Assembly: GCF_044704955.1 (NCBI RefSeq)
Contig: NC_091985.1
Span: forward strand, 120,218,001-120,282,000
DNA from: Pristiophorus japonicus
Lineage: Eukaryota
Direction of reading: 5' to 3'
Length of the DNA: 64,000 bases
Shown here piece by piece: positions 1 through 64,000 of this stretch (position 1 is the stretch's first letter; each line of letters begins with the position of its first letter). A program made the position numbers and the translations under genes. The notes under the pieces are model-generated. The model saw nothing but the letters and a program-made list of their open reading frames with translations. It had not been told where the DNA came from and ran no database searches.

Positions 1-147
1 TCAAGAGGGAGTTAGATATGGCCCTTACGGCTAAAGGGATCAAGGGATATGGAGAGAAAGCAGGAAAGGGGTACTGACGGAATGATCGGCCATGATCTTA
101 TTGAATGGTGGTGCAGGCTCGAAGGGCCTATTCCTGCATCTATTTTT
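1..147 (+). mobile_element. CR1 LINE 3' end (runs off the window start)
   Basis: Matches the CR1 3' ends at 24600-24798 and 54023-54167 (aagggatatggagagaaagcagg...gccatgatcttattgaatgg...ggctcgaagggcc). Confidence 0.85.
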
Positions 148-575
148 CTATAAGACTTTCATCTCCGGAATCAACCACATGAACTTTCTCTGAACTGCCT
201 TCAATGCAAGTATATCCCTCCTTAAATAAGGAGACCAAAACTGTACGCAGTACTCCAGGTGTGGCCTCACCAATACCCTGTACAGTTGTAGGACTTCCCT
301 ACTTTTATACTTCATCCCCCTTGCAATAAAGGCCAACATTCCATTTGTCTTCCTAATTACTTGCTGTACCTGCATGCTAACTTTGTGTTTCATGTACAAG
401 GACCCCCAGAGTCCTCTGTACCTCAGCATTTTATAATCTCTCCTCATTTAAATAATAATTTGCTTTTTTATTTTTCCTACCAAAGTGGATAACCCCACAT
501 TATACTCCATCTACCAAATTTTTGCCCACTCACTTAGCCTATCTATGTCCCTTTGCAGATGCTTTGCGTCCTCCT
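148..575 (-). mobile_element. CR1 LINE ORF2 (RT C-terminal) fragment
   Basis: ORF 148-447 contains LYRVLVRPHLEYCVQFWSPYLRRDI, a hallmark CR1 ORF2 motif. Confidence 0.9.
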
Positions 576-999
576 CGGCCTGTCTGTGCTGTAAATTCGA
601 TGTAATTTTATGTAAGTACCAAGAAAATCATACTCATTTTCAAAAAGTGTTCTGAGTGATTTACTTATAAATGGTTGAATTAATGAATCTGAATGACTAT
701 TACAAATTTGCAAATTAACTAATAAACTGTAACAACTGGAAAGTGCGAAAACTATATGCAAGATGTACTTTTTTGTTTTAATATTACTGGTTGAAATCCC
801 ATGGCTTTGCCCATGGGAAACAAGTGGCTATCTTGTTTGGGAGACAGTGTCTGGTTTTGTAAGGATTTAGGAAGGGTGTAGGAGCAGTTAATGGGGCAGT
901 TGTGAAGAGTTTGGGAAGAGTAGTGAGTGATTGGGGGAGGAGAGTAGCAGTGTTTTGGGATTTAGTGGTTATTTTGTTTTTTTGGGGGGGGGGGGCATT

Positions 1000-1185
1000 A
1001 GTCACATCCTTGTGAATATATACTGCACCATTTTCTTTGTTTTTAAAGCCTTCCTGTAATGGAGGTGCCCAGAACTAGGCAGTTTAAGGTCTTGTACAAG
1101 TTCACAGTCTCCTTGTTTTAATAATGATGTGGAATGAAGTAATAAGGGTTTCAATTTACAACCCCATGGTGTCCCGCCATTTGAA
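1000..1185 (-). mobile_element. Highly degraded CR1 fragment
   Basis: Residual HYRK...FTRM translation in ORF 1002-1223. Confidence 0.4.
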
Positions 1186-1229
1186 GATTTCCTTCTGAAT
1201 AAGTTTTCCAACTCACCATCCACAACATT

Positions 1230-4111
1230 TTGAACATCAATGTTCCTTTCATTTTATTGTCAGCTGATCTGCCAAGGTACATATTTAAGATATGACAAAT
1301 GTAGAAGAATTATGTCCTGGTCAGGCCATTATTGTGTAGTTTTGATATGATGTATTCATATTTACATAGTACATTTGAAAAGCAAGGGCTACATCATGAT
1401 CATACATATTAGAAACAATAAAAAAAATAGAAGTTAAGAACTAAAATGTACATCATACACGATATATCTTTTTTTTTTACACAGAGGTAAAAATGCTTAT
1501 TGTAAAAAAAACTAATAATCAATACAACAGGGTTTTTAGTATACAAGAAAGATAGTGGAGGCACTTTCTTTTAATCCTTTAAGGTGTGCATTGGCTGTAG
1601 ACTGTGCACCAACAACAGCTTTTGGTTAACTTTCTTACCACAGATACAAAAATAAACTTGATTTGTTCCCCCCCCCCCACCCCCCCACCCAGACAATTGT
1701 CTTTTGTATTGCAAAGTTGATTGGGAGGAACACCGCCACTGTTCAACATCAGTGTGGCTGACAGATGAGAACTATGTACAAAAACACATCGAGCTCGGCT
1801 CCCTTAGACTGCTCACCTCATTTTACAAATTTACAGTCTGTGTATGTGTGGCAAGAACTGCCTATAAAAACATGTTAAACTGGACAGACCTTGTTGCGTG
1901 CCTTTATGGAGACAGATTAAGAGGCACCTTACCCATGTTATACCAGTGAGCCACTGGACCACTGCAAGGTCTCCAGAAAGATTAGTGTTGATTTAAGCCC
2001 ATATTTGTGCTTTGTATTCCAATGTAGTTGAGACCTCACAGTGATCTCAACAGAAGTGAAATCACAATTTGAAAATCTCCTGTGTGCATACACTGCTTGG
2101 CTAATGTTCCTTTTGCATTAGGAGATATATCCAGCTGTGATTTAGGGCCACCATTGTAATGCTTTTTACACCGTGGTGTTGGTGGATTAATGCCCAGTTA
2201 ATTTGATACATTTCATTTGCATCATGTATTGAAATCGAACATCAGTTAAATTTATTTTTAAAAAAACCTGCGTGTTGCATATGTATTGGAAGTCTTCAAT
2301 TATTAAAAAATGCAGATGCAGCGTGCGTGGTGGATAGCAATGACTAACGCTCTCACTAAGCAGGTTTGTTTCTGCTTGATCAGAGCAGGAAAACCCAATG
2401 TGCAGCAGCTCTCGCATTTATTGGCAAGGAAGCTGTGTTTTCGTTTAAGACTGATGTTAGTGTGCAATGGAGGAAGGGTGAGGGTAAGGACTGGCAATTA
2501 ACCGTGCACAGGATAGTGCGGAAGAGTTGTCAGTTCCAACAGACCGGTTCCCTAGCTGCCTTAAAATAAAAGGATCGGATTGTACTATGCCGCTGAGCTA
2601 AAACTGCTGCTTTTCAAATAAATAAAACATGGCTATTCCCTGTGCTGTGTTACAAAAATATTCTTTCAAAGCATAAGCCTTCTACTAGAGGGTTTGTCCA
2701 CTCCCTCTATTGACCTGAGCTATTACGATTTTGAAGGAAACGCCCCCCCCCCCCCCCCCAACGTGAAGTTTATAGCCAGTGCGACCATAAGCTACACATT
2801 GGTAAGGCCTCAATAATCCTTATTTTCTAGGACACTTTGTGCTTTAAAAAAAAAAGTTAACTTGGATCTGCTGAAATTGACTCACCATTTTCTCCCTACA
2901 AATTCTGCGAGACTGCGGAACGTGGAATTCCAGTCTCATGCACAATTCATACAGTACAGTTGGCTTAGGCCAGGCCAGGCCTGGTTTACATCCAAATCAA
3001 TTCCATGACCTAAGCTATGGCAAAGGCTGAGCAGTCTGTGGTAACTGCTCCCTGTGGTTCGCTGCAGAGCAAAGACTGAGAAAGGCAGAGGTCAGCAAAC
3101 TAGGTTTGTGAAACCAGACAGCCAGAATATCAAGGGCTACCAGAATGCAAGGACCCCAAACTTCAGTCACCGTTAAATGTAGTGAATTAATGTTGTGCTC
3201 TCTGATTGCACTGGATACATTGCTGTGTAAATGAGAGAGAGACCAGGCAGTCAGGTAGCTTGATTATATAGTGTAATCAGATAGCAAACTTTAGTGTATT
3301 GACAATTTAAAATGAGAACTCTATTCAAGGAACCCAAATAACTAGAAAAGCATTTCTACTGTATTTAAAAAAAAAAATCATGTTTTTAAATTAAAACCAA
3401 TTTTAATGTTCACTTTTAAAAGATCATGGGGCAAGTGTTATACCTTTTAAGACTCAATAACTGCTTTAGAGATCCGAGGTTAGCCAGAACCAAGTGCATT
3501 ATTTTATAACTACGCTTAAGAGGGCGATACCCACTGTTAGAAATTAAGTAAATAAGTGTTGACGTGTGTTTGCTGAAAAGAAATGAGGTGCAATTAACAA
3601 ACAGCATTATTTTGGCTTCATACAGTAATGGCAATACTGTGTTGTGGTACACGTTTACTCGCACACTTTTTAAAAAGGTAATATATGATACAGGTTAAGT
3701 GTCTCAGTTGATCAAGCAGGAACCATTTACGCCAATTTCCTCGTTTAGTGCTACATCCTGTTGGCAAGCTAGGACATGCCACCTTGGCACAGTGTAGCCA
3801 TCCAATATCCCCCCCTTCCACATGGCATCTCCAAACCACCACACACATTCAGTTCTCAACCTCTTAAATTTAAAAAAATTATAAACAAGTGTGAGACATT
3901 CTTCTTATATATTCATTCATAGAAAAGTCTAGTTGTTATTGTTAGTTCCATTTAATGTTTGAAGAATGGGTACAGCCTTGGTGCTTCTTGACCTTACAGG
4001 CTCCTAGTTTGATAGATAAGTAATATTCCAGACTGGAAGTAACTGCATCGAACTGTGGTCAAAATGCTCCAGACCAAAATGTGCTTTTTGAAGAATATGA
4101 AAAGACACAAG
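1230..4111 (-). other. SPRED2: Probable SPRED2 3' UTR (~2.9 kb)
   Basis: AT-rich stretch with no recognisable TE, between the stop codon and the poly(A) signal. An alternative AATAAA lies at 2251-2256. Confidence 0.6.
1253..1258 (-). promoter_or_regulatory. SPRED2: Candidate SPRED2 polyadenylation signal (AATAAA)
   Basis: Plus-strand TTTATT. On the minus strand it is followed about 20 nt later by a CA and a GU-rich tract (tgttgtggatggtgagttgg). It sits where the repeat-free stretch ends. Confidence 0.6.
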
Positions 4112-4762
4112 TCACCCAACCGCTTTGTGTTTTCCACCGCAACACCTGCACATCACCCCGCATTTGTAGCATGCTCGGAGGGGCAGGTAACAACACATAC
4201 AGGGGGCGAGGAACGATAAGGCTATCAAGGCCAGCCAACGAAGGCAGAACTTCTCATCGTTGGTGTCGCAAGAACATGGGTCCGAATAGTCGCCCTCGGG
4301 ATCAGACATGCAATGATAGAGCATGCTGTCCGCACACCACATACAGCTCACTCGACGGATACAGGTCCGAATGGGATCTGGGGCATCCTGACACTGTCCC
4401 CTTCCGTTTTCCTCGTGATTAAACATGTCCCGGCAGTACACACATCGTGATCTTTCCCCATCGTCTATCCTTCGGCGTAGTTTGGATTTCGAAGGCATAG
4501 GTTGAGTCTTCACGACACCACTTTTCAAATCTTTAGAGAGTCCAAATTCAGAGTTCTCTACATAAGGATAATTGTAATCGTGCTTCGAGGCATCGCTCTT
4601 GTCAAAATGCACATAGGAATCCATGTCACCGTGGTCATTGTATTTAGGACGCACTGCTGCATACCTGTAGTCCTCGTATCTCTCCCTTAACCACGCTTTT
4701 TCTCGAGGGTTAATGCGGACAATTTCTTCGTCGTCGTCGCGAAAACTAACATGACGTTGCTT
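4112..4762 (-). CDS. SPRED2: SPRED2 last coding exon (c-Kit-binding region and Cys-rich Sprouty domain)
   Basis: Acceptor ...ctatacag| then [34 protein letters not shown]...[18 protein letters not shown]...[22 protein letters not shown]...[26 protein letters not shown]...[10 protein letters not shown]. The exon is 651 nt and in frame with ORF 4112-4654. CMWCADSM and KHDYNYPYV point to SPRED2 rather than SPRED1. Confidence 0.97.
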
Positions 4763-5198
4763 CTGTATAGATTAAAATAAAATAAAAAACTCGTTAATAC
4801 TTTTTTCCTAAGTTTTCTTTTTGCCACGAAAAGGGTTAAAATTCAGACTACAGAAACAAACTGTTTCAATATATTAAGTTAATAGCATTATATAAATATT
4901 CAATGAGTTAGAATGATGAATAGCCTTTTTCTCCTAATTGTTGTTTCTAATGCACTTGAAGTTGCCTAGGTCTGATGCTTGTGGATCAATACAACATATT
5001 TCTTCATGGAGAGAAGTTAAGGATGGCACTTGGCCAGTCGAATTGTTGGATGCATATGGCTGCGCTACAGGCAGAATTAACTCCCGTATACATGTAACTG
5101 ACCATTTACTGAGAGAAAGATAGAGAGTGCACTTTCCCCTTATGCATAAAATCCATCACATTTGCAGTTTAGAAATTTGTAGTGAATAAAGTCCCAGG

Positions 5199-5370
5199 CA
5201 ATGTTCCCTCTAAGCTGCGCGTGTGTAGTCGTGCAGTATTCTGTAAGGTACTGCACAGGCTGCTCACACGCTTTTCCATTTGAAATACCGCACTTGTGCA
5301 GAAATTTAAAGGGACGGTGCATTGAAATAAACAGGCCACGCAGAAAAAACATAATTTAGAGGGAACTTTG
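5199..5370. mobile_element. hAT-type MITE
   Basis: 15-bp TIRs caatgttccctctaa / ttagagggaactttg (1 mismatch). The 8-bp flanks gtcccagg and gtcctaag match at 6 of 8 positions. Confidence 0.75.
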
Positions 5371-5974
5371 GTCCTAAGCAGCATTTACCAAAGTTAAATA
5401 AATAGATAAAGAATCCAAACTTTTACGTCAACCTTGTTTATAATGAATTGAAACTAATCATTGGCGATAAATTTATAATGGAAACCTGTGACAGAGACTG
5501 TAGGTCCCGCATTGCACTCATCAGTCACCTGAGAACTCATATTAGTGAAGAAGCAAGTTATCCTCGACTCCGAGGGACTGCTTAAGAAGAGAAGAGTTGA
5601 TGAAACTTCAGTGCATGTTTTCAAGGGGGAAAAGCACAACTGATGAACTAAACCACCCACACCACACAATGTTCATTTTCACAACAAGACAAACATATCC
5701 ACTCCTTTCCATTCTAGCTTATGTGGACCACATTAAAACAAAGTTAAACTTAGTACAGTACATGTTTTTAAAAAAAAAGGCACCAAAAATGTGCTTCTAA
5801 TACAAGTTTAGTGCATGCTTTAAAAAAAGCAGAGCATAATGAATTATTACATTTAATTTTAATACACAGTTTGATAGGTTCGCTAATTTTATAGGAATGC
5901 CTTTTCCCTGTGGCCGAGGAGCGCCTCCTGGAGTCACAGTGCGGATTTCGTCCCTTACGGGGCATAACGGACAT

Positions 5975-6961
5975 GAGATTATTGAGAGTAAACTTTGGCT
6001 TTCAGGTTCCCGAACCTCCCAAATTGGCTGCAAGTCTCCAGGAATAAGTTTGACTTATATCATTAGTCATACCTCCTCATTTATTCAACTTCCAGATTCT
6101 AGTATACCAAGATAGTACAGAATCCTCCAGTGGGATTCCACGGTACCTAAATATTCAGCTCAATTTGCCATTGTGAACAATAGGTTTAAGACAGTTCTTT
6201 GCAAAAACATCTAAGTTATGCCGCTTTATACATTAAGTTTTAAAAATCAAGAAATCGAGATTGAAAAGGGGAACTCAATTAGAAAGTAGCTTGAACTGTA
6301 TAAAGCACTAGTTAGGCCACAGCTAGAGTACTTCGTGCAGTTCTGGTCACCACATTACAGGAAAGATGTGATTAGACTAGAGAAGGTCAAGAGGAGATTT
6401 ACGAGGATGTTGCCTGGACTGGAGAATTTTAGCTGTGAGGAAAGATTGGATAGGCTGGGTTTGATTTCTTTGGAACAGAGAAGGCTGAGGGGAGACATTA
6501 TTGAGATGTATAAAATTATGAGGGTCCTGGAGAGAGTGGATAGGAGGGACCTATTTGCTTTAGCAGAGAGGCCAACAACCAGGGGGCATGGATTAAAAGT
6601 AATTGGTAGGAGGTTTAGAGGGGGTTTGAGGGGAAATTTCTTCACCCAGAGGGTGGTGGGGGTCTGGAACTCACTGCCTGAAAGGGCGGTGGAGGCAGAA
6701 ACTCTCAACACATTTAAAAAGTACTTGGATGTGCACTTGAAGTGCAGTAACCTACAGGGCTACGGACCAAGAGCTGGAAAGTGGGATTAGGCCGGATAGC
6801 GTGGACACGATGGGCTGAAATGACCTCCTTCCGTACAGTAAATTTCTAGGATTCTAAGCTAGTGAGTAAGTGATGTCAAACGTTTGGTAGAGATTATTGA
6901 GAGTAAACTTTGGCTTTCAGGTTCCCAAACCTCCCAAATTTGCTGCAAGTCTCCAGGAATA
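5975..6961. repeat. 72-bp direct repeat pair (5975-6046 and 6890-6961)
   Basis: gagattattgagagtaaactttggctttcaggttccc...gtctccaggaata occurs twice with 2 mismatches. Confidence 0.9.
6290..6856 (+). mobile_element. 5'-truncated CR1 LINE
   Basis: ORF 6335-6790 QFWSPHYRKD...FFTQRVVGVWNSLP, followed by a CR1 3' UTR. Confidence 0.92.
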
Positions 6962-7319
6962 TGTCCAAACACAGTTGGCAACCCTATTTGGCATGGTGTC
7001 CACAAGGTGGTCATGTCACAATTAGAATGAGCTGCAAGTTCTCCTGATGTTTCTGCACAGAAGGAGCTATGTTCCACACCAGAGCAAAAACAGCGTCCAT
7101 TAGGTGAAGACTTGTCATTGCTTTAATCACTCCATCTGTTCTGGTGTCATGCGGCGACAGTAAAGCTTCAGAATCCAGACTTTAAGGGGTTTGTGATGAG
7201 TGCTCGAAAAAGTTATGAGCATCTTGCACGGAATACTCTTCAAAATACACTATACCAAACCCTTGTACTACCTGGAGGTATAGTTTCCTGCTTTCAGGAA
7301 ACAAAGACCAGTTAGCCTG

Positions 7320-8705
7320 ACATCTGTTGTTGGGAAAATGTAGGAGTCCATTATTAAAGAAGCAGTAGCAGGACATTTGGAAAAGCAAAATTCGGTCAGG
7401 CAGAGTCAGCATGGATTTATGAAGGGGTAGTCATGTTTGACAAATTTGCTGGCATTCTTTGAGGATGTAACGTTCAGGATGGATAAAGGAGAACCAGTGG
7501 ATGTGGTGTATTTGGACTTCCAGAAGACATTTGACAAGGTGTCACATAAAAGGTTACTGCACAATATAAAAGTTCACAGGGTTGGGGGTAATATATTAGC
7601 ATGGATAGAGGATTGGCTAACAAACAGAAAACAGAGAGTGGGATAAATGATTTATTGTCAGGTTGGTAATTAGTAACTGGTGGGGAGCCGCAGGGATCAG
7701 TGCTGAGACCCCAACTATTTACAATCTATATTAACGATTTGGATGAAGGGACCGAGTGTAACGTAGCCAAGTTTGCTGATGATACAAAGATGGGGGGAAA
7801 AGCAATGTGTGAGGAGGACACAAAAATCCTGCAAAAGGACATAGACAGTCTAAGTGAGTGGGCAAAAATTTGGCAGATGGAGTATAATGTTGGAAACTGC
7901 ACTTTGGCAGAAAAATAATCAAAGAGTAAGTTATTATTTAAATGGAGAAAGATTGCAAAGTGCTGCAGTACAGCACGACCCGAGAGTCCTGGTGCATGAA
8001 ACATAAAAGGTTAGTATGCAGGTACAGCAAGTGATCAGGAAGGCCAATGGAATCTTGGCCTTTATTGCAAAGGGGATGGAGTATAAAAGCAGAGAAGTCC
8101 TGCTACAACTGTACAGGGGGTTATTGGTGAGGTTACACCTGGAATACTGCATGCAGTTTTGGTTTCCATATTTAAGAAAGGATATACTTGCTTTGGAGGC
8201 AGTTCAGAGAATGTTCACTCGGTTGATTCCAGAGATGAGGGGGTTGACTTATGAGGAAAGGTTGAGTAGGTTGGGCCTCTACTCACTGGAATTCAGAAGA
8301 ATGAGAGGTAATCTTATCGAAACGTATAAGATTATGAGGGGGCTTGACAAGGTGGATGCAGAGAGGATGTTTCCACCAATGGGGGAGACTAGAACTAGAG
8401 GGCATGATCTTAGAATAAGGAGCTACCCATTTGAAACTGAGATGAGAAGGAATTTCTTCTCTGAGGGTTGTAAATCTGTGGAATTCGCTGCCTCAGAGAG
8501 CTGTGGAAGCTGGGACATTGAATAAATTTAAGACAGAGAGAGACAGTTTCTGAACCGATAAGGGAATAAAGGGTTGTGGAGAGTGGGCAGGGAAGTGGAC
8601 CCGACCCGAGTTCATAATTGGATCAGCCATGATCGTATTAAGTGGCAGAGCAGGCTCGAGGAGCCGTATGGCCTACTCCTGCTCTTATTTCTTATGTTCT
8701 TATGT
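7320..8705 (+). mobile_element. CR1 LINE, disrupted RT plus 3' end
   Basis: VVYLDFQKTFDKV, FTIYINDL, KFADDTK and HLEYC motifs. Tail is cttatgttcttatg. Confidence 0.93.
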
Positions 8706-9444
8706 AAGAACAGGAACTCAACATTTTCATGTTTGGTAAAAATGCAAGCCTTGGCGGGGACAGTACCCGAGGAGAGGGAACCATTTACAATGTCAGCTAG
8801 ATTTAGGGCCAGGAAGAGAAGTTAAGTGGTCAGTATGTTAGGGGGGGAAATGGGGCCGAGGGAGCAGTTGTCACGTTTGATGGACGAGGTGTGCTTGGAG
8901 AGCATGGGACAGAAACTAGAGAAAGAGGGCTGTTCAGGGCTGGGTAGGGACGGATAGAGGGAAATGAGAAAGTACGGGGCAGCTGAAAATGTGGTCTGTA
9001 TCTTGATGACCAAGATATCCCCGAAATCTTCATTCATAATTTAACCAAATCAAGTCTGTATATATCTGAATCGGTGTGTTTACCTCATTATCATGCAATG
9101 AAGTTCGCAACATACATAACAATACAGGCTGAAGCTAGTGTCTTTATAAACTCTTGGGTATCATGCCTGCTTTAAAGCGACAAAGAAACAGACCAAAGCA
9201 ATATCAAACTGCTTCATAACTATCACAACCGTTATAATTTGAGATGATGTTTTCTTTCCTCAAGTCTGGGTTTCATTCAAACCTAATGGCCAAAAGCCCA
9301 TTTTCCTGACTCATTGTACCACACAAGTCACCAAATATGACAATGTTTAGCCATATAATGTGCCTGCAACAGATCAAAAACAGAGCTCAACTTCTAAATA
9401 AACCAAAAATATACATTGCCTGGTGTGACACTGAACGATGCCAA

Positions 9445-9700
9445 CCAGGAAAGTGCCAGGTTTGATCCCTGGGGCACAGTTAATTACAGTGTATGGGGAA
9501 GTAGGCACAGTCCATATGCCTGATCATTACCCACTGACCCGTTCTGGAGAGAGCAAGAGCCTAAAGTACAAGACCAGACTCAGCTCTGATGGCACTACGT
9601 TTAAATAGCCTTCAGAAATTCCCAGCATGGGTTTATGCATGAACAGCAGCCATTTGGGCACGGTACCAGAGAGCTAGGGGCATCATGGAACCAGGCCCAA
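9445..9700 (+). mobile_element. Degraded tRNA-type SINE
   Basis: B-box-like ggtttgatccc. Partial similarity to the minus-strand element at 37670-37940. Confidence 0.35.
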
Positions 9701-10042
9701 CTTGTGTCATCTCCTTTAGAAGGGAAATGAAGGGGAAGAAAACTGGGAAGGGAAAACAAAGCAAAACACAACACATCAGAAAGTGATTGGAAAGCTGTAA
9801 CCCAACACTGGAGTTTAGGTACTTGTCCAAACGACTTCAGTGTTGCTTTGTAATCATTCTTGCGTATAAATTATTCTCTGGGTCTTAAAGGCCTTAACTT
9901 CAAATGTTCTTGGAGAAGGTTCCAACGAATGAAATAGATCAAGGTCTTTGAGTTTCATAAACCTGTTCTTTACCAATGCTCATCTTACACAAATACAATT
10001 CACTTATAGGTTCCATATCGGATTGTACAAAACACAATCCTA

Positions 10043-10425
10043 AAACAACTTGCATTTATATAGCGCCTTTAACATAGTAAAACATCTCAAGGCACTTCAC
10101 AGGAGCGTTATAAAACAAAAATTTGACACCGAGCCAAATAAGGAGAAATTAGGGCAGGTCAAAGAGGTATGTTTTCAGGAGTGTCTTAAATGAGGAAAGA
10201 GAGGTAGAGAGGCGGAGATGTTTAGGGAGGGAATTCCAGAGATAGGGCCAGGCAGCTGAAAGCATGGCCACCAATGGTTGCGCAATTATAATCAGGGATG
10301 CTCCAGTGGCTAGAATTTGAGAATAAAGCAGATCATCCTCCAACAACAACCTGCATTTATATAGCGCCTTTAACATAGTAAAACATCCCAAGGCGCTTCA
10401 CAGGAGCACAAGACGAAAAATTTGA
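10043..10425 (-). mobile_element. Two tandem L2 LINE 3' fragments
   Basis: Tail caacttgcatttatatagcgcctttaac occurs at ~10047 and ~10347. The ORF reads LWNSLPKHLRLSTSLSSFKTLLKTYLF, an L2 ORF2 C-terminus. Confidence 0.85.
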
Positions 10426-11239
10426 TCGGCTTTATATTTGTTAATTCTTGAAGAAAGAACTGGTAATCAGATTAATCGCACAATCATACAAATTAAAACA
10501 ATGAAGACTGTATTTTTCAGATGCACGGGTTCATTGCACTGGATTTAGTTGCATGGACATTTTTTTTTTACTGTTTTAATTCCTGCTGTCAGTTCCAATA
10601 TGCATAGAAATTAACCTCATCTTCGATTCATATTTATAAAATAAATGCTCCAGAATATATTTTCTTAAACAATAAGCGTACAAGAGCATCATCATATAAA
10701 ATCTGAATATCTGGTTATCAGGAGTTTTCGGCTTAGGACTCAAATGTACACTTTTTCATTTTTCTGCTGTCACTTATTTTGGCAGAGTTAACTATTTTGC
10801 AATTTTAAGAGATTTTTTGGAAACAAATTTTGAATCCAATCAAAGCATGTATTTTATAATTATAGCTCAGTCCGCATAAATTCACAGTATTTGACAGTCC
10901 CAATTTATCAGGTCAAATTGCATTCATGTTAAGTGAATTTTTGCTATAAATTCCTGCTAAATGAACACATTGTTTTCTAAATACCCCCCGAAACCTGTGC
11001 TACATCTTTTACAAGCTACAGCAAGCTAAAAGTAATATGAAGCACATCACATTTTGGAAAGTCGAACTAAATTTAGAACTTACAGAAAATTATGAACTGG
11101 ACACAGTTAAATATTTTAAATAATTCATCTTCGGTTAGAGGAAAGTTCAGCACTTTGAATTAAAAAAAAAATCGATCTGTTTGCTGCTCAATAACCAAAA
11201 TTACACCTCCCATTATAATAGCCCTGGGGTGAGAAAAAT

Positions 11240-11570
11240 CATAGACTCTTGCAGCACAGAAGGAGGCCATTCAGCCCAATGTGCCTACATCAGCTCTTTG
11301 AAAGCTATTCAATTAGTCCCACTCCCCTGCTCGTTCCCTACATTGCAACAGTGACTATACTTCAAAAGTACTTCATCGGTTGTAAACCGTTTTGAATGCC
11401 CTGAGGTCGTTAAAGACACTACAGAAATGCAAGTCTTTCTTTCGTAGCCCTGCAAATGTTTCTGTTTCCAAGTATTTATCCAATTACCTTTTGAAAGTTA
11501 CTATTGATTCCGCTTCCACCACCCTTTCAGGCAGCGCATTCCAGATCATATCTCGCTGGTAAAAAAATTC
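11240..11570 (-). mobile_element. CR1 3' fragment interrupted by a plus-strand SINE tail (~11341-11442)
   Basis: Reverse CR1 tail cagcacagaaggaggccattcagccc. The insert ends aaatgcaagtctttcttt. Confidence 0.75.
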
Positions 11571-12255
11571 TCATCTGCCTTTATCAAAAAGATAGATGGA
11601 CTTCATGAAAATGAATGTGGCTTCTATTTTATAATTTGCATGGCACAGTATTACAGGTAAATTTTAGAGACTTTTGCACAGGCAAAGTAAAACTAGCAGA
11701 AGACCCTTATTTTGTTCCCAGTTGGCTGCCCATTTTTGTGTAAACTGAGAACTGATGCCATTATAAACCCACAAAAATCTGGGTCTAAAGACCTGCTCTT
11801 GAGTTAAGGACATCTGCTCTGGAAAATGATTACAAGAAGCCAGTCTAGCGTTCCATACTGCAGACTTTGCTACTTGTCACATTAGAAAAAAAACTGAATT
11901 ATGTGTTTATAAATCGCTGGTGAAAAAGAAGAAAACAAAAAAAAAATGAACATACCAAGATGGCATGTGGCATGACTTGAGAAAGTTTCCTACAAAAAAC
12001 CTTATTTCACATAGGAATGCCTTCTGGTGCACAATCTGTATTTTATGTGTGGTCGACAGTCTTCTCATGGTGCTTCAGACAGCAAGATTCCACCAGTCAC
12101 GCTCTCAAGACAGGTATTGTAATATTAAAGCATCATTCCGCAATCCATTTTTTTCTTACACTTAGGAATGGTTAGCACGCAAACTGCCATAGCCCTTCCA
12201 AAATAACAAGGGCTGTTACTGAACAGGTGAGTGAATGGTAGGATAGAACCCTCAC

Positions 12256-12405
12256 CTGCTCCAGAAGATAGTGGTCAGGGCTGTAATGATCGTGAGCGTG
12301 TCCCAGAGCACATAGAGGCCGGTGAGGTTCACTGATTGTAGGAGTGAGCACCCTTACAGGCTGCTCTTTCTTGTTTGAGGAGTTCGAAGAACTATCTGTT
12401 GCAGT
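12256..12405 (-). CDS. SPRED2: SPRED2 penultimate coding exon (150 nt, phase 0/0)
   Basis: ttttctttaaag|TATDSSSNSSNKKEQPVRVLTPTISEPHRPLCALGHAHDHYSPDHYLLEQ|gtgagg. Resembles the SPRED2 TATDSSSNSS exon, and its phase joins both neighbouring exons. Confidence 0.93.
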
Positions 12406-14994
12406 CTTTAAAGAAAACAAGGTCAGATCTCATCAGCACACAAGGCAAATAAAGCAACCAGATCCGAAAGCAAACATACTTCAACATCTGCACCACAGCA
12501 AATAAACAAAAATGAATTCAGATGTGTAAGAAAGATGTTAAGATGCAATACCCTACAGTTAACTACTGGCTGTTGTGTTAAAATCTACATTTGGCTCATG
12601 AGTCACATCTCCAAAGTTACAGGTCACAGTAAATTTGAAAGTTGGAAATCTATCAATTGATTACCAACGTAGTTAAATCTGCACTTTCAACAATAACCTG
12701 ATGGTGTTCCTCTGGCGAGCAACAGATCTTTTTCCTTTGGAGAACGTGTTTTACAGCTCATGCTCTTATTAGGAGTACGGGAAACTGCGCAGTCACAAAA
12801 GCTGCAACCACTTGAACTTAACATTTGTTAGTTTAACGATGAACTTTATAATCGGGATTAATTATGGAGAACTGCAGCTTTAACAGATTAGGTACAGATT
12901 CCCCCTTCTTTTCCTTTGAGTAGTTCTGGAGCAAAGCTCCTTTTTTGGGAAATACTTAATGTGCCACTCATGCCAACATATTACTGCCGTTTCCATAAAA
13001 TACCAGAATTTATAGTATACAATTCAGAGAAAAACTGCTTTAATATTATTTTCCAATAAAAGCATTTTGTAACAAATATATACGGTCACAAAATACTTGT
13101 TACCACAACAAACAAAATGGTGTGGTCCCCACACAGACTCTATTAATTTACTCCCACTCGAGTTCTCGACACATGTTTCTTCTTTGCTTAAGATTTTGCT
13201 TTCTCCCCTCATTTAACTTGCGATCTCCACCCTTCTAACATCAGAGATTCAAAGTTAGAATATGGCCACAGCAGTCTATCTTAATGCATCCTTTAATGTA
13301 CAATCCTCAAGGAGGCGGACTGATTGATCATAAATCGGCAGATTACTGGAGAAAACAGTGTCGGGATGAACACAGAGCCATACACTTTAGTTTTTTTGTA
13401 CAAATCTGGCAGCACAACTTTTATGGGATAACAAAAAAAGTAAAGAAAAGCAGAACAACTGGGAATCAGCAATGTGATTTTTTTTTTTTTAAAAAGCAGG
13501 ATGTGAATGCATTCCAGTAATATATAACTACAGCCGCCTGGGTAACCACAGGGATCAGGTTTAGAGTGGAGTGCTAAACTGGGCCGGCATATTATGTTGA
13601 GTGAGAATAAGACCTAGGGGAGTGGGAGTGAGGGCGGGGGGTGAGCAGTGATGGGGGCCGGGGGAGCAGTGAAAGGTGGCCGGGGGGAGCACAGGCGAGG
13701 CCAAAGGAAAGCGAAGGCGGGGGGGGGGTGCAGAAAGAGCGAGGGAGGGAGGTCACAGTGCAAGATAAACAGTGACAGAGAGAGGGAGACAAAAAAATTC
13801 AAAGCAGCAGATTATTAGAAATGGTTACGGGGTACGAGATTTAAAAAAAAAAATTCCGGGCAATGGCATGGAAATAACACACACAGATATGGGGGCAATT
13901 ACAGGTATATATCCAGCCTAGAATTTATCCCAAGTCTAAAACCAGCAAGAGGTCTATACATCTGTAATCCATCACTGGACAGGCTGCTGTTTTGCAAAAT
14001 ATAGATGCAAGATACTTTTCCGAGTTTACAATCCGAAGCCAGCACATCACAGTAAATTGACTGCCCAGAGGTGAATGGGCATTGGTTATGATGCAAAAGA
14101 TCAGTGGCCATTGTCAACAGTAGAAAAAGACACAATCTGCAAGTTCTTGCATAATAGTACACAGTTGACAGGAATGTGCAGGAGATTTAGTGTGGATAAA
14201 GCAGCTTGTACATTGAACAATTTAACGTAGGCATTTGAATAGTAGATTCTAAATTGTACATAACTGTAAATAGTATCTAATAGGGTTCCTCCTTGTCCCC
14301 GATTTCATCCACCAAACTTTCCTATCCACTGAAACTCCCTAATTGTTACCCCCCACCCCCGCTTTCAAAAATCTCAAAACTTCTTTTACCCTACCATAAC
14401 CCTCCTCATTTTCATTTTTTCTTTCCCCCTCCTGGTCAGTGCTCATAAACAAAGCGTTGAGACTTTGTCCACACACAAGGGGGTCAAGTTTCGGGCTGCG
14501 CGACGCCCGTTTTTCGCGCCTAAAAGTGCGACAGAAAAATACCTCTTAATTCTCCGGCTCCTTGCTGGTCCCTGGGAGCTTGGCGCGGTGCGCACACAGC
14601 AGCAGGGGGCGGAGCCACAGAGTCGCACCGATTCTGCAAGTGGAGGGGGGCGGGGCTATGTTAAATGAGGCAACATCGTGCCGGCAGCCCTGCGCGTGCG
14701 CATTGGAGCATGCGCAGTAGCCCAGAAACATTGGCACTCGGCCATTTCTTTTTTAAAGGGACTTAAAGAAAAGTGTTGATTTGTCTCGTGGACCCCTGGA
14801 AAGGCTTGGGATTGAATTTTGGTGAATTTTTTGTGTCTGAAGGAGTGCTTTTAGCAGCATTGTTGAAGAAATCACCTGCTGAAATCAGTGAGTGCTGCTT
14901 TTCACTGCTAAACTTCCAGAACAGGTGCTGCATAGGTGCATGCAAAATAAGGGCTGTGTGTTTTGAAAAATAAGAGCGTCAATTCAATACAGCA

Positions 14995-16557
14995 ATGGAA
15001 CAATGTCCACCAAGAACAAAGAATTTCTTGCATGAGGCAGTGGAGATATTAGTCAACGTAATTGAGCAGAGATGGCAGGAGCTCGATCAGCAACAGAGGT
15101 CGCATAAAAGTGCCACCTAAAGAAAAGAAGAAACGTTGGAACCAAGTTGCTGAAGATTACTGCGCAGTGGTGCATACCATGAGATCTGGAAGCCAGTGTA
15201 AAAAGAAATGGCACGACCTTGGTCAAGTAGTTAGTATAAGTAATACTTTCCATTTTTAATGTAATCGTAATTGTAATGTGACTATCTATATGTCACACCC
15301 TGCAGAAAGACACACTCTGTAAAAAGTTATATTTTACTCTTTGCAGAAGAAATTGGCCCACAACAAAAGGGAAGCAACTCAAACAGGAGGAGCCACGCCC
15401 AATCTGCATCCACTGACACCCTTCGAATAGAGAGTAGCTGCTATGATGAGTCGTACATGGAGAAAAGCAATCAGTACAGCACAAGCTGGGCCTGCACGCG
15501 AGGAAGAGGGCAAGTCCTGAAAATGCATCGTGGCCCTTCAAATCAACCTGCTACCTGGCCTGCTATGTGTGAGAGTACTCATGCCACCCATTCTGCCCCC
15601 TCCCTTGCTGTTAAACATTTGACTGTTCTGATGTATTTTGCAGAACATGACGATGATGATGATGATGTTGTTGCCGCTGCCAACCCTGAGGATACAGAAC
15701 AAGAACCAGTACAACCAGATGCGGACGATCCAGACTGGATGATGGCGGCGATGACTGAAATGTCTACAGGGGAGAGCTTCCAAATTAATTAATGTTTATG
15801 AGCCCCCATTAAGGGGCATCAGAGTTTCAACCTCTTGCAAAGGTTCTGGTTTCACCTTCCATGGTTTTGATTCCGATGTTGTGGGTCCCAGTGGTGCTGC
15901 TGGTATAATGCAGCAGTTTACAGCCAGTGCACTACTGTCCGAGCCTGCGCCTCCCACTCACATAGGTTCCGGTTCCACCTTCCATGGTTTTGATTCCGAT
16001 GTTGCGGGTTCCAGTGGTGCTGGTGATATAATGGAGCAGTTTACACCCATTCACCCACCATCCCAGCCCACAGCTCACACTCGAGTGCTGTCGTCTGAAA
16101 CACCAAGCGCCCCACCGTCCCAGCCCGCGCCTCTCTCTCTAGTACTGCCATCTGCAAGACCGAGCGCCCCACCCCGCGCCTCTCTCTCTAGTACTGCCGT
16201 CTGGAACACAGAGCATCCCACTGTACCAGCCCGCGCCTCCCTGCGTAGTGGTGCCACGAGGCAGACCAAGGCAGAGGAGAAGGAGATTGGAGACACGCTC
16301 TCCTGAGATGCAGCGTGCAACAGATGCGGCTCAGGTTGTAGCATTGGGTATGGAGACCAATGAGCTTACCCGATCACTCATCGGTGGCGTCAGTGCAGTG
16401 GGTGACGGTGACGGTCCTGATGGGAGAAATAGCAGTAATGACACGGGAACTTAGGGAGCGAATGTCTGAGGGAGTGCAATCGACGGCACAGGCCCTCATG
16501 GAGGTAGCTGCTGCAATAAGTGCACACAGCCCCTCCAATCAAATGACACCCCCATGA
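14995..16557 (+). pseudogene. Harbinger Myb/SANT (trihelix, NAIF1-like) DNA-binding gene, three exons, disabled
   Basis: Exon 1 (14995-15235) reads MEQCPPRTKNFLHEAVEILVNVIEQRW../..KKRWNQVAE...RSGSQCKKKWHDL. Exon 2 (15347-15509) reads [15 protein letters not shown]. Exon 3 starts at 15644 and is acidic and Pro-rich. It has frameshifts, a stop, and non-canonical donors ataagt and gcaagt. Confidence 0.85.
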
Positions 16558-17039
16558 AGAAGTGGACATTCACTGAGATGTGGATGAGAGATGGTTGCAG
16601 CCTTTCTTTGCTGCTTTTGTTCTTGTTCTTGATGTAGCTGTAGTAACATTTTTCAAATTGAAATTGTTTTGTAAGTTTTGTAACTTTACAACTTATAAGT
16701 GATCTTCGGGTTTTTAAGTGATCTTATAGTGTAAATGCTCTCATTTTGTACCTTATTTAATTTTGCATCTAAAAAGTGATCTTGAAGTTTAAGTGACCTT
16801 AAGTGTAAGATTTTTCACATTGAATTGTTTTGTAACTTTACAAGTTTATAAGTGATCTTCAAGAGTCATATTAAAAAGTAAAGTTTGATACAACAAATAT
16901 TTTATTACAGCGACGTTAACTTTTCAATAAAATATTTTTTCATTAAAACTGTTTCATGTTCCATTAACAACACAACGTAGGAACAACTGCAAAGAATAAA
17001 CATGTCCATGCGCAACAGTGGTCGCAGAGCCCTCAGGCA

Positions 17040-18262
17040 TCAGTAGTTGAAGCATTCACAGATGAGCTGCTGGCGCAAGGCTCGAGCAATCGTTAAAGGG
17101 GCACGATGGACGTCCTTCCTCCGACCTCGTGCTCCGGCATCAGACACTTGCATGCTTTCCTGATCGTCATCATCATCCACATCCTGCTCTTCCATAATAT
17201 TATCATCATGCATTGGACCCTCACGTCGGTCTTCTGGTTCCATTACCAGCTCCTGCTGCCTCATGATGGCTAAGTTATGGAGCATTCAGCACACAATAGT
17301 GAAGTGACTGACAATCTGAGGAGAGTATTGCAAGTGGCCTCCGGAATGGTCCAGGCATTGGAAACGCTGTTTCAATATGCCAATGGTCCTCTCAATGATG
17401 CTGCGCGTCGCAATGTGCGCCATGTTGTATTGACGGTCAGCTTCTGTCCGTGTCACGCGTAGGGGCGTCATGAGCCAAGTGGTCAGGCCGTACCCTTTGT
17501 CTCCCAGTAGCCAGCCCTGTCCTTCTGGCTGCTGCTCAAACATATCAAATATAACGCTGTCGCGTAGGATGAACGCATCACGAGGCTGCCAGGGTATCCC
17601 GCATCGACTGACATGATGCGCTGCTTGTCGTCACACACGAGCTGCACATTGATAGAGTGGAAACCTTTCCTATTCCTGTACTGTTTGGAATCCTCCACAG
17701 GTGCTTGCAAGGCTATGTGGGTACAATCAATGCAGCCCTGTACCTTTGGGAAGCCGGCAATCCTTAATCCTTAAGAAGCCCACAGCCCTTTGATGGATCG
17801 CTTGTGCAGTCATTGGGAAATTGATAAAGTCATTCATCTGTGCTACAGTGCAGCCGTGACCTGGTAAACGCAGGCATGTATTGCATGTTGAGAGATGGCA
17901 CACACATCTCCAGTTGTAGCCTGAAATGATCCCGAGGCATAGAAGACAAGTGCAGCTGTTACCTGCACTTCAACTGACAAGGCAGTTGGCGTTCTGCTTC
18001 TGGGCTGCAAATCTGCTCTCAGCATATCACAGATCTCAGCGACAACTTCTCTGCGGAAACGCAGCCTTTTGACACAATCAGCCTTGCTCATGTCCAGGTA
18101 CGAGCGCCTGGCTCGATATTGCCGACGTGGGTAAGGTCTCCTGCCCATCAGCCTATGGGTTATGACGTTCCTGGTGCGGTGAGCTCTAATCAATTCTCTC
18201 CTATGCAGTGAATTGATGGCGAACCATTGCATAATCCGTGGTGTTGACAATGCAGCACACAT
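17040..18262 (-). pseudogene. Harbinger (HARBI1-like) DDE transposase, disabled
   Basis: Motifs LSVEVQVTAALVFYASGSFQ, GFPKVQGCIDCTH, YRNRKGFHSINVQLVCD, WLLGDKGY, IIERTIGILKQRF and MLHN. Frameshifts at ~17843, ~17765 (7-nt duplication) and ~17583, and a stop at 17286. Confidence 0.95.
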
Positions 18263-19130
18263 TCTGCAAATTTAAGTTTCAACCTGGCTATCTGGCTGCC
18301 TCTCCCTGTCCCTGGCCAAATGGCCTGTCTCCCTCGCAGCTCGAAGGCTGCTTGCTGTGTCTTCGGCAGCAGTCAGCCATTGCCGACGCCCCTATCCCGT
18401 GGCCGAATGGCCTCAGTTACCCTCACAGCTCGAAGGCTGCTTGCTTGCTGTGTCTTCGGCTGCCGTCGAGTCATTGATGCCGCCCCTGTCTCCTACATGG
18501 AAGGCCTGCCTGAAGCACCGCAGCTCGAAGGCTGCTGCTGCTTCTTACAGGCAGGAATATTCAATATTTTGTCTTTGCTTTGTTTATAATTTTTTAGTCA
18601 GGATGGCTCTTTATTTGTATAAGACAGACTGTTGAATGCTTGTTGAATGTAATTACTTCCCTTCCCCCCCTCCCCTCCCCCCACCCTCGTTCCCTACGCC
18701 TGATTTGTAACCTACGCCTGATTTGTAAAGTGCAGGCAAGATTTTTCTGAGCATACAAAAATCTACACTTACTCCATTCTAAGTTAGTTTGGAGTATGTT
18801 TTCACTGCCTAAACTTTCAAAACAGGCGTAAGTGGCCGGACACGCCCCCTTTTCAACCAAAATTAAACTGTTCTAACTGACTTTGAACTGGAGCAAACTA
18901 AATGCCGAGAATTGCAATTTCTAAGATACTCCATTCTATACCAGTTGCTCCAAAAAAATAGGAGCAACTCAGGCCGAAACTTGACCCCACGGTGTACTAT
19001 GAAAATGCAAGTTGCTGTTAGTACATTGAACGATGGTGCTGTTGATGCTCTGGATAGTTTTATTTTTCATTACTAAGATTAAATATACCCTCAGCCTCCT
19101 CTGTTCCAAGGAAAACCTCAGCCTATCCAA

Positions 19131-19267
19131 AATAAAAACAGATGACCCTTCGTCAACCTGAAACGTCAACTCTGTTTCTCTCCACACATGCTGCTTGACC
19201 CGCTGAGATTTCCAGCATTTTCTGTTTTTATTTTAAATTCCAACATCCGCAGTATTTTGCCTTTGCC
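19131..19267. mobile_element. Penelope-like terminal repeat remnant (internally deleted inverted structure)
   Basis: Similar to 59640-59735. Flanked by the 12-bp duplication cagcctatccaa (19119-19130 and 19268-19279). Confidence 0.75.
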
Positions 19268-19583
19268 CAGCCTATCCAATCTTTCCTCCAGTCCTGGCAA
19301 CATCCTTGTAAATCTCCTCTGCACCCTTTCTAGTGCAATCACATCCTTCCTGTAATGTGGTGACCAGAACTGCATGTAGTACTCAAGTTGTGGCCTAATG
19401 TTTTATACAATTCTAGCATAACTTCCCTGCTCTTGTATTCTATGTCTCGGCTAATAAAGAAAAGCATTCGGTATGCCTTCTTAATCACCTTATCTACCTG
19501 CCCTGCTCCCTTTTAAGGATCTGTGGACGTATACTCCAAGGTCCCTCTGTTCCTCCACACTGCTCAGTATCCTCCCATTTATT

Positions 19584-20830
19584 GGGCCCAAGTTTCGGGT
19601 GGAGTTGCTCCTAGTTTTTTGGAGCAACTAGGTTAGTTTGGAGTATGTTAGAAACTGCAATTCTCGGATAATAGTTTGCTCCAGTTCTAGTGAGTTAGTT
19701 TAGGTTGGCTTTAAGTAAAGTACTTTTTTTCAAAAGGGGGTGTGTCCAGCCACTCAGGCCTGTTTTGCAAGTTTCGGCAGTGAAACCTTACTCCATCCTA
19801 AGTTAGTTTGTTGTAAGTATCCACTTTTGTAAGTTCTGAAAAACCTTACCTAGAGTTAAGTTTAGTGCAGGCACAGCCAGAGACGGGGAGTGGGAAGCAT
19901 TAAACACAAAGGACACATCAACATCACAACAGGGGGGGGGGGGAGGGAAGTTAGAGGATTTTCCATAAACACCTTCATAACAACATTAAAGAAGCAAAAT
20001 ACATTTAAGGCAGTAAGCACAAAACAAAGCAGTACATTTACGAAGCACAAAAAGTAATAAGCAATTAATTAATAAAAAATAGAAGGAACCCTGCACCTAA
20101 AGCTCCAAGACCAAAGTAATAAGCAACCAATCAATAAAAAATAAAAAAATAGAAGTCCTACCTTTATGTGAAGGGAAGGTGTTTCTGTCAGTGTCTCTCT
20201 CTCTCTATCTGACAGTGAGGGGTAGGGGTGTGTGTGGGGGGGTGGGGAGGAGGGGGTGCGCATGGGGAGGGGCGCGCGTGGGGGGTGGGGGTGCGTGTGG
20301 GGGGGGGAAATGTGGCTGAACGCGGGGGGGGGGTGGATGTGGGGGGCTGAACGTGGCGGGGACGGGGACGGGGGGGGGGGGGAAGAGGCAACCCTGCTCT
20401 CTCCTCCGGCCCTTCAATCATTTCGAGTGCCCCCCAACCCACATTCCTCCATCCCTTGCCTCGCTCCTCCAGCCCGTGCTATTGTTCTCCCACCGATCAC
20501 CTCCCCAGTGCCCTCTTTCCACGCTCCTCCATCCCTCCCCGGTACCCACACCATTCTGAAACAGACTGGTGAAAAACGCCCTGCTGAGCCATTGTGCAGG
20601 CGCGCACATTGCAACGCGCAACGAAGCCGGCAGTCTTCAGACACGCAGGGGCTTAGCCCCGCCCACCTGCAGCTTGCTCCGCCCCAGGAAGACTGCGCTG
20701 CGGCGTGCCACGCCACAGTCCAGGAGGACCGGAGAATTGCAGCAGAATATTCCGGCGCACCTTCGAGCCCAGGCAGGTCACATAAGTCTCGGAGGTGCGC
20801 CGTTTTCACCTGATGCCGAAACTTGGGCCC
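19584..20830 (-). mobile_element. Non-autonomous Harbinger element
   Basis: Perfect 15-bp TIR gggcccaagtttcgg and TSD att/att. Subterminal sequence is homologous to 18700-18988 in reverse. Confidence 0.93.
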
Positions 20831-22320
20831 ATTGTGTGTTCCCTTGCCTTGTTGCCCCATCCCAAATGCATTACCTCACACTTCTCCGGATTGAATTTCA
20901 TTAGCCATTTTTCTGCCCACCTGACCAGTTCATCAGTATCTTCCTGCAGCCTAGAGCTTTCCTCCTCACTGTCAACCACACGGCCAATTTTTGTATCATC
21001 TGCAAATTTCTTCATCATGCCCCCTACATTTAAGTCTAAATCATTAATATATACGGCAAAATGTAAGGGACCGACTACTGAGCTTTGTGGAACTCCACTG
21101 GAAACAGCCTTCGTCACAAAAACTCCCCTCACCATTACCCTTTGCTTCATGCCACTGAGCCAATTTTGGATCTAATTTGCCACTCTCTCTCAGATCCCAT
21201 GGGCTTTTACTTTTTTTTGATTAGCCTAACATGTGGGACCTCGTCAAAAGCTTTGCTAAAATCCATGTAAACTACATCAAATGCATTGCCCTCATTAACC
21301 CTCCTCAAAGAATTCAATCAAGTTAGTCGGACACGACGTTCCCTTAACAAATCCATGCTGACTGTCCTTGATTAATCTGTTGTCTTTCTAAATGAAGGTT
21401 TATACTGCCCCTCAGAATGGATTCCAGTAATTTGCCCACCACCGAGGTTAAACTAACTGGCTTGTAATTGCTCGGTTTATCCCTTCCTCCTATTTTGAAC
21501 AATGGTACAATGTAAGCAGTTCTCCTATCCTCTGGCACAACCTCTGTAGTCAGGGAGGATTGAAAAATTATGGTCAGAGCCTCTGCAATTTCCTCCCTTG
21601 CTTATTTTAATAGCCTCGGATATATTTCATCCTGTCCTGGTGATTTATCTACCTTCAAGGATGCTAACCCCTTAATACTTCCTCTCTTACAATGTTTATC
21701 CCGTCCAATATTTCACTCTCTTCCTCCTGAACTTCAACGTCGGCATCGTCCCTCTCTCTTTTGTGAAGACAGCTGCAAAGTATTCATTTAGTAACTTACC
21801 CGCATCCTCCGCCTCCACAAATAGATAACCATTTTGGTGCCTAATAGGCCCTACTCTTTCTTTAGTTATCCTCTTCCTCTTTATGTCATTGTAAAACAGC
21901 TTGGGGTTTTCTTTGATTCTACTTGCTACTATTTTTCATGCCCTCTTTTTGCTTTCCTAATTTCCTTCTTAATTTCACCCCTGCACTTTCTATACTCTTC
22001 TGGCTTTCTGCAGTATTGAGCTCACGATATCCGATATAGACTTCCCTACCATTTCAAGAATAATTAGGTACCATGTGTGGACTATGCTGAATGTAGGCTG
22101 GGTACAACATGCTGATCAGTTGAAGGACACCACTGACGTATGGTTAGTAGAGATAAAATCCAAACAGATCAAAAAAACTTCTAATCTGCAAGGGACAAAG
22201 TTAAAAAGTCATTAACTAAATGATACTACGATACTTAAATTTATCATGTTATAGGAACCACTAACACAGACGGTAGAATATACCCCAATAGTGCTCTTTG
22301 CACATGGAGCACGGTTTGGT

Positions 22321-22668
22321 AACATAGAAACATAGAAAATAGGTGCAGGAGTAGGCCATTCGGCCCTTCTAGCCTGCACCGCCATTCAATGAGTTCATGG
22401 CTGAACATTCAACTTCAGTACCCCATTCCTGCTTTCTCGCCATACCCCTTGATCCCCCTAGTAGTAAGGACCTCATCTAACTCCTTTTTGAATATATTTA
22501 GTGAATTGGCCTCAACAACTTTCTGTGGTAGAGAATTCCACAGGTTCACCACTCTCTGGGTGAAGAAGTTCCTCCGCTTCTCGGTCCTAAATGGCTTACC
22601 CCTTATCCTTAGACTGTGACCTCTGGTTCTGGACTTCCCCAACATTGGGAACATTCTTCCTGCATCTA
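22321..22668 (-). mobile_element. CR1 3' fragment
   Basis: ORF 22415-22654 RTRGHSLRIRG...RVVNLWNSLP. Tail repeat aacatagaaacatagaa. Confidence 0.92.
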
Positions 22669-23082
22669 GAAGGCTACTATATTTAACTTGCTTAATGATT
22701 ACTGCTACAAGTGCAATTTTCGACTTTCAAAATAATATATTTGCATATATATATATGTTTACTAAGTTTTAATACAACTGTAGGGTACTCTTATTGTGAA
22801 TTTATATAAAATGGCCATTTCACTCAGCGATTTGGGCAGCAATGCCGCAGCCCAATACCACACAGAAAGGTTATATTTAGATCAGAAAATGTAACGCTTC
22901 TCCTAAAGGAAATTTCCAGGTTGGAAAATATGGATGAACAACAGACTTCCTGCTGTACGATGACATTCCAGCAGGAGTCCGTTAATCTTCCATGTTTTTC
23001 AACTCTGAGGGGAAACTAGAGAAATTGGAGCTTTTTCCTTATAAGAGGTGGCTAATTGGAGATCAGATAGAGGTGTATAAAA

Positions 23083-24798
23083 TCACAGTGGAAGACACAA
23101 AAACCATGCCAAAAATTGCTGGTCACGGGAATGTGGGAAGGGAGGACCTTGAGACAATCACTATTACTAGGGGGGTAGTGCTGGACAGCCTAATGGGACT
23201 CAAGGTAGACAAATCCCCTGGTCCTGATGAAATGCATCCCAGGGTATTAAAAGAGATGGCGGAAGTTATAGCAGATGCATTCGTTATAATCTACCAAAAT
23301 TCTCTGGACTCTGGGGAGGTACCAGCGGATTGGAAAGCAGCTAATGTAACGCCTCTGTTTAAAAAAGGGGGCAGACAAAAGGCAGGTAACTATAGGCCGG
23401 TTAGTTTAACATCTGTAGTGGGGAAAATGCTTGAAGCTATCATTAAGGAAGAAATAGCGGGACATCTAAATAGGAATAGTGCAATCAAGCAGACGCAACA
23501 TGGATTCATGAAGGGGAAATCATGTTTAACTAATTTACTGGAATTCTTTGAGGATATAACGAGCATGGTGGATAGAGGTGTACCGATGGATGTGGTGTAT
23601 TTGGATTTCCAAAAGGCATTCGATAAGATGCCATACAAAAGGTTACTGCAGAAGATAAAGATACGCGGAGTTAGAGGAAATGTATTAGCATGGATAGAGA
23701 ATTGGCTGGCTAACAGAAAGCAGAGAGTCGGGATAAATGGGTCCTTTTCGGGTTGGAAATTGGTGGTTAGTGATGTGCCACAGGGATCGGTGCTGGGACC
23801 ACAAATGTTTACAATATACATAGATGACCTGGAAGAGGGGACAGAGTGTAGTGTTACAAAATTTGCAGATGACACAAAGATTAGTGGGAAAGCGGGTTGT
23901 GTAGAGGACACAGAGAGGCTGCAAAGAGATTTAGATAGGTTAAGCGAATGGGCTAAGGTTTGGCAGATGGAATACAATGTCGGAAAATGTGAGGTCATCC
24001 ACCTTGGGAAAAAAAAAACAGTAAAAGGGAATATTATTTGAATGGGGAGAAATTACAACATGCTGCGGTGCAGAGGTACCTGGGGGTCCTTGTGCATGAA
24101 TCCCAAAAAGTTAGTTTGCAGGTGCAGCAGGTAATCAGGAAGGCGAATGGAATGTTGGCCTGCATTGCGAGAGGGATGGAGTACACAAGCAGGGAGGTCC
24201 TGCTGCAACTGTACAGGGTATTGGTGAGGCTGCACCTGGAGTACTGCGTGCAGTTTTGGTCACCTTACTTAAGGAAGGATATACTAGCTTTGGAGGGGGG
24301 ACAGTCACGATTCACGAGGCTGATTCCGGAGATGAGGGGGTTACCTTATGATGATAGATTGAGTAGACTGGGTCTTTACTCGTTGGAGTTCAGAAGGATG
24401 AGGGATGATCTTATAGAAACATTTAAAATAATGAAAGGGATAGACAAGATAGAGGCAGAGAGGTTGTTTCCATTGGTCAGGGAGACTAGAACTAGGGGGC
24501 ACAGCCTCAAAATACAGGGGAGCTCATTTAAAACCGAGTTGAGAAGGAATTTCTTCTCCCAGAGGGTTGTGAATCTGTGGAATTCTCTGCCCAAGGAAGC
24601 AGTTGAGGCTAGCTCATTGAATGTATTCAAATCACAGATAGATAGATTTTTAACCAATAAGGGAATTAAGGGTTATGGGGAGCGGGAGGATAAGTGGGGC
24701 TGAGTCCACGGCCAGATCAGCCATGATGTTGTTGAATGGCGGAACAGGCTCGAGGGGCTAGATGGCCTACTCCTGTTCCTAATTCTTATGTTCTTATG
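23083..24798 (+). mobile_element. Young 5'-truncated CR1 LINE nested in an older CR1 (~23005-23082 and 24799-25110)
   Basis: Near-intact RT (KSPGPD, NYRPVSLTS, QHGF, YLDFQKAFDK, VPQGSVLGP, FADDTK), with the frame broken at an A-run near 24010. The host CR1 rejoins as gtgtataaaatca|tgaaaggttt. Confidence 0.95.
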
Positions 24799-25154
24799 AA
24801 AGGTTTCAATAAGGTGAATTGGGAAAAATTATTTCCATTAGTCGGTAAGTTGGTAACTCGAGTGCATAAATTTATCAAAAAAATAAGAGGGACGATTAGA
24901 AGAGGGTTGCTCGGACGTGGAATGACCATCAGAAGTGGTGTTGGAAGCAGATACCATTGTAACTTTTGAAAGAGAAGTGACAAAATATTTGAAAAAGAAA
25001 GAAAGTTAAAACTATATGGGGTAAGGGACGAAGTAGATAGTTCTTTCCAAGCGAATAGAACACAAGTGGTAAATGGTTTGCGCCTGTGCTGTAACATTCT
25101 GATTCTAGAGGGGATGTGCGGAGGACATAAACCTTGCACTGACCTGATAATACA

Positions 25155-25320
25155 TAGCCTTCAAAAGGGAATTGAATAAATCCTTGAAGGAGAAAAAATT
25201 ATAGGAATATGGAGAAAGGGCAAGGGAGTGGGACTAACTGGATTGCTCCAAGAAAGAGCGGGCGCTGACTCAATGAGCCAATGGCCTCCTTCAGTGCTGT
25301 ACTATTCTATGAATCTATGA
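25155..25320 (+). mobile_element. CR1 3' end
   Basis: ttcaaaagggaattgaataaa...tggcctccttcagtgctgtactattctatgaatctatg. Confidence 0.8.
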
Positions 25321-26719
25321 AGAGAGACATAAATGAGGTGTCTGAGCTACAAATGGGATATTGGTCACAGCCTATGGCTCTTCACGTATTTACATTTCAA
25401 CCTCCTCTTTATGCCATGCAGTTCTAAAGAGAACATTAATTTAAAATGGGAAATGAGTTATGTGGTGATTGTGGCAGAGGTCTGCTGAGACTATTTTTTT
25501 CCTCTGTAGTACCATCTGCTTTCAATTGGGTCATCTCCATGGCATATGAAAAATATTTCATGGAGCAGTCATGTCATAAATTTGTTTTGTGAACATTGGA
25601 AAACAAAATCTGTGAAATAATGTCTATTGCCAGGATCAGTCATTTGTTCAGAGAATCCCGTGTAAAAGGCAATTGTTCAGTCGGTTATCAGATCCCTACT
25701 AGCTGCTAAGATATATGTAGTAATTCACTGTAAAATACTTGAGTTAATACAATTGTACTGGTCATTTAGGACATTTTCAATGCAAGTTTATCTTTTGTTT
25801 GTTTAACTTAGAGACTAATCCTGATTTGATAGTGTGACTATTACTGAAGTGTATCAAAACTAAAGTTCCATTATCGGAACCACAGCTTTATTGATGAACT
25901 CACACACAGTCATACACCCTGCATCGGCGCCACACACCCAGCGCCGCGCGCCACACACACATACGCGATGTCAGAAAAAGTGCAGCAACATTTCCCTGTA
26001 GACCATTGCTGTCAGCGAACAGAGGCCAACCCAGTAAAAGTTGTAAAACAGATTCATTTCATTGAAAATGACAGCATTCTAGAAACTGTTATAAGGAGAG
26101 AAAAATAAAATCTATTAAAAAAACACAATTAAAAAAACACAATTAAAACAATTTATCCTAATGGCTATAAATTAAGTGGACATTCTCTTAAAAAGTGTAC
26201 AAATTTATCAGCTTACAGATTTCCTTCAACTTTCTTCACTATTTGCCACTGTTTTAAAAAAAAAAGTTTTGAAAGTAACTTACAAATCTGCACCACTGCC
26301 GATCAGTCTGCCATATGTACACAAAGGCCATTCGGTCAACATATTAAAATGTCAATCAAAAACTGCATCAGATTTCTGCTAATGCTGTGGCTCCATCAAC
26401 ACTAATCTAATTAAAACTGTTCTTCTCCTAAAAACATCTAGTTAAAATTTCCCATACAGAAACTAAATGTGTTTGAAATGTTCTGTGAATCAAAGGGTGA
26501 AACTTCTGTACCATAAAAATAAAAACCGAATAGTTGATCTCGATCAGCTTCTGAAGATTTCAAATCAGTGTGTACAATAAATTTTTCATTAACACTTGTT
26601 TACGAAGTTGAAAAACTTAAATTTGTTGGGAAGCTTTAAGGTACATGACTCTTGCCCATCAAATCCAAGCCAATACATGCAATCAAAAGGAATATTTTTT
26701 GCCGAAAGATCAGTGATTA

Positions 26720-27243
26720 TACAGGGCTTTGGTGAAACTACACCTGGAGTACTGTACAGTTTTGGTCTCCATACCCAAGGAATGATATATGTGCCTTGGA
26801 TGCAGTCCAACGAAGGTTCACTAGATTAATTCCTGGGATGAGGGGATTGTACTAAGAGGAGAGAGTGAGTAGCTTAGGCCTATATTCTCGAGAATTTAGA
26901 AGAATGTGAGGTGATCTCATTGAAACACATAAAATGCTTAAGGGGATTGACAGGGTAGATGCATGTTTCCCCTAACTGGGGAGTCTAGAACTAGGGGCCA
27001 CAGTGTCATAATAAGGGGGCAGCCAATTTAGGACAGAGATGAGGAGAAATTTCTTCACTCAAAAGAGTTGTGAATCTTTGGAATTCTCTACCCCATAGGG
27101 CTATGGATGCTCAATCATTATCTATATTCAAGACGGAAATAGATTTTTGGATACTAATAGATTCAATGGATATGGGGATAGGGCGGGAAGGTGTAGCTGA
27201 AGTAGAAGATCAGCCACGACCTTACTGAATGGTGGAGCAGGCT
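26720..27243 (+). mobile_element. Degraded CR1 3' fragment
   Basis: cacctggagtactgtacagttttggtctcc and ttgtgaatctttggaattctctaccc. Confidence 0.85.
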
Positions 27244-28303
27244 GTAGTCATTGTTAATACATTTAAAACAGAGCAAATTCACAAAATTATACTGGTGGAG
27301 ATTTTATTGGTCATGTAGCTGGATGACAGAATTGATCCAGCCTAATCTATCATGCATACCTGAGCATGCATCACCAATCATAACCCACAATCTGTACTGA
27401 AATTACACTAGTGCACACACTTCAATATACAACAGGAAAACATTCCACATTTGGGACAGAAAAGCACTAAAAATAACCAACTCCTCTACATTAGTTCATT
27501 AACTTGCAGGTAATTCTGGATTTAAACAAGCTTGTGCCACTGGGCACAATGACTCGAGTCCTCAAACCTGGCTGCCCATCAATGGAAAGCAGCAATTCCT
27601 CAAAGGGAGGGCAATGTAGATGAGCAAGAGAATCTGATTCGGCCAATAATTTGTCAATCTAGTAAAGGATTGCAATATGGCAACATGGAGAATGGAAGAT
27701 GGATGCGCACAAGTCTACTACTGAATTAAGTTACCAATGCAACCATTAATCTGGATGAACTTTCTGTCTAGTCCAAAAAAGTGAATAAACAAGATGAACT
27801 ACTTGAATGATTCATCGACATATTTACATTACATGTCGCTATTCTGCAACAGTTGGAGTACAAGATGATAAATGCTAACTACTAGAACAGGGGCTTCTAA
27901 CCTTTTTCATTATGACAGCACGCAGTCGTTGATCCCTGGCAATTAGACCTCAAATCCCAATGAACTTAGTATTATGTGGACTCATATTTTTTATTTTATG
28001 GACCGGGAGGTTTATTGCTGTTGCCTCAGATAGATAAAGTCAATCAAAAGACCAAGATCTGCAGCTTGAAATTCAGACAAATTATTGTGAATATGGATTT
28101 AAATTTTATACGTGGCTTCTAATGCTCCATGGTACGTAACTGTGTGGTCGACAAAGGCAAAGGCAAAAAAGCTTGGACATCTTGCTCAAAGCCCTTCCAA
28201 AATTAAATGAGCAATAATGGATCCCACCCATCTACTAGTAAGGCACCGAGAAGGCAGGGTGGCAGTTCAATGGGTGGAGAGTGTCCAACAATGGCCATAT
28301 AAA

Positions 28304-29639
28304 GGGCCCAAGTTTCGAGCCGCGCCTAGAACGGCGCAGTCCCGACCTGGACGCCCGTTTTTCGCGCCATAAAGTGCGCCTAAAAAAACCTTCGAGATTC
28401 TCCAGCTCCCTGCAGGTCGTTTGCAGCTCGGCGCAGCGCAGCACAAGCTGTAGGGGGCGGAGCCAGGTCCCTGCGCTGAAAACAGTGCCGGGACCTCTGC
28501 ACATGTGCGCTACAGTGGGCGCGCATGTGCAGTAGCTCCAAGCGCCCAAAACTGTGTGGGAGGGGCCCAAAGCACGTAGCCCCTAGCCCTGGCCGAATGG
28601 CCTCAATGGGGCTGCGTGTATAAGGCTCCTCCCACGCCCAACATCTGCTTCTTCCCGACCTGACTCGACTCCTGCTTTCCGCCCCTGGACCGGACCCGAC
28701 CCCCCGGACAGGACCCGACTCCTGCTGCACCCCGCCCCCCCGGACCGGACCTGACACCGACACCCCCCCGACTGGACCCAACCTGACCTCCCTCCCTCCC
28801 ACCGACCTGACCTCCCTCTCCCCGACCCGACCTCCCTCCCACCACCCCCCCCGACCCGCGCTCCCCCCGACCCGACCCAACGCCACCTACCTGTAAAATC
28901 TGGTGCTGGGAACGGGCCCTGCCCGAAGTCTCGGGCCCGTTCAGCCTCCCTCCCCCTTCCCCACCCCCCATCTCCTTTCCCCCCCTCCCCCTTCCCTCCC
29001 TCTGCTCCCCCCCTCCTCGCTGTCAGAAACACAGACACTGACAGACAGAGAATGAGAGACACACACAGACAGACAGAGAGATAGAGACACTGACAGAGAC
29101 ACACTGGAGGGGTGGGGGGGCATCCCAGCACGCTGTTGGAGGGCTCCCGGTGCTGCAGTCGGTAAGTAGAAAATGTTTTATTTATTGATTTAAAAAAATT
29201 ATTTATTAATTTTTTTTGATGATTTATTGATGTTTTTATCATTTATTGTTGATGATGGCTCTTTATTTGTAAAACTGAAGTGTTTAATGTTTGTAAACTT
29301 CCCTTTAAACCCTCCCCCCCCCCCCATTCCCTACGCCTGATTTGTAACCTGCGCCTGATTTTCTAAAGTGTAGACAAGGTTTTTTCGAGCGTACAAAAAT
29401 CTTCACTTACTCCATTCTAAGTTAGTTTGGAGTAAGTTTTCACTGACGAAACTTTGAAAACAGGCGTAAGTGGCCAGACACGCCCCCTTTTGAAAAAGAA
29501 ATTCTGTTCCAAAGTGAAACTGTTCTAACTGACTAGAACTGGAGCAAACTAAATGGCGAGAATTCCGATTTCTAAGATACTCCGTTCTACACCAGTTGCT
29601 CCTAAAAATCAGGAGCAAATCATGTCAAAACTTGGGGCC
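28304..29639 (+). mobile_element. Non-autonomous Harbinger element
   Basis: TIR gggcccaagttt / aaacttggggcc and TSD aaa/aaa. Both ends are homologous to the ends of 14480-18988. Confidence 0.92.
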
Positions 29640-29940
29640 AAAGTATGCCAACTTTCTTCGAGACTCCAACAACTTCCACTAATAAACACTGATAAAGATG
29701 TGACCAATAGAAGGCGGCATACCCACCCACCCACGAGCTGATACTTTTAAAACCCAGGAGGAGATTCACTGAAATCTGCAACTGCTCCCCCAGAAACAAA
29801 ATTTCAGATGGAGAGGGCCAGTGATAGTGGCAGTCCAACAAATCACGGTCAAGGAATTTTAGAACACTCTGGCAACAGGTTAAAGCTCCTCATAAAACAC
29901 CACTGAGAATTTCATTTGATGCTATAAGTACGAATCGCAG

Positions 29941-31960
29941 AGAACATAAGAAATAGCAGGAGTAGGCCATTTGGCCCCTCAAGCCTGCTCCGCCATTCAA
30001 TAAGATCATGGCTGATCTGATCCTGGCCTCAACTCCACTTCCCTGCCCGCTCCCATAACCCTTGATTCCCTCATCATTCAAAAATCTATCTCCACCTTAA
30101 ATATATTCAACAACCCAGCCTCCACAGCTCTCTGTAGGGAATTCCAAAGATTCACGACCCTCAGAGAAGAAATTCCTCCTCATTTCCATTTTAAATGAGC
30201 GAGCCCTTATTCTGAAACTATGCCCCCTCGTTGCAGATTCCCCCATGAGGGGAAACATCCTCTCTGCATCTACCCTGTCAAGCCCCCTCAGAGTTGTATA
30301 TGTTTCAATAAGATCACCTCTCATTCTTATAAACGCCAATGAGTATAGGCCCAACCTACTCAACCTTTCTTCATAAGACAACCCCTTCAATCTTGTGAAC
30401 CTTCTCTGAATTGCTTCCAATGCAAGTATATCCCTCCTTAAATATGGAGACCAAAACTGTGCGCAGTACTCCAGGTGCGGTCTCACCAATACCCTGTACA
30501 TTTGTAGCAGGATTTCCCTACTTTTATACTCTATCCCCCTTGTAATAAAGGCCAACATTCCATTTGCCTTCCTAATTACTTCTTGTACCTGCATACTAAC
30601 TTTTTGTGTTTCATGCACAAGGACTCCCAGATCCCTCTGTACCTCAGCATTTTGTAATCTCTCCCCATTTAAATCATTTGCTTTTTTAGTTTTCCTACAA
30701 AAGTGGATAACCTCACAAAGTGGATAACCTCCATCTGCCAAATTTTTGCCCACTCACTTAGCCTATCTATGGGCTCAATTTTCCCCAATTATTTGTGCCG
30801 ACATTTTGGTGTACACTTTATTTTTAAGTAAATTCAAATCTCCAAGTTTCCCCAAAATTTATGTGCTAGCGTAATTCACTTAGGTAGGATTTTTTTAGGC
30901 TACGATGTTTTTTTAAAAAACCTGTTTGGGTGTGTAACCTGCCACCCATGCCAATTCTGGCCATGTAAGCACGTTTGGCCAGCTCCGATTTACTCCAATT
31001 TTTCTTAGGACGGCGCATGTGACCACTCTGGGAAAAACTTCTGGGCAGTTAACAAAATCGGCGCAGGTAAGAGAATCAGCACAGCAGATGCAGTTCCACA
31101 GCCGGGACAGCAGCAGCAGAGAGGGGGAGAGAGAGGAGGAGGAGGGGGGGGGGGGGGGGGTGCATGGAAAAGAGGCCTTTCGGCCAGGGCTAGTAGCTGC
31201 ACCCTGCACCGGGAGGCCTTTCGGCCAGGGCAATTGGCACCGGGAGGAGGGAGGCCTTTCAGCCAGAGTTTGGAAAGGCACTGGGCAGGAAGGATAGATT
31301 TTTGGCATAAACGCTTTAATAATTTAATGCTGGTAAGCTGTTGCAATGTGCAAGGTGACTGTGCAGGCTGCTGTGAGAGCTGGCCAGAACGTGTTGGATG
31401 TTTCACTTTCCAGCTTCAGTGTTTCCCTCATTACTCTGGCAACCCGATCTTTTTAGCGCCGATCTTAGGATCCACCCCTAAAGCTAAAGGACAGACTACG
31501 CGGTGCCAAAATCAATAGAAACAGGAAAAGTTGGATGATTTTTTTTTGGTGTAGCTGAACCCCCAAAAACGGGCAAAAACGCCAAAAAATGGCATTGGGG
31601 AAAATTGGGCCCATGATCTCCAGATACTTTGTGTCCTCCTCGCAACTTGCTTTCCCACCCATCTTTGTATTGTCAGCAAATTTGGCTACATTACATTCAA
31701 TCCCTTCATCCAAGTCATGAATATAGATTGTAAATAGTTGAGGCCTCAGCACTGATCCCTGCGGCACCCCACTAGTTACTGTTTGTCAACCTGAAAATGT
31801 CCCATTTATCCCGACTCTCTGTTTTCTGTTAGTTAGCCAATCCTCTATCCATGCTAATATATTACCCCCAACCCGATGAGCTCTTATCTTGTGCAGTAAC
31901 CTTTTATGTGGCACCTGATCGAATGCCTTCTGGAAATCCACATACACGACATCTACTGGT
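29941..31960 (-). mobile_element. CR1 LINE interrupted by the element at 30771-31612
   Basis: ORF 30097-30753 (RPHLEYCAQFWSPY) and ORF 31465-31767 (PQGSVL, KFADNTK). Tail is agaacataagaa. Confidence 0.92.
30771..31612. mobile_element. Non-autonomous Harbinger-like element, second TIR family
   Basis: 19-bp TIR gggctcaattttccccaat / attggggaaaattgggccc (1 mismatch). The TSD is ambiguous (tat/atg). Confidence 0.8.
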
Positions 31961-32247
31961 TCTCCCTTATCACCCTATAAGCCGTTATAGCGCCACCAAT
32001 CAAAATAAAAAGTATTCTTCTAAGAAGCAGTTCTTCTCTTTAGCAAAGCAGACCTCTCATCAGGAAACAAGATTGGAGGGGCTTGGCCCAATGTCAGGAT
32101 GTTGGAGAGCCATTGATTCTTCTGGGAGTACCTTGAAGATTGGAGAATGGGGGCACACTTGCACATACACATTTGTTTAAAGGACAGACTCCTGGCTAGT
32201 TGATGCACACTCCATGTTCATGTCGACTGAAGGACAACCTCAAGGCC

Positions 32248-32648
32248 AGATGATTGAGGTGTATAAAATTATGAGGGGCCTGGATAGAGTGGATAGGAAG
32301 GATTGGTTTCCCTTGGCAGCGGGGTCAACAATCAGGGGGCATAGATTAAAAGTAATTGGGTGGGGGGGGGGGGGGGGGCGGGGGGAATGTATAGTGTAGA
32401 TACGAGTGGAAATTTCTTTACCCAGAGGGTGGTGGGGTCTGGAACTCACTGCCTGAAAGGGTGGTAGAGGCAGAAACCCTAATCACATTAAAAAAAGACT
32501 TGGATGTGCACTTAAAGTGCCTTAACCTACAGTGCTATGGACCAAGAGCTGGAATGTGGGATTAGGCTGGATAGCTCTTGGTCGGCCGGTGCGGACACGA
32601 TGGGCCGAAATGGCCTCCTTCCGTGCTGTAAATTTCTATGATTCTATT
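32248..32648 (+). mobile_element. CR1 3' fragment
   Basis: MIEVYKIMRGLDRVDRKD. Closely resembles 6500-6856. Confidence 0.9.
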
Positions 32649-32673
32649 CTCTGTCCTGGAATATCCTCTCATT

Positions 32674-34548
32674 GGGCCCAAGTTTCCACACGCGCCTAGA
32701 ACGGCGCAGTCCCGACCTGAACACCCGTTTATCGCGCCACAAAGTGCGCCTAAAAAAATCCTCGGTATTCTCTACCTACTTGCAGGTCCTCTGGCCCTCG
32801 GCGCAGCCAGCACGAGCTGTGGGGGGGCGGAGACAGGTCCCTGCGCTGAAAACAGTGCCGGGACCTCTGCACATGCGCGCTACAGTGGGCACGCAAGTGC
32901 AGTAGCTCCAGGCGCCGAACTGTGTGGGAGGGGCCCGAAGCACGCAGCCCCTAGCCCTGGCTGAATGGCCTCACTGGGGCTGCGTGAATAAGGCTCCTCC
33001 CACGGCCAGCTCCTGCTTCCCCCCCCCCCCCCGACCAGACCCGACACCCGCTCCCCCCCCTGCCTCCGGACCAGACCCGACACTCGCTCCCCGCACCCCC
33101 CCCCCCCCCCTCCGGACCAGACCCGACACTCGCTCTCCGCACCCCCCCCCCGCCTCCGGACCAGACCCGACACTCGCTCCCCGCACCCCCCCCCCGCCTC
33201 CGGACCAGACCCGACAGTCGCTACCCGCACCCCCCCCCCCCTCCTCCGGACCAGACCCGACACCCGCTCCCCGCACCCCCCCCCCGCCTCCGGACCAGAC
33301 CCGACACTTGCTCCCCGCACCCCCCCCCCGCCTCCGGACCGGACCAGACCCGACACTCGCTCCCCGCACCCCCCCCCCGCCTCCGGACCAGACCCGACAC
33401 CCCCCCCCCCGCCTCCGGACCAGACCCGACACTCGCTCCCCGCACCCCCCCCCCGCCTCCGGACCAGACCCGACACCCGCTCCCCCCGCCTCCGGACCAG
33501 ACCCGACACTCGCTCCCCGCACCCCCCCCCCGCCTCCGGACCAGACCCGACACCCGCTCCCCCCTGCCTCCGGACCAGACCCGACACTCGCTCCCCGCAC
33601 CCCCCCCCCCCCGCCTCCGGACCAGACCCGACACCCGCTCCCCGCCAGCCCCCCCGCCTCCGGACCAGACCCGACACTTGCTCCCCCCTGCCTCCGGACC
33701 AGACCCGACACCCGCTCCCCGCCAGCCCCCCCGCCTCCGGACCAGACCCGACACTTGCTCCCCGCACCCCCCCCCCCCTCCACTGGACCCGACCCGACTC
33801 CCGCTCCCGGACTGGATCCGACCTGACTTCTCTCTCTCTCTCCCTCCCTCCCTCCCTCCTGCCCTCTCCCTCTCCCTTCCCCCCCCTCTCTCTCCCTCCC
33901 TCCCTTCCCCCCCCTCCTCCGCCCCCCCCTCCTCCTCCTCCTCCTCCTCCTCCTCCTCCTCTCCCTCCTCCCCCCCCGACCCAACCCAACGCCACCTACC
34001 TGTAAATCTGGTGCTGGGGACGGGCCCTGTCTGAAGTCTCGGGCCGGCCCGTTCAGCCTTCGGTCCCGAAAGGCCTGCCTGAAGCACTTTCACACAGGTA
34101 GGAAGATGGTTTATTTAATCTTTTCTTGGCTTATAAATGTTTATTCAGGTTGGATTTATTTGTATAATATTTGTATAAGCATAAATAAGGATTTATTATA
34201 GAATTTAATGACTTCCCTTCCCCCCCCCCCACCTCGTTCTGGACGCCTAATTTGTAACCTGCGCCTGATTTTTTAATGTGTACAACAGGTTTTTTCAGTT
34301 CGACAAAAATCTTCACTGGCTCCATTCTACTTTAGTTTGGAGTACGTTTTCACTGTGGAAACTTTCAAATCAGGCGTCAGTGGCCGGACACGCCCCCTTT
34401 TGAAGAAAAAATTCTGTTCCAAAGTAGAACTGTTCTACCTGACTAGAACTGCAGAAAAAAAATGTGGAGAATTGCGATTTCCAAGATAGTCCGTTCTCCA
34501 CCAGTTGCTCCTAAAAATCAGGCGCAAATCATGTGGAAACTTGGGCCC
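32674..34548 (+). mobile_element. Non-autonomous Harbinger element with internal minisatellite
   Basis: Perfect 17-bp TIR gggcccaagtttccaca and TSD att/att. Confidence 0.95.
33030..33790. repeat. C-rich minisatellite, about 18 units of ~31-47 bp
   Basis: Core cctccggaccagacccgacacYcgctcccc(gca) followed by a C-run of variable length. Confidence 0.95.
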
Positions 34549-35059
34549 ATTGTATGGATGGAATGCTAATAGCATTGCCGCTCGAGTTCAATTTACCACA
34601 GATAAACATTCAGCCAAGAGCAAATTGACACGATTCCTGCACTACTGGGCAATCAATCAGTATTATGTCCTGACAAAGAGATTGAGCTGTCCCCACCCAG
34701 TGTGTCGACATACCAGAGCACTGTTCTGTTAGGTCGTTTGTTCAGAGGTGCAGATTTTAACCTGCACCAGAGCCTGAAATTGGACTCGAGCCAACCACAC
34801 CAGCCAAAGTTCAAGCTTGCTGATGTGCCAAGTGCATTTCGTCAATCAACACTGTATCCGCACCAGTTCGATGCAAGCTCCTCCCACAGCAAGTATCCAT
34901 AATCAACATTTGTGAAGGTTGCAGAGAAATCCTCTGAAAATGTTCTGCTCCAGGGACAACTACACCAGCTGAGAGATATGTTGCGAAACTATTGATGTAA
35001 AGGCATGGAAGAGAAAGTGAGTTAAATCCAATGGCATTGATTATTTAAAAACAATTAAT

Positions 35060-35380
35060 TCTCGGAATGTGGGCATCGCAGGCAAGGCCAGCATTTATTG
35101 CCCATCCCTAGATGCCTTGAGGTGGTGGGCTGCCTTCTTGAACCGATGTAGCAGTTTAGTAGAACTGAGTGGCTTACTAGGCCACTTGAGGGTGGTTAAA
35201 AGTCAACCTCATTAGTGTGGGACTGGAGTCACAAATAGGCCAGACCAGGTAAGGCCGGCAGGTTTCCTTTCCTAAAAGGATATTAGTGAACCAGTTGAGC
35301 TTTTGATAATCGAACAACTTCATGGTCACTTTTACTAATACCAGCTTTCCATTTCCAGATTTTTAAACTGAATTCAAATT
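35060..35380 (-). mobile_element. SINE sharing its 3' tail with the LINE at 56140-56620
   Basis: Reverse complement of gggatgggcaataaatgctggccttgcc...cccacat. A degraded body copy lies at ~55835-56045. Confidence 0.65.
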
Positions 35381-36439
35381 ACATGACACCAAACGCGAGG
35401 TTTCAAAGCCTGTAGATTGTAAAGTGACAAAAGCCAAATGAGACAAAGAGTTAAGGATTCTGGAAGTGCTCTGTCTGCACCTTTGAAGAATGGATGTGCA
35501 AACAAAGTGAAGCGGAGATAGTTAATATTTGCTAATAGATCCCCTGATCTATGCATCCAGTGACCTTCACTCTGATAAATTCACTGCAGGGTGGCACTGA
35601 GGTAGGATTGGATGAAGCAAGTCCCCTGTTGGGCAGCTCTATCATTGGGTGGACCTGGTAATAATGCTCCACTGTCTTGGGTGCAACCACAAAATAATGC
35701 TGAGCATGCCCAGGGGTGTGGTGAGAACTAACTTGTTCACGATGGGTAGGTTTAAGCTCCTTGGAGCCAACTTTGGGATAGCCCCAGAGATCCACTGGTC
35801 ACGCTTGTAGCTCCCTAATAAGTTGCTGGCCTCTATAACTGTAGAGATTCTCACCATCAGGAGCATGTGTAAATTTTAGCTTGCATCGCTTAGGAGAAAC
35901 TCAAAACGCAAGGCCTGGCAGTAGAACACAAAAGGATTCCTGGGCAACAGGATATGCTTCTTTTTCTAGGGCAACCACTACAGCCTCCTGCACGAGCAAT
36001 ACAGAGATCTTCCAACAGTAGCAAAACTCCTTCCCCTCTCCGCCCCCGATCCAAAGCTTTTTGTCAGAGCCAGTGGAGCTGGTGACAAATTATCCTGATT
36101 GACACTAACCTTTGGAAAAGATCCATCTACACAACAAGAGTCTAATGTTTTCAATTCATTAATTTATGGAATAGGAGTCATGCTCTGGTCTATGATCTTG
36201 CCATACTTCCATGGTAGCAGTCTGAAGGGTGAAAAGCAAGATTTAAAAAAAGCTGCAACGATTTATGTCAGTGATTCATGCCAGATCCAGAGCAGAGGTT
36301 TTAACTCCAAGTGCAACACTTTATGGAGCAGCTACATTGAGGCACTGTGCCATGACTCAGACGCTGTTGCTTTACAAGAATCCCACTGATCGAGAGAAGA
36401 TCTAAGTTCAATCACCAGTGATGGAGGGGGAAAAGGAAA

Positions 36440-36550
36440 AGAAAAGACTTGCATTTCTATAGCACCTTTTACGAACACCAGACATCCCAAAGTGCTTTAC
36501 AGCCAATGAAGTACTTTTTGAAGTGTAGTCACTGTTGTAATGTAGGAAAG
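36440..36550 (-). mobile_element. SINE 3' tail (L2-like tail)
   Basis: aaagacttgcatttctatagcacc...ctttacagccaat. The same tail occurs at ~54950-55047 and ~61815-61915 on the plus strand. Confidence 0.75.
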
Positions 36551-37669
36551 AGAGCAAGGACCACAATGTTTAAAAAATAGAAACAGAGCCCCCAATACAC
36601 AACTAGGAATATTCAAAGCACACAGCCCCTTTTCCTGAGCTTTAAAACAGTGCGTGAATGAACTCACGACACAGGCTAGTCTTCTAGTTGGAGCAGTCAT
36701 TTTTGCCATATTCCTGCAAGGTACGATGGCTAGACCATTAAGAAAGGATGCCTCAATATCAAGGCCCAATATTCCCTGCCATTATCCCATTGATTTAGAC
36801 TTTAATATCAACACAAAAAAGCTACCAACAGCAGTTAGCATTCTGATCCAGCTGTTTAATCCATCCCAAGTCCCAGGGGGACTCTGTCAGAGATTAAAAT
36901 AGCATCGAGTTACTGAGAGAAAACATTTTAATTCACAAAGTATTGTTGGGCGGGTGAAAAAGAGAAAGACAAGTAGGTAACTTATTCAAAAGGCTGGAAT
37001 AATAAAGACATCTTATATTGAAGTATATATTTTAAGATCCTAAATTGGGCTCAGTTTTTTCCCCCCCATATATTTGTAAAATGAAAAAGTCTTTGATGAG
37101 GGAAAAGATACTTTTAAATTTGGTTAAAACTGGGTTAGAATTTTAGGTTATTCTAATCAGATTTGGAAAATTAGGACACGCCTGCAATTTGTTTGCAGAT
37201 ACACATTTCATGATTAAATTGTCTCCAAGCAATTAGTCTAGACTAATATTAAAAAGGGTTTGTTTGACAACTTACTTTAAATTGGAGGTAATAAATTACT
37301 ATTCACAAACTGACCGTTTCATAATATAATAGATAAACCCAAATTCAGAGAGCAGTGAGATTTATTTGGCTTTATTCACTTGCAGAACTTTATAACTTTT
37401 GTCAACCAAAGGGAAGGCCAAAAATATATGACACCAAAGTTCACCAGTGCCTTCCACTGATCCAGCAAGGCTCGTTAATAGTTTAGATTCTGCAGGCAAG
37501 CAGTAATTAAAATTAAAGGATTTCTTTCTATAGTGGACATTTGCAAGCAATTTGTTCAATGCTTAATGGGTTTAATTAATACGGTCAAAGGAGTCTAAGG
37601 TTTATTTTCTCTCCAATATTTTCTTCCTTCCTGAAGGTACCAATTCCTTCAAAGATGGTGATGCTATAG

Positions 37670-37940
37670 GCTTGGGCTACCATTGCATAACTCAATCAAG
37701 TAGAATCCCAAACATCAATTACTGGCTGGTTATCCAATTGTGGAAGAGATCCTGCCCTCACCCGAGGTCTACACGTGCAAACTTCCCATATGGATTGTGG
37801 TATAGGGATCAGAAGTGGGCTGATTTTTCCCCCCAAACAGGGATGTTTCAACTAATTGTAGTCCCCTACTGCTGCTCTAGCTGAGATCAGTTAATACAGT
37901 ACAGGACAGGGCTTGAACTTGGCAAACCCCTGCTCTGTAC
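37670..37940 (-). mobile_element. Degraded SINE
   Basis: B-box-like head near 37915 and a gctgagatcag...aattgtag block. Confidence 0.4.
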
Positions 37941-39154
37941 AGATGGGGGTGAAACTGGTCTTCGCCAGTAGCACAAAATGCGCTCAGTGAATGGATGTCA
38001 ACAAAAATCTGAGATACTGGACCAGATGATGCTGCTCCCTCAAATTATTATTGATTTACAGGTGCCAGGCGTCAAGAGTTTCTGGGGTCTGCATATCAGT
38101 GGTTGCAGACATAAATCAGCATGCAGTGGCCTTTTCTCAGCCCAAGTTATTCCTAATGAGTCCTGCTGCTAATGCAAGTAATTCCGACCACTGCATACTG
38201 CACATGGGAATTCTCAAGGGAATAGGAGATCCCACCTGCAATATATGCTGAGGCCAGAAACCCTTTAATTAACAACACTGGGGTGGTGGTGATTGGGAGA
38301 AATGAAGGAGAAGTGGAGGAGAGCAATTTATGGAGAGGAGGATTGGTGGGGAGCAAGTTATGGACAGGAAGGAGGAGGCATAAGCTGGGAGTGGGGGTGA
38401 AGAAGTGCCAGTATTAACTGAAGGAAGCAGGAAATTGGGAGGAGTGGGAAAAAATGTGCCAAGCTGAATGGGGTTAGGAAAAGGGGAGCAGCTTGAATGG
38501 GAGGGAAGGGGAGAAGAGAGCCCATTGCAAAATGGAACACCAGCTTAAAGGGGAAATGGAAGAAATGCCAGCTTGAATTGGGGGCAGAGAAGAAAGTGTA
38601 CCAGCTTAAGTTGGGTGTGAGTGAATGAGTTCTAGCTTGAATTGGGGAGGGGTGGGGAAAGAAGAATACCAGGTTGAATTGGGGGCACACCTTCAGTCTT
38701 CCATACACAAGTTTGCTATCCACCAATAAAAATGAACGAATTTTGAATACATCTATAGCTTAAATCACAAAGCCCACATAACGATTTGTTTTCATATGTT
38801 AGAGGGTTACACTTAGAATCAGACATCGGATCTGAGCTGGCCGAAAAAGAGCTATCCAACCTAATCCCACTTTCCAGCTCTTGGTCTGTAGCCTTGTAGA
38901 TTCAAGTGCATATCCAAATACTTTTTAAATGCAATGAGGTTTTCTGCCTACTCTTGGAACCATTCTGGAGTGTCAGCATTTTGGGGCGAGTGTTGGATTT
39001 TTTAAAGCTGGTGGTCAGATATTGCTGGTTTTCTAATTTGACATGTATGTTGATCATTAAGTTTAAACAAGTAACCAGACAGCAAAACAATTTTACAATC
39101 AATAGTTTTGCAATATCTCTTCTGTTAAACGCTGAAATATAAGAGAGCTAGATA

Positions 39155-39348
39155 TAAGAACATAAGAAAATAGGAGCAGGAGTAGGCCATTTGACCCCTT
39201 GAGCCTGCTCCGCCATTTAATAAGATCATGGCTAATCTGATCATGGACTTAGCTCCACTTCTCTGCCCGCTCCCCATAACCCTTTATTTCCTTATCACTC
39301 AAAAATCTGTCTATCTCTGCCTTAAATATATTCAATGACCCAGCCTCC
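39155..39348 (-). mobile_element. CR1 3' end
   Basis: taagaacataagaaaataggagcaggagtaggccatt. Confidence 0.88.
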
Positions 39349-39360
39349 ATATGTAGATAG

Positions 39361-39560
39361 GCAGATGGATAGATAGATAGGCAGATGGATAAATAGATAG
39401 GCAGATGGATAAATAGATAGGCAGATGGATAAATAGATAGGCAGATGGATAAATAGATAGGCAGATGGATAAATAGATAGGCAGATGGATAAATAGATAG
39501 GCAGATGGATAAATAGATAGGCAGATGGATAGATAGATAGGCAGATGGATAGATAGATAA
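39361..39560. repeat. 20-bp GATA-derived minisatellite, 10 units
   Basis: (gcagatggataRatagatag)x10, decaying into degenerate GATA repeats to ~39700. Confidence 0.97.
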
Positions 39561-40099
39561 AGAGAGGTAGAGTTAGCTGGAGAGATAGACAGATAGAGAT
39601 AGCTGGATAGAGAGAGATAGATAGAGATAGCTAGATAGAAATAGTTAAATAGTTAGCTATAATAAATGGATCGACAGGTAGATTAAATCGATGGAGATAT
39701 CTACAAATGCACACATACACAATTGAAAATTAAAGTCACCCATCTTGCAAAATGCATATAGTTAACTTGTAATTAATAATTTAGCTACAACTACCCTCCC
39801 AAATTCAAATTAACCTATGACCTAAACTACTTCCTGGTCCTGACTTGCACAAAATTAACTTTAATGAGACCAAACAAATGTAGCTCTCGATGTTATCTCC
39901 TCTCTATTATGGCATGCTCAGAACCAGCGGTGCAAAAAAATAACTACCCCCTCTCCCACCTCAGCTAACATTGTGTACAGCTTCATTCTTCAATAATGGA
40001 ATTTCAGAGCTTTGTGAGCAGTTAAATGGCCTCCAGACATGTAGTGCTGGGAATTTTACACTGGAATTCACAGCTACATTTGGCTGTAGGAAAGTATCC

Positions 40100-40470
40100 A
40101 ACAACAATCTGTTAGCACCTTTAACGTAGTGAAACGTCCCAAGGTGCTTCACTAGAGTATTCTGCGATAATAATTTGACACCGAGCCGCCCAAGTAGAAA
40201 TTAGCGCTGGTGATCAAAAGCTTGGTCAAACAGGTACGTTTTAAGGAGCGTCTTGAAAGAGGAAAGAGAGGTAGAGGGGTTTAGGCAGGGAGTTCCAGAG
40301 CTTGGGCCGAGGCAACAGAAGACACGGCCACCAATGGTTGAGTGGTTACAATCATGAATGCTCAGGAGAATTGGAGGAGTGCAGATATCTCAGGGGGTTG
40401 TGGGGCTGGAGGAGATTACAGAGATAGGGAAGGGCGAGGACATGGAGAGATTTGAAAATAAGGATAAGAA
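40100..40470 (-). mobile_element. L2 LINE 3' fragment
   Basis: Homologous to 10043-10310. Confidence 0.85.
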
Positions 40471-40564
40471 TCCAAGTTCAAAATCAACAATTTAGTGTAC
40501 AAGATGCTCAATTTCAGCATTGTATAATTCATCAAAAATACTCAAGTATTGCGTTATGTAACTG

Positions 40565-40776
40565 TAGGCCCAGAGCTCTGGAATTACCTCCTTAATCCTT
40601 TCTCTCCTCCTTTAAGACGCTCCTTAAAACCTTCCTCTTTGACCAAGCTTTTGGTCACATGTCCTAATATCTCCTTATGTGGCTCGGTGTCAAATTTTGT
40701 TTGGTAATCGCTCCTGTGAAGCGCCTAGGGATGTTTTACTATGTCAAAGGAGCCTATTTCAATGCAAGTTGTTGTT
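40565..40776 (+). mobile_element. L2 LINE 3' fragment
   Basis: Ends aatgcaagttgttgtt. Inverted relative to 40100-40310. Confidence 0.85.
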
Positions 40777-43257
40777 CAACACCCACCATTGTGACAAGTG
40801 TCTGTCTATGGCTAGGGCTCTACCAGGTGAAACAAAACCCTTCTGATTTGGCAACCTAGCTTGGAGCATCTAAATCCTTCCAATGCGAGCGTGTAAATTC
40901 AGTCTATAGAAATCCTCGTGAATAGTAAACCGTGTTGACGGTGCTGCATCTCCAACTCAAAAAGTAGCTATTCTTACTCATGAACTTTAGCAAAGGTGAA
41001 AGCATTAAGAAAATGTGGCAGTTTTACAGCTGCTTTGAAAAAGATCAGTATTCATCAGGTATTTGGAATCGAGTTTTATAGTTGAATATTGAAATCTATT
41101 TCGTCAACATTTTGAGCTTTCAAAGTCAGGCTGAATCTCAAGTGAACAAAAACTGAATTTGGTCTCAAGTGTAGCCAACAAATGCAGTACAAGTAATTAA
41201 TCACCAATAATAACTGAAAACCATGCGCAAATAAAATAGAGCTGATATTCTCCATATACAAAAAAGCATTAAAAAAAAACCTCTTGATTATTCACTTAAA
41301 AATTCAGTACCATTAAAAAATATTCTCTGCTTAAGACTGAATCCAACTATCCACAGTTCCTGCTCAGACTGAGTCACTAGGATGAGGAGTGTGCGTGTCT
41401 CTCATACTGTTGCGAGTTCCCAGTGCATTGACAAACATAATAAATATATTTGCTGCCCAAAAGTAGTAAATATAATCTAACATACCAGGGGCTATACAAA
41501 GCATCACAGCTTAGATCAGTCTCTGAAAGAAAATGATGGGTTCACTTTTCAAATGTGATTCTTCTGATGAAAGTATAATATTATGGCTATGCTCTTTCAG
41601 CTGTGTACTTCCAGCATTTGAACTTTTTACTTGGGTTAAGAGACAGATTGTCCTATGAAGCACCATTACTATCTTTGTGGACCCACAAACTACAATTAAT
41701 CTCCATTTATGCAAATAGGGGCACAGACTAATTTGTACTGCTGCACCCAATGCTTGAACCTGTGCCATTCCCATTGATATTTAGCATCCATTAAAATCAG
41801 TCTCAGCCACTCCTTCACAGATAGTTCAATTGGAGAGTCACTAATGCTGCATTGGGAAACAGCTTTCACTATTTAGAATTTCGCCCTCCAGCTGGTAGAA
41901 TCACCCACAGCATAAATGAGTAGTTTCCACAACAAGGGCAGGGGGAGGGAGCTGTAACCACCAAAGGCCACAGCTACTCATTTGTGCCCAAATCTAACAG
42001 ACCTTTTAAAAATATATAACATACTGGGCCATGCACCTTTGTATGAAGAAAACAAATTAAAAATGCGCACATAAGTATTTGTTTAATGCACGTTCAGCAC
42101 GCTGGGACACGTATTAAAAAAAAAAAGCGCTATTTTCATTCATATAAACAAGAATCAAAATCCCACATAGGTCCTGTAACAAAAAATCTTACAACTGCAG
42201 TCAGGATTCAAGTGGGCGGGTTCGCGGCAAACGAGAAGCCGTGAGGCTGATGGCGACCATGCTTTCTGGGCGCCTCGTACACTGGCAGGAAAATTACTCT
42301 GTCCAACTTTCACAACAAAGAAATGAGGCTTAACTTAGTTTCTCCGGCATAACTAATTAATTGCGACAAACAGGAAACACATGGGTCGAATAGACTTTTG
42401 TGGATTCAACTTTCATCTGCTCCTTTCAATGCGCCACAAGAAATTTATTTTCTAAAATCAAAGCTAGTAAAGTTCCAAGCAGCTTACATCGGGGGGGGAG
42501 CTGAAATAGCACACAACCTCTGGGGCCAGAGAGTGAATCCAGCCCAGTTTAATCAGATAAAGTCTCCTTTGTCTGTTTGAAATTAGTAGGCAACAGGACC
42601 TCCGCACAAAACTCAATTCAACAGATATTCCCAGAGCGTTAGTCGATGCGAGAAATGGAGCAATTCGAACGAGTGCGCTAGGAATGCTCTTTGCTGAGGG
42701 ACTGCAGAGGGCACTGCTTGATAAAATGTTTTAATTCTGATTCCAAGAGTCGGGTGTCTGGGAGGCAGCTTCCAGTGTTTACCTTGCTAAATCACATGGC
42801 TCAACTTGTAAACCTCGGCAAAAATCAGCAGCCATGGTACAGAAAACGGACTGAGCAGCACGAATACTGGGAGCCAACGCACCAGGCTCCAAGCTCAAAT
42901 GCTAAAGCAGCTTTTATGCAGCCTGGAGCTACAAGATCAAACATGACAACTGCAGGAAAATGTTCTTAACCTGCTAGTGCTTTTCTCATAAGGAGCACAG
43001 AATAAATACTCCACCCCTCCCAAAAGTTTCTCTTGATCTTCAAACACTTGAATTCGGGCTTGTGGCTGACCCCAATTGAACAAGGCGTGGGTCTAAATTT
43101 AAACTTTCCATTTTCAACCATTTATATACATATTTATCTAATTATTTGCATCACGCCAACTTCCACACCATATAAGATTTTGTTTTTGCCCTATACATCC
43201 CATGTATCAAGAATATTTAAAGGAATCTCCACACACACTATGGTGTAATCTATACAT

Positions 43258-43622
43258 GTCAGCTGTGGCTCAGTGGGTAGCGCTCTCCCCTCCGAGTCAG
43301 AAGGTTGTGGGTTCAAGTCCCACTCCATAGACTCCAGCACAAAAATCTAGGCAGACACCCCCAATGTACAACTGAGGGAGTGCTGCACTGTCGGAGGTGC
43401 CGTCTTTCAGATGAGACATTAAACCAAAGCCCCGTATACCCTCTCAGGTGGGCATAAAAGATCCCATGGTCACTATTTTAGAAAAAAAGCAGGGGAGTTC
43501 TGCTCTGTGTTCTGGCCAACATTTATCCCTCAATCAACTACACTTCAAAAATTGGCTGTAAAGCGCTTTGGGATGTCCTGAGCTTGTGAAAGATGCTATA
43601 GAAATGCAAGTCTTTTTCTTTT
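43258..43622 (+). mobile_element. tRNA-headed SINE (DeuSINE/SacSINE1-like) with L2-like tail
   Basis: A box tggctcagtggg, B box ggttcaagtcc, core gtgctgcactgtcggaggtgccgtctttcagatgagac, tail gctatagaaatgcaagtctttt. Confidence 0.88.
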
Positions 43623-44829
43623 TATAGAACTGACACCTGCCCTCCAAGCCGCTTTGCAATTCAAAACCCAAATCCAAGAAAATAGTTTAGGAGAGAATTG
43701 GAATAAATTGGATTAGTTGAAACTAGCATGTTAAGAATGTTCATTGCTGGGGCTCTGTAGAGTTCCAAATAAGTCTGAATTACAAGCAAAAGCAACTGAT
43801 ATTTCAATACGACCTTCAATGTAGCAACTATCGCAAGATGCTTCATAGAAAAACAGAGTAGTATTGGAGAATGTAAAGGAGGCAACCAAAAGCACGGTCT
43901 GAAGCAGTATGTTTTGAGGAGGCTTTTTGAGAGAGGGGTAAAGCAAGGAGGTGATGTTTAGGCAGAGCTCCAGAGAGTAGGGCTGAGATAACTAAGACTG
44001 TACCATTGTTGAGTGAAGAGAGTCCAGAGTCACAGGTCTAGATGTAGAGCTGGAAGATGAAACAGTATTGAGGTGGGCTGAGGTAGCAGAAGGATTTGTG
44101 AATGTGAATTTAATGAATTGGGGATGGAGACGTAAGGTAGACTTTAGGAGGTTGTCAATAAGGCATTGGAGAAGTCGAGACTGGAGTTAACAAGAGAGTA
44201 GATCACATACAAGAGAGGTGTGGGACCGAGGGACTGGTGGAAGTAAGCAGTCATGATAATGAATAGGCTATGGGTTATGAAGCCAGGCTCAAGGTAAAAT
44301 CTGCTTTGATGATGTTGATCAGGGATGAATGTTGGCCAGGATGCCAGGGAGAACTCCCATATTCTTTGAACAGTACCATGTGTTCTTTTATGTCCACCTA
44401 AGGGAGCAGACTTGGTTTAATGTCTCATCCACCTCCAGCAGAGCAGAGCTCCCTCAGTACATGGAGGACATGGAGAGTGCAGAGCTCAATGGGGGCAATC
44501 CATTCAAGGAATGATGAGGGGAAGGGGAGATGGCCAAGTCAGCCAAATGGGTTGACTGAAAGTGGGAAGCGAAAAAAATTCACGAGCTCCTCAACACTGG
44601 AGGTGAGGATAGAGGGATTGAGGGAACGGAGTCAGGTGAGGTGGTGAGCTGTTAAGAGGAGCCTGGATGGTGTGGCTCACATAAGAAAGGCAAGCAAGCA
44701 CCGCAAAAATAAAATATGACACCAACCTGGAAGGAAAAGCAAATCCTCTTCTTTGAGATGGTGGGTAGGGGAATAGGTGGTGATGGTGCAGGGAAAATAT
44801 CACTACAAAACTCTCAAAATGTAAGTAAT

Positions 44830-45062
44830 AAAATATTGCAGATGATGAAAATCTGAAAAGAAGACAAAAAAATTGCTGGAAACACTCAGCAGGTCTGCCA
44901 GTATCTGGAGAACTTAGCCAAGTTAAAGTCTCAAGTGCAGAGGCTTTCTCTCGACCAGCTCCTCCCCCTCTTCTGAAAGAAGGGTCCACACATACGAATT
45001 GTTAACTGATCTGCTTCTCTCTGCAGATGCTGACTGACTTGCAGCATTCTCTGTTTTAGTTT
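44830..45062. mobile_element. Degraded Penelope-like inverted terminal repeat remnant
   Basis: The left half aaattgctggaaacactcagcaggtc is inverted relative to the right half gttaact...ctctctgcagatgctg...cagcattctctgtttt. Confidence 0.6.
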
Positions 45063-45392
45063 CTTAAAAATGTACATTTTTCTGCAGCTTCTGTAATTAC
45101 AGGTTGAAGTTTACACCTGTGTCGCTCAGGCTTCAAGCAGCAGCTGCCAAATCAACATCTGGATGCTGAACACTGTGCGTAAGAGACCTCAAACAAAAAT
45201 GGCTCTTCAAAGAGTTGCTGTCTCAAAAAGTCCTATTACAAGTCTCCATAAAAGCTTATTTTCAAACCATTTTGGTCAGGTACACATCACGGATGTGGGA
45301 TGAGGAGGGAAGAGAACATGCACCAGAGCACTCATGTTTTTACATTCATTGCAAATTTACTGCATCAAGCAGTGGCAGTAAACACATTACTT

Positions 45393-45830
45393 GGAACACA
45401 AGAAATAGGAGCAGGGGTCGAGCATTCGGCCCTTCGAGTTTGCTCCACCATTCATTATCATGGCTGATCTTCTACCGCAACTCCACTTTCTTGCACTATC
45501 CCCAGATCCCTTGGTTCCCTTAGTAGCCAAAAATCTATCGATCTCTGTCTTGAATATAAACGACTGAGCATCCACAGCCCTCTGAGGTAGAGAATTCCAA
45601 AGATTCACCATCCTCTGAGTGAAGACATTTCTCCTCATCTCCATCCTAAATGGCCGACCCCTTATTCTGAGACTGTGACACCTGTTTCTAGACTCTCCAG
45701 CCAGGGGAATCAGCCTCCCAGCATCTACCCTGTCAAGCCCCTTAAGAATTTGTATATGGTTCAATGAGATCACCTCTCATTCTTCTAAACTCTAGGGAAT
45801 GTAGGCCTAGTCGACTTAATATTTCCTCAT
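45393..45830 (-). mobile_element. CR1 3' fragment
   Basis: ORF 45387-45773 LKGLDRVDAG...QRMVNLWNSLPQ. Confidence 0.9.
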
Positions 45831-46479
45831 ACCTTCGTTGCACCACCTGTAAGGCAAATATATCTTTCCTGAGGCAAGACTACCAAATAACTACAGCATC
45901 ATTAATAAACTTCGTAAAATAAAATGTGCTAACTATGCTCACACCCGCTCAAAACAGAAAAGTCAGATTTGGCAACTTTCATCGTTTTACATTAGTCATG
46001 AAGCAAGAATGGACTGAGCGGAGTTAAAAAAAATCCCTCAGGAAGCTGAATGGCTGTAGATAATTAAATTGTAAATTATTTAAAGCTTTCAAATCCCTCC
46101 AAGCATTCATTAGGAAATGCAATTTTGCATGCATCAGTCCTCCTATGTATGGGATGAATGAAAAGGACAAGGCAGAATGCTAAACATGCTATTCACAAAC
46201 TTATCACATTGGGGTGGTAGCAGGAAGGCTGTCTCTTCTGTAGTTATGTCAGTCACCTGCATCGACTAGCTAGAAACCAAGCAGAAGTGAGATTCAACAG
46301 TCCGGTCAAGTCAAAATCCTGAACGCTATGTTCAGCTCCTGCATGCAAGGACATGTAGCAATTATGAGGAAAACATGCTGTGATAAGTTAGAAATCGAAC
46401 CCGTTCCATGTATCGCATAGAACTGTGTTAGTGCAACACACTGGCTCAATCTCTGCATTTATTGGGCCAGGAGAGGTGC

Positions 46480-46790
46480 CACTAATGGATGAAGAGTCCA
46501 TAACGAGTTGTTACAGAATTAAAGTGATTGGCAAAAGAACCAGAGGTGACATGAGGAAAAACTTTTTTTATGCAACGAGTGATTAGGATTTGGAATGCAC
46601 TGCCTGATAGGGTGGTGGATACAGATTCAATAGTAGCCTTCAAAAGGAGATGGGACAAATATTTGGAGGAGGAAAAATTGCAGAGACATGGGGAAAGAGT
46701 GGGGGAGTGGGATGAACTGGATTGCTCTTTGAATGAACCGGCGCAAACTCGATGGGCTGAATAGCCTCTTTCTGTGCTGTACTGTACTGT
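46480..46790 (+). mobile_element. CR1 3' fragment
   Basis: QRVIRIWNALPDRVV. Related short copies at ~48585-48690 (-) and ~49008-49255 (+). Confidence 0.85.
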
Positions 46791-47232
46791 TGTATTTTAA
46801 CTTAGATTTTGAAGTTATTGAAAAAAATTATTCAGAATAGAAATAGCTCACTGGAGAAATATGTAAAGGAGCTAAAATTCACAAAAATTCTCTCAGATCT
46901 GCGGGCTGTAGTAGGACATTAGTCAGTTAACAAAAGTGTAAAATAGAAGCTTTACTTAATTTTTACCTGCAATAGATGTTAAACTGTAACATCGAACTAA
47001 CGAGTGTTTCCATATTTGCCAAACAATATACTTTCCAAAAAGTTGATTCATAGGCACATTCTTCATTTGCTATATGTGTTTATTGCCCCTCAATAAAAAC
47101 AGAACATCTGTATGACTTATTGCAGATCCAGCAGTGTAAGTTACATATTTGAATTTTAATTTTAAGCAGGTTCAACTAAATAATTAGCATAAGCACACAA
47201 TAGTATTTCTACATATAGCTTGCTCCATCTTT

Positions 47233-47670
47233 GTCAGCCATGGCTCAGTGGGTAGGACTCTTGCCTCTGAGTCAGAAGATCGTGGGTTCAAGTCCTACTC
47301 TAGGGACTTGAGCACAAAAATCTAGGCCGAGACTCCAGTGCAGTGCTGAGAGTGCTGCACTGTTGCAGGTGCCATCTTTCAGATGAAACGTTAAACCGAG
47401 GCCTCAGCTGCTCTCCCAGGACATAAAAGATCCCACGGCACTATTTTGAAGAAGAGCAGGGGGTTCTCCCCAGTGTCCTGGCCAATATTTATCCCTCAAT
47501 CAACATCGCTAAAACAGACTATCTAGTCATGATCACATTGTTGTGTGGGGAAGCTTGCAGTTCGCAAATTGGCTGCCGCGTTTCCGATATTGCAACAGTG
47601 ACTACACTTCAATGGCTGTAAAGTGCTTTAGGACGTCCTGAGACCATGAAAGGGGCTATAGAAATGCAAG
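47233..47670 (+). mobile_element. tRNA-headed SINE (same family as 43258-43622)
   Basis: A and B boxes, same core and tail. Confidence 0.9.
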
Positions 47671-47672
47671 TA

Positions 47673-48007
47673 CAGGTTGAACCTCCCTTATCCAGAACCC
47701 TCGGGACCTGGCCTGTCTGGATAAGGGATTTTTCTGGACGAGTGGTGGTCACTTTAAATTGGATGGTACAGGTACTGAGCAAGGGGATATCGGGGCTGGC
47801 TGGCTTGGGGTTGGGAGTGTGGCAGAGAGATCATTTGGGGGGGGGGGGGGGGTGGGGTGCATGGATTGCGGGGTCAGGCCAGCGATTGTGGGAGTCGGCA
47901 GCGAGAAGGACTTCAATTTGTTCATGTGGGAGTTCTGCGCATGTGCACATAGTGGCCGGGAATGGTTCTGGACAAGGGGTGGTTCTGGATAAGGGAGGTT
48001 CAACCCG
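47673..48007. mobile_element. Tc1/mariner (Tigger-like) MITE inserted in the SINE tail
   Basis: 27-bp TIR caggttgaacctcccttatccagaacc (1 mismatch), with TA on both sides. Confidence 0.9.
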
Positions 48008-50292
48008 TATTTCTTTTTCATCTTTGAGTATCATTTGGATAAGCGTACAAGAATTATGACTAAAAACATTGACCAAGAGTGCAATGTACATTAGTTCTTC
48101 AATCACAATCCTTGTTTAAGGGCAAGCACATCCAGCCTAAAAAAAATATTCTGAATCTGGTTCACTTTAACCAGCTTTGTCAGTCCATTTGACCTTTTCT
48201 TTACATGGTTATTACTGCATCTCACTGCAGAGCTGCTAAGTGCACCTGGAGTAAATGCAAAAAAAATTCTAGAAATTTGAAAAACACAAAAGTGAAATAA
48301 AAATAACTCCAGTTCCAATTTGAATCTAATGTTGGATTTTTGTTTTGCATCCTCTGTTACAGGTGGGTATGCGGGGATTATTTTGTGGGATTATGGGAGT
48401 TTCTAGACGGCTAGTATAAAAAGATTTCATAGCACACACACAAACAAACAACTAAAAACATTAGGCAAGTGTAAGAAGCACAAATGGATAAAAAGTAGCA
48501 ATTTTAAGCCACATATTCTGCTTAAAATAAAACTAGTCTGTCCACTGTATTAAAAATAATCCAGACATTCTACTGATAGATGGAATCATACAACAGAGAA
48601 GGTGGCCATTCGGCCCACTGTGCCCATGCTGGCTCTTTGAAAGAGCTGTACAATTAGCCCCACTCCCCTGCTCAAAGACTTTAATTTTTTTTTGCTCAAC
48701 ATCTAAAATGTACTGCAACGTGGAAAGTCTGTATTTAACTCTGCTCCTCAAACTCTTTTTGTTCCATAATCCCAACACAAACATTTAAACTTTTAAATGT
48801 ATAAAATAGCAAATTTTCTTCAGCTGTGTGGCTCTATACAACTGCTGTGGTGTATAGGTACAAGGGCTACTGCGATATTTAATTTTCCAGGTCCAAGATA
48901 TTTGCCTCTACTACATTGTATTGCAATTTCAAAGCTACTTTAAAAGATACCTGACTACCATAATGACAAGTAGACTTGCACTCTAAGCGACCTTATTTCT
49001 ACTAGAAAAACCAGAGGCGACACAAGGGGAAAAAAATATATGCAGCGAAATATGCTGACCTGGAACGCACTGCCTGAAAGGGTGGCGGAAGCAGATTCAA
49101 CAGTAACTTTCAAAAAGGAATTGGATAAATATTTGAAGCAGAAAATTTGCAGGGTTATGAGGAAAGAGCAGGGGAGTGGGACTAATTAGATAGTTCTTTC
49201 AAAGTGCTGGCACAGGCACGATGGGCCAAAAGACCTCCTTCTGTGCTGTACAATTTTACGGGCAACATTTGTGATACTTGACAGCTTTTATTTAACCATC
49301 AGAATAAATATGCAGTAAGTTTTACTAATTGCATTGTGCTTATAATACACAATTTTGGAAAGCTATTTGAATGAAAGAAAGCAGATTTAATGTGTAAAAA
49401 GGAGGAACAATATAACTCTTATACTGAAAATAACCAACAATACTGGCATCCATACTGTAACTTTAAATATAATCATGTGGAAATTGCAAGCTACTTTTTT
49501 TTAAACCACCAGTGTTCAGAAAATAATTTGCCCTTCACCAATTCTGTGTCAACGCTCTTCCTGTCACCATTGTGACAGATGGTAGCAACTAACAGTGAAA
49601 GCATGGAGCTGTTTTTAAACTCTTGGTTGCTCTGGGCCAGGCAAAGCTCTCTGCACTAATTTCAGACCCTACTTCCTTCCAGCATGTTCCCAGGCTTTGC
49701 TCAGAGCGCTGTGTTAGGATTCCCTAATCCTTACTAGCCTAACAGGAAGTTGTCAATCATCTTATTGTCCATTTGCCAATTCTGTCTCTTTCTCAAACAA
49801 AATAATGTTTACAAGCTGTGCTGGCCTACTCTGCGTGTTGCTGCCAAAGCTAAAGACAAAGCTGATTTGTATGTCCTCTCCACCACCTCACTAAAGGGAG
49901 GGACAGTAAAACTTTTCAGAGACACTCGTGCTGCATTATTCATTTAACTTAATGCATACCAGTGAAGGATTCCTGTTTATTTTGTTGAATAAAAATATAT
50001 TGTGCAACTCCTCTCCGACTGCGCGGCCTAGTCGACTCAGTTGAGTATGAGAAGAAATGACACCCACAGTTATTCAACATGTTCAGTTATACGTACCCAA
50101 CCACATTTGTGCATATTTCTGCATAATGGGACTAAAACTAATGCTCCCCTTTCTGTCTTAAACCAACTACAACATATCCCTGTAACTGTACAGTATTTCA
50201 ATAAATATCAAAATAGAGAAGGTACAATCAAATAACTACACAGATATAAATATATTTATTCTAATTCTGTACTTGTTGACATTTACAAATTA

Positions 50293-50470
50293 CACACACA
50301 CACACACACAGACAGACAGGGACAGGCACACACAGACAGACAGAGACACACACAGAGACAGACAGAGACAGGCACACACAGAGACAGACAGAGACACAGA
50401 GAGACAGAGAGGCACACACACAGAGACACAGACAGAGATAGGCACACACACACACACACAGACAGAGACA
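50293..50470. repeat. Compound (CA)/(GA)/(CAGA) microsatellite
   Basis: Direct reading. Confidence 0.95.
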
Positions 50471-50891
50471 GGCCTTTTTGTATTGTTGTGAATCGAGAAC
50501 AATGGTTGCCAGTGTCACTCTGAATTAAGAGTTTCAAAGCTGGAATATCTACATTGGTAGAGACTTAGATACAATGACCTAAATGTAACCAAGCACTGTA
50601 AAACAATCATAAATTTGAATTGTATCCAAGATGCCACTAAAATGAGTGGAAAAAGAAACAGGAGTAAGCCATATATTTTAAGGCTGTTCACCTCTACTTT
50701 CCTTTAACTGCAATTTTTTGAATAATTTGGCACAATTTGAAAAAAATGAATGACGACTTGCAAAGAAATGTGAATTTTACTGTGAAAATATGTGCTATTG
50801 GATGAATAACCATAATGTTACATATAAACTGGCTACCATGACAATCTTGTTTTATTTATAAAGCAGGCAAGATTGGATGAAAGACAAGAAT

Positions 50892-52221
50892 AAATCATCG
50901 AGCCACTAGCCATTTTTTCTAACCACAATGGCCTTTGAAATCAGATATTCTACCACAGTGGAAAAGAAACACAAAGAAACATTGAGCTATGGTGGAAGAC
51001 TTAGGAAAGCTGGCCAAAAGGTTGGTCAAAAAGATGTTTTTTGATAAGGCTTGTAAAATACTGAGAGAAGGGGAGAGGCCGAGGCTTCAAGCAGGGAATT
51101 TAAGAAAGTATGGACAAGGTGGTTGAAGGCTCTGCTACTTATGGTGGGGCAAAAAGAGGGTGGGATGCAGCCAGTGTTGGAAGCGGAAGGGTGTATGAGA
51201 CGATATGGCTGTAGGAGGTTACAGAGAGAGGGCAGACTGAGGTCAAGGAAGGATTTGCAGACAAGAATGGTTATTTTAAACATCAGTGTGCTGGGGGGCA
51301 GGGAGCCAATGTAGGCCAGCAAAACAGAGCAGGAAAGGATATGGGCAACTGACTTTGGACAAGTTGGTACAGGAATTGAGGGAAGGTGAGAAAACATGGA
51401 TAAGGGTTTCAGCTGTGGTGGGGCTGAAGTAGGAGCAGATACAGGCAACGTTGCAGAGGTGGAAATAAACTGTCTTGGTGATGAATAGAATATAGAGTTC
51501 AGCTCTGACTCGAATAAGATGCCAAAGGTTTCCCAGGGTTTGGTTCCTCCGAGTTAAATGGGCAAGAGGGGAAAATGGGGCAAATCCAAGTAAACAGAAT
51601 TTCAGGGGCCAAAAACAATGGCTTTAGTCTTCGCAATGATCGGTTGGAGGAAATGCTGCCTCCATATTGGGCAGGCAGTCCGACATCAGAGAGGCATTTG
51701 TGAGATCTGCAGAAGAGATGAGAGGTCACAACAGGGTCCACTGGCAGCCACACTGGAGTGGAATGCTGGCTTATGATGAGCTATTCATTTCGGCGGTGCC
51801 ACTCTGGTGAAGCACCGAGGAAGAGGAAGGAGTTTCGTCATGGGTCTGCTCTTGAATATCTTCTAGTGGACAGCTCAACAGCAGTCTATGTAAAAGCCCA
51901 AGAGTAAGTTGGTTGGCCTTTCAACTGCATTTGATATGTGGTGCAGGTTTTTTTTGTGGGTGCGGGGGGGGGGGGGGGGGGGGAGAAGAGAAAATAAATT
52001 AGCCTGGGTTGGTGGGGGGAGGGGGAGAATAGTGTAAGAGGTAAGAGAGCAGAAAGAGAGAGAAGATACATACCTTCATTGTCAAAGAAAAAATACTCTG
52101 GCAGGGATACCTGAAAATCATCAAGCCACTAGCCATTTTTTCTAACCACGAAGGCCCTTGAAATCAAATATTCCACCACAGTGGAAAAGAAAGACAAAGA
52201 AAGGAGGAAACATTGTCTATG
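50892..52221. repeat. ~100-bp direct repeat pair (50892-50991 and 52115-52221)
   Basis: aaatcatcRagccactagccattttttctaaccac...ccacagtggaaaagaaaSacaaagaaa occurs twice. Confidence 0.9.
51000..51700 (-). mobile_element. Old L2 LINE fragment
   Basis: ORF 51026-51448 FKITILVCKS...PSLCNLLQPY...SRAF resembles the L2 ORF2 C-terminus. Confidence 0.7.
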
Positions 52222-54022
52222 TTTCGCTGACATACACTGGCTTACTGACCTCCAGCACACTGACTTTTAAAACCATGGCAGCAGAAACTTTTCATAATTG
52301 CCATTTGTTGAATAATGCTGGTTTCATATTTAGTTATAGAGATTAGACTGAAAATAAAAACTTCCAAAGGGCTGAAGTCAACGATGTCCAAATTGCTGGT
52401 TTGTATTAATTTATCTAGGAACCTCAACACACCGCACTTTAGTTAAATAAGCAATGCAGTCAACCAATGATTATGTACCAGCTATGCTATAATTCCAAAT
52501 GCTAGCTTGAATGGACGCGAAGTATATATAGTTTTGTTTAGTCACGATAATTCATCAGCTATGTACCCTTCTTGCCCCCAAGCTGTAAATCCTCATTGGT
52601 ATTACTGCTGTCTGCAATTATTCGGCCCCGTACAAGCATTTAGAAAGGGTCATTTCCTTTACTTCTACTACCACGCTCGTCAGGTCAGCACTGACAGAGT
52701 GAAAGCAACTGTTTCTCTGACCCACCAACAGCAATTCATCATCGGGGCTAGGGCTACAACATGAAACAAAATAAACCACGTCATTCAGTTAGTGTTATCT
52801 GGTTACCTACCAGCTCATAAATAAGCGTGTGTGTATAAGAGACAGAGAGCAGTGGAAGTCTTTCAAAAACATACACGTATAAAAATCAAACATTCCAGAA
52901 GAGTGCAGGATGATTTAGATTAAAACAGAGAACTAGGCTGCACACTGAGCAAGACTCCCCTTGCCCAGTGCCCTAATAAATCACTTTGGCAGGTAGTTGG
53001 GAAGCAGCTGCTAATGATAGTTTGACTGAAGAGTACAGGAAATCACCTTTTAACCCAGCCTCCTGTTACTCCCCTCATAGGGAGGCGACAAAAGAATGGA
53101 AGTGAATGAAATGCCAAGTGTCAGAACAGTCTGGTAAACATGCAATAGGACGCTGGCTTTACCGCCAAGTTATCGGAGCAAAAGTTGTGAAAAGTTTAAT
53201 TTTGCAAGGCAGGCTTTAAGCTAGTACGAGCCACCACTCTGTGGATGCTGCTGACAGGATTTAAATTCTACTCATAAAGGAGCTGAAACAAACAAGGTCA
53301 CAGCACTTTCAAAAAATCTTACTGCTAGCGAAGTAGATAATCTCAACACAGATTTTATCTAGAAATAAATCTCATGTTAGTTGAGGCTAAATGCTAAAAT
53401 GTGTTCCGAAGAAAACAAATACGAATACCGTGAGCATCCATATTTAACATGCACCCCACTTTTTGCTATGAATTGTTTCAGAAAAATGTAGTACTTATGC
53501 AGAATATACACCCCTCGTTATTTAAATTATTTGGCCAGATGTCCTTGCAAGATGTACAGCGCAGTGCAGAAGCCAAGATATGCCGTTCTGAGATATATAG
53601 CAGTGAGCCACTGAAAGATCCAGGCGAAGGAAGCTGCACGCAAGGAATCTGTCCTCTTTGAAGAAAAATGGCGATAAAGTATTATCAGATTTTTGAGAGT
53701 TGGAGGAAAACTTGCAAGAGTGGGAAAATGAGAGACAACATGGAGGAGTTAAAAGGATCTATTTTATTTCAGGGTCATTTTTAAAAGGCATCAAGCAGTT
53801 GGGGGGTGCAAAGATTCTAATGTGTCTTGACATGTCTGTTGGACTGCGTACAAGCTGATTCCGAAGTCAAACTAACCTAGTTTCATATTGAAGCAGCACA
53901 AACACTTTTGAACTGGCCTATATTTTCTACTTGCATTCAACATGAGGAACAGTGCCACAGAAAGGTGGTATATCATTTCCTGAGTATTGTAAGACATGAA
54001 ATATCACAGTTCACTAACGCTT

Positions 54023-54167
54023 GCATTCCTTACTACTCGGGGGATTAAGGGGTATGGCGAGAAAGCAGGAATGGGGTACTGAAGTTGCATGTTCAGCCAT
54101 GAATTCATTGAATGGCGGTGCAGGCTCGAAGGGCCGAATGGCCTACTCCTGCACCTATTTTCTATGC
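54023..54167 (+). mobile_element. CR1 3' end
   Basis: Near-identical to the reverse complement of 22330-22470. Confidence 0.88.
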
Positions 54168-54679
54168 TTGCATATATTGTGGATAGAACCAAGTTACCTC
54201 CATACAGGATATCTAGCAGAAAGTCACTGCCTGCAGTAACATTTCAATGAGTCACTCAATAATCTGTCTTAATGGACAGATGGATGAGGCCTTGATGCTG
54301 GATTGGATCAGGGCCATGTGGATTGTTAGACCTGATGTTCTGCACAATATAAAGCCTTTTGTACTCATCCTGGATTCATCCAGGTGACAGAATCCCGTCT
54401 GTCAAGGGCGCATGACAATAAAGCAGAATTCATCTAGCGATGACTCCTGAGAGAATGATGTGCACGTTGCAGTTGCAAGCTATCATGTGACCAAATCGAC
54501 AAAGGTTACTGGGAATGAAATGGGAGTAGGTGAATGATTGGTGGTGCATACACCTTCACTACTGGAGGGATCTGAACTCGAGAGGCTGGAGGGACCCATT
54601 CTATGGGTAGAGAATCTGTGGGCACTATCAAGCCACATACTGCCACAACCTCTACCACTTAGAAGGATAAAGGCCACAG

Positions 54680-54900
54680 GAAAACTATCACCTCCAAGTC
54701 ACATACCATCCTGACTTGGAAATATATCGCCGTTCCTTTGTTGCTGGGCCAAATTCCTGCAAACCCCATCCCTAACAGCACTGTGGGAGAACCTTCACCG
54801 CAAGGACAGCAGCGGTTCACCACCACCTTGCCAAGGACAATTAGGGATGGGTAATAAATGCTGGCCTGGCCAACGATGCCCACATCACAGGAACATATAA
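54680..54900 (+). mobile_element. 3' fragment of a second CR1/L2-group LINE lineage
   Basis: Homologous to 56400-56620. Confidence 0.75.
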
Positions 54901-55594
54901 AAAAATATACACTAGGACAATTGTTAGCAATATTGGTGAGGGAACAACATTTCAGCAGTGACTATCCTTCAAAAAGTACTTATTGGCTGTAAAGCCTTTG
55001 GGATCTCTTGAGGTTGTGAAAGGCGCTATATAAATGCAAGTCTTTCTTGAGGGAAGAATATATTTGGTATTGCATAACTATTCAAAACAAATTGATTTGA
55101 TTGACTTAGCATATTTACAAGTCAAAGTTTAAAGATGCCTCGTCATCAGAACATGTTCAGAATAGAGGCTCATGTATCCACAATGACAGAGAAAGCCCAC
55201 AGCGATATCGCCAACCAACGAACATTAGACTGAAGCGTTTAAACAGTGTGATTCTAGATAACAGCATCGCTCTGAAAAGTTGGATGCTTGAAACTTCAAG
55301 TCCATTGTCACACCAAGGAATCCAGTAGACTTGGCACTTCTCAACTCGTCACAAGTTTTAGCCTTGCTTATCAAAACTTTGGTGATAATACAATGTTACA
55401 ATTCTCAGTCTCAGAAAAGCCATTCAAGAACACCGAATGCTGTGTAGGAAAAAACTACAATGTTGTCAATAGTGTCCTGAACATTTTCATGGAGCAGTTA
55501 GTTCACTTAATTTGAATGAAAAATATTAAAACTAATTTAGCAAGTTGATACAAGTGACGAAAGTAGCCAATGTTGGCAAGTAGTTGCTACTTAC

Positions 55595-55659
55595 TGTAAA
55601 AACATCATCATCACCGACCTCCACCTCATTCTGAATTGTTGAAGATGATGTGGTTGACC
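55595..55659 (-). CDS. SPRED2: SPRED2 internal coding exon (65 nt, phase 1/0)
   Basis: ctcccag|(G)STTSSSTIQNEVEVGDDDVFT|gtaagt. Resembles the SPRED2 exon just after the EVH1 domain. Confidence 0.93.
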
Positions 55660-56139
55660 CTGGGAGGGGGGGGGGGAGGGGGTTGTGGGGTGGAGAAAGA
55701 AAGTGTGCATTATTAAAAACTGAATCTTCCAAAGAGGTTACAGAATCTTTACTCTCCAAGTAACAAATTTTATTCAAAATATTACAATATATAGTGGTTA
55801 TGACGCTGGACATAAAAGTTAGAGATTTGATAGTTTAAACTAAATTTGGCCATTTGTGGGCTAGCATCAGAACTAAAATGAAAAGTAAAGCTGCCAGATT
55901 GCTCTTAAAACCCAAAATGATTTATTAATGTTCTTCAGGGAAGGGAGCCTGCTATCTGTATCCGGTCTGACCGACACGTGACAAGACGTGTGGTTAACTC
56001 TCAATGTCACCAAAAATGACCTTGCAAGCCAGTCAGTCAGTTGTAAAAAGAAAGTTAAAAAATAAAAGAACTGAGACAAACTATTGGCAACAATCCTACA
56101 ATCTCGGCCAAATGAATCCTGAAATACTCTCCATTTTCT

Positions 56140-56620
56140 TGGATGAATGCAGCTCCAACAACACTCAAGAAGCTCAACACCATCCAGGACAAAGCAGCCC
56201 ACTTGATCGGCACCCCATTCACCACCTTAAACATTCACTCCCTCCACCACCGGCGCACCGTGGCTGCAGTGTACACCATCTACAAGATGCACTGCAGCAA
56301 CTCGCCAAGGCTTCTTCAGCAGCATCTCCCAAACCCACAACCTCTACCACCTAGAAGGACAAGGGCAGCAGGCACATGGAAACACCATCACCTGCAAGTT
56401 CCCCTCCAAGTTACACACCATCCCGACTTGGAAATATATCATCGTTCCTTCATCGTTGCTGGGTCAAAATCCTGGAGCTCCCTCCCTAACAGCACTGAGA
56501 GTACCTTCACCACAAGGACTGTACATTTCAAAAAGGCGGCTCACCTTCTCTGGGGTAATTAGGGATGGGCAATAAATGCTGACCTTGCCAGCGATGCCCA
56601 CATCCCGGAAGGAATAAAAA
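56140..56620 (+). mobile_element. LINE 3' fragment (second CR1/L2-group lineage)
   Basis: ORF 56143-56562 LKKLNTIQDKAAHLI...SLHHRRTVAAVYTIYK...WSSLP. More degraded LINE-like sequence follows to ~58440. Confidence 0.8.
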
Positions 56621-57477
56621 TAAATCTGGAGACCAGCTCCCAAGTTGTGAGCGTTATCTCCAGATGAGTCAAGCAACAATGTGACATAGATAGAGCCGAG
56701 ATCATCAGTCAATATCCCAGGCAAGCAACACCCTGATATTATCTTTCTCAGTCAGATAAATCAGCCAATATCCTGCCCCACCAAGCAGGTCAGACCCACC
56801 AGAAGTCAGGCACAGTGGAATACAGTTGGGTAGGAACAGCCCTGGGTACACTCAACATTAACACTGGTCCCATGAAAATCAAACAGGGTCAAGTAAACCA
56901 CTCCTTGGTCCTCACCTCAACTGAATTATCAGAACTCCTCCACCTTGAACACCACTTGGAGGAAGCACAGAGTTAAGCAAGGGCACAGATTGGACTTTAG
57001 ATGGGGCACTTCAATGTCCACGATCAATAATGGCTCAGTAGTAGTACTGATTGAAGTAGGACAATACCAAAGGGCATAACTGCCAGATGGTGAAGTAAAC
57101 TACCACAGGGGAATAACCTACTGACTTTGTCCTCATCAAACTACCTATTACAAATGCACCTGTCCGCGATAGCACGGATATGGATGACCACTGCTCAGTC
57201 CTCAAGAAGATCGTCTCGTCTCCACGGTGACGATACTCTGTGTATTGTGGCACTATTACAGTTTTAAGTGGGACAGGTCAAGAACAAATCGAACTGCCCA
57301 AAACAAGGCACCACGGACTAACAGCAGAAATGTAAACCAACATCACTAAAAATCTAATTATCTGATCACATTGCTGTTTGTGGGACCTTGGTGTGCTCAA
57401 ATTATTTAGAGTGAGCTCTGTAGCCCTACACATCCAATCGAAAATGGTGGTGGATAATCAGAAAATTATTGGGAGCA

Positions 57478-57960
57478 GGAACATAGGAAAATATGGAGGC
57501 CATTTAGCCCCAGGCCTACTCCACTATTGCTCATCTGTACCTCAACTCCATTTTCCCGTCTTTGCTCCCGATCCCTTGATATCCTGACCTAACAAAAATC
57601 TTATCAATCTCAGTCTTGAAAGCGCCAATTGTTCCAGTCCAAGTGTTTCCTGATTTCGCTCCTGAATGGTCTTGCTCTAATTTTCAGATTCTCTATTCCC
57701 CCACCAGAGGAAATAGTTTCTCCATATCGACCCTATTAATATTTTCAACACCTCGATCAGATCATCCCTCAATCTTGGATGTTTATACAACCTGTCCTCA
57801 ATGTAACCCCCCGCCCCCACACGTCCTGATAAATCTGCGCTGTACCCACTCCAAGGCCAATATATCTTCCTGAGGTTCGGTGCCCAAAACTGAACGCAGC
57901 ACTCCAGATGGGATTTGACTAAGGCTCTATACAAGTGAAGCATAACTTGCTCCCCATTTT
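57478..57960 (-). mobile_element. Degraded CR1 fragment
   Basis: LYRALVKSHLECCVQFWAPNLRK. Confidence 0.8.
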
Positions 57961-58934
57961 TATACTTAAGCTTGAGATAAATGACTAGGCAGCTCCAAGA
58001 ATATCCTCAACCATGGCAGTGTCCAGCATGAGTACAAGAGGCAAACCTGAAGTGTTTTGTAAATGTCTTTCAGCCATAAGTACCAAGTGAATGATACTCA
58101 TCGGCCTCCTCCTAGGTATCCACTATTATTGGATGTTGATGTCTAGTCAATTCAGTTCATTCAATGCAATATGAAGAATTTGCTGAGCGCACTGGGTACA
58201 GGGCAGGCTACAAGCCTGAACAATATCCTGGTTGTCATGTTGAAGATCTGTGAACCAAATCTGGATGCCCTAAACTCGGCCAATCTGTTACAATTCAGCT
58301 ATGACACTGGCACCTACTCCACAATGTAGAAAATTGCCCCGGTATGCCCTATACACAAAAGAAGTGCAAATCCAACCCAGTTAAATTTCAGCCTCCTCTC
58401 CATCATCTGCAATGTGACGCAATACTGTAGTGCCATCAAGCAGCAGCTACTCACCAAACCTTGATCACCAACACCTGAAGCACTCTGCCATCTTCAAAAC
58501 TAGATTCCCAAATGCAGTTGAGGTGCACTCACTTAGCTGTTTCAAAAAGAAGCTGGCTAAGTTTCTGGCAGTTTTTAGTATCTCTTTCATATATGGCATC
58601 TATGGACAGGTGACATGTATGAAGGAGATAACAAAGAGAGAGATGTGCTCCTCAAATTTTCTCAACTCCGCCCTCCTGTCCTCAAAGTAGTAACTCGTAT
58701 GGGATGTGGCTCTATAGGCTCTACCTCAGACAAGTAGTGTTTTTCTGAAATCTGTAAGCCTAGAGATTGATAGCTAAGCAGCATTCATCCACTAAAGGCC
58801 ATCATAGCTTGGCCTGATACAGTCCTTGCAACTTGTATTTATATAGCGCCTTTAAAGTAGTAAAACCTCACAAGGCGATTCACAGGAGCGATTTATCAAA
58901 CAATATTTGATACCACGCCACACAAGGAGATATT

Positions 58935-59740
58935 CCTCGGCTTCTCTATCTCCATTTTTGGGGACAGGCCGTCAACCAAATTTTGGTACAAGCCCACAGC
59001 TAGCTTCCTCCCATTCCGCTTTCTGTAAGGACTCTATTCTATTCTCCCAGTTTCTTCGTCTCGTCGCATCTGTTCTGATGATGCAATACCACTATTTCCG
59101 ATATGTCTTTCTTTTTCCTCAACCAAGGATTCTCCTCCACAGTGGTTGACATGGCCCTCAACCATGTCTGTTCCATTTCCCGCAATTCTGCTCTCACTCT
59201 TTCCCCTCCATCCCAGAACGACGATAGGATTTCCCTGGTCATCACCTTCCACCCCACCAGCCTTCACATTCAACGGATCATTCTCCACCATTTACGCCAC
59301 CTTCAGCACGATGTCACCACCAAACACATCTTTCCATCCCTTCCCCTCCTCTTTCAGTATTCCGAAGGGACCGCTCCCTCCGCGACTCCCTGGTCCACTC
59401 TTTCATCACCCCCAACAGTCCCTCTCCTTCCCACGGCACCTTCCCGTGCAAGCGCAGGAGATGCAGCACCTGCCCTTTCACCTCCTCCCTTCTTACCGCC
59501 CAGGGCATCGAACACTCCTTCCAGGTGAAACAGCGATTTATTTGTACTACTTTCACTGCTCACTCCTCTACATTGAGATGGAGACCAAACACAAATTGGA
59601 CAAATGTTTGCTGAACACCTCCAACTTTTTAAAAACAGTTCTGACGAAGGATCATCAACCTGAGACGTTAACTCGGTTTCTCTCTCCACAGATGCTACCT
59701 GACCCTGCTGAGTATTTCCAGCATTTTCTAATTTTTTACA
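58935..59740 (+). mobile_element. Penelope-like retroelement fragment (RT C-terminus, linker, GIY-YIG remnant, terminal repeat)
   Basis: KDSILFSQFLRL, LVITFHPTSLHIQRII, RDRSLRDSLVHS, GTFPCKRRRCSTCPFT and a LYI..ETK remnant. Flanked by the 7-bp duplication agatatt. Confidence 0.85.
59637..59673 (+). ncRNA. Minimal type I hammerhead ribozyme relic (core mutated)
   Basis: agtt-CTGACGA-agg..cct-GAGAC-GTT-aact. The GAAA box reads GAGA here but GAAACGTC in the copy at 19160-19167. Confidence 0.6.
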
Positions 59741-60100
59741 AGATATTAGAACAGATAAGCTTGGTTAAAGAGGCAAATTCTAAGCAGCGTCTTAAAAGGA
59801 GAAAGGTGGAGTTTTCTGGAGGGAATTCCAGAGCTTAGGGCCTAGGCAGATGAAGGCACAGCCGCCAATGGTGGGGCGATTGTGCTTCAAAAAGGAATCT
59901 TCATTGGATAATGCTCACAAGTGAGAACCTAGAGCAATTTTCCTTTTTCAATTTTGAGATATTGACATTAATTGTTCTCACCCAATATGTTGCTATGGCC
60001 AAAGCTGGCTACCTTAACATTGGGGACGAAACTGGATTCCTTTATAATCTGTATGGCATATGTACAAGATGTACAGCATTTTTACTAATAGAGTCATCTT

Positions 60101-61309
60101 GAGGTCAAGTTTCGGCCTGAGTTGCTCCTACTTATTTGGAGCAACTAGTTTAGAATGGAGTATCTTAGAAATTGCAGTTCTAGTGAGTTAGAACAGTTTC
60201 ATTTTAGAACAGAATTTTTTTCAAAAAAGGGGCATGTCCGGCCACTTACGCCTGTTTTGCAAGTTTAGGCAGCGAAAACTTACTCCAAACTAACTTAGAA
60301 TGGAGTAAGTGTAGATTTTTGTATGCTCAGAAAAACCTTGCCTACACTTGGAAATCAGGCGTATGGAACGAAAGATGGGGTGGGGGGGGGGGGGGGGGGG
60401 AGAGGAGAAGAGAGGGGGGTTTACAAACATTAAACACTTCACTTTTACAAATAAAGAGTCATCATCAATAATAAATGATAAATAAACCAATAAATCAATG
60501 CAAATAAATTAAAAAATTAAAAATTAAATAAAAAAAATCACTCAATAAATAATTTTTTTTTTTCTACTCATCTACTGCAGCACCAGGGAAAAGAGGAGGG
60601 GGGGGGAAAGAGAGAAGAGATAATGATGGGTGCGGGGGGAAGGGAAGAGAAGATGATAATGGGGGGGGGGGAAAGAGAAGAGAAGAGAAGATGATGGGGA
60701 GGGGGGAGGAAGAGAAGAGAAGAAGATTGGGGGGGGGGTAGAAGAGAAGAAGATGGGGGAGGGGTGGGAGGGGAGAGAGAAGAGAAGAAGATGGGGGGGG
60801 GGGGGGAGAAAGAGATAAGAGAAGAGAAGACGACGGGGGAATGGGGAGAGAGAAGAGAAAAGAGAGGAAGATAGGGGAGGGGGAAGAGAGAAGAAGAAGC
60901 CGGGCCCCGCCGAGGACTTCGGGCAGGGCCCGCACGCAGCCGATTCTGGGCTGCCGCCGACTCTTTGGGTGGGGCCCGCCCCCAGCGTGAGGCCAGGTGG
61001 GTGTGCCCCGCCGTCGAGGTAAGATGCGCAGGCCACTCGGGCAGGGATAGGGGCGACGTCCCTTCGGCCTGGGATAGGGTCGTCGCCCCGAAGACAGGAC
61101 GCCGGCAGATACTGCGCACGCGCACAGCTGCCGGCACTGTTTTTGGCGCAGGGCTGTAGCTCCGCCCCCAGCAGCTCCTGGCCGAGGTGGAATTGGGCCT
61201 ACAGCTATCGGAGAATTGAGGGGCAAGTTATTGCCGCAATTTTTGTTCGATAAATTAGGCGGGCCTCTCCGATGTGCACCGTTCTAGCGGGCAGCCGAAA
61301 CTTGACCCC
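60101..61309 (-). mobile_element. Non-autonomous Harbinger element
   Basis: TIR gaggtcaagtttcgg / ccgaaacttgacccc, the same TIR type as the full-length copy. TSD ctt/ctt. Purine-rich interior at 60585-60900. Confidence 0.93.
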
Positions 61310-62131
61310 CTTATGTGGTTATTCACCTCCCCAGCAAGTTCGAGAAGACAATGTGCATTGCAAATAATCAGCGAACAGTGGTCCAAGATGACTGATCGAC
61401 CTTTGCTTATTCTGAACTTGATGGTCTTGTGGTAGTAGAGAAAACAAATCTTTTCAAAGCCCAACAATGAAATGGAAAAAACACCTGAGCAATCCTACTC
61501 AAAAGGATGCAGCTTTCCTTCTATCTCTGTCACCTTGATGTAAACTAGTCGTCTCTACCTATTTTCACAACGTCAGGTAAAGTTCAGCTGAACAAAACTA
61601 AAGCCTGCTGCGATTTAACATCTTGGGGTGTTCACTCTGTGGGGTTATTGAAACAATCCAGCACTCTTTGGCAAGGCGTAACTTACAAATACTGACCAAA
61701 TCATTTTGAAATTATGGAGATGACAAGTTGAATATTCATGAATGGGCAGCACTCCCCTGCAGCTAATTTGGTTACACTTACAATCACAAAGGTTGACACA
61801 ATTAGTATAATCACAGTGACTACACTCCCAAAGTACTTAATTGGCTGTAAAAGGCTTTGAGACGTCCGGTGGTCATGAAAGGCACGATATAAATCCAAGT
61901 CTTTCTTTTCTTTCTTTCAACTGAGGTATGGTGGCTGAATGGTGCCATGCGCAGTTATTCAGCACAGTATCAAATCCAAAATTCCTTGTTTTTTTAAATT
62001 AAATTACTGTACAAGTTGATCAGATATATATGTACAATTACATGGTTTTCACAAAATGAGGGCAATAATGCAAATAAATGTTAGTAACAAAATTCTTTAC
62101 TCAAATTTATTTACACGGGAGAAGTGAAATC

Positions 62132-64000
62132 ATGGATCTCCTCCTTGAATGCCTCCCACTGTTCCGACACTGATTTACCCACAAGTAGCTGTTTTCAGTC
62201 CACTGGCCAAATCACTCCTTAACTTAGCAAAATTAGCTTTTCCCCAATTCGGGACTTTTATTCCAGGCCTATCCTTGTCCTTATCCATAACCAACTTGAA
62301 TCTGATTGAATAATGGCCAAACATGTGCCCTTTAAAAAAAAAAGATTGGGAATAACAATTCTAGAGCCTCCTGGATGTCTAGGGACTTACAGGAGAGAAT
62401 AAAGAAAAAAGGGACGCTTATGTCATATACCAACGGCTAAATATTATAGAATCTTTAGAGGAATATAGAAAGTTAAGAGGCAAAATTAAAAAGGATATTA
62501 GGAATGCTAAGAGAGACCACGAAAAATTCTTGGCTAGTAAAATTAAGGAAAACCCTAAGATGTTCTATAAATATATTAAGAGTAAGAGGGTAACTAAAGA
62601 AAGGATAGGGCCTATTAGAGACCATGAGGGTAATCTTTGTGTGGAGGCGGAAGATGTTGGTAAGGTTTTTAACGAATACTTTGCAGGAAGGGGGCAATGC
62701 AGAAACTGCTATCGAGGAGGAGTGTGATACTCTGGATGAAATAAGTATAGTTAGGGGGGAAGTATTAAGGGGTTTAGCAGCTTTGAAAATAGATAAGTCC
62801 CCAGACCCGGATGAAATGCATCACAGGCTGTTGAGCGAAGTAAGAGAGGAAATAGCAGAGGCCTTGACAATCATTTTCCAGTCCTCTTTGGATTTGGGCA
62901 TGGTGCCGGAGGATTGGAGGACTGCTAATGTAGTACCCTTGTTTAAGAAGGGAGAAAGGGATAGACCGAGTAATTACAGGCCTGTTGGAAAAAATCCTGA
63001 AAGACAAGATAAATCTACATTTGGAAAGTAGGGATTAATTAGGGACAGTCAGCACGGATTTGTTAAGGGAAGATAGTGTTTGACTAACCTGATTGAATTT
63101 TTTGAGGAGGTAACCAAGAGGGTCGATGAGGGTAGTGTGTACGATGTAGTGTATATGAACTTTAGCAAAGCTTCTGATAAGGTCCCACATGGTAGGGTGG
63201 TCAAGAAGGTTAAAGTCCATGGGATCCAAGGCAAAGTGTCAAGTTGGATCCAAAATTGGCTTGGAGGTAGGAAGCAAAGGGTAATGGTTGATGGATGTTT
63301 TTGTGACTGAAAGGATATTTCAAGTGGGGTTCCGCAGGGCTCAGTACTGGGTCCCTTGCTTTTTGTGGTATATATCAACGATTTAGATTTGAATATAGGG
63401 AGTATGATTAAGAAGTTTGCAAACGACAATAAAATTGGCTGTGTGGTGATAATGAAGAGGAAAGTCATGGGCTGCAGGAGGATATCAATCTACTGGTCAG
63501 GTGGGCAGAGCAGTGGTAAATGGAATTTAATTCAGAGAAGTGTGAGTTGATGCACTTTGGGAGGGCTAATAAGGAAAGGGTATAAACATTAAGTGGTAGG
63601 CCACTTAATAGTGTAGATGAACAAAGGGACCTTGGAGTGCTTGTCCACAGATCCCTGAAAGTAGCAGGCCAGGTGGATAAGGTGGTTAAGAAGGCATACG
63701 GAATGCTTGCCTTTATTGGCCGAGGCATAGAATATAAGAGCAGGGAGGTTATGCTTAAATTGCATAATACTTTGGTTAGGCCACAGCTGGAGTACTGCGT
63801 GCAGTTCTGGTCGCAGTATTATAGGAAGGACGTGATTGCACTGGAGAAAGTGCAGAGGAGATTTACTAGGATTCTGCCTGGAATGGAGAATCTTAGTTAT
63901 GAGGACAGATTGGATAGGCTGGGTTTGTTCTTATTGGAACAGAGGCAGTTGAGAGAAGACCTCATTGAGGTGTACAAAATATTGAGGGGCCTGGACATAG
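62132..64000 (+). mobile_element. CR1 LINE ORF2, disrupted, with an inverted 5' segment (62132-62316); runs off the window end
   Basis: KENPKMFYKYI, KSPDPD, NYRPV, TNLIEFFEEVT, KFANDNK and PQLEYCVQFWS. The minus-strand piece encodes the upstream NWGKANF...QWEAFKEEI. Confidence 0.92.

Follow-up and report, generated by a model that had tools for sequence, protein, structure and literature searches.

Does a mobile DNA transposon carry a docking site for a host chromatin reader? The question is raised by a 64,000-nucleotide stretch of the Pristiophorus japonicus genome (contig NC_091985.1, positions 120,218,001 to 120,282,000; hereafter the window), in which a Harbinger copy encodes the short motif FxGF twice in the tail of its Myb-like partner protein. 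LEDGF and HDGFL2 read H3K36 methylation. According to the accessible text of PMC9987994, FxGF is present in, and required by, every known partner of the LEDGF and HRP2 domains, with both phenylalanines filling a pocket. The same text gives the TND-interacting motif three parts: a helix, which is obligate; a linker that is acidic and 8-16 residues long; and FxGF, which is optional. The Myb partner of Harbinger elements binds the element ends and takes the transposase into the nucleus, according to the available parts of PMC9710019, PMC9179366, and PMC9392472. The portions of the literature on Harbinger Myb proteins that we consulted do not say what the partner's long tail does apart from carrying the transposase.

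The Harbinger copy, its family, and the doubled motif

The element (14480..18988, 4509 bp, strand not assigned) is a full-length, two-gene copy in which both genes are broken. With a DDE transposase, a Myb/SANT partner, short terminal inverted repeats (TIRs), and a 3-bp target-site duplication, it is a PIF/Harbinger transposon. Its 15-nt TIRs lie at 14480..14494 (plus strand) and 18974..18988 (minus strand) and are flanked by AAG and ACG, which differ by one mismatch. TIRs of 15 nt were found at both ends in 15 of the 21 family copies examined, including the window copy. The 3-bp duplication was exact in 6 of 15 family copies, had one mismatch in 5 (the window copy among them), and was worse in 4. 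These imperfect flanks in 9 of 15 copies (L174-L193) occur despite the copies being only ~5% diverged.

The transposase gene (17043..18271, minus strand) matches Pfam DDE_Tnp_4 (E = 1.6e-16), and in the family majority its frame runs for 410 residues from stop to stop and contains no FxGF. The Myb-partner gene is on the plus strand. Exon 1 (14995..15235) encodes the Myb/SANT trihelix (Pfam Myb_DNA-bind_5; the corresponding exon in family copy L005 gives E = 6.7e-10 and 39.2 bits against a cut-off of 21.7); exon 2 (15347..15509) has a GC donor in the window copy; and exon 3 (15644..16557) encodes an acidic tract, the duplicated motif, Pro/Ser repeats, a basic patch, and a long C-terminal helix.

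A DNA search of the genome (5.9 Gb) gave 2804 first-look candidates, 40 of which were scored, and 30 copies were taken for the counts of the window's family (family A). The window copy is ~5% off the family majority. In the majority of the 30 copies, the three exons form a single open frame that contains both motifs. Seven of the 30 are open throughout; in five of the seven, the splice sites are canonical and both motifs are present. The Myb gene is intact in 5 of 30 copies (L006, L009, L012, L014, and L024) and the transposase frame is free of stops in 2 of 20 (L187 and L189), which suggests that the family was active recently. Database gene models splice the Myb-partner exons identically. 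Contigs from two of four public runs contain the exon 1-2 joint with GT..AG ends (the kind of contig is unrecorded, and this supports the exon structure only), and two of the four have exon 3 letters directly after exon 2 as loose ends (again of unrecorded kind).

The window copy is an ordinary dead Harbinger and makes no motif-bearing protein. Its Myb exon 1 has a 2-nt deletion near 15087 and a dead donor (AT at 15236), exon 2 has a stop codon at 15428-15430, and exon 3 has frameshifts at 15783-15786 (a 4-nt insertion ahead of motif 1), near 16172, and near 16407. The transposase has three frameshifts (near 17584, 17759-17765, and 17843). So, the original claim that the motifs are in frame holds for the family majority and fails for the window copy, where the exon 1 deletion, the AT donor, the exon 2 stop, and the 4-nt insertion cut them off from the Myb domain.

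The duplication itself is as first described: two FHGF motifs lie in the same frame at 15857..15868 and 15980..15991 (plus strand), within an in-frame 123-nt duplication. The two 41-codon units are at 15842..15964 and 15965..16087 (plus strand; Tandem Repeats Finder reports period 123 and 2.0 copies at 15841-16082). Motif 1 is intact in 29 of the 30 family copies, motif 2 in 25, and both together in 24. The two units agree at 54 of their first 58 nt, which include the motif, and at 44 of the remaining 65. Each motif is followed by the position of an AGPS element (15881..15892 and 16004-16015, plus strand; VGPS and AGSS in the window copy), and repeat finding places 57-nt tandem repeats coding for Pro/Ser at 16054..16239 (plus strand). 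Some members of the same family have a single motif (P0136, P0140, and P0148). The six frames of the window contain 14 FxGF, and we followed up only the FHGF pair because it is inside the element's gene. Several Myb loci have a nearby FNGF on the other strand, which we discarded because it has nothing to do with the tail. The earlier description of the tail as disordered agrees with an AlphaFold2 model of exon 3 from an intact copy (pLDDT below 50 at residues 42-134 and 140-192, and 31-40 around both motifs).

Within family A, we compared amino-acid changes in 28 copies with expected rates based on introns (L013 and L027 were dropped, as their exon 1 is foreign). With both motifs pooled, the F, G, and F positions had 4 changes against 10.5 expected (P ~0.02, in one of 13 tests, on related copies picked by similarity). 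The x position is neutral (5 observed, 4.8 expected), and the linkers likewise are not depleted. Motif 2 taken alone showed no significant depletion (P = 0.23); out of 281 comparable positions, the two motifs have ranks 20 and 92. Depletion ratios were 0.59 for the Myb exon, 0.59 for exon 2, and 0.68 for the C-terminal part; nearby, DSDVA had 15 changes against 33.7 expected (0.45) and GPS had 8 against 14.7 (0.54). We count the apparent constraint on F/G/F within the family as modest evidence.

The motif across Harbinger lineages

A profile search gave 150 representatives, of which 17 contain FxGF (2 of the 17 outside the tail). Among the top 19 representatives, 11 have the motif, where shuffles would give 0.35, and among the remaining 131 there are 6, where 0.78 would be expected. 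The form FHGF characterizes subfamilies A, B, and S, between which the upstream flanks are 8-33% identical. In sister subfamily B, 25 of 30 loci have FxGF; this is a hand count from a direct listing, which we used because repeats misalign the rows of B (12 of 23) and S (7 of 12). Also in subfamily B (L144-L173), a 57-nt coding repeat multiplies AGPS up to about six times and FxGF is single. Separately, the motif has been multiplied with a 19-residue period in the proteins P0006 and P0131.

More distant lineages also carry the motif. In lineage D, where it follows an acidic run, the first F is kept in 19 of 19 copies and the last in 17 of 18, with x being E, V, D, L, or Q. In lineage F193, where it follows SSEDD, the first F is kept in 20 of 20 and the last in 19 of 20, with x being P, L, R, or Q. 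Lineage E reads FLGF after SSTES, and exact FxGF is present in 16 of 17 copies (L224 and L232, which are duplicate places, are left out). This tally is a selected one, as D, E, and F193 were chosen because their first match had FxGF. Over the lineages, x is H, E, D, V, L, P, Q, or R, and about a quarter of the D and F193 copies have S, D, E, or R for the central G. Such a free x between a fixed F and a fixed F is the signature that a linear motif would leave.

How diverged are these proteins otherwise? The Myb regions are identical at 48 of 129 positions between A and D, 32 of 112 between A and E, and 45 of 124 between D and E (about 29-37%, as measured among A, D, and E). Over the 24 residues upstream of the motif, ungapped identity among A, D, E, and F193 is 0-25%. 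In tails of this kind, a stretch of 10 residues would contain FxGF by chance with a probability of ~2e-4. The 16 upstream residues have a net charge of −4 in D, −3 in F193, and −2 in E, with 2, 3, and 1 CK2-type sites, respectively. The motif always sits just ahead of an (A/P)G(P/T)S element, which is followed by a basic patch and the C-terminal helix. The expectation that FxGF would be conserved against diverging flanks is thus borne out for A, D, E, and F193. Judging from these alignments, FxGF in Harbinger Myb tails is very likely under selection, because it is kept at the same place in four lineages with x free and flanks diverged, and with an acidic Ser/Thr run in three of them.

Other lineages have an altered motif or none. 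In two lineages that are sisters to the window's clade, the sequence is F(L/H/Q)GV (V in 22 of 25 aligned copies, out of 37) and F(R/P/H)GC (C in 14 of 15). The motif is absent from all 12 aligned copies of the RAPRF group (out of 41), as it is from the group's majority line, and from all 13 aligned copies of the P0156 family (out of 15); P0243 likewise lacks it. These three motif-less lineages amplified all the same, and (A/P)G(P/T/M)S is kept in lineages without FxGF. In a tree of the Myb region (67 rows, 112 columns), D joins the motif-less P0243 (99/88) and E joins the motif-less P0156 (100/98). Therefore, the motif either is ancestral with several losses or was gained more than once.

All eight of the tail-motif proteins with a named source are from Pristiophorus japonicus, and the motif is absent from all eight related proteins of other sharks and rays. 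The database proteins closest to the element also bear this species name, and one of them matches the genome at 99%. A search for relatives of the protein P0142 found four, at least three of them from Pristiophorus japonicus, and an atlas search with P0142 returned Myb families only.

We also noticed an alternating hydrophobic stretch 20-30 residues before the motif (at 15773-15800 in the window, and in B, RAKRF, RAPRF, and E loci). It takes forms such as FQINVYE, VLLTLEE, MVTLELE, LDFTLA, and VEVEIDLV and is kept even in lineages without FxGF. Going by its sequence, this stretch may be a second docking element, and it may resemble SUMO- or HP1-binding motifs.

Candidate partners of the motif

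We consider the motif to be real and conserved and its partner to be a testable guess. Our guess, with a probability of about 0.4, is that FHGF in the Myb-partner tail mimics the host TND-interacting motif, docks on LEDGF or HDGFL2, and so tethers the complex to transcribed chromatin. In detail, the tail FxGF would dock on the integrase-binding domain of LEDGF or HDGFL2; the docked complex of Myb partner and transposase would be held at H3K36-methylated, transcribed chromatin; and this tethering would affect where the complex cuts or inserts. The window family would have a derived, acid-poor version of the motif, and, speculatively, doubling might offset weaker binding. That Harbinger goes further and uses LEDGF/HDGFL2 to steer cut-and-paste insertion into gene bodies, with the motif gained, lost, weakened, and doubled as a tunable module, seems unlikely to us.

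The original prediction of a LEDGF-type motif survives in part. The open frame in the family, the conservation, and the acidic Ser/Thr context in D, E, and F193 are in its favor; the missing helix and linker in the window family, the V or C that replaces the last F in two sister lineages, the dispensability of the motif in abundant lineages, and its confinement to one species among the proteins with a named source are against it. The window family has the FxGF core and the disordered setting. As the original prediction noted, the residues just ahead of the motif are not acidic; the 16 residues before motif 1 include one D or E, have a net charge of 0, and contain no CK2-type site. Nor was a helix found ahead of such a linker in the AlphaFold2 model of exon 3, where the nearest predicted helix (residues 31-41) ends about 30 residues before motif 1, whose first F is residue 71; the stretch before motif 2 is Pro-rich, and a helix that is induced by binding is possible. 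Because the linker and helix are absent, we do not file the window family as a member of the TND-interacting motifs. An acidic linker is present in D and F193 and partly in E.

The established partners of LEDGF/HRP2 (KMT2A, JPO2, IWS1, MED1, CDC7-ASK, and DPF3a), as far as PMC9987994 describes them in its accessible part, likewise have FxGF in a disordered region, and their acidic Ser/Thr run with CK2-type sites is matched by lineages D, E, and F193. In contrast to these partners, the window family lacks a helix 8-16 residues upstream and an acidic linker, and its motif is encoded by a transposon, tandem, and putative. The acids that follow FxGF had been seen as a departure from the canonical motif. 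We consider them normal, because the region of Drosophila JIL-1 that binds the LEDGF domain of JASPer contains DFxGFDE (10.1101/624023, available portion). There, too, acids come after FxGF and the surroundings are rich in Pro and acids, and FHGFD of the window and DFEGFD of lineage D fit this pattern. Unlike the transposon protein, JIL-1 is a kinase of the host whose binding has been mapped, and the window has T rather than D before the F.

The host encodes LEDGF with an intact-looking domain (P0008), and a second locus also matches this domain. When this shark domain (P0008 360-448) was modeled together with a family A peptide of 52 residues, in a run without alignments, the score was 0.01, which speaks neither for nor against binding. 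The lineage D peptide had no matches among PDB sequences at E 10.

Lentiviral integrase binds LEDGF through a folded domain, and its targeting is proven, whereas here a linear motif on an accessory protein has a putative role. The proposed outcome, an element tethered to H3K36-methylated gene bodies, would be shared with the lentiviral tethering by LEDGF/HRP2 that is outlined in the accessible text of PMC9987994. PogZ, which stems from a DNA transposon, binds the LEDGF domain (PMC7835958, in part; PDB 6emp), but it is a domesticated host gene of a different superfamily, not a protein from a mobile family. Harbinger3_DR with its Myb-like protein and the domesticated NAIF1 and MSANTD1-4, in the sections of PMC9710019, PMC9179366, and PMC9392472 that we consulted, are alike in having two genes, a trihelix partner, short TIRs, and 3-bp duplications; those sections differ from our account in that their descriptions include no host-docking motif in the tail.

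Our literature search (subscription papers and Repbase reports were outside it) found no paper on an FxGF motif in a Harbinger Myb tail, and none that pairs a Harbinger Myb-like protein with LEDGF or a TND-interacting motif with a transposon. Neither did it find tethering of a DNA transposon by PogZ and LEDGF, and the papers that link Harbinger with gene bodies and H3K36me3 were on plants. For FxGF together with a transposase it yielded a review of MLL1, and among the papers listed a single abstract mentions Harbinger's Myb-like protein along with a chromatin complex. The conserved tail motif therefore appears to be undescribed. If the LEDGF-type reading is true, a mobile DNA transposon would have a host tether, convergent with that of lentiviruses (HIV), and this would hint at the origin of PogZ-like host partners. 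A portable targeting peptide would also be of interest to transposon-vector work. With the natural series that exists in this genome (acidic FxGF, acid-poor FHGF, doubled, FxGV, FxGC, and none), binding and targeting can be tested directly.

It is quite possible, although in our estimation not probable, that a selected block, F-x-G-(F/V/C)-x2-4-(E/D)-x-(A/P)-G-(P/T)-S, docks some other partner, such as the transposase, or USP7 via AGPS, and that any resemblance to LEDGF partners is coincidental. Lineages whose last F has become V or C still have F-x-G with its free x, the (A/P)G(P/T/M)S element is kept in lineages that lack FxGF and is also the part that is repeated in subfamily B (P0005), and the DSDVA and GPS positions of family A are constrained as well. 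AGPS fits the P/A/ExxS pattern of USP7 TRAF ligands (PMC6203733, accessible part), but this pattern is very degenerate and too common to be diagnostic, and USP7 does not call for the acidic phosphorylatable run that three lineages pair with FxGF.

Docking on LEDGF or HDGFL2 might instead serve protein stability, chromatin retention, or anti-silencing, and not the choice of insertion site. JIL-1 is unstable when it lacks JASPer, its LEDGF-domain partner (10.1101/624023, in part), and plant Harbinger-derived Myb proteins work in chromatin-modifying complexes (PMC9392472 and PMC9710019, in part). This explanation shares every weakness in binding of the tethering model, and we consider it improbable.

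Finally, we give little credence to the idea that the motif of the window family is a relic of an older function, doubled by neutral slippage in a readily duplicating tail: the tail does have 57-nt repeats, the family has single-motif members, the acidic linker is gone, and motif 2 alone lacks significant constraint, but FHGF is identical in A, B, and S despite their diverged flanks, the two repeat units resemble each other much more over the half that bears the motif than over the rest, and the pooled constraint is significant at ~0.02.

Insertion sites, host genes, and neighboring elements

If the tail does tether the complex to transcribed chromatin by way of LEDGF or HDGFL2, the placement of copies might bear its mark. 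By hand counts over the placed contigs, contigs C16 and higher hold 10 of 40 rows for family A, 5 of 94 for D, 2 of 70 for F193, and 9 of 149 for the motif-less P0156 family. Comparing A, D, and F193 with P0156 in these hand counts, we found no pattern linked to the motif. In the search for a host gene, none of 101 candidate exon frames matched Pfam, and a crude exon scan gave nothing clear. The intronic location that had been given for the insertions is thus a putative one.

Many Pristiophorus japonicus gene models (among them P0127, P0130, P0132, P0133, P0135, P0136, and P0138) join host-like exons to Harbinger Myb exons 2-3; these fusions are either real exonization or an annotation artifact. 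At L141 and L142 (on C14 and C2073), the Myb matches lie in long open frames of 949 and 660 amino acids whose first 40 residues are identical. Such frames could possibly belong to a domesticated or fused gene.

The window had been said to hold six Harbinger-type insertions. We saw fewer: the element and four shorter elements with related TIRs, at 19584-20832, 28304-29641, 32674-34550, and 60100-61312. Their subterminal DNA is 73-80% identical, and they match neither gene of the Harbinger copy, so by their ends they are likely to be non-autonomous relatives. A C-rich minisatellite lies at 33019-33808, inside the element at 32674-34550, and a shorter form of it is present inside the element at 28304-29641.
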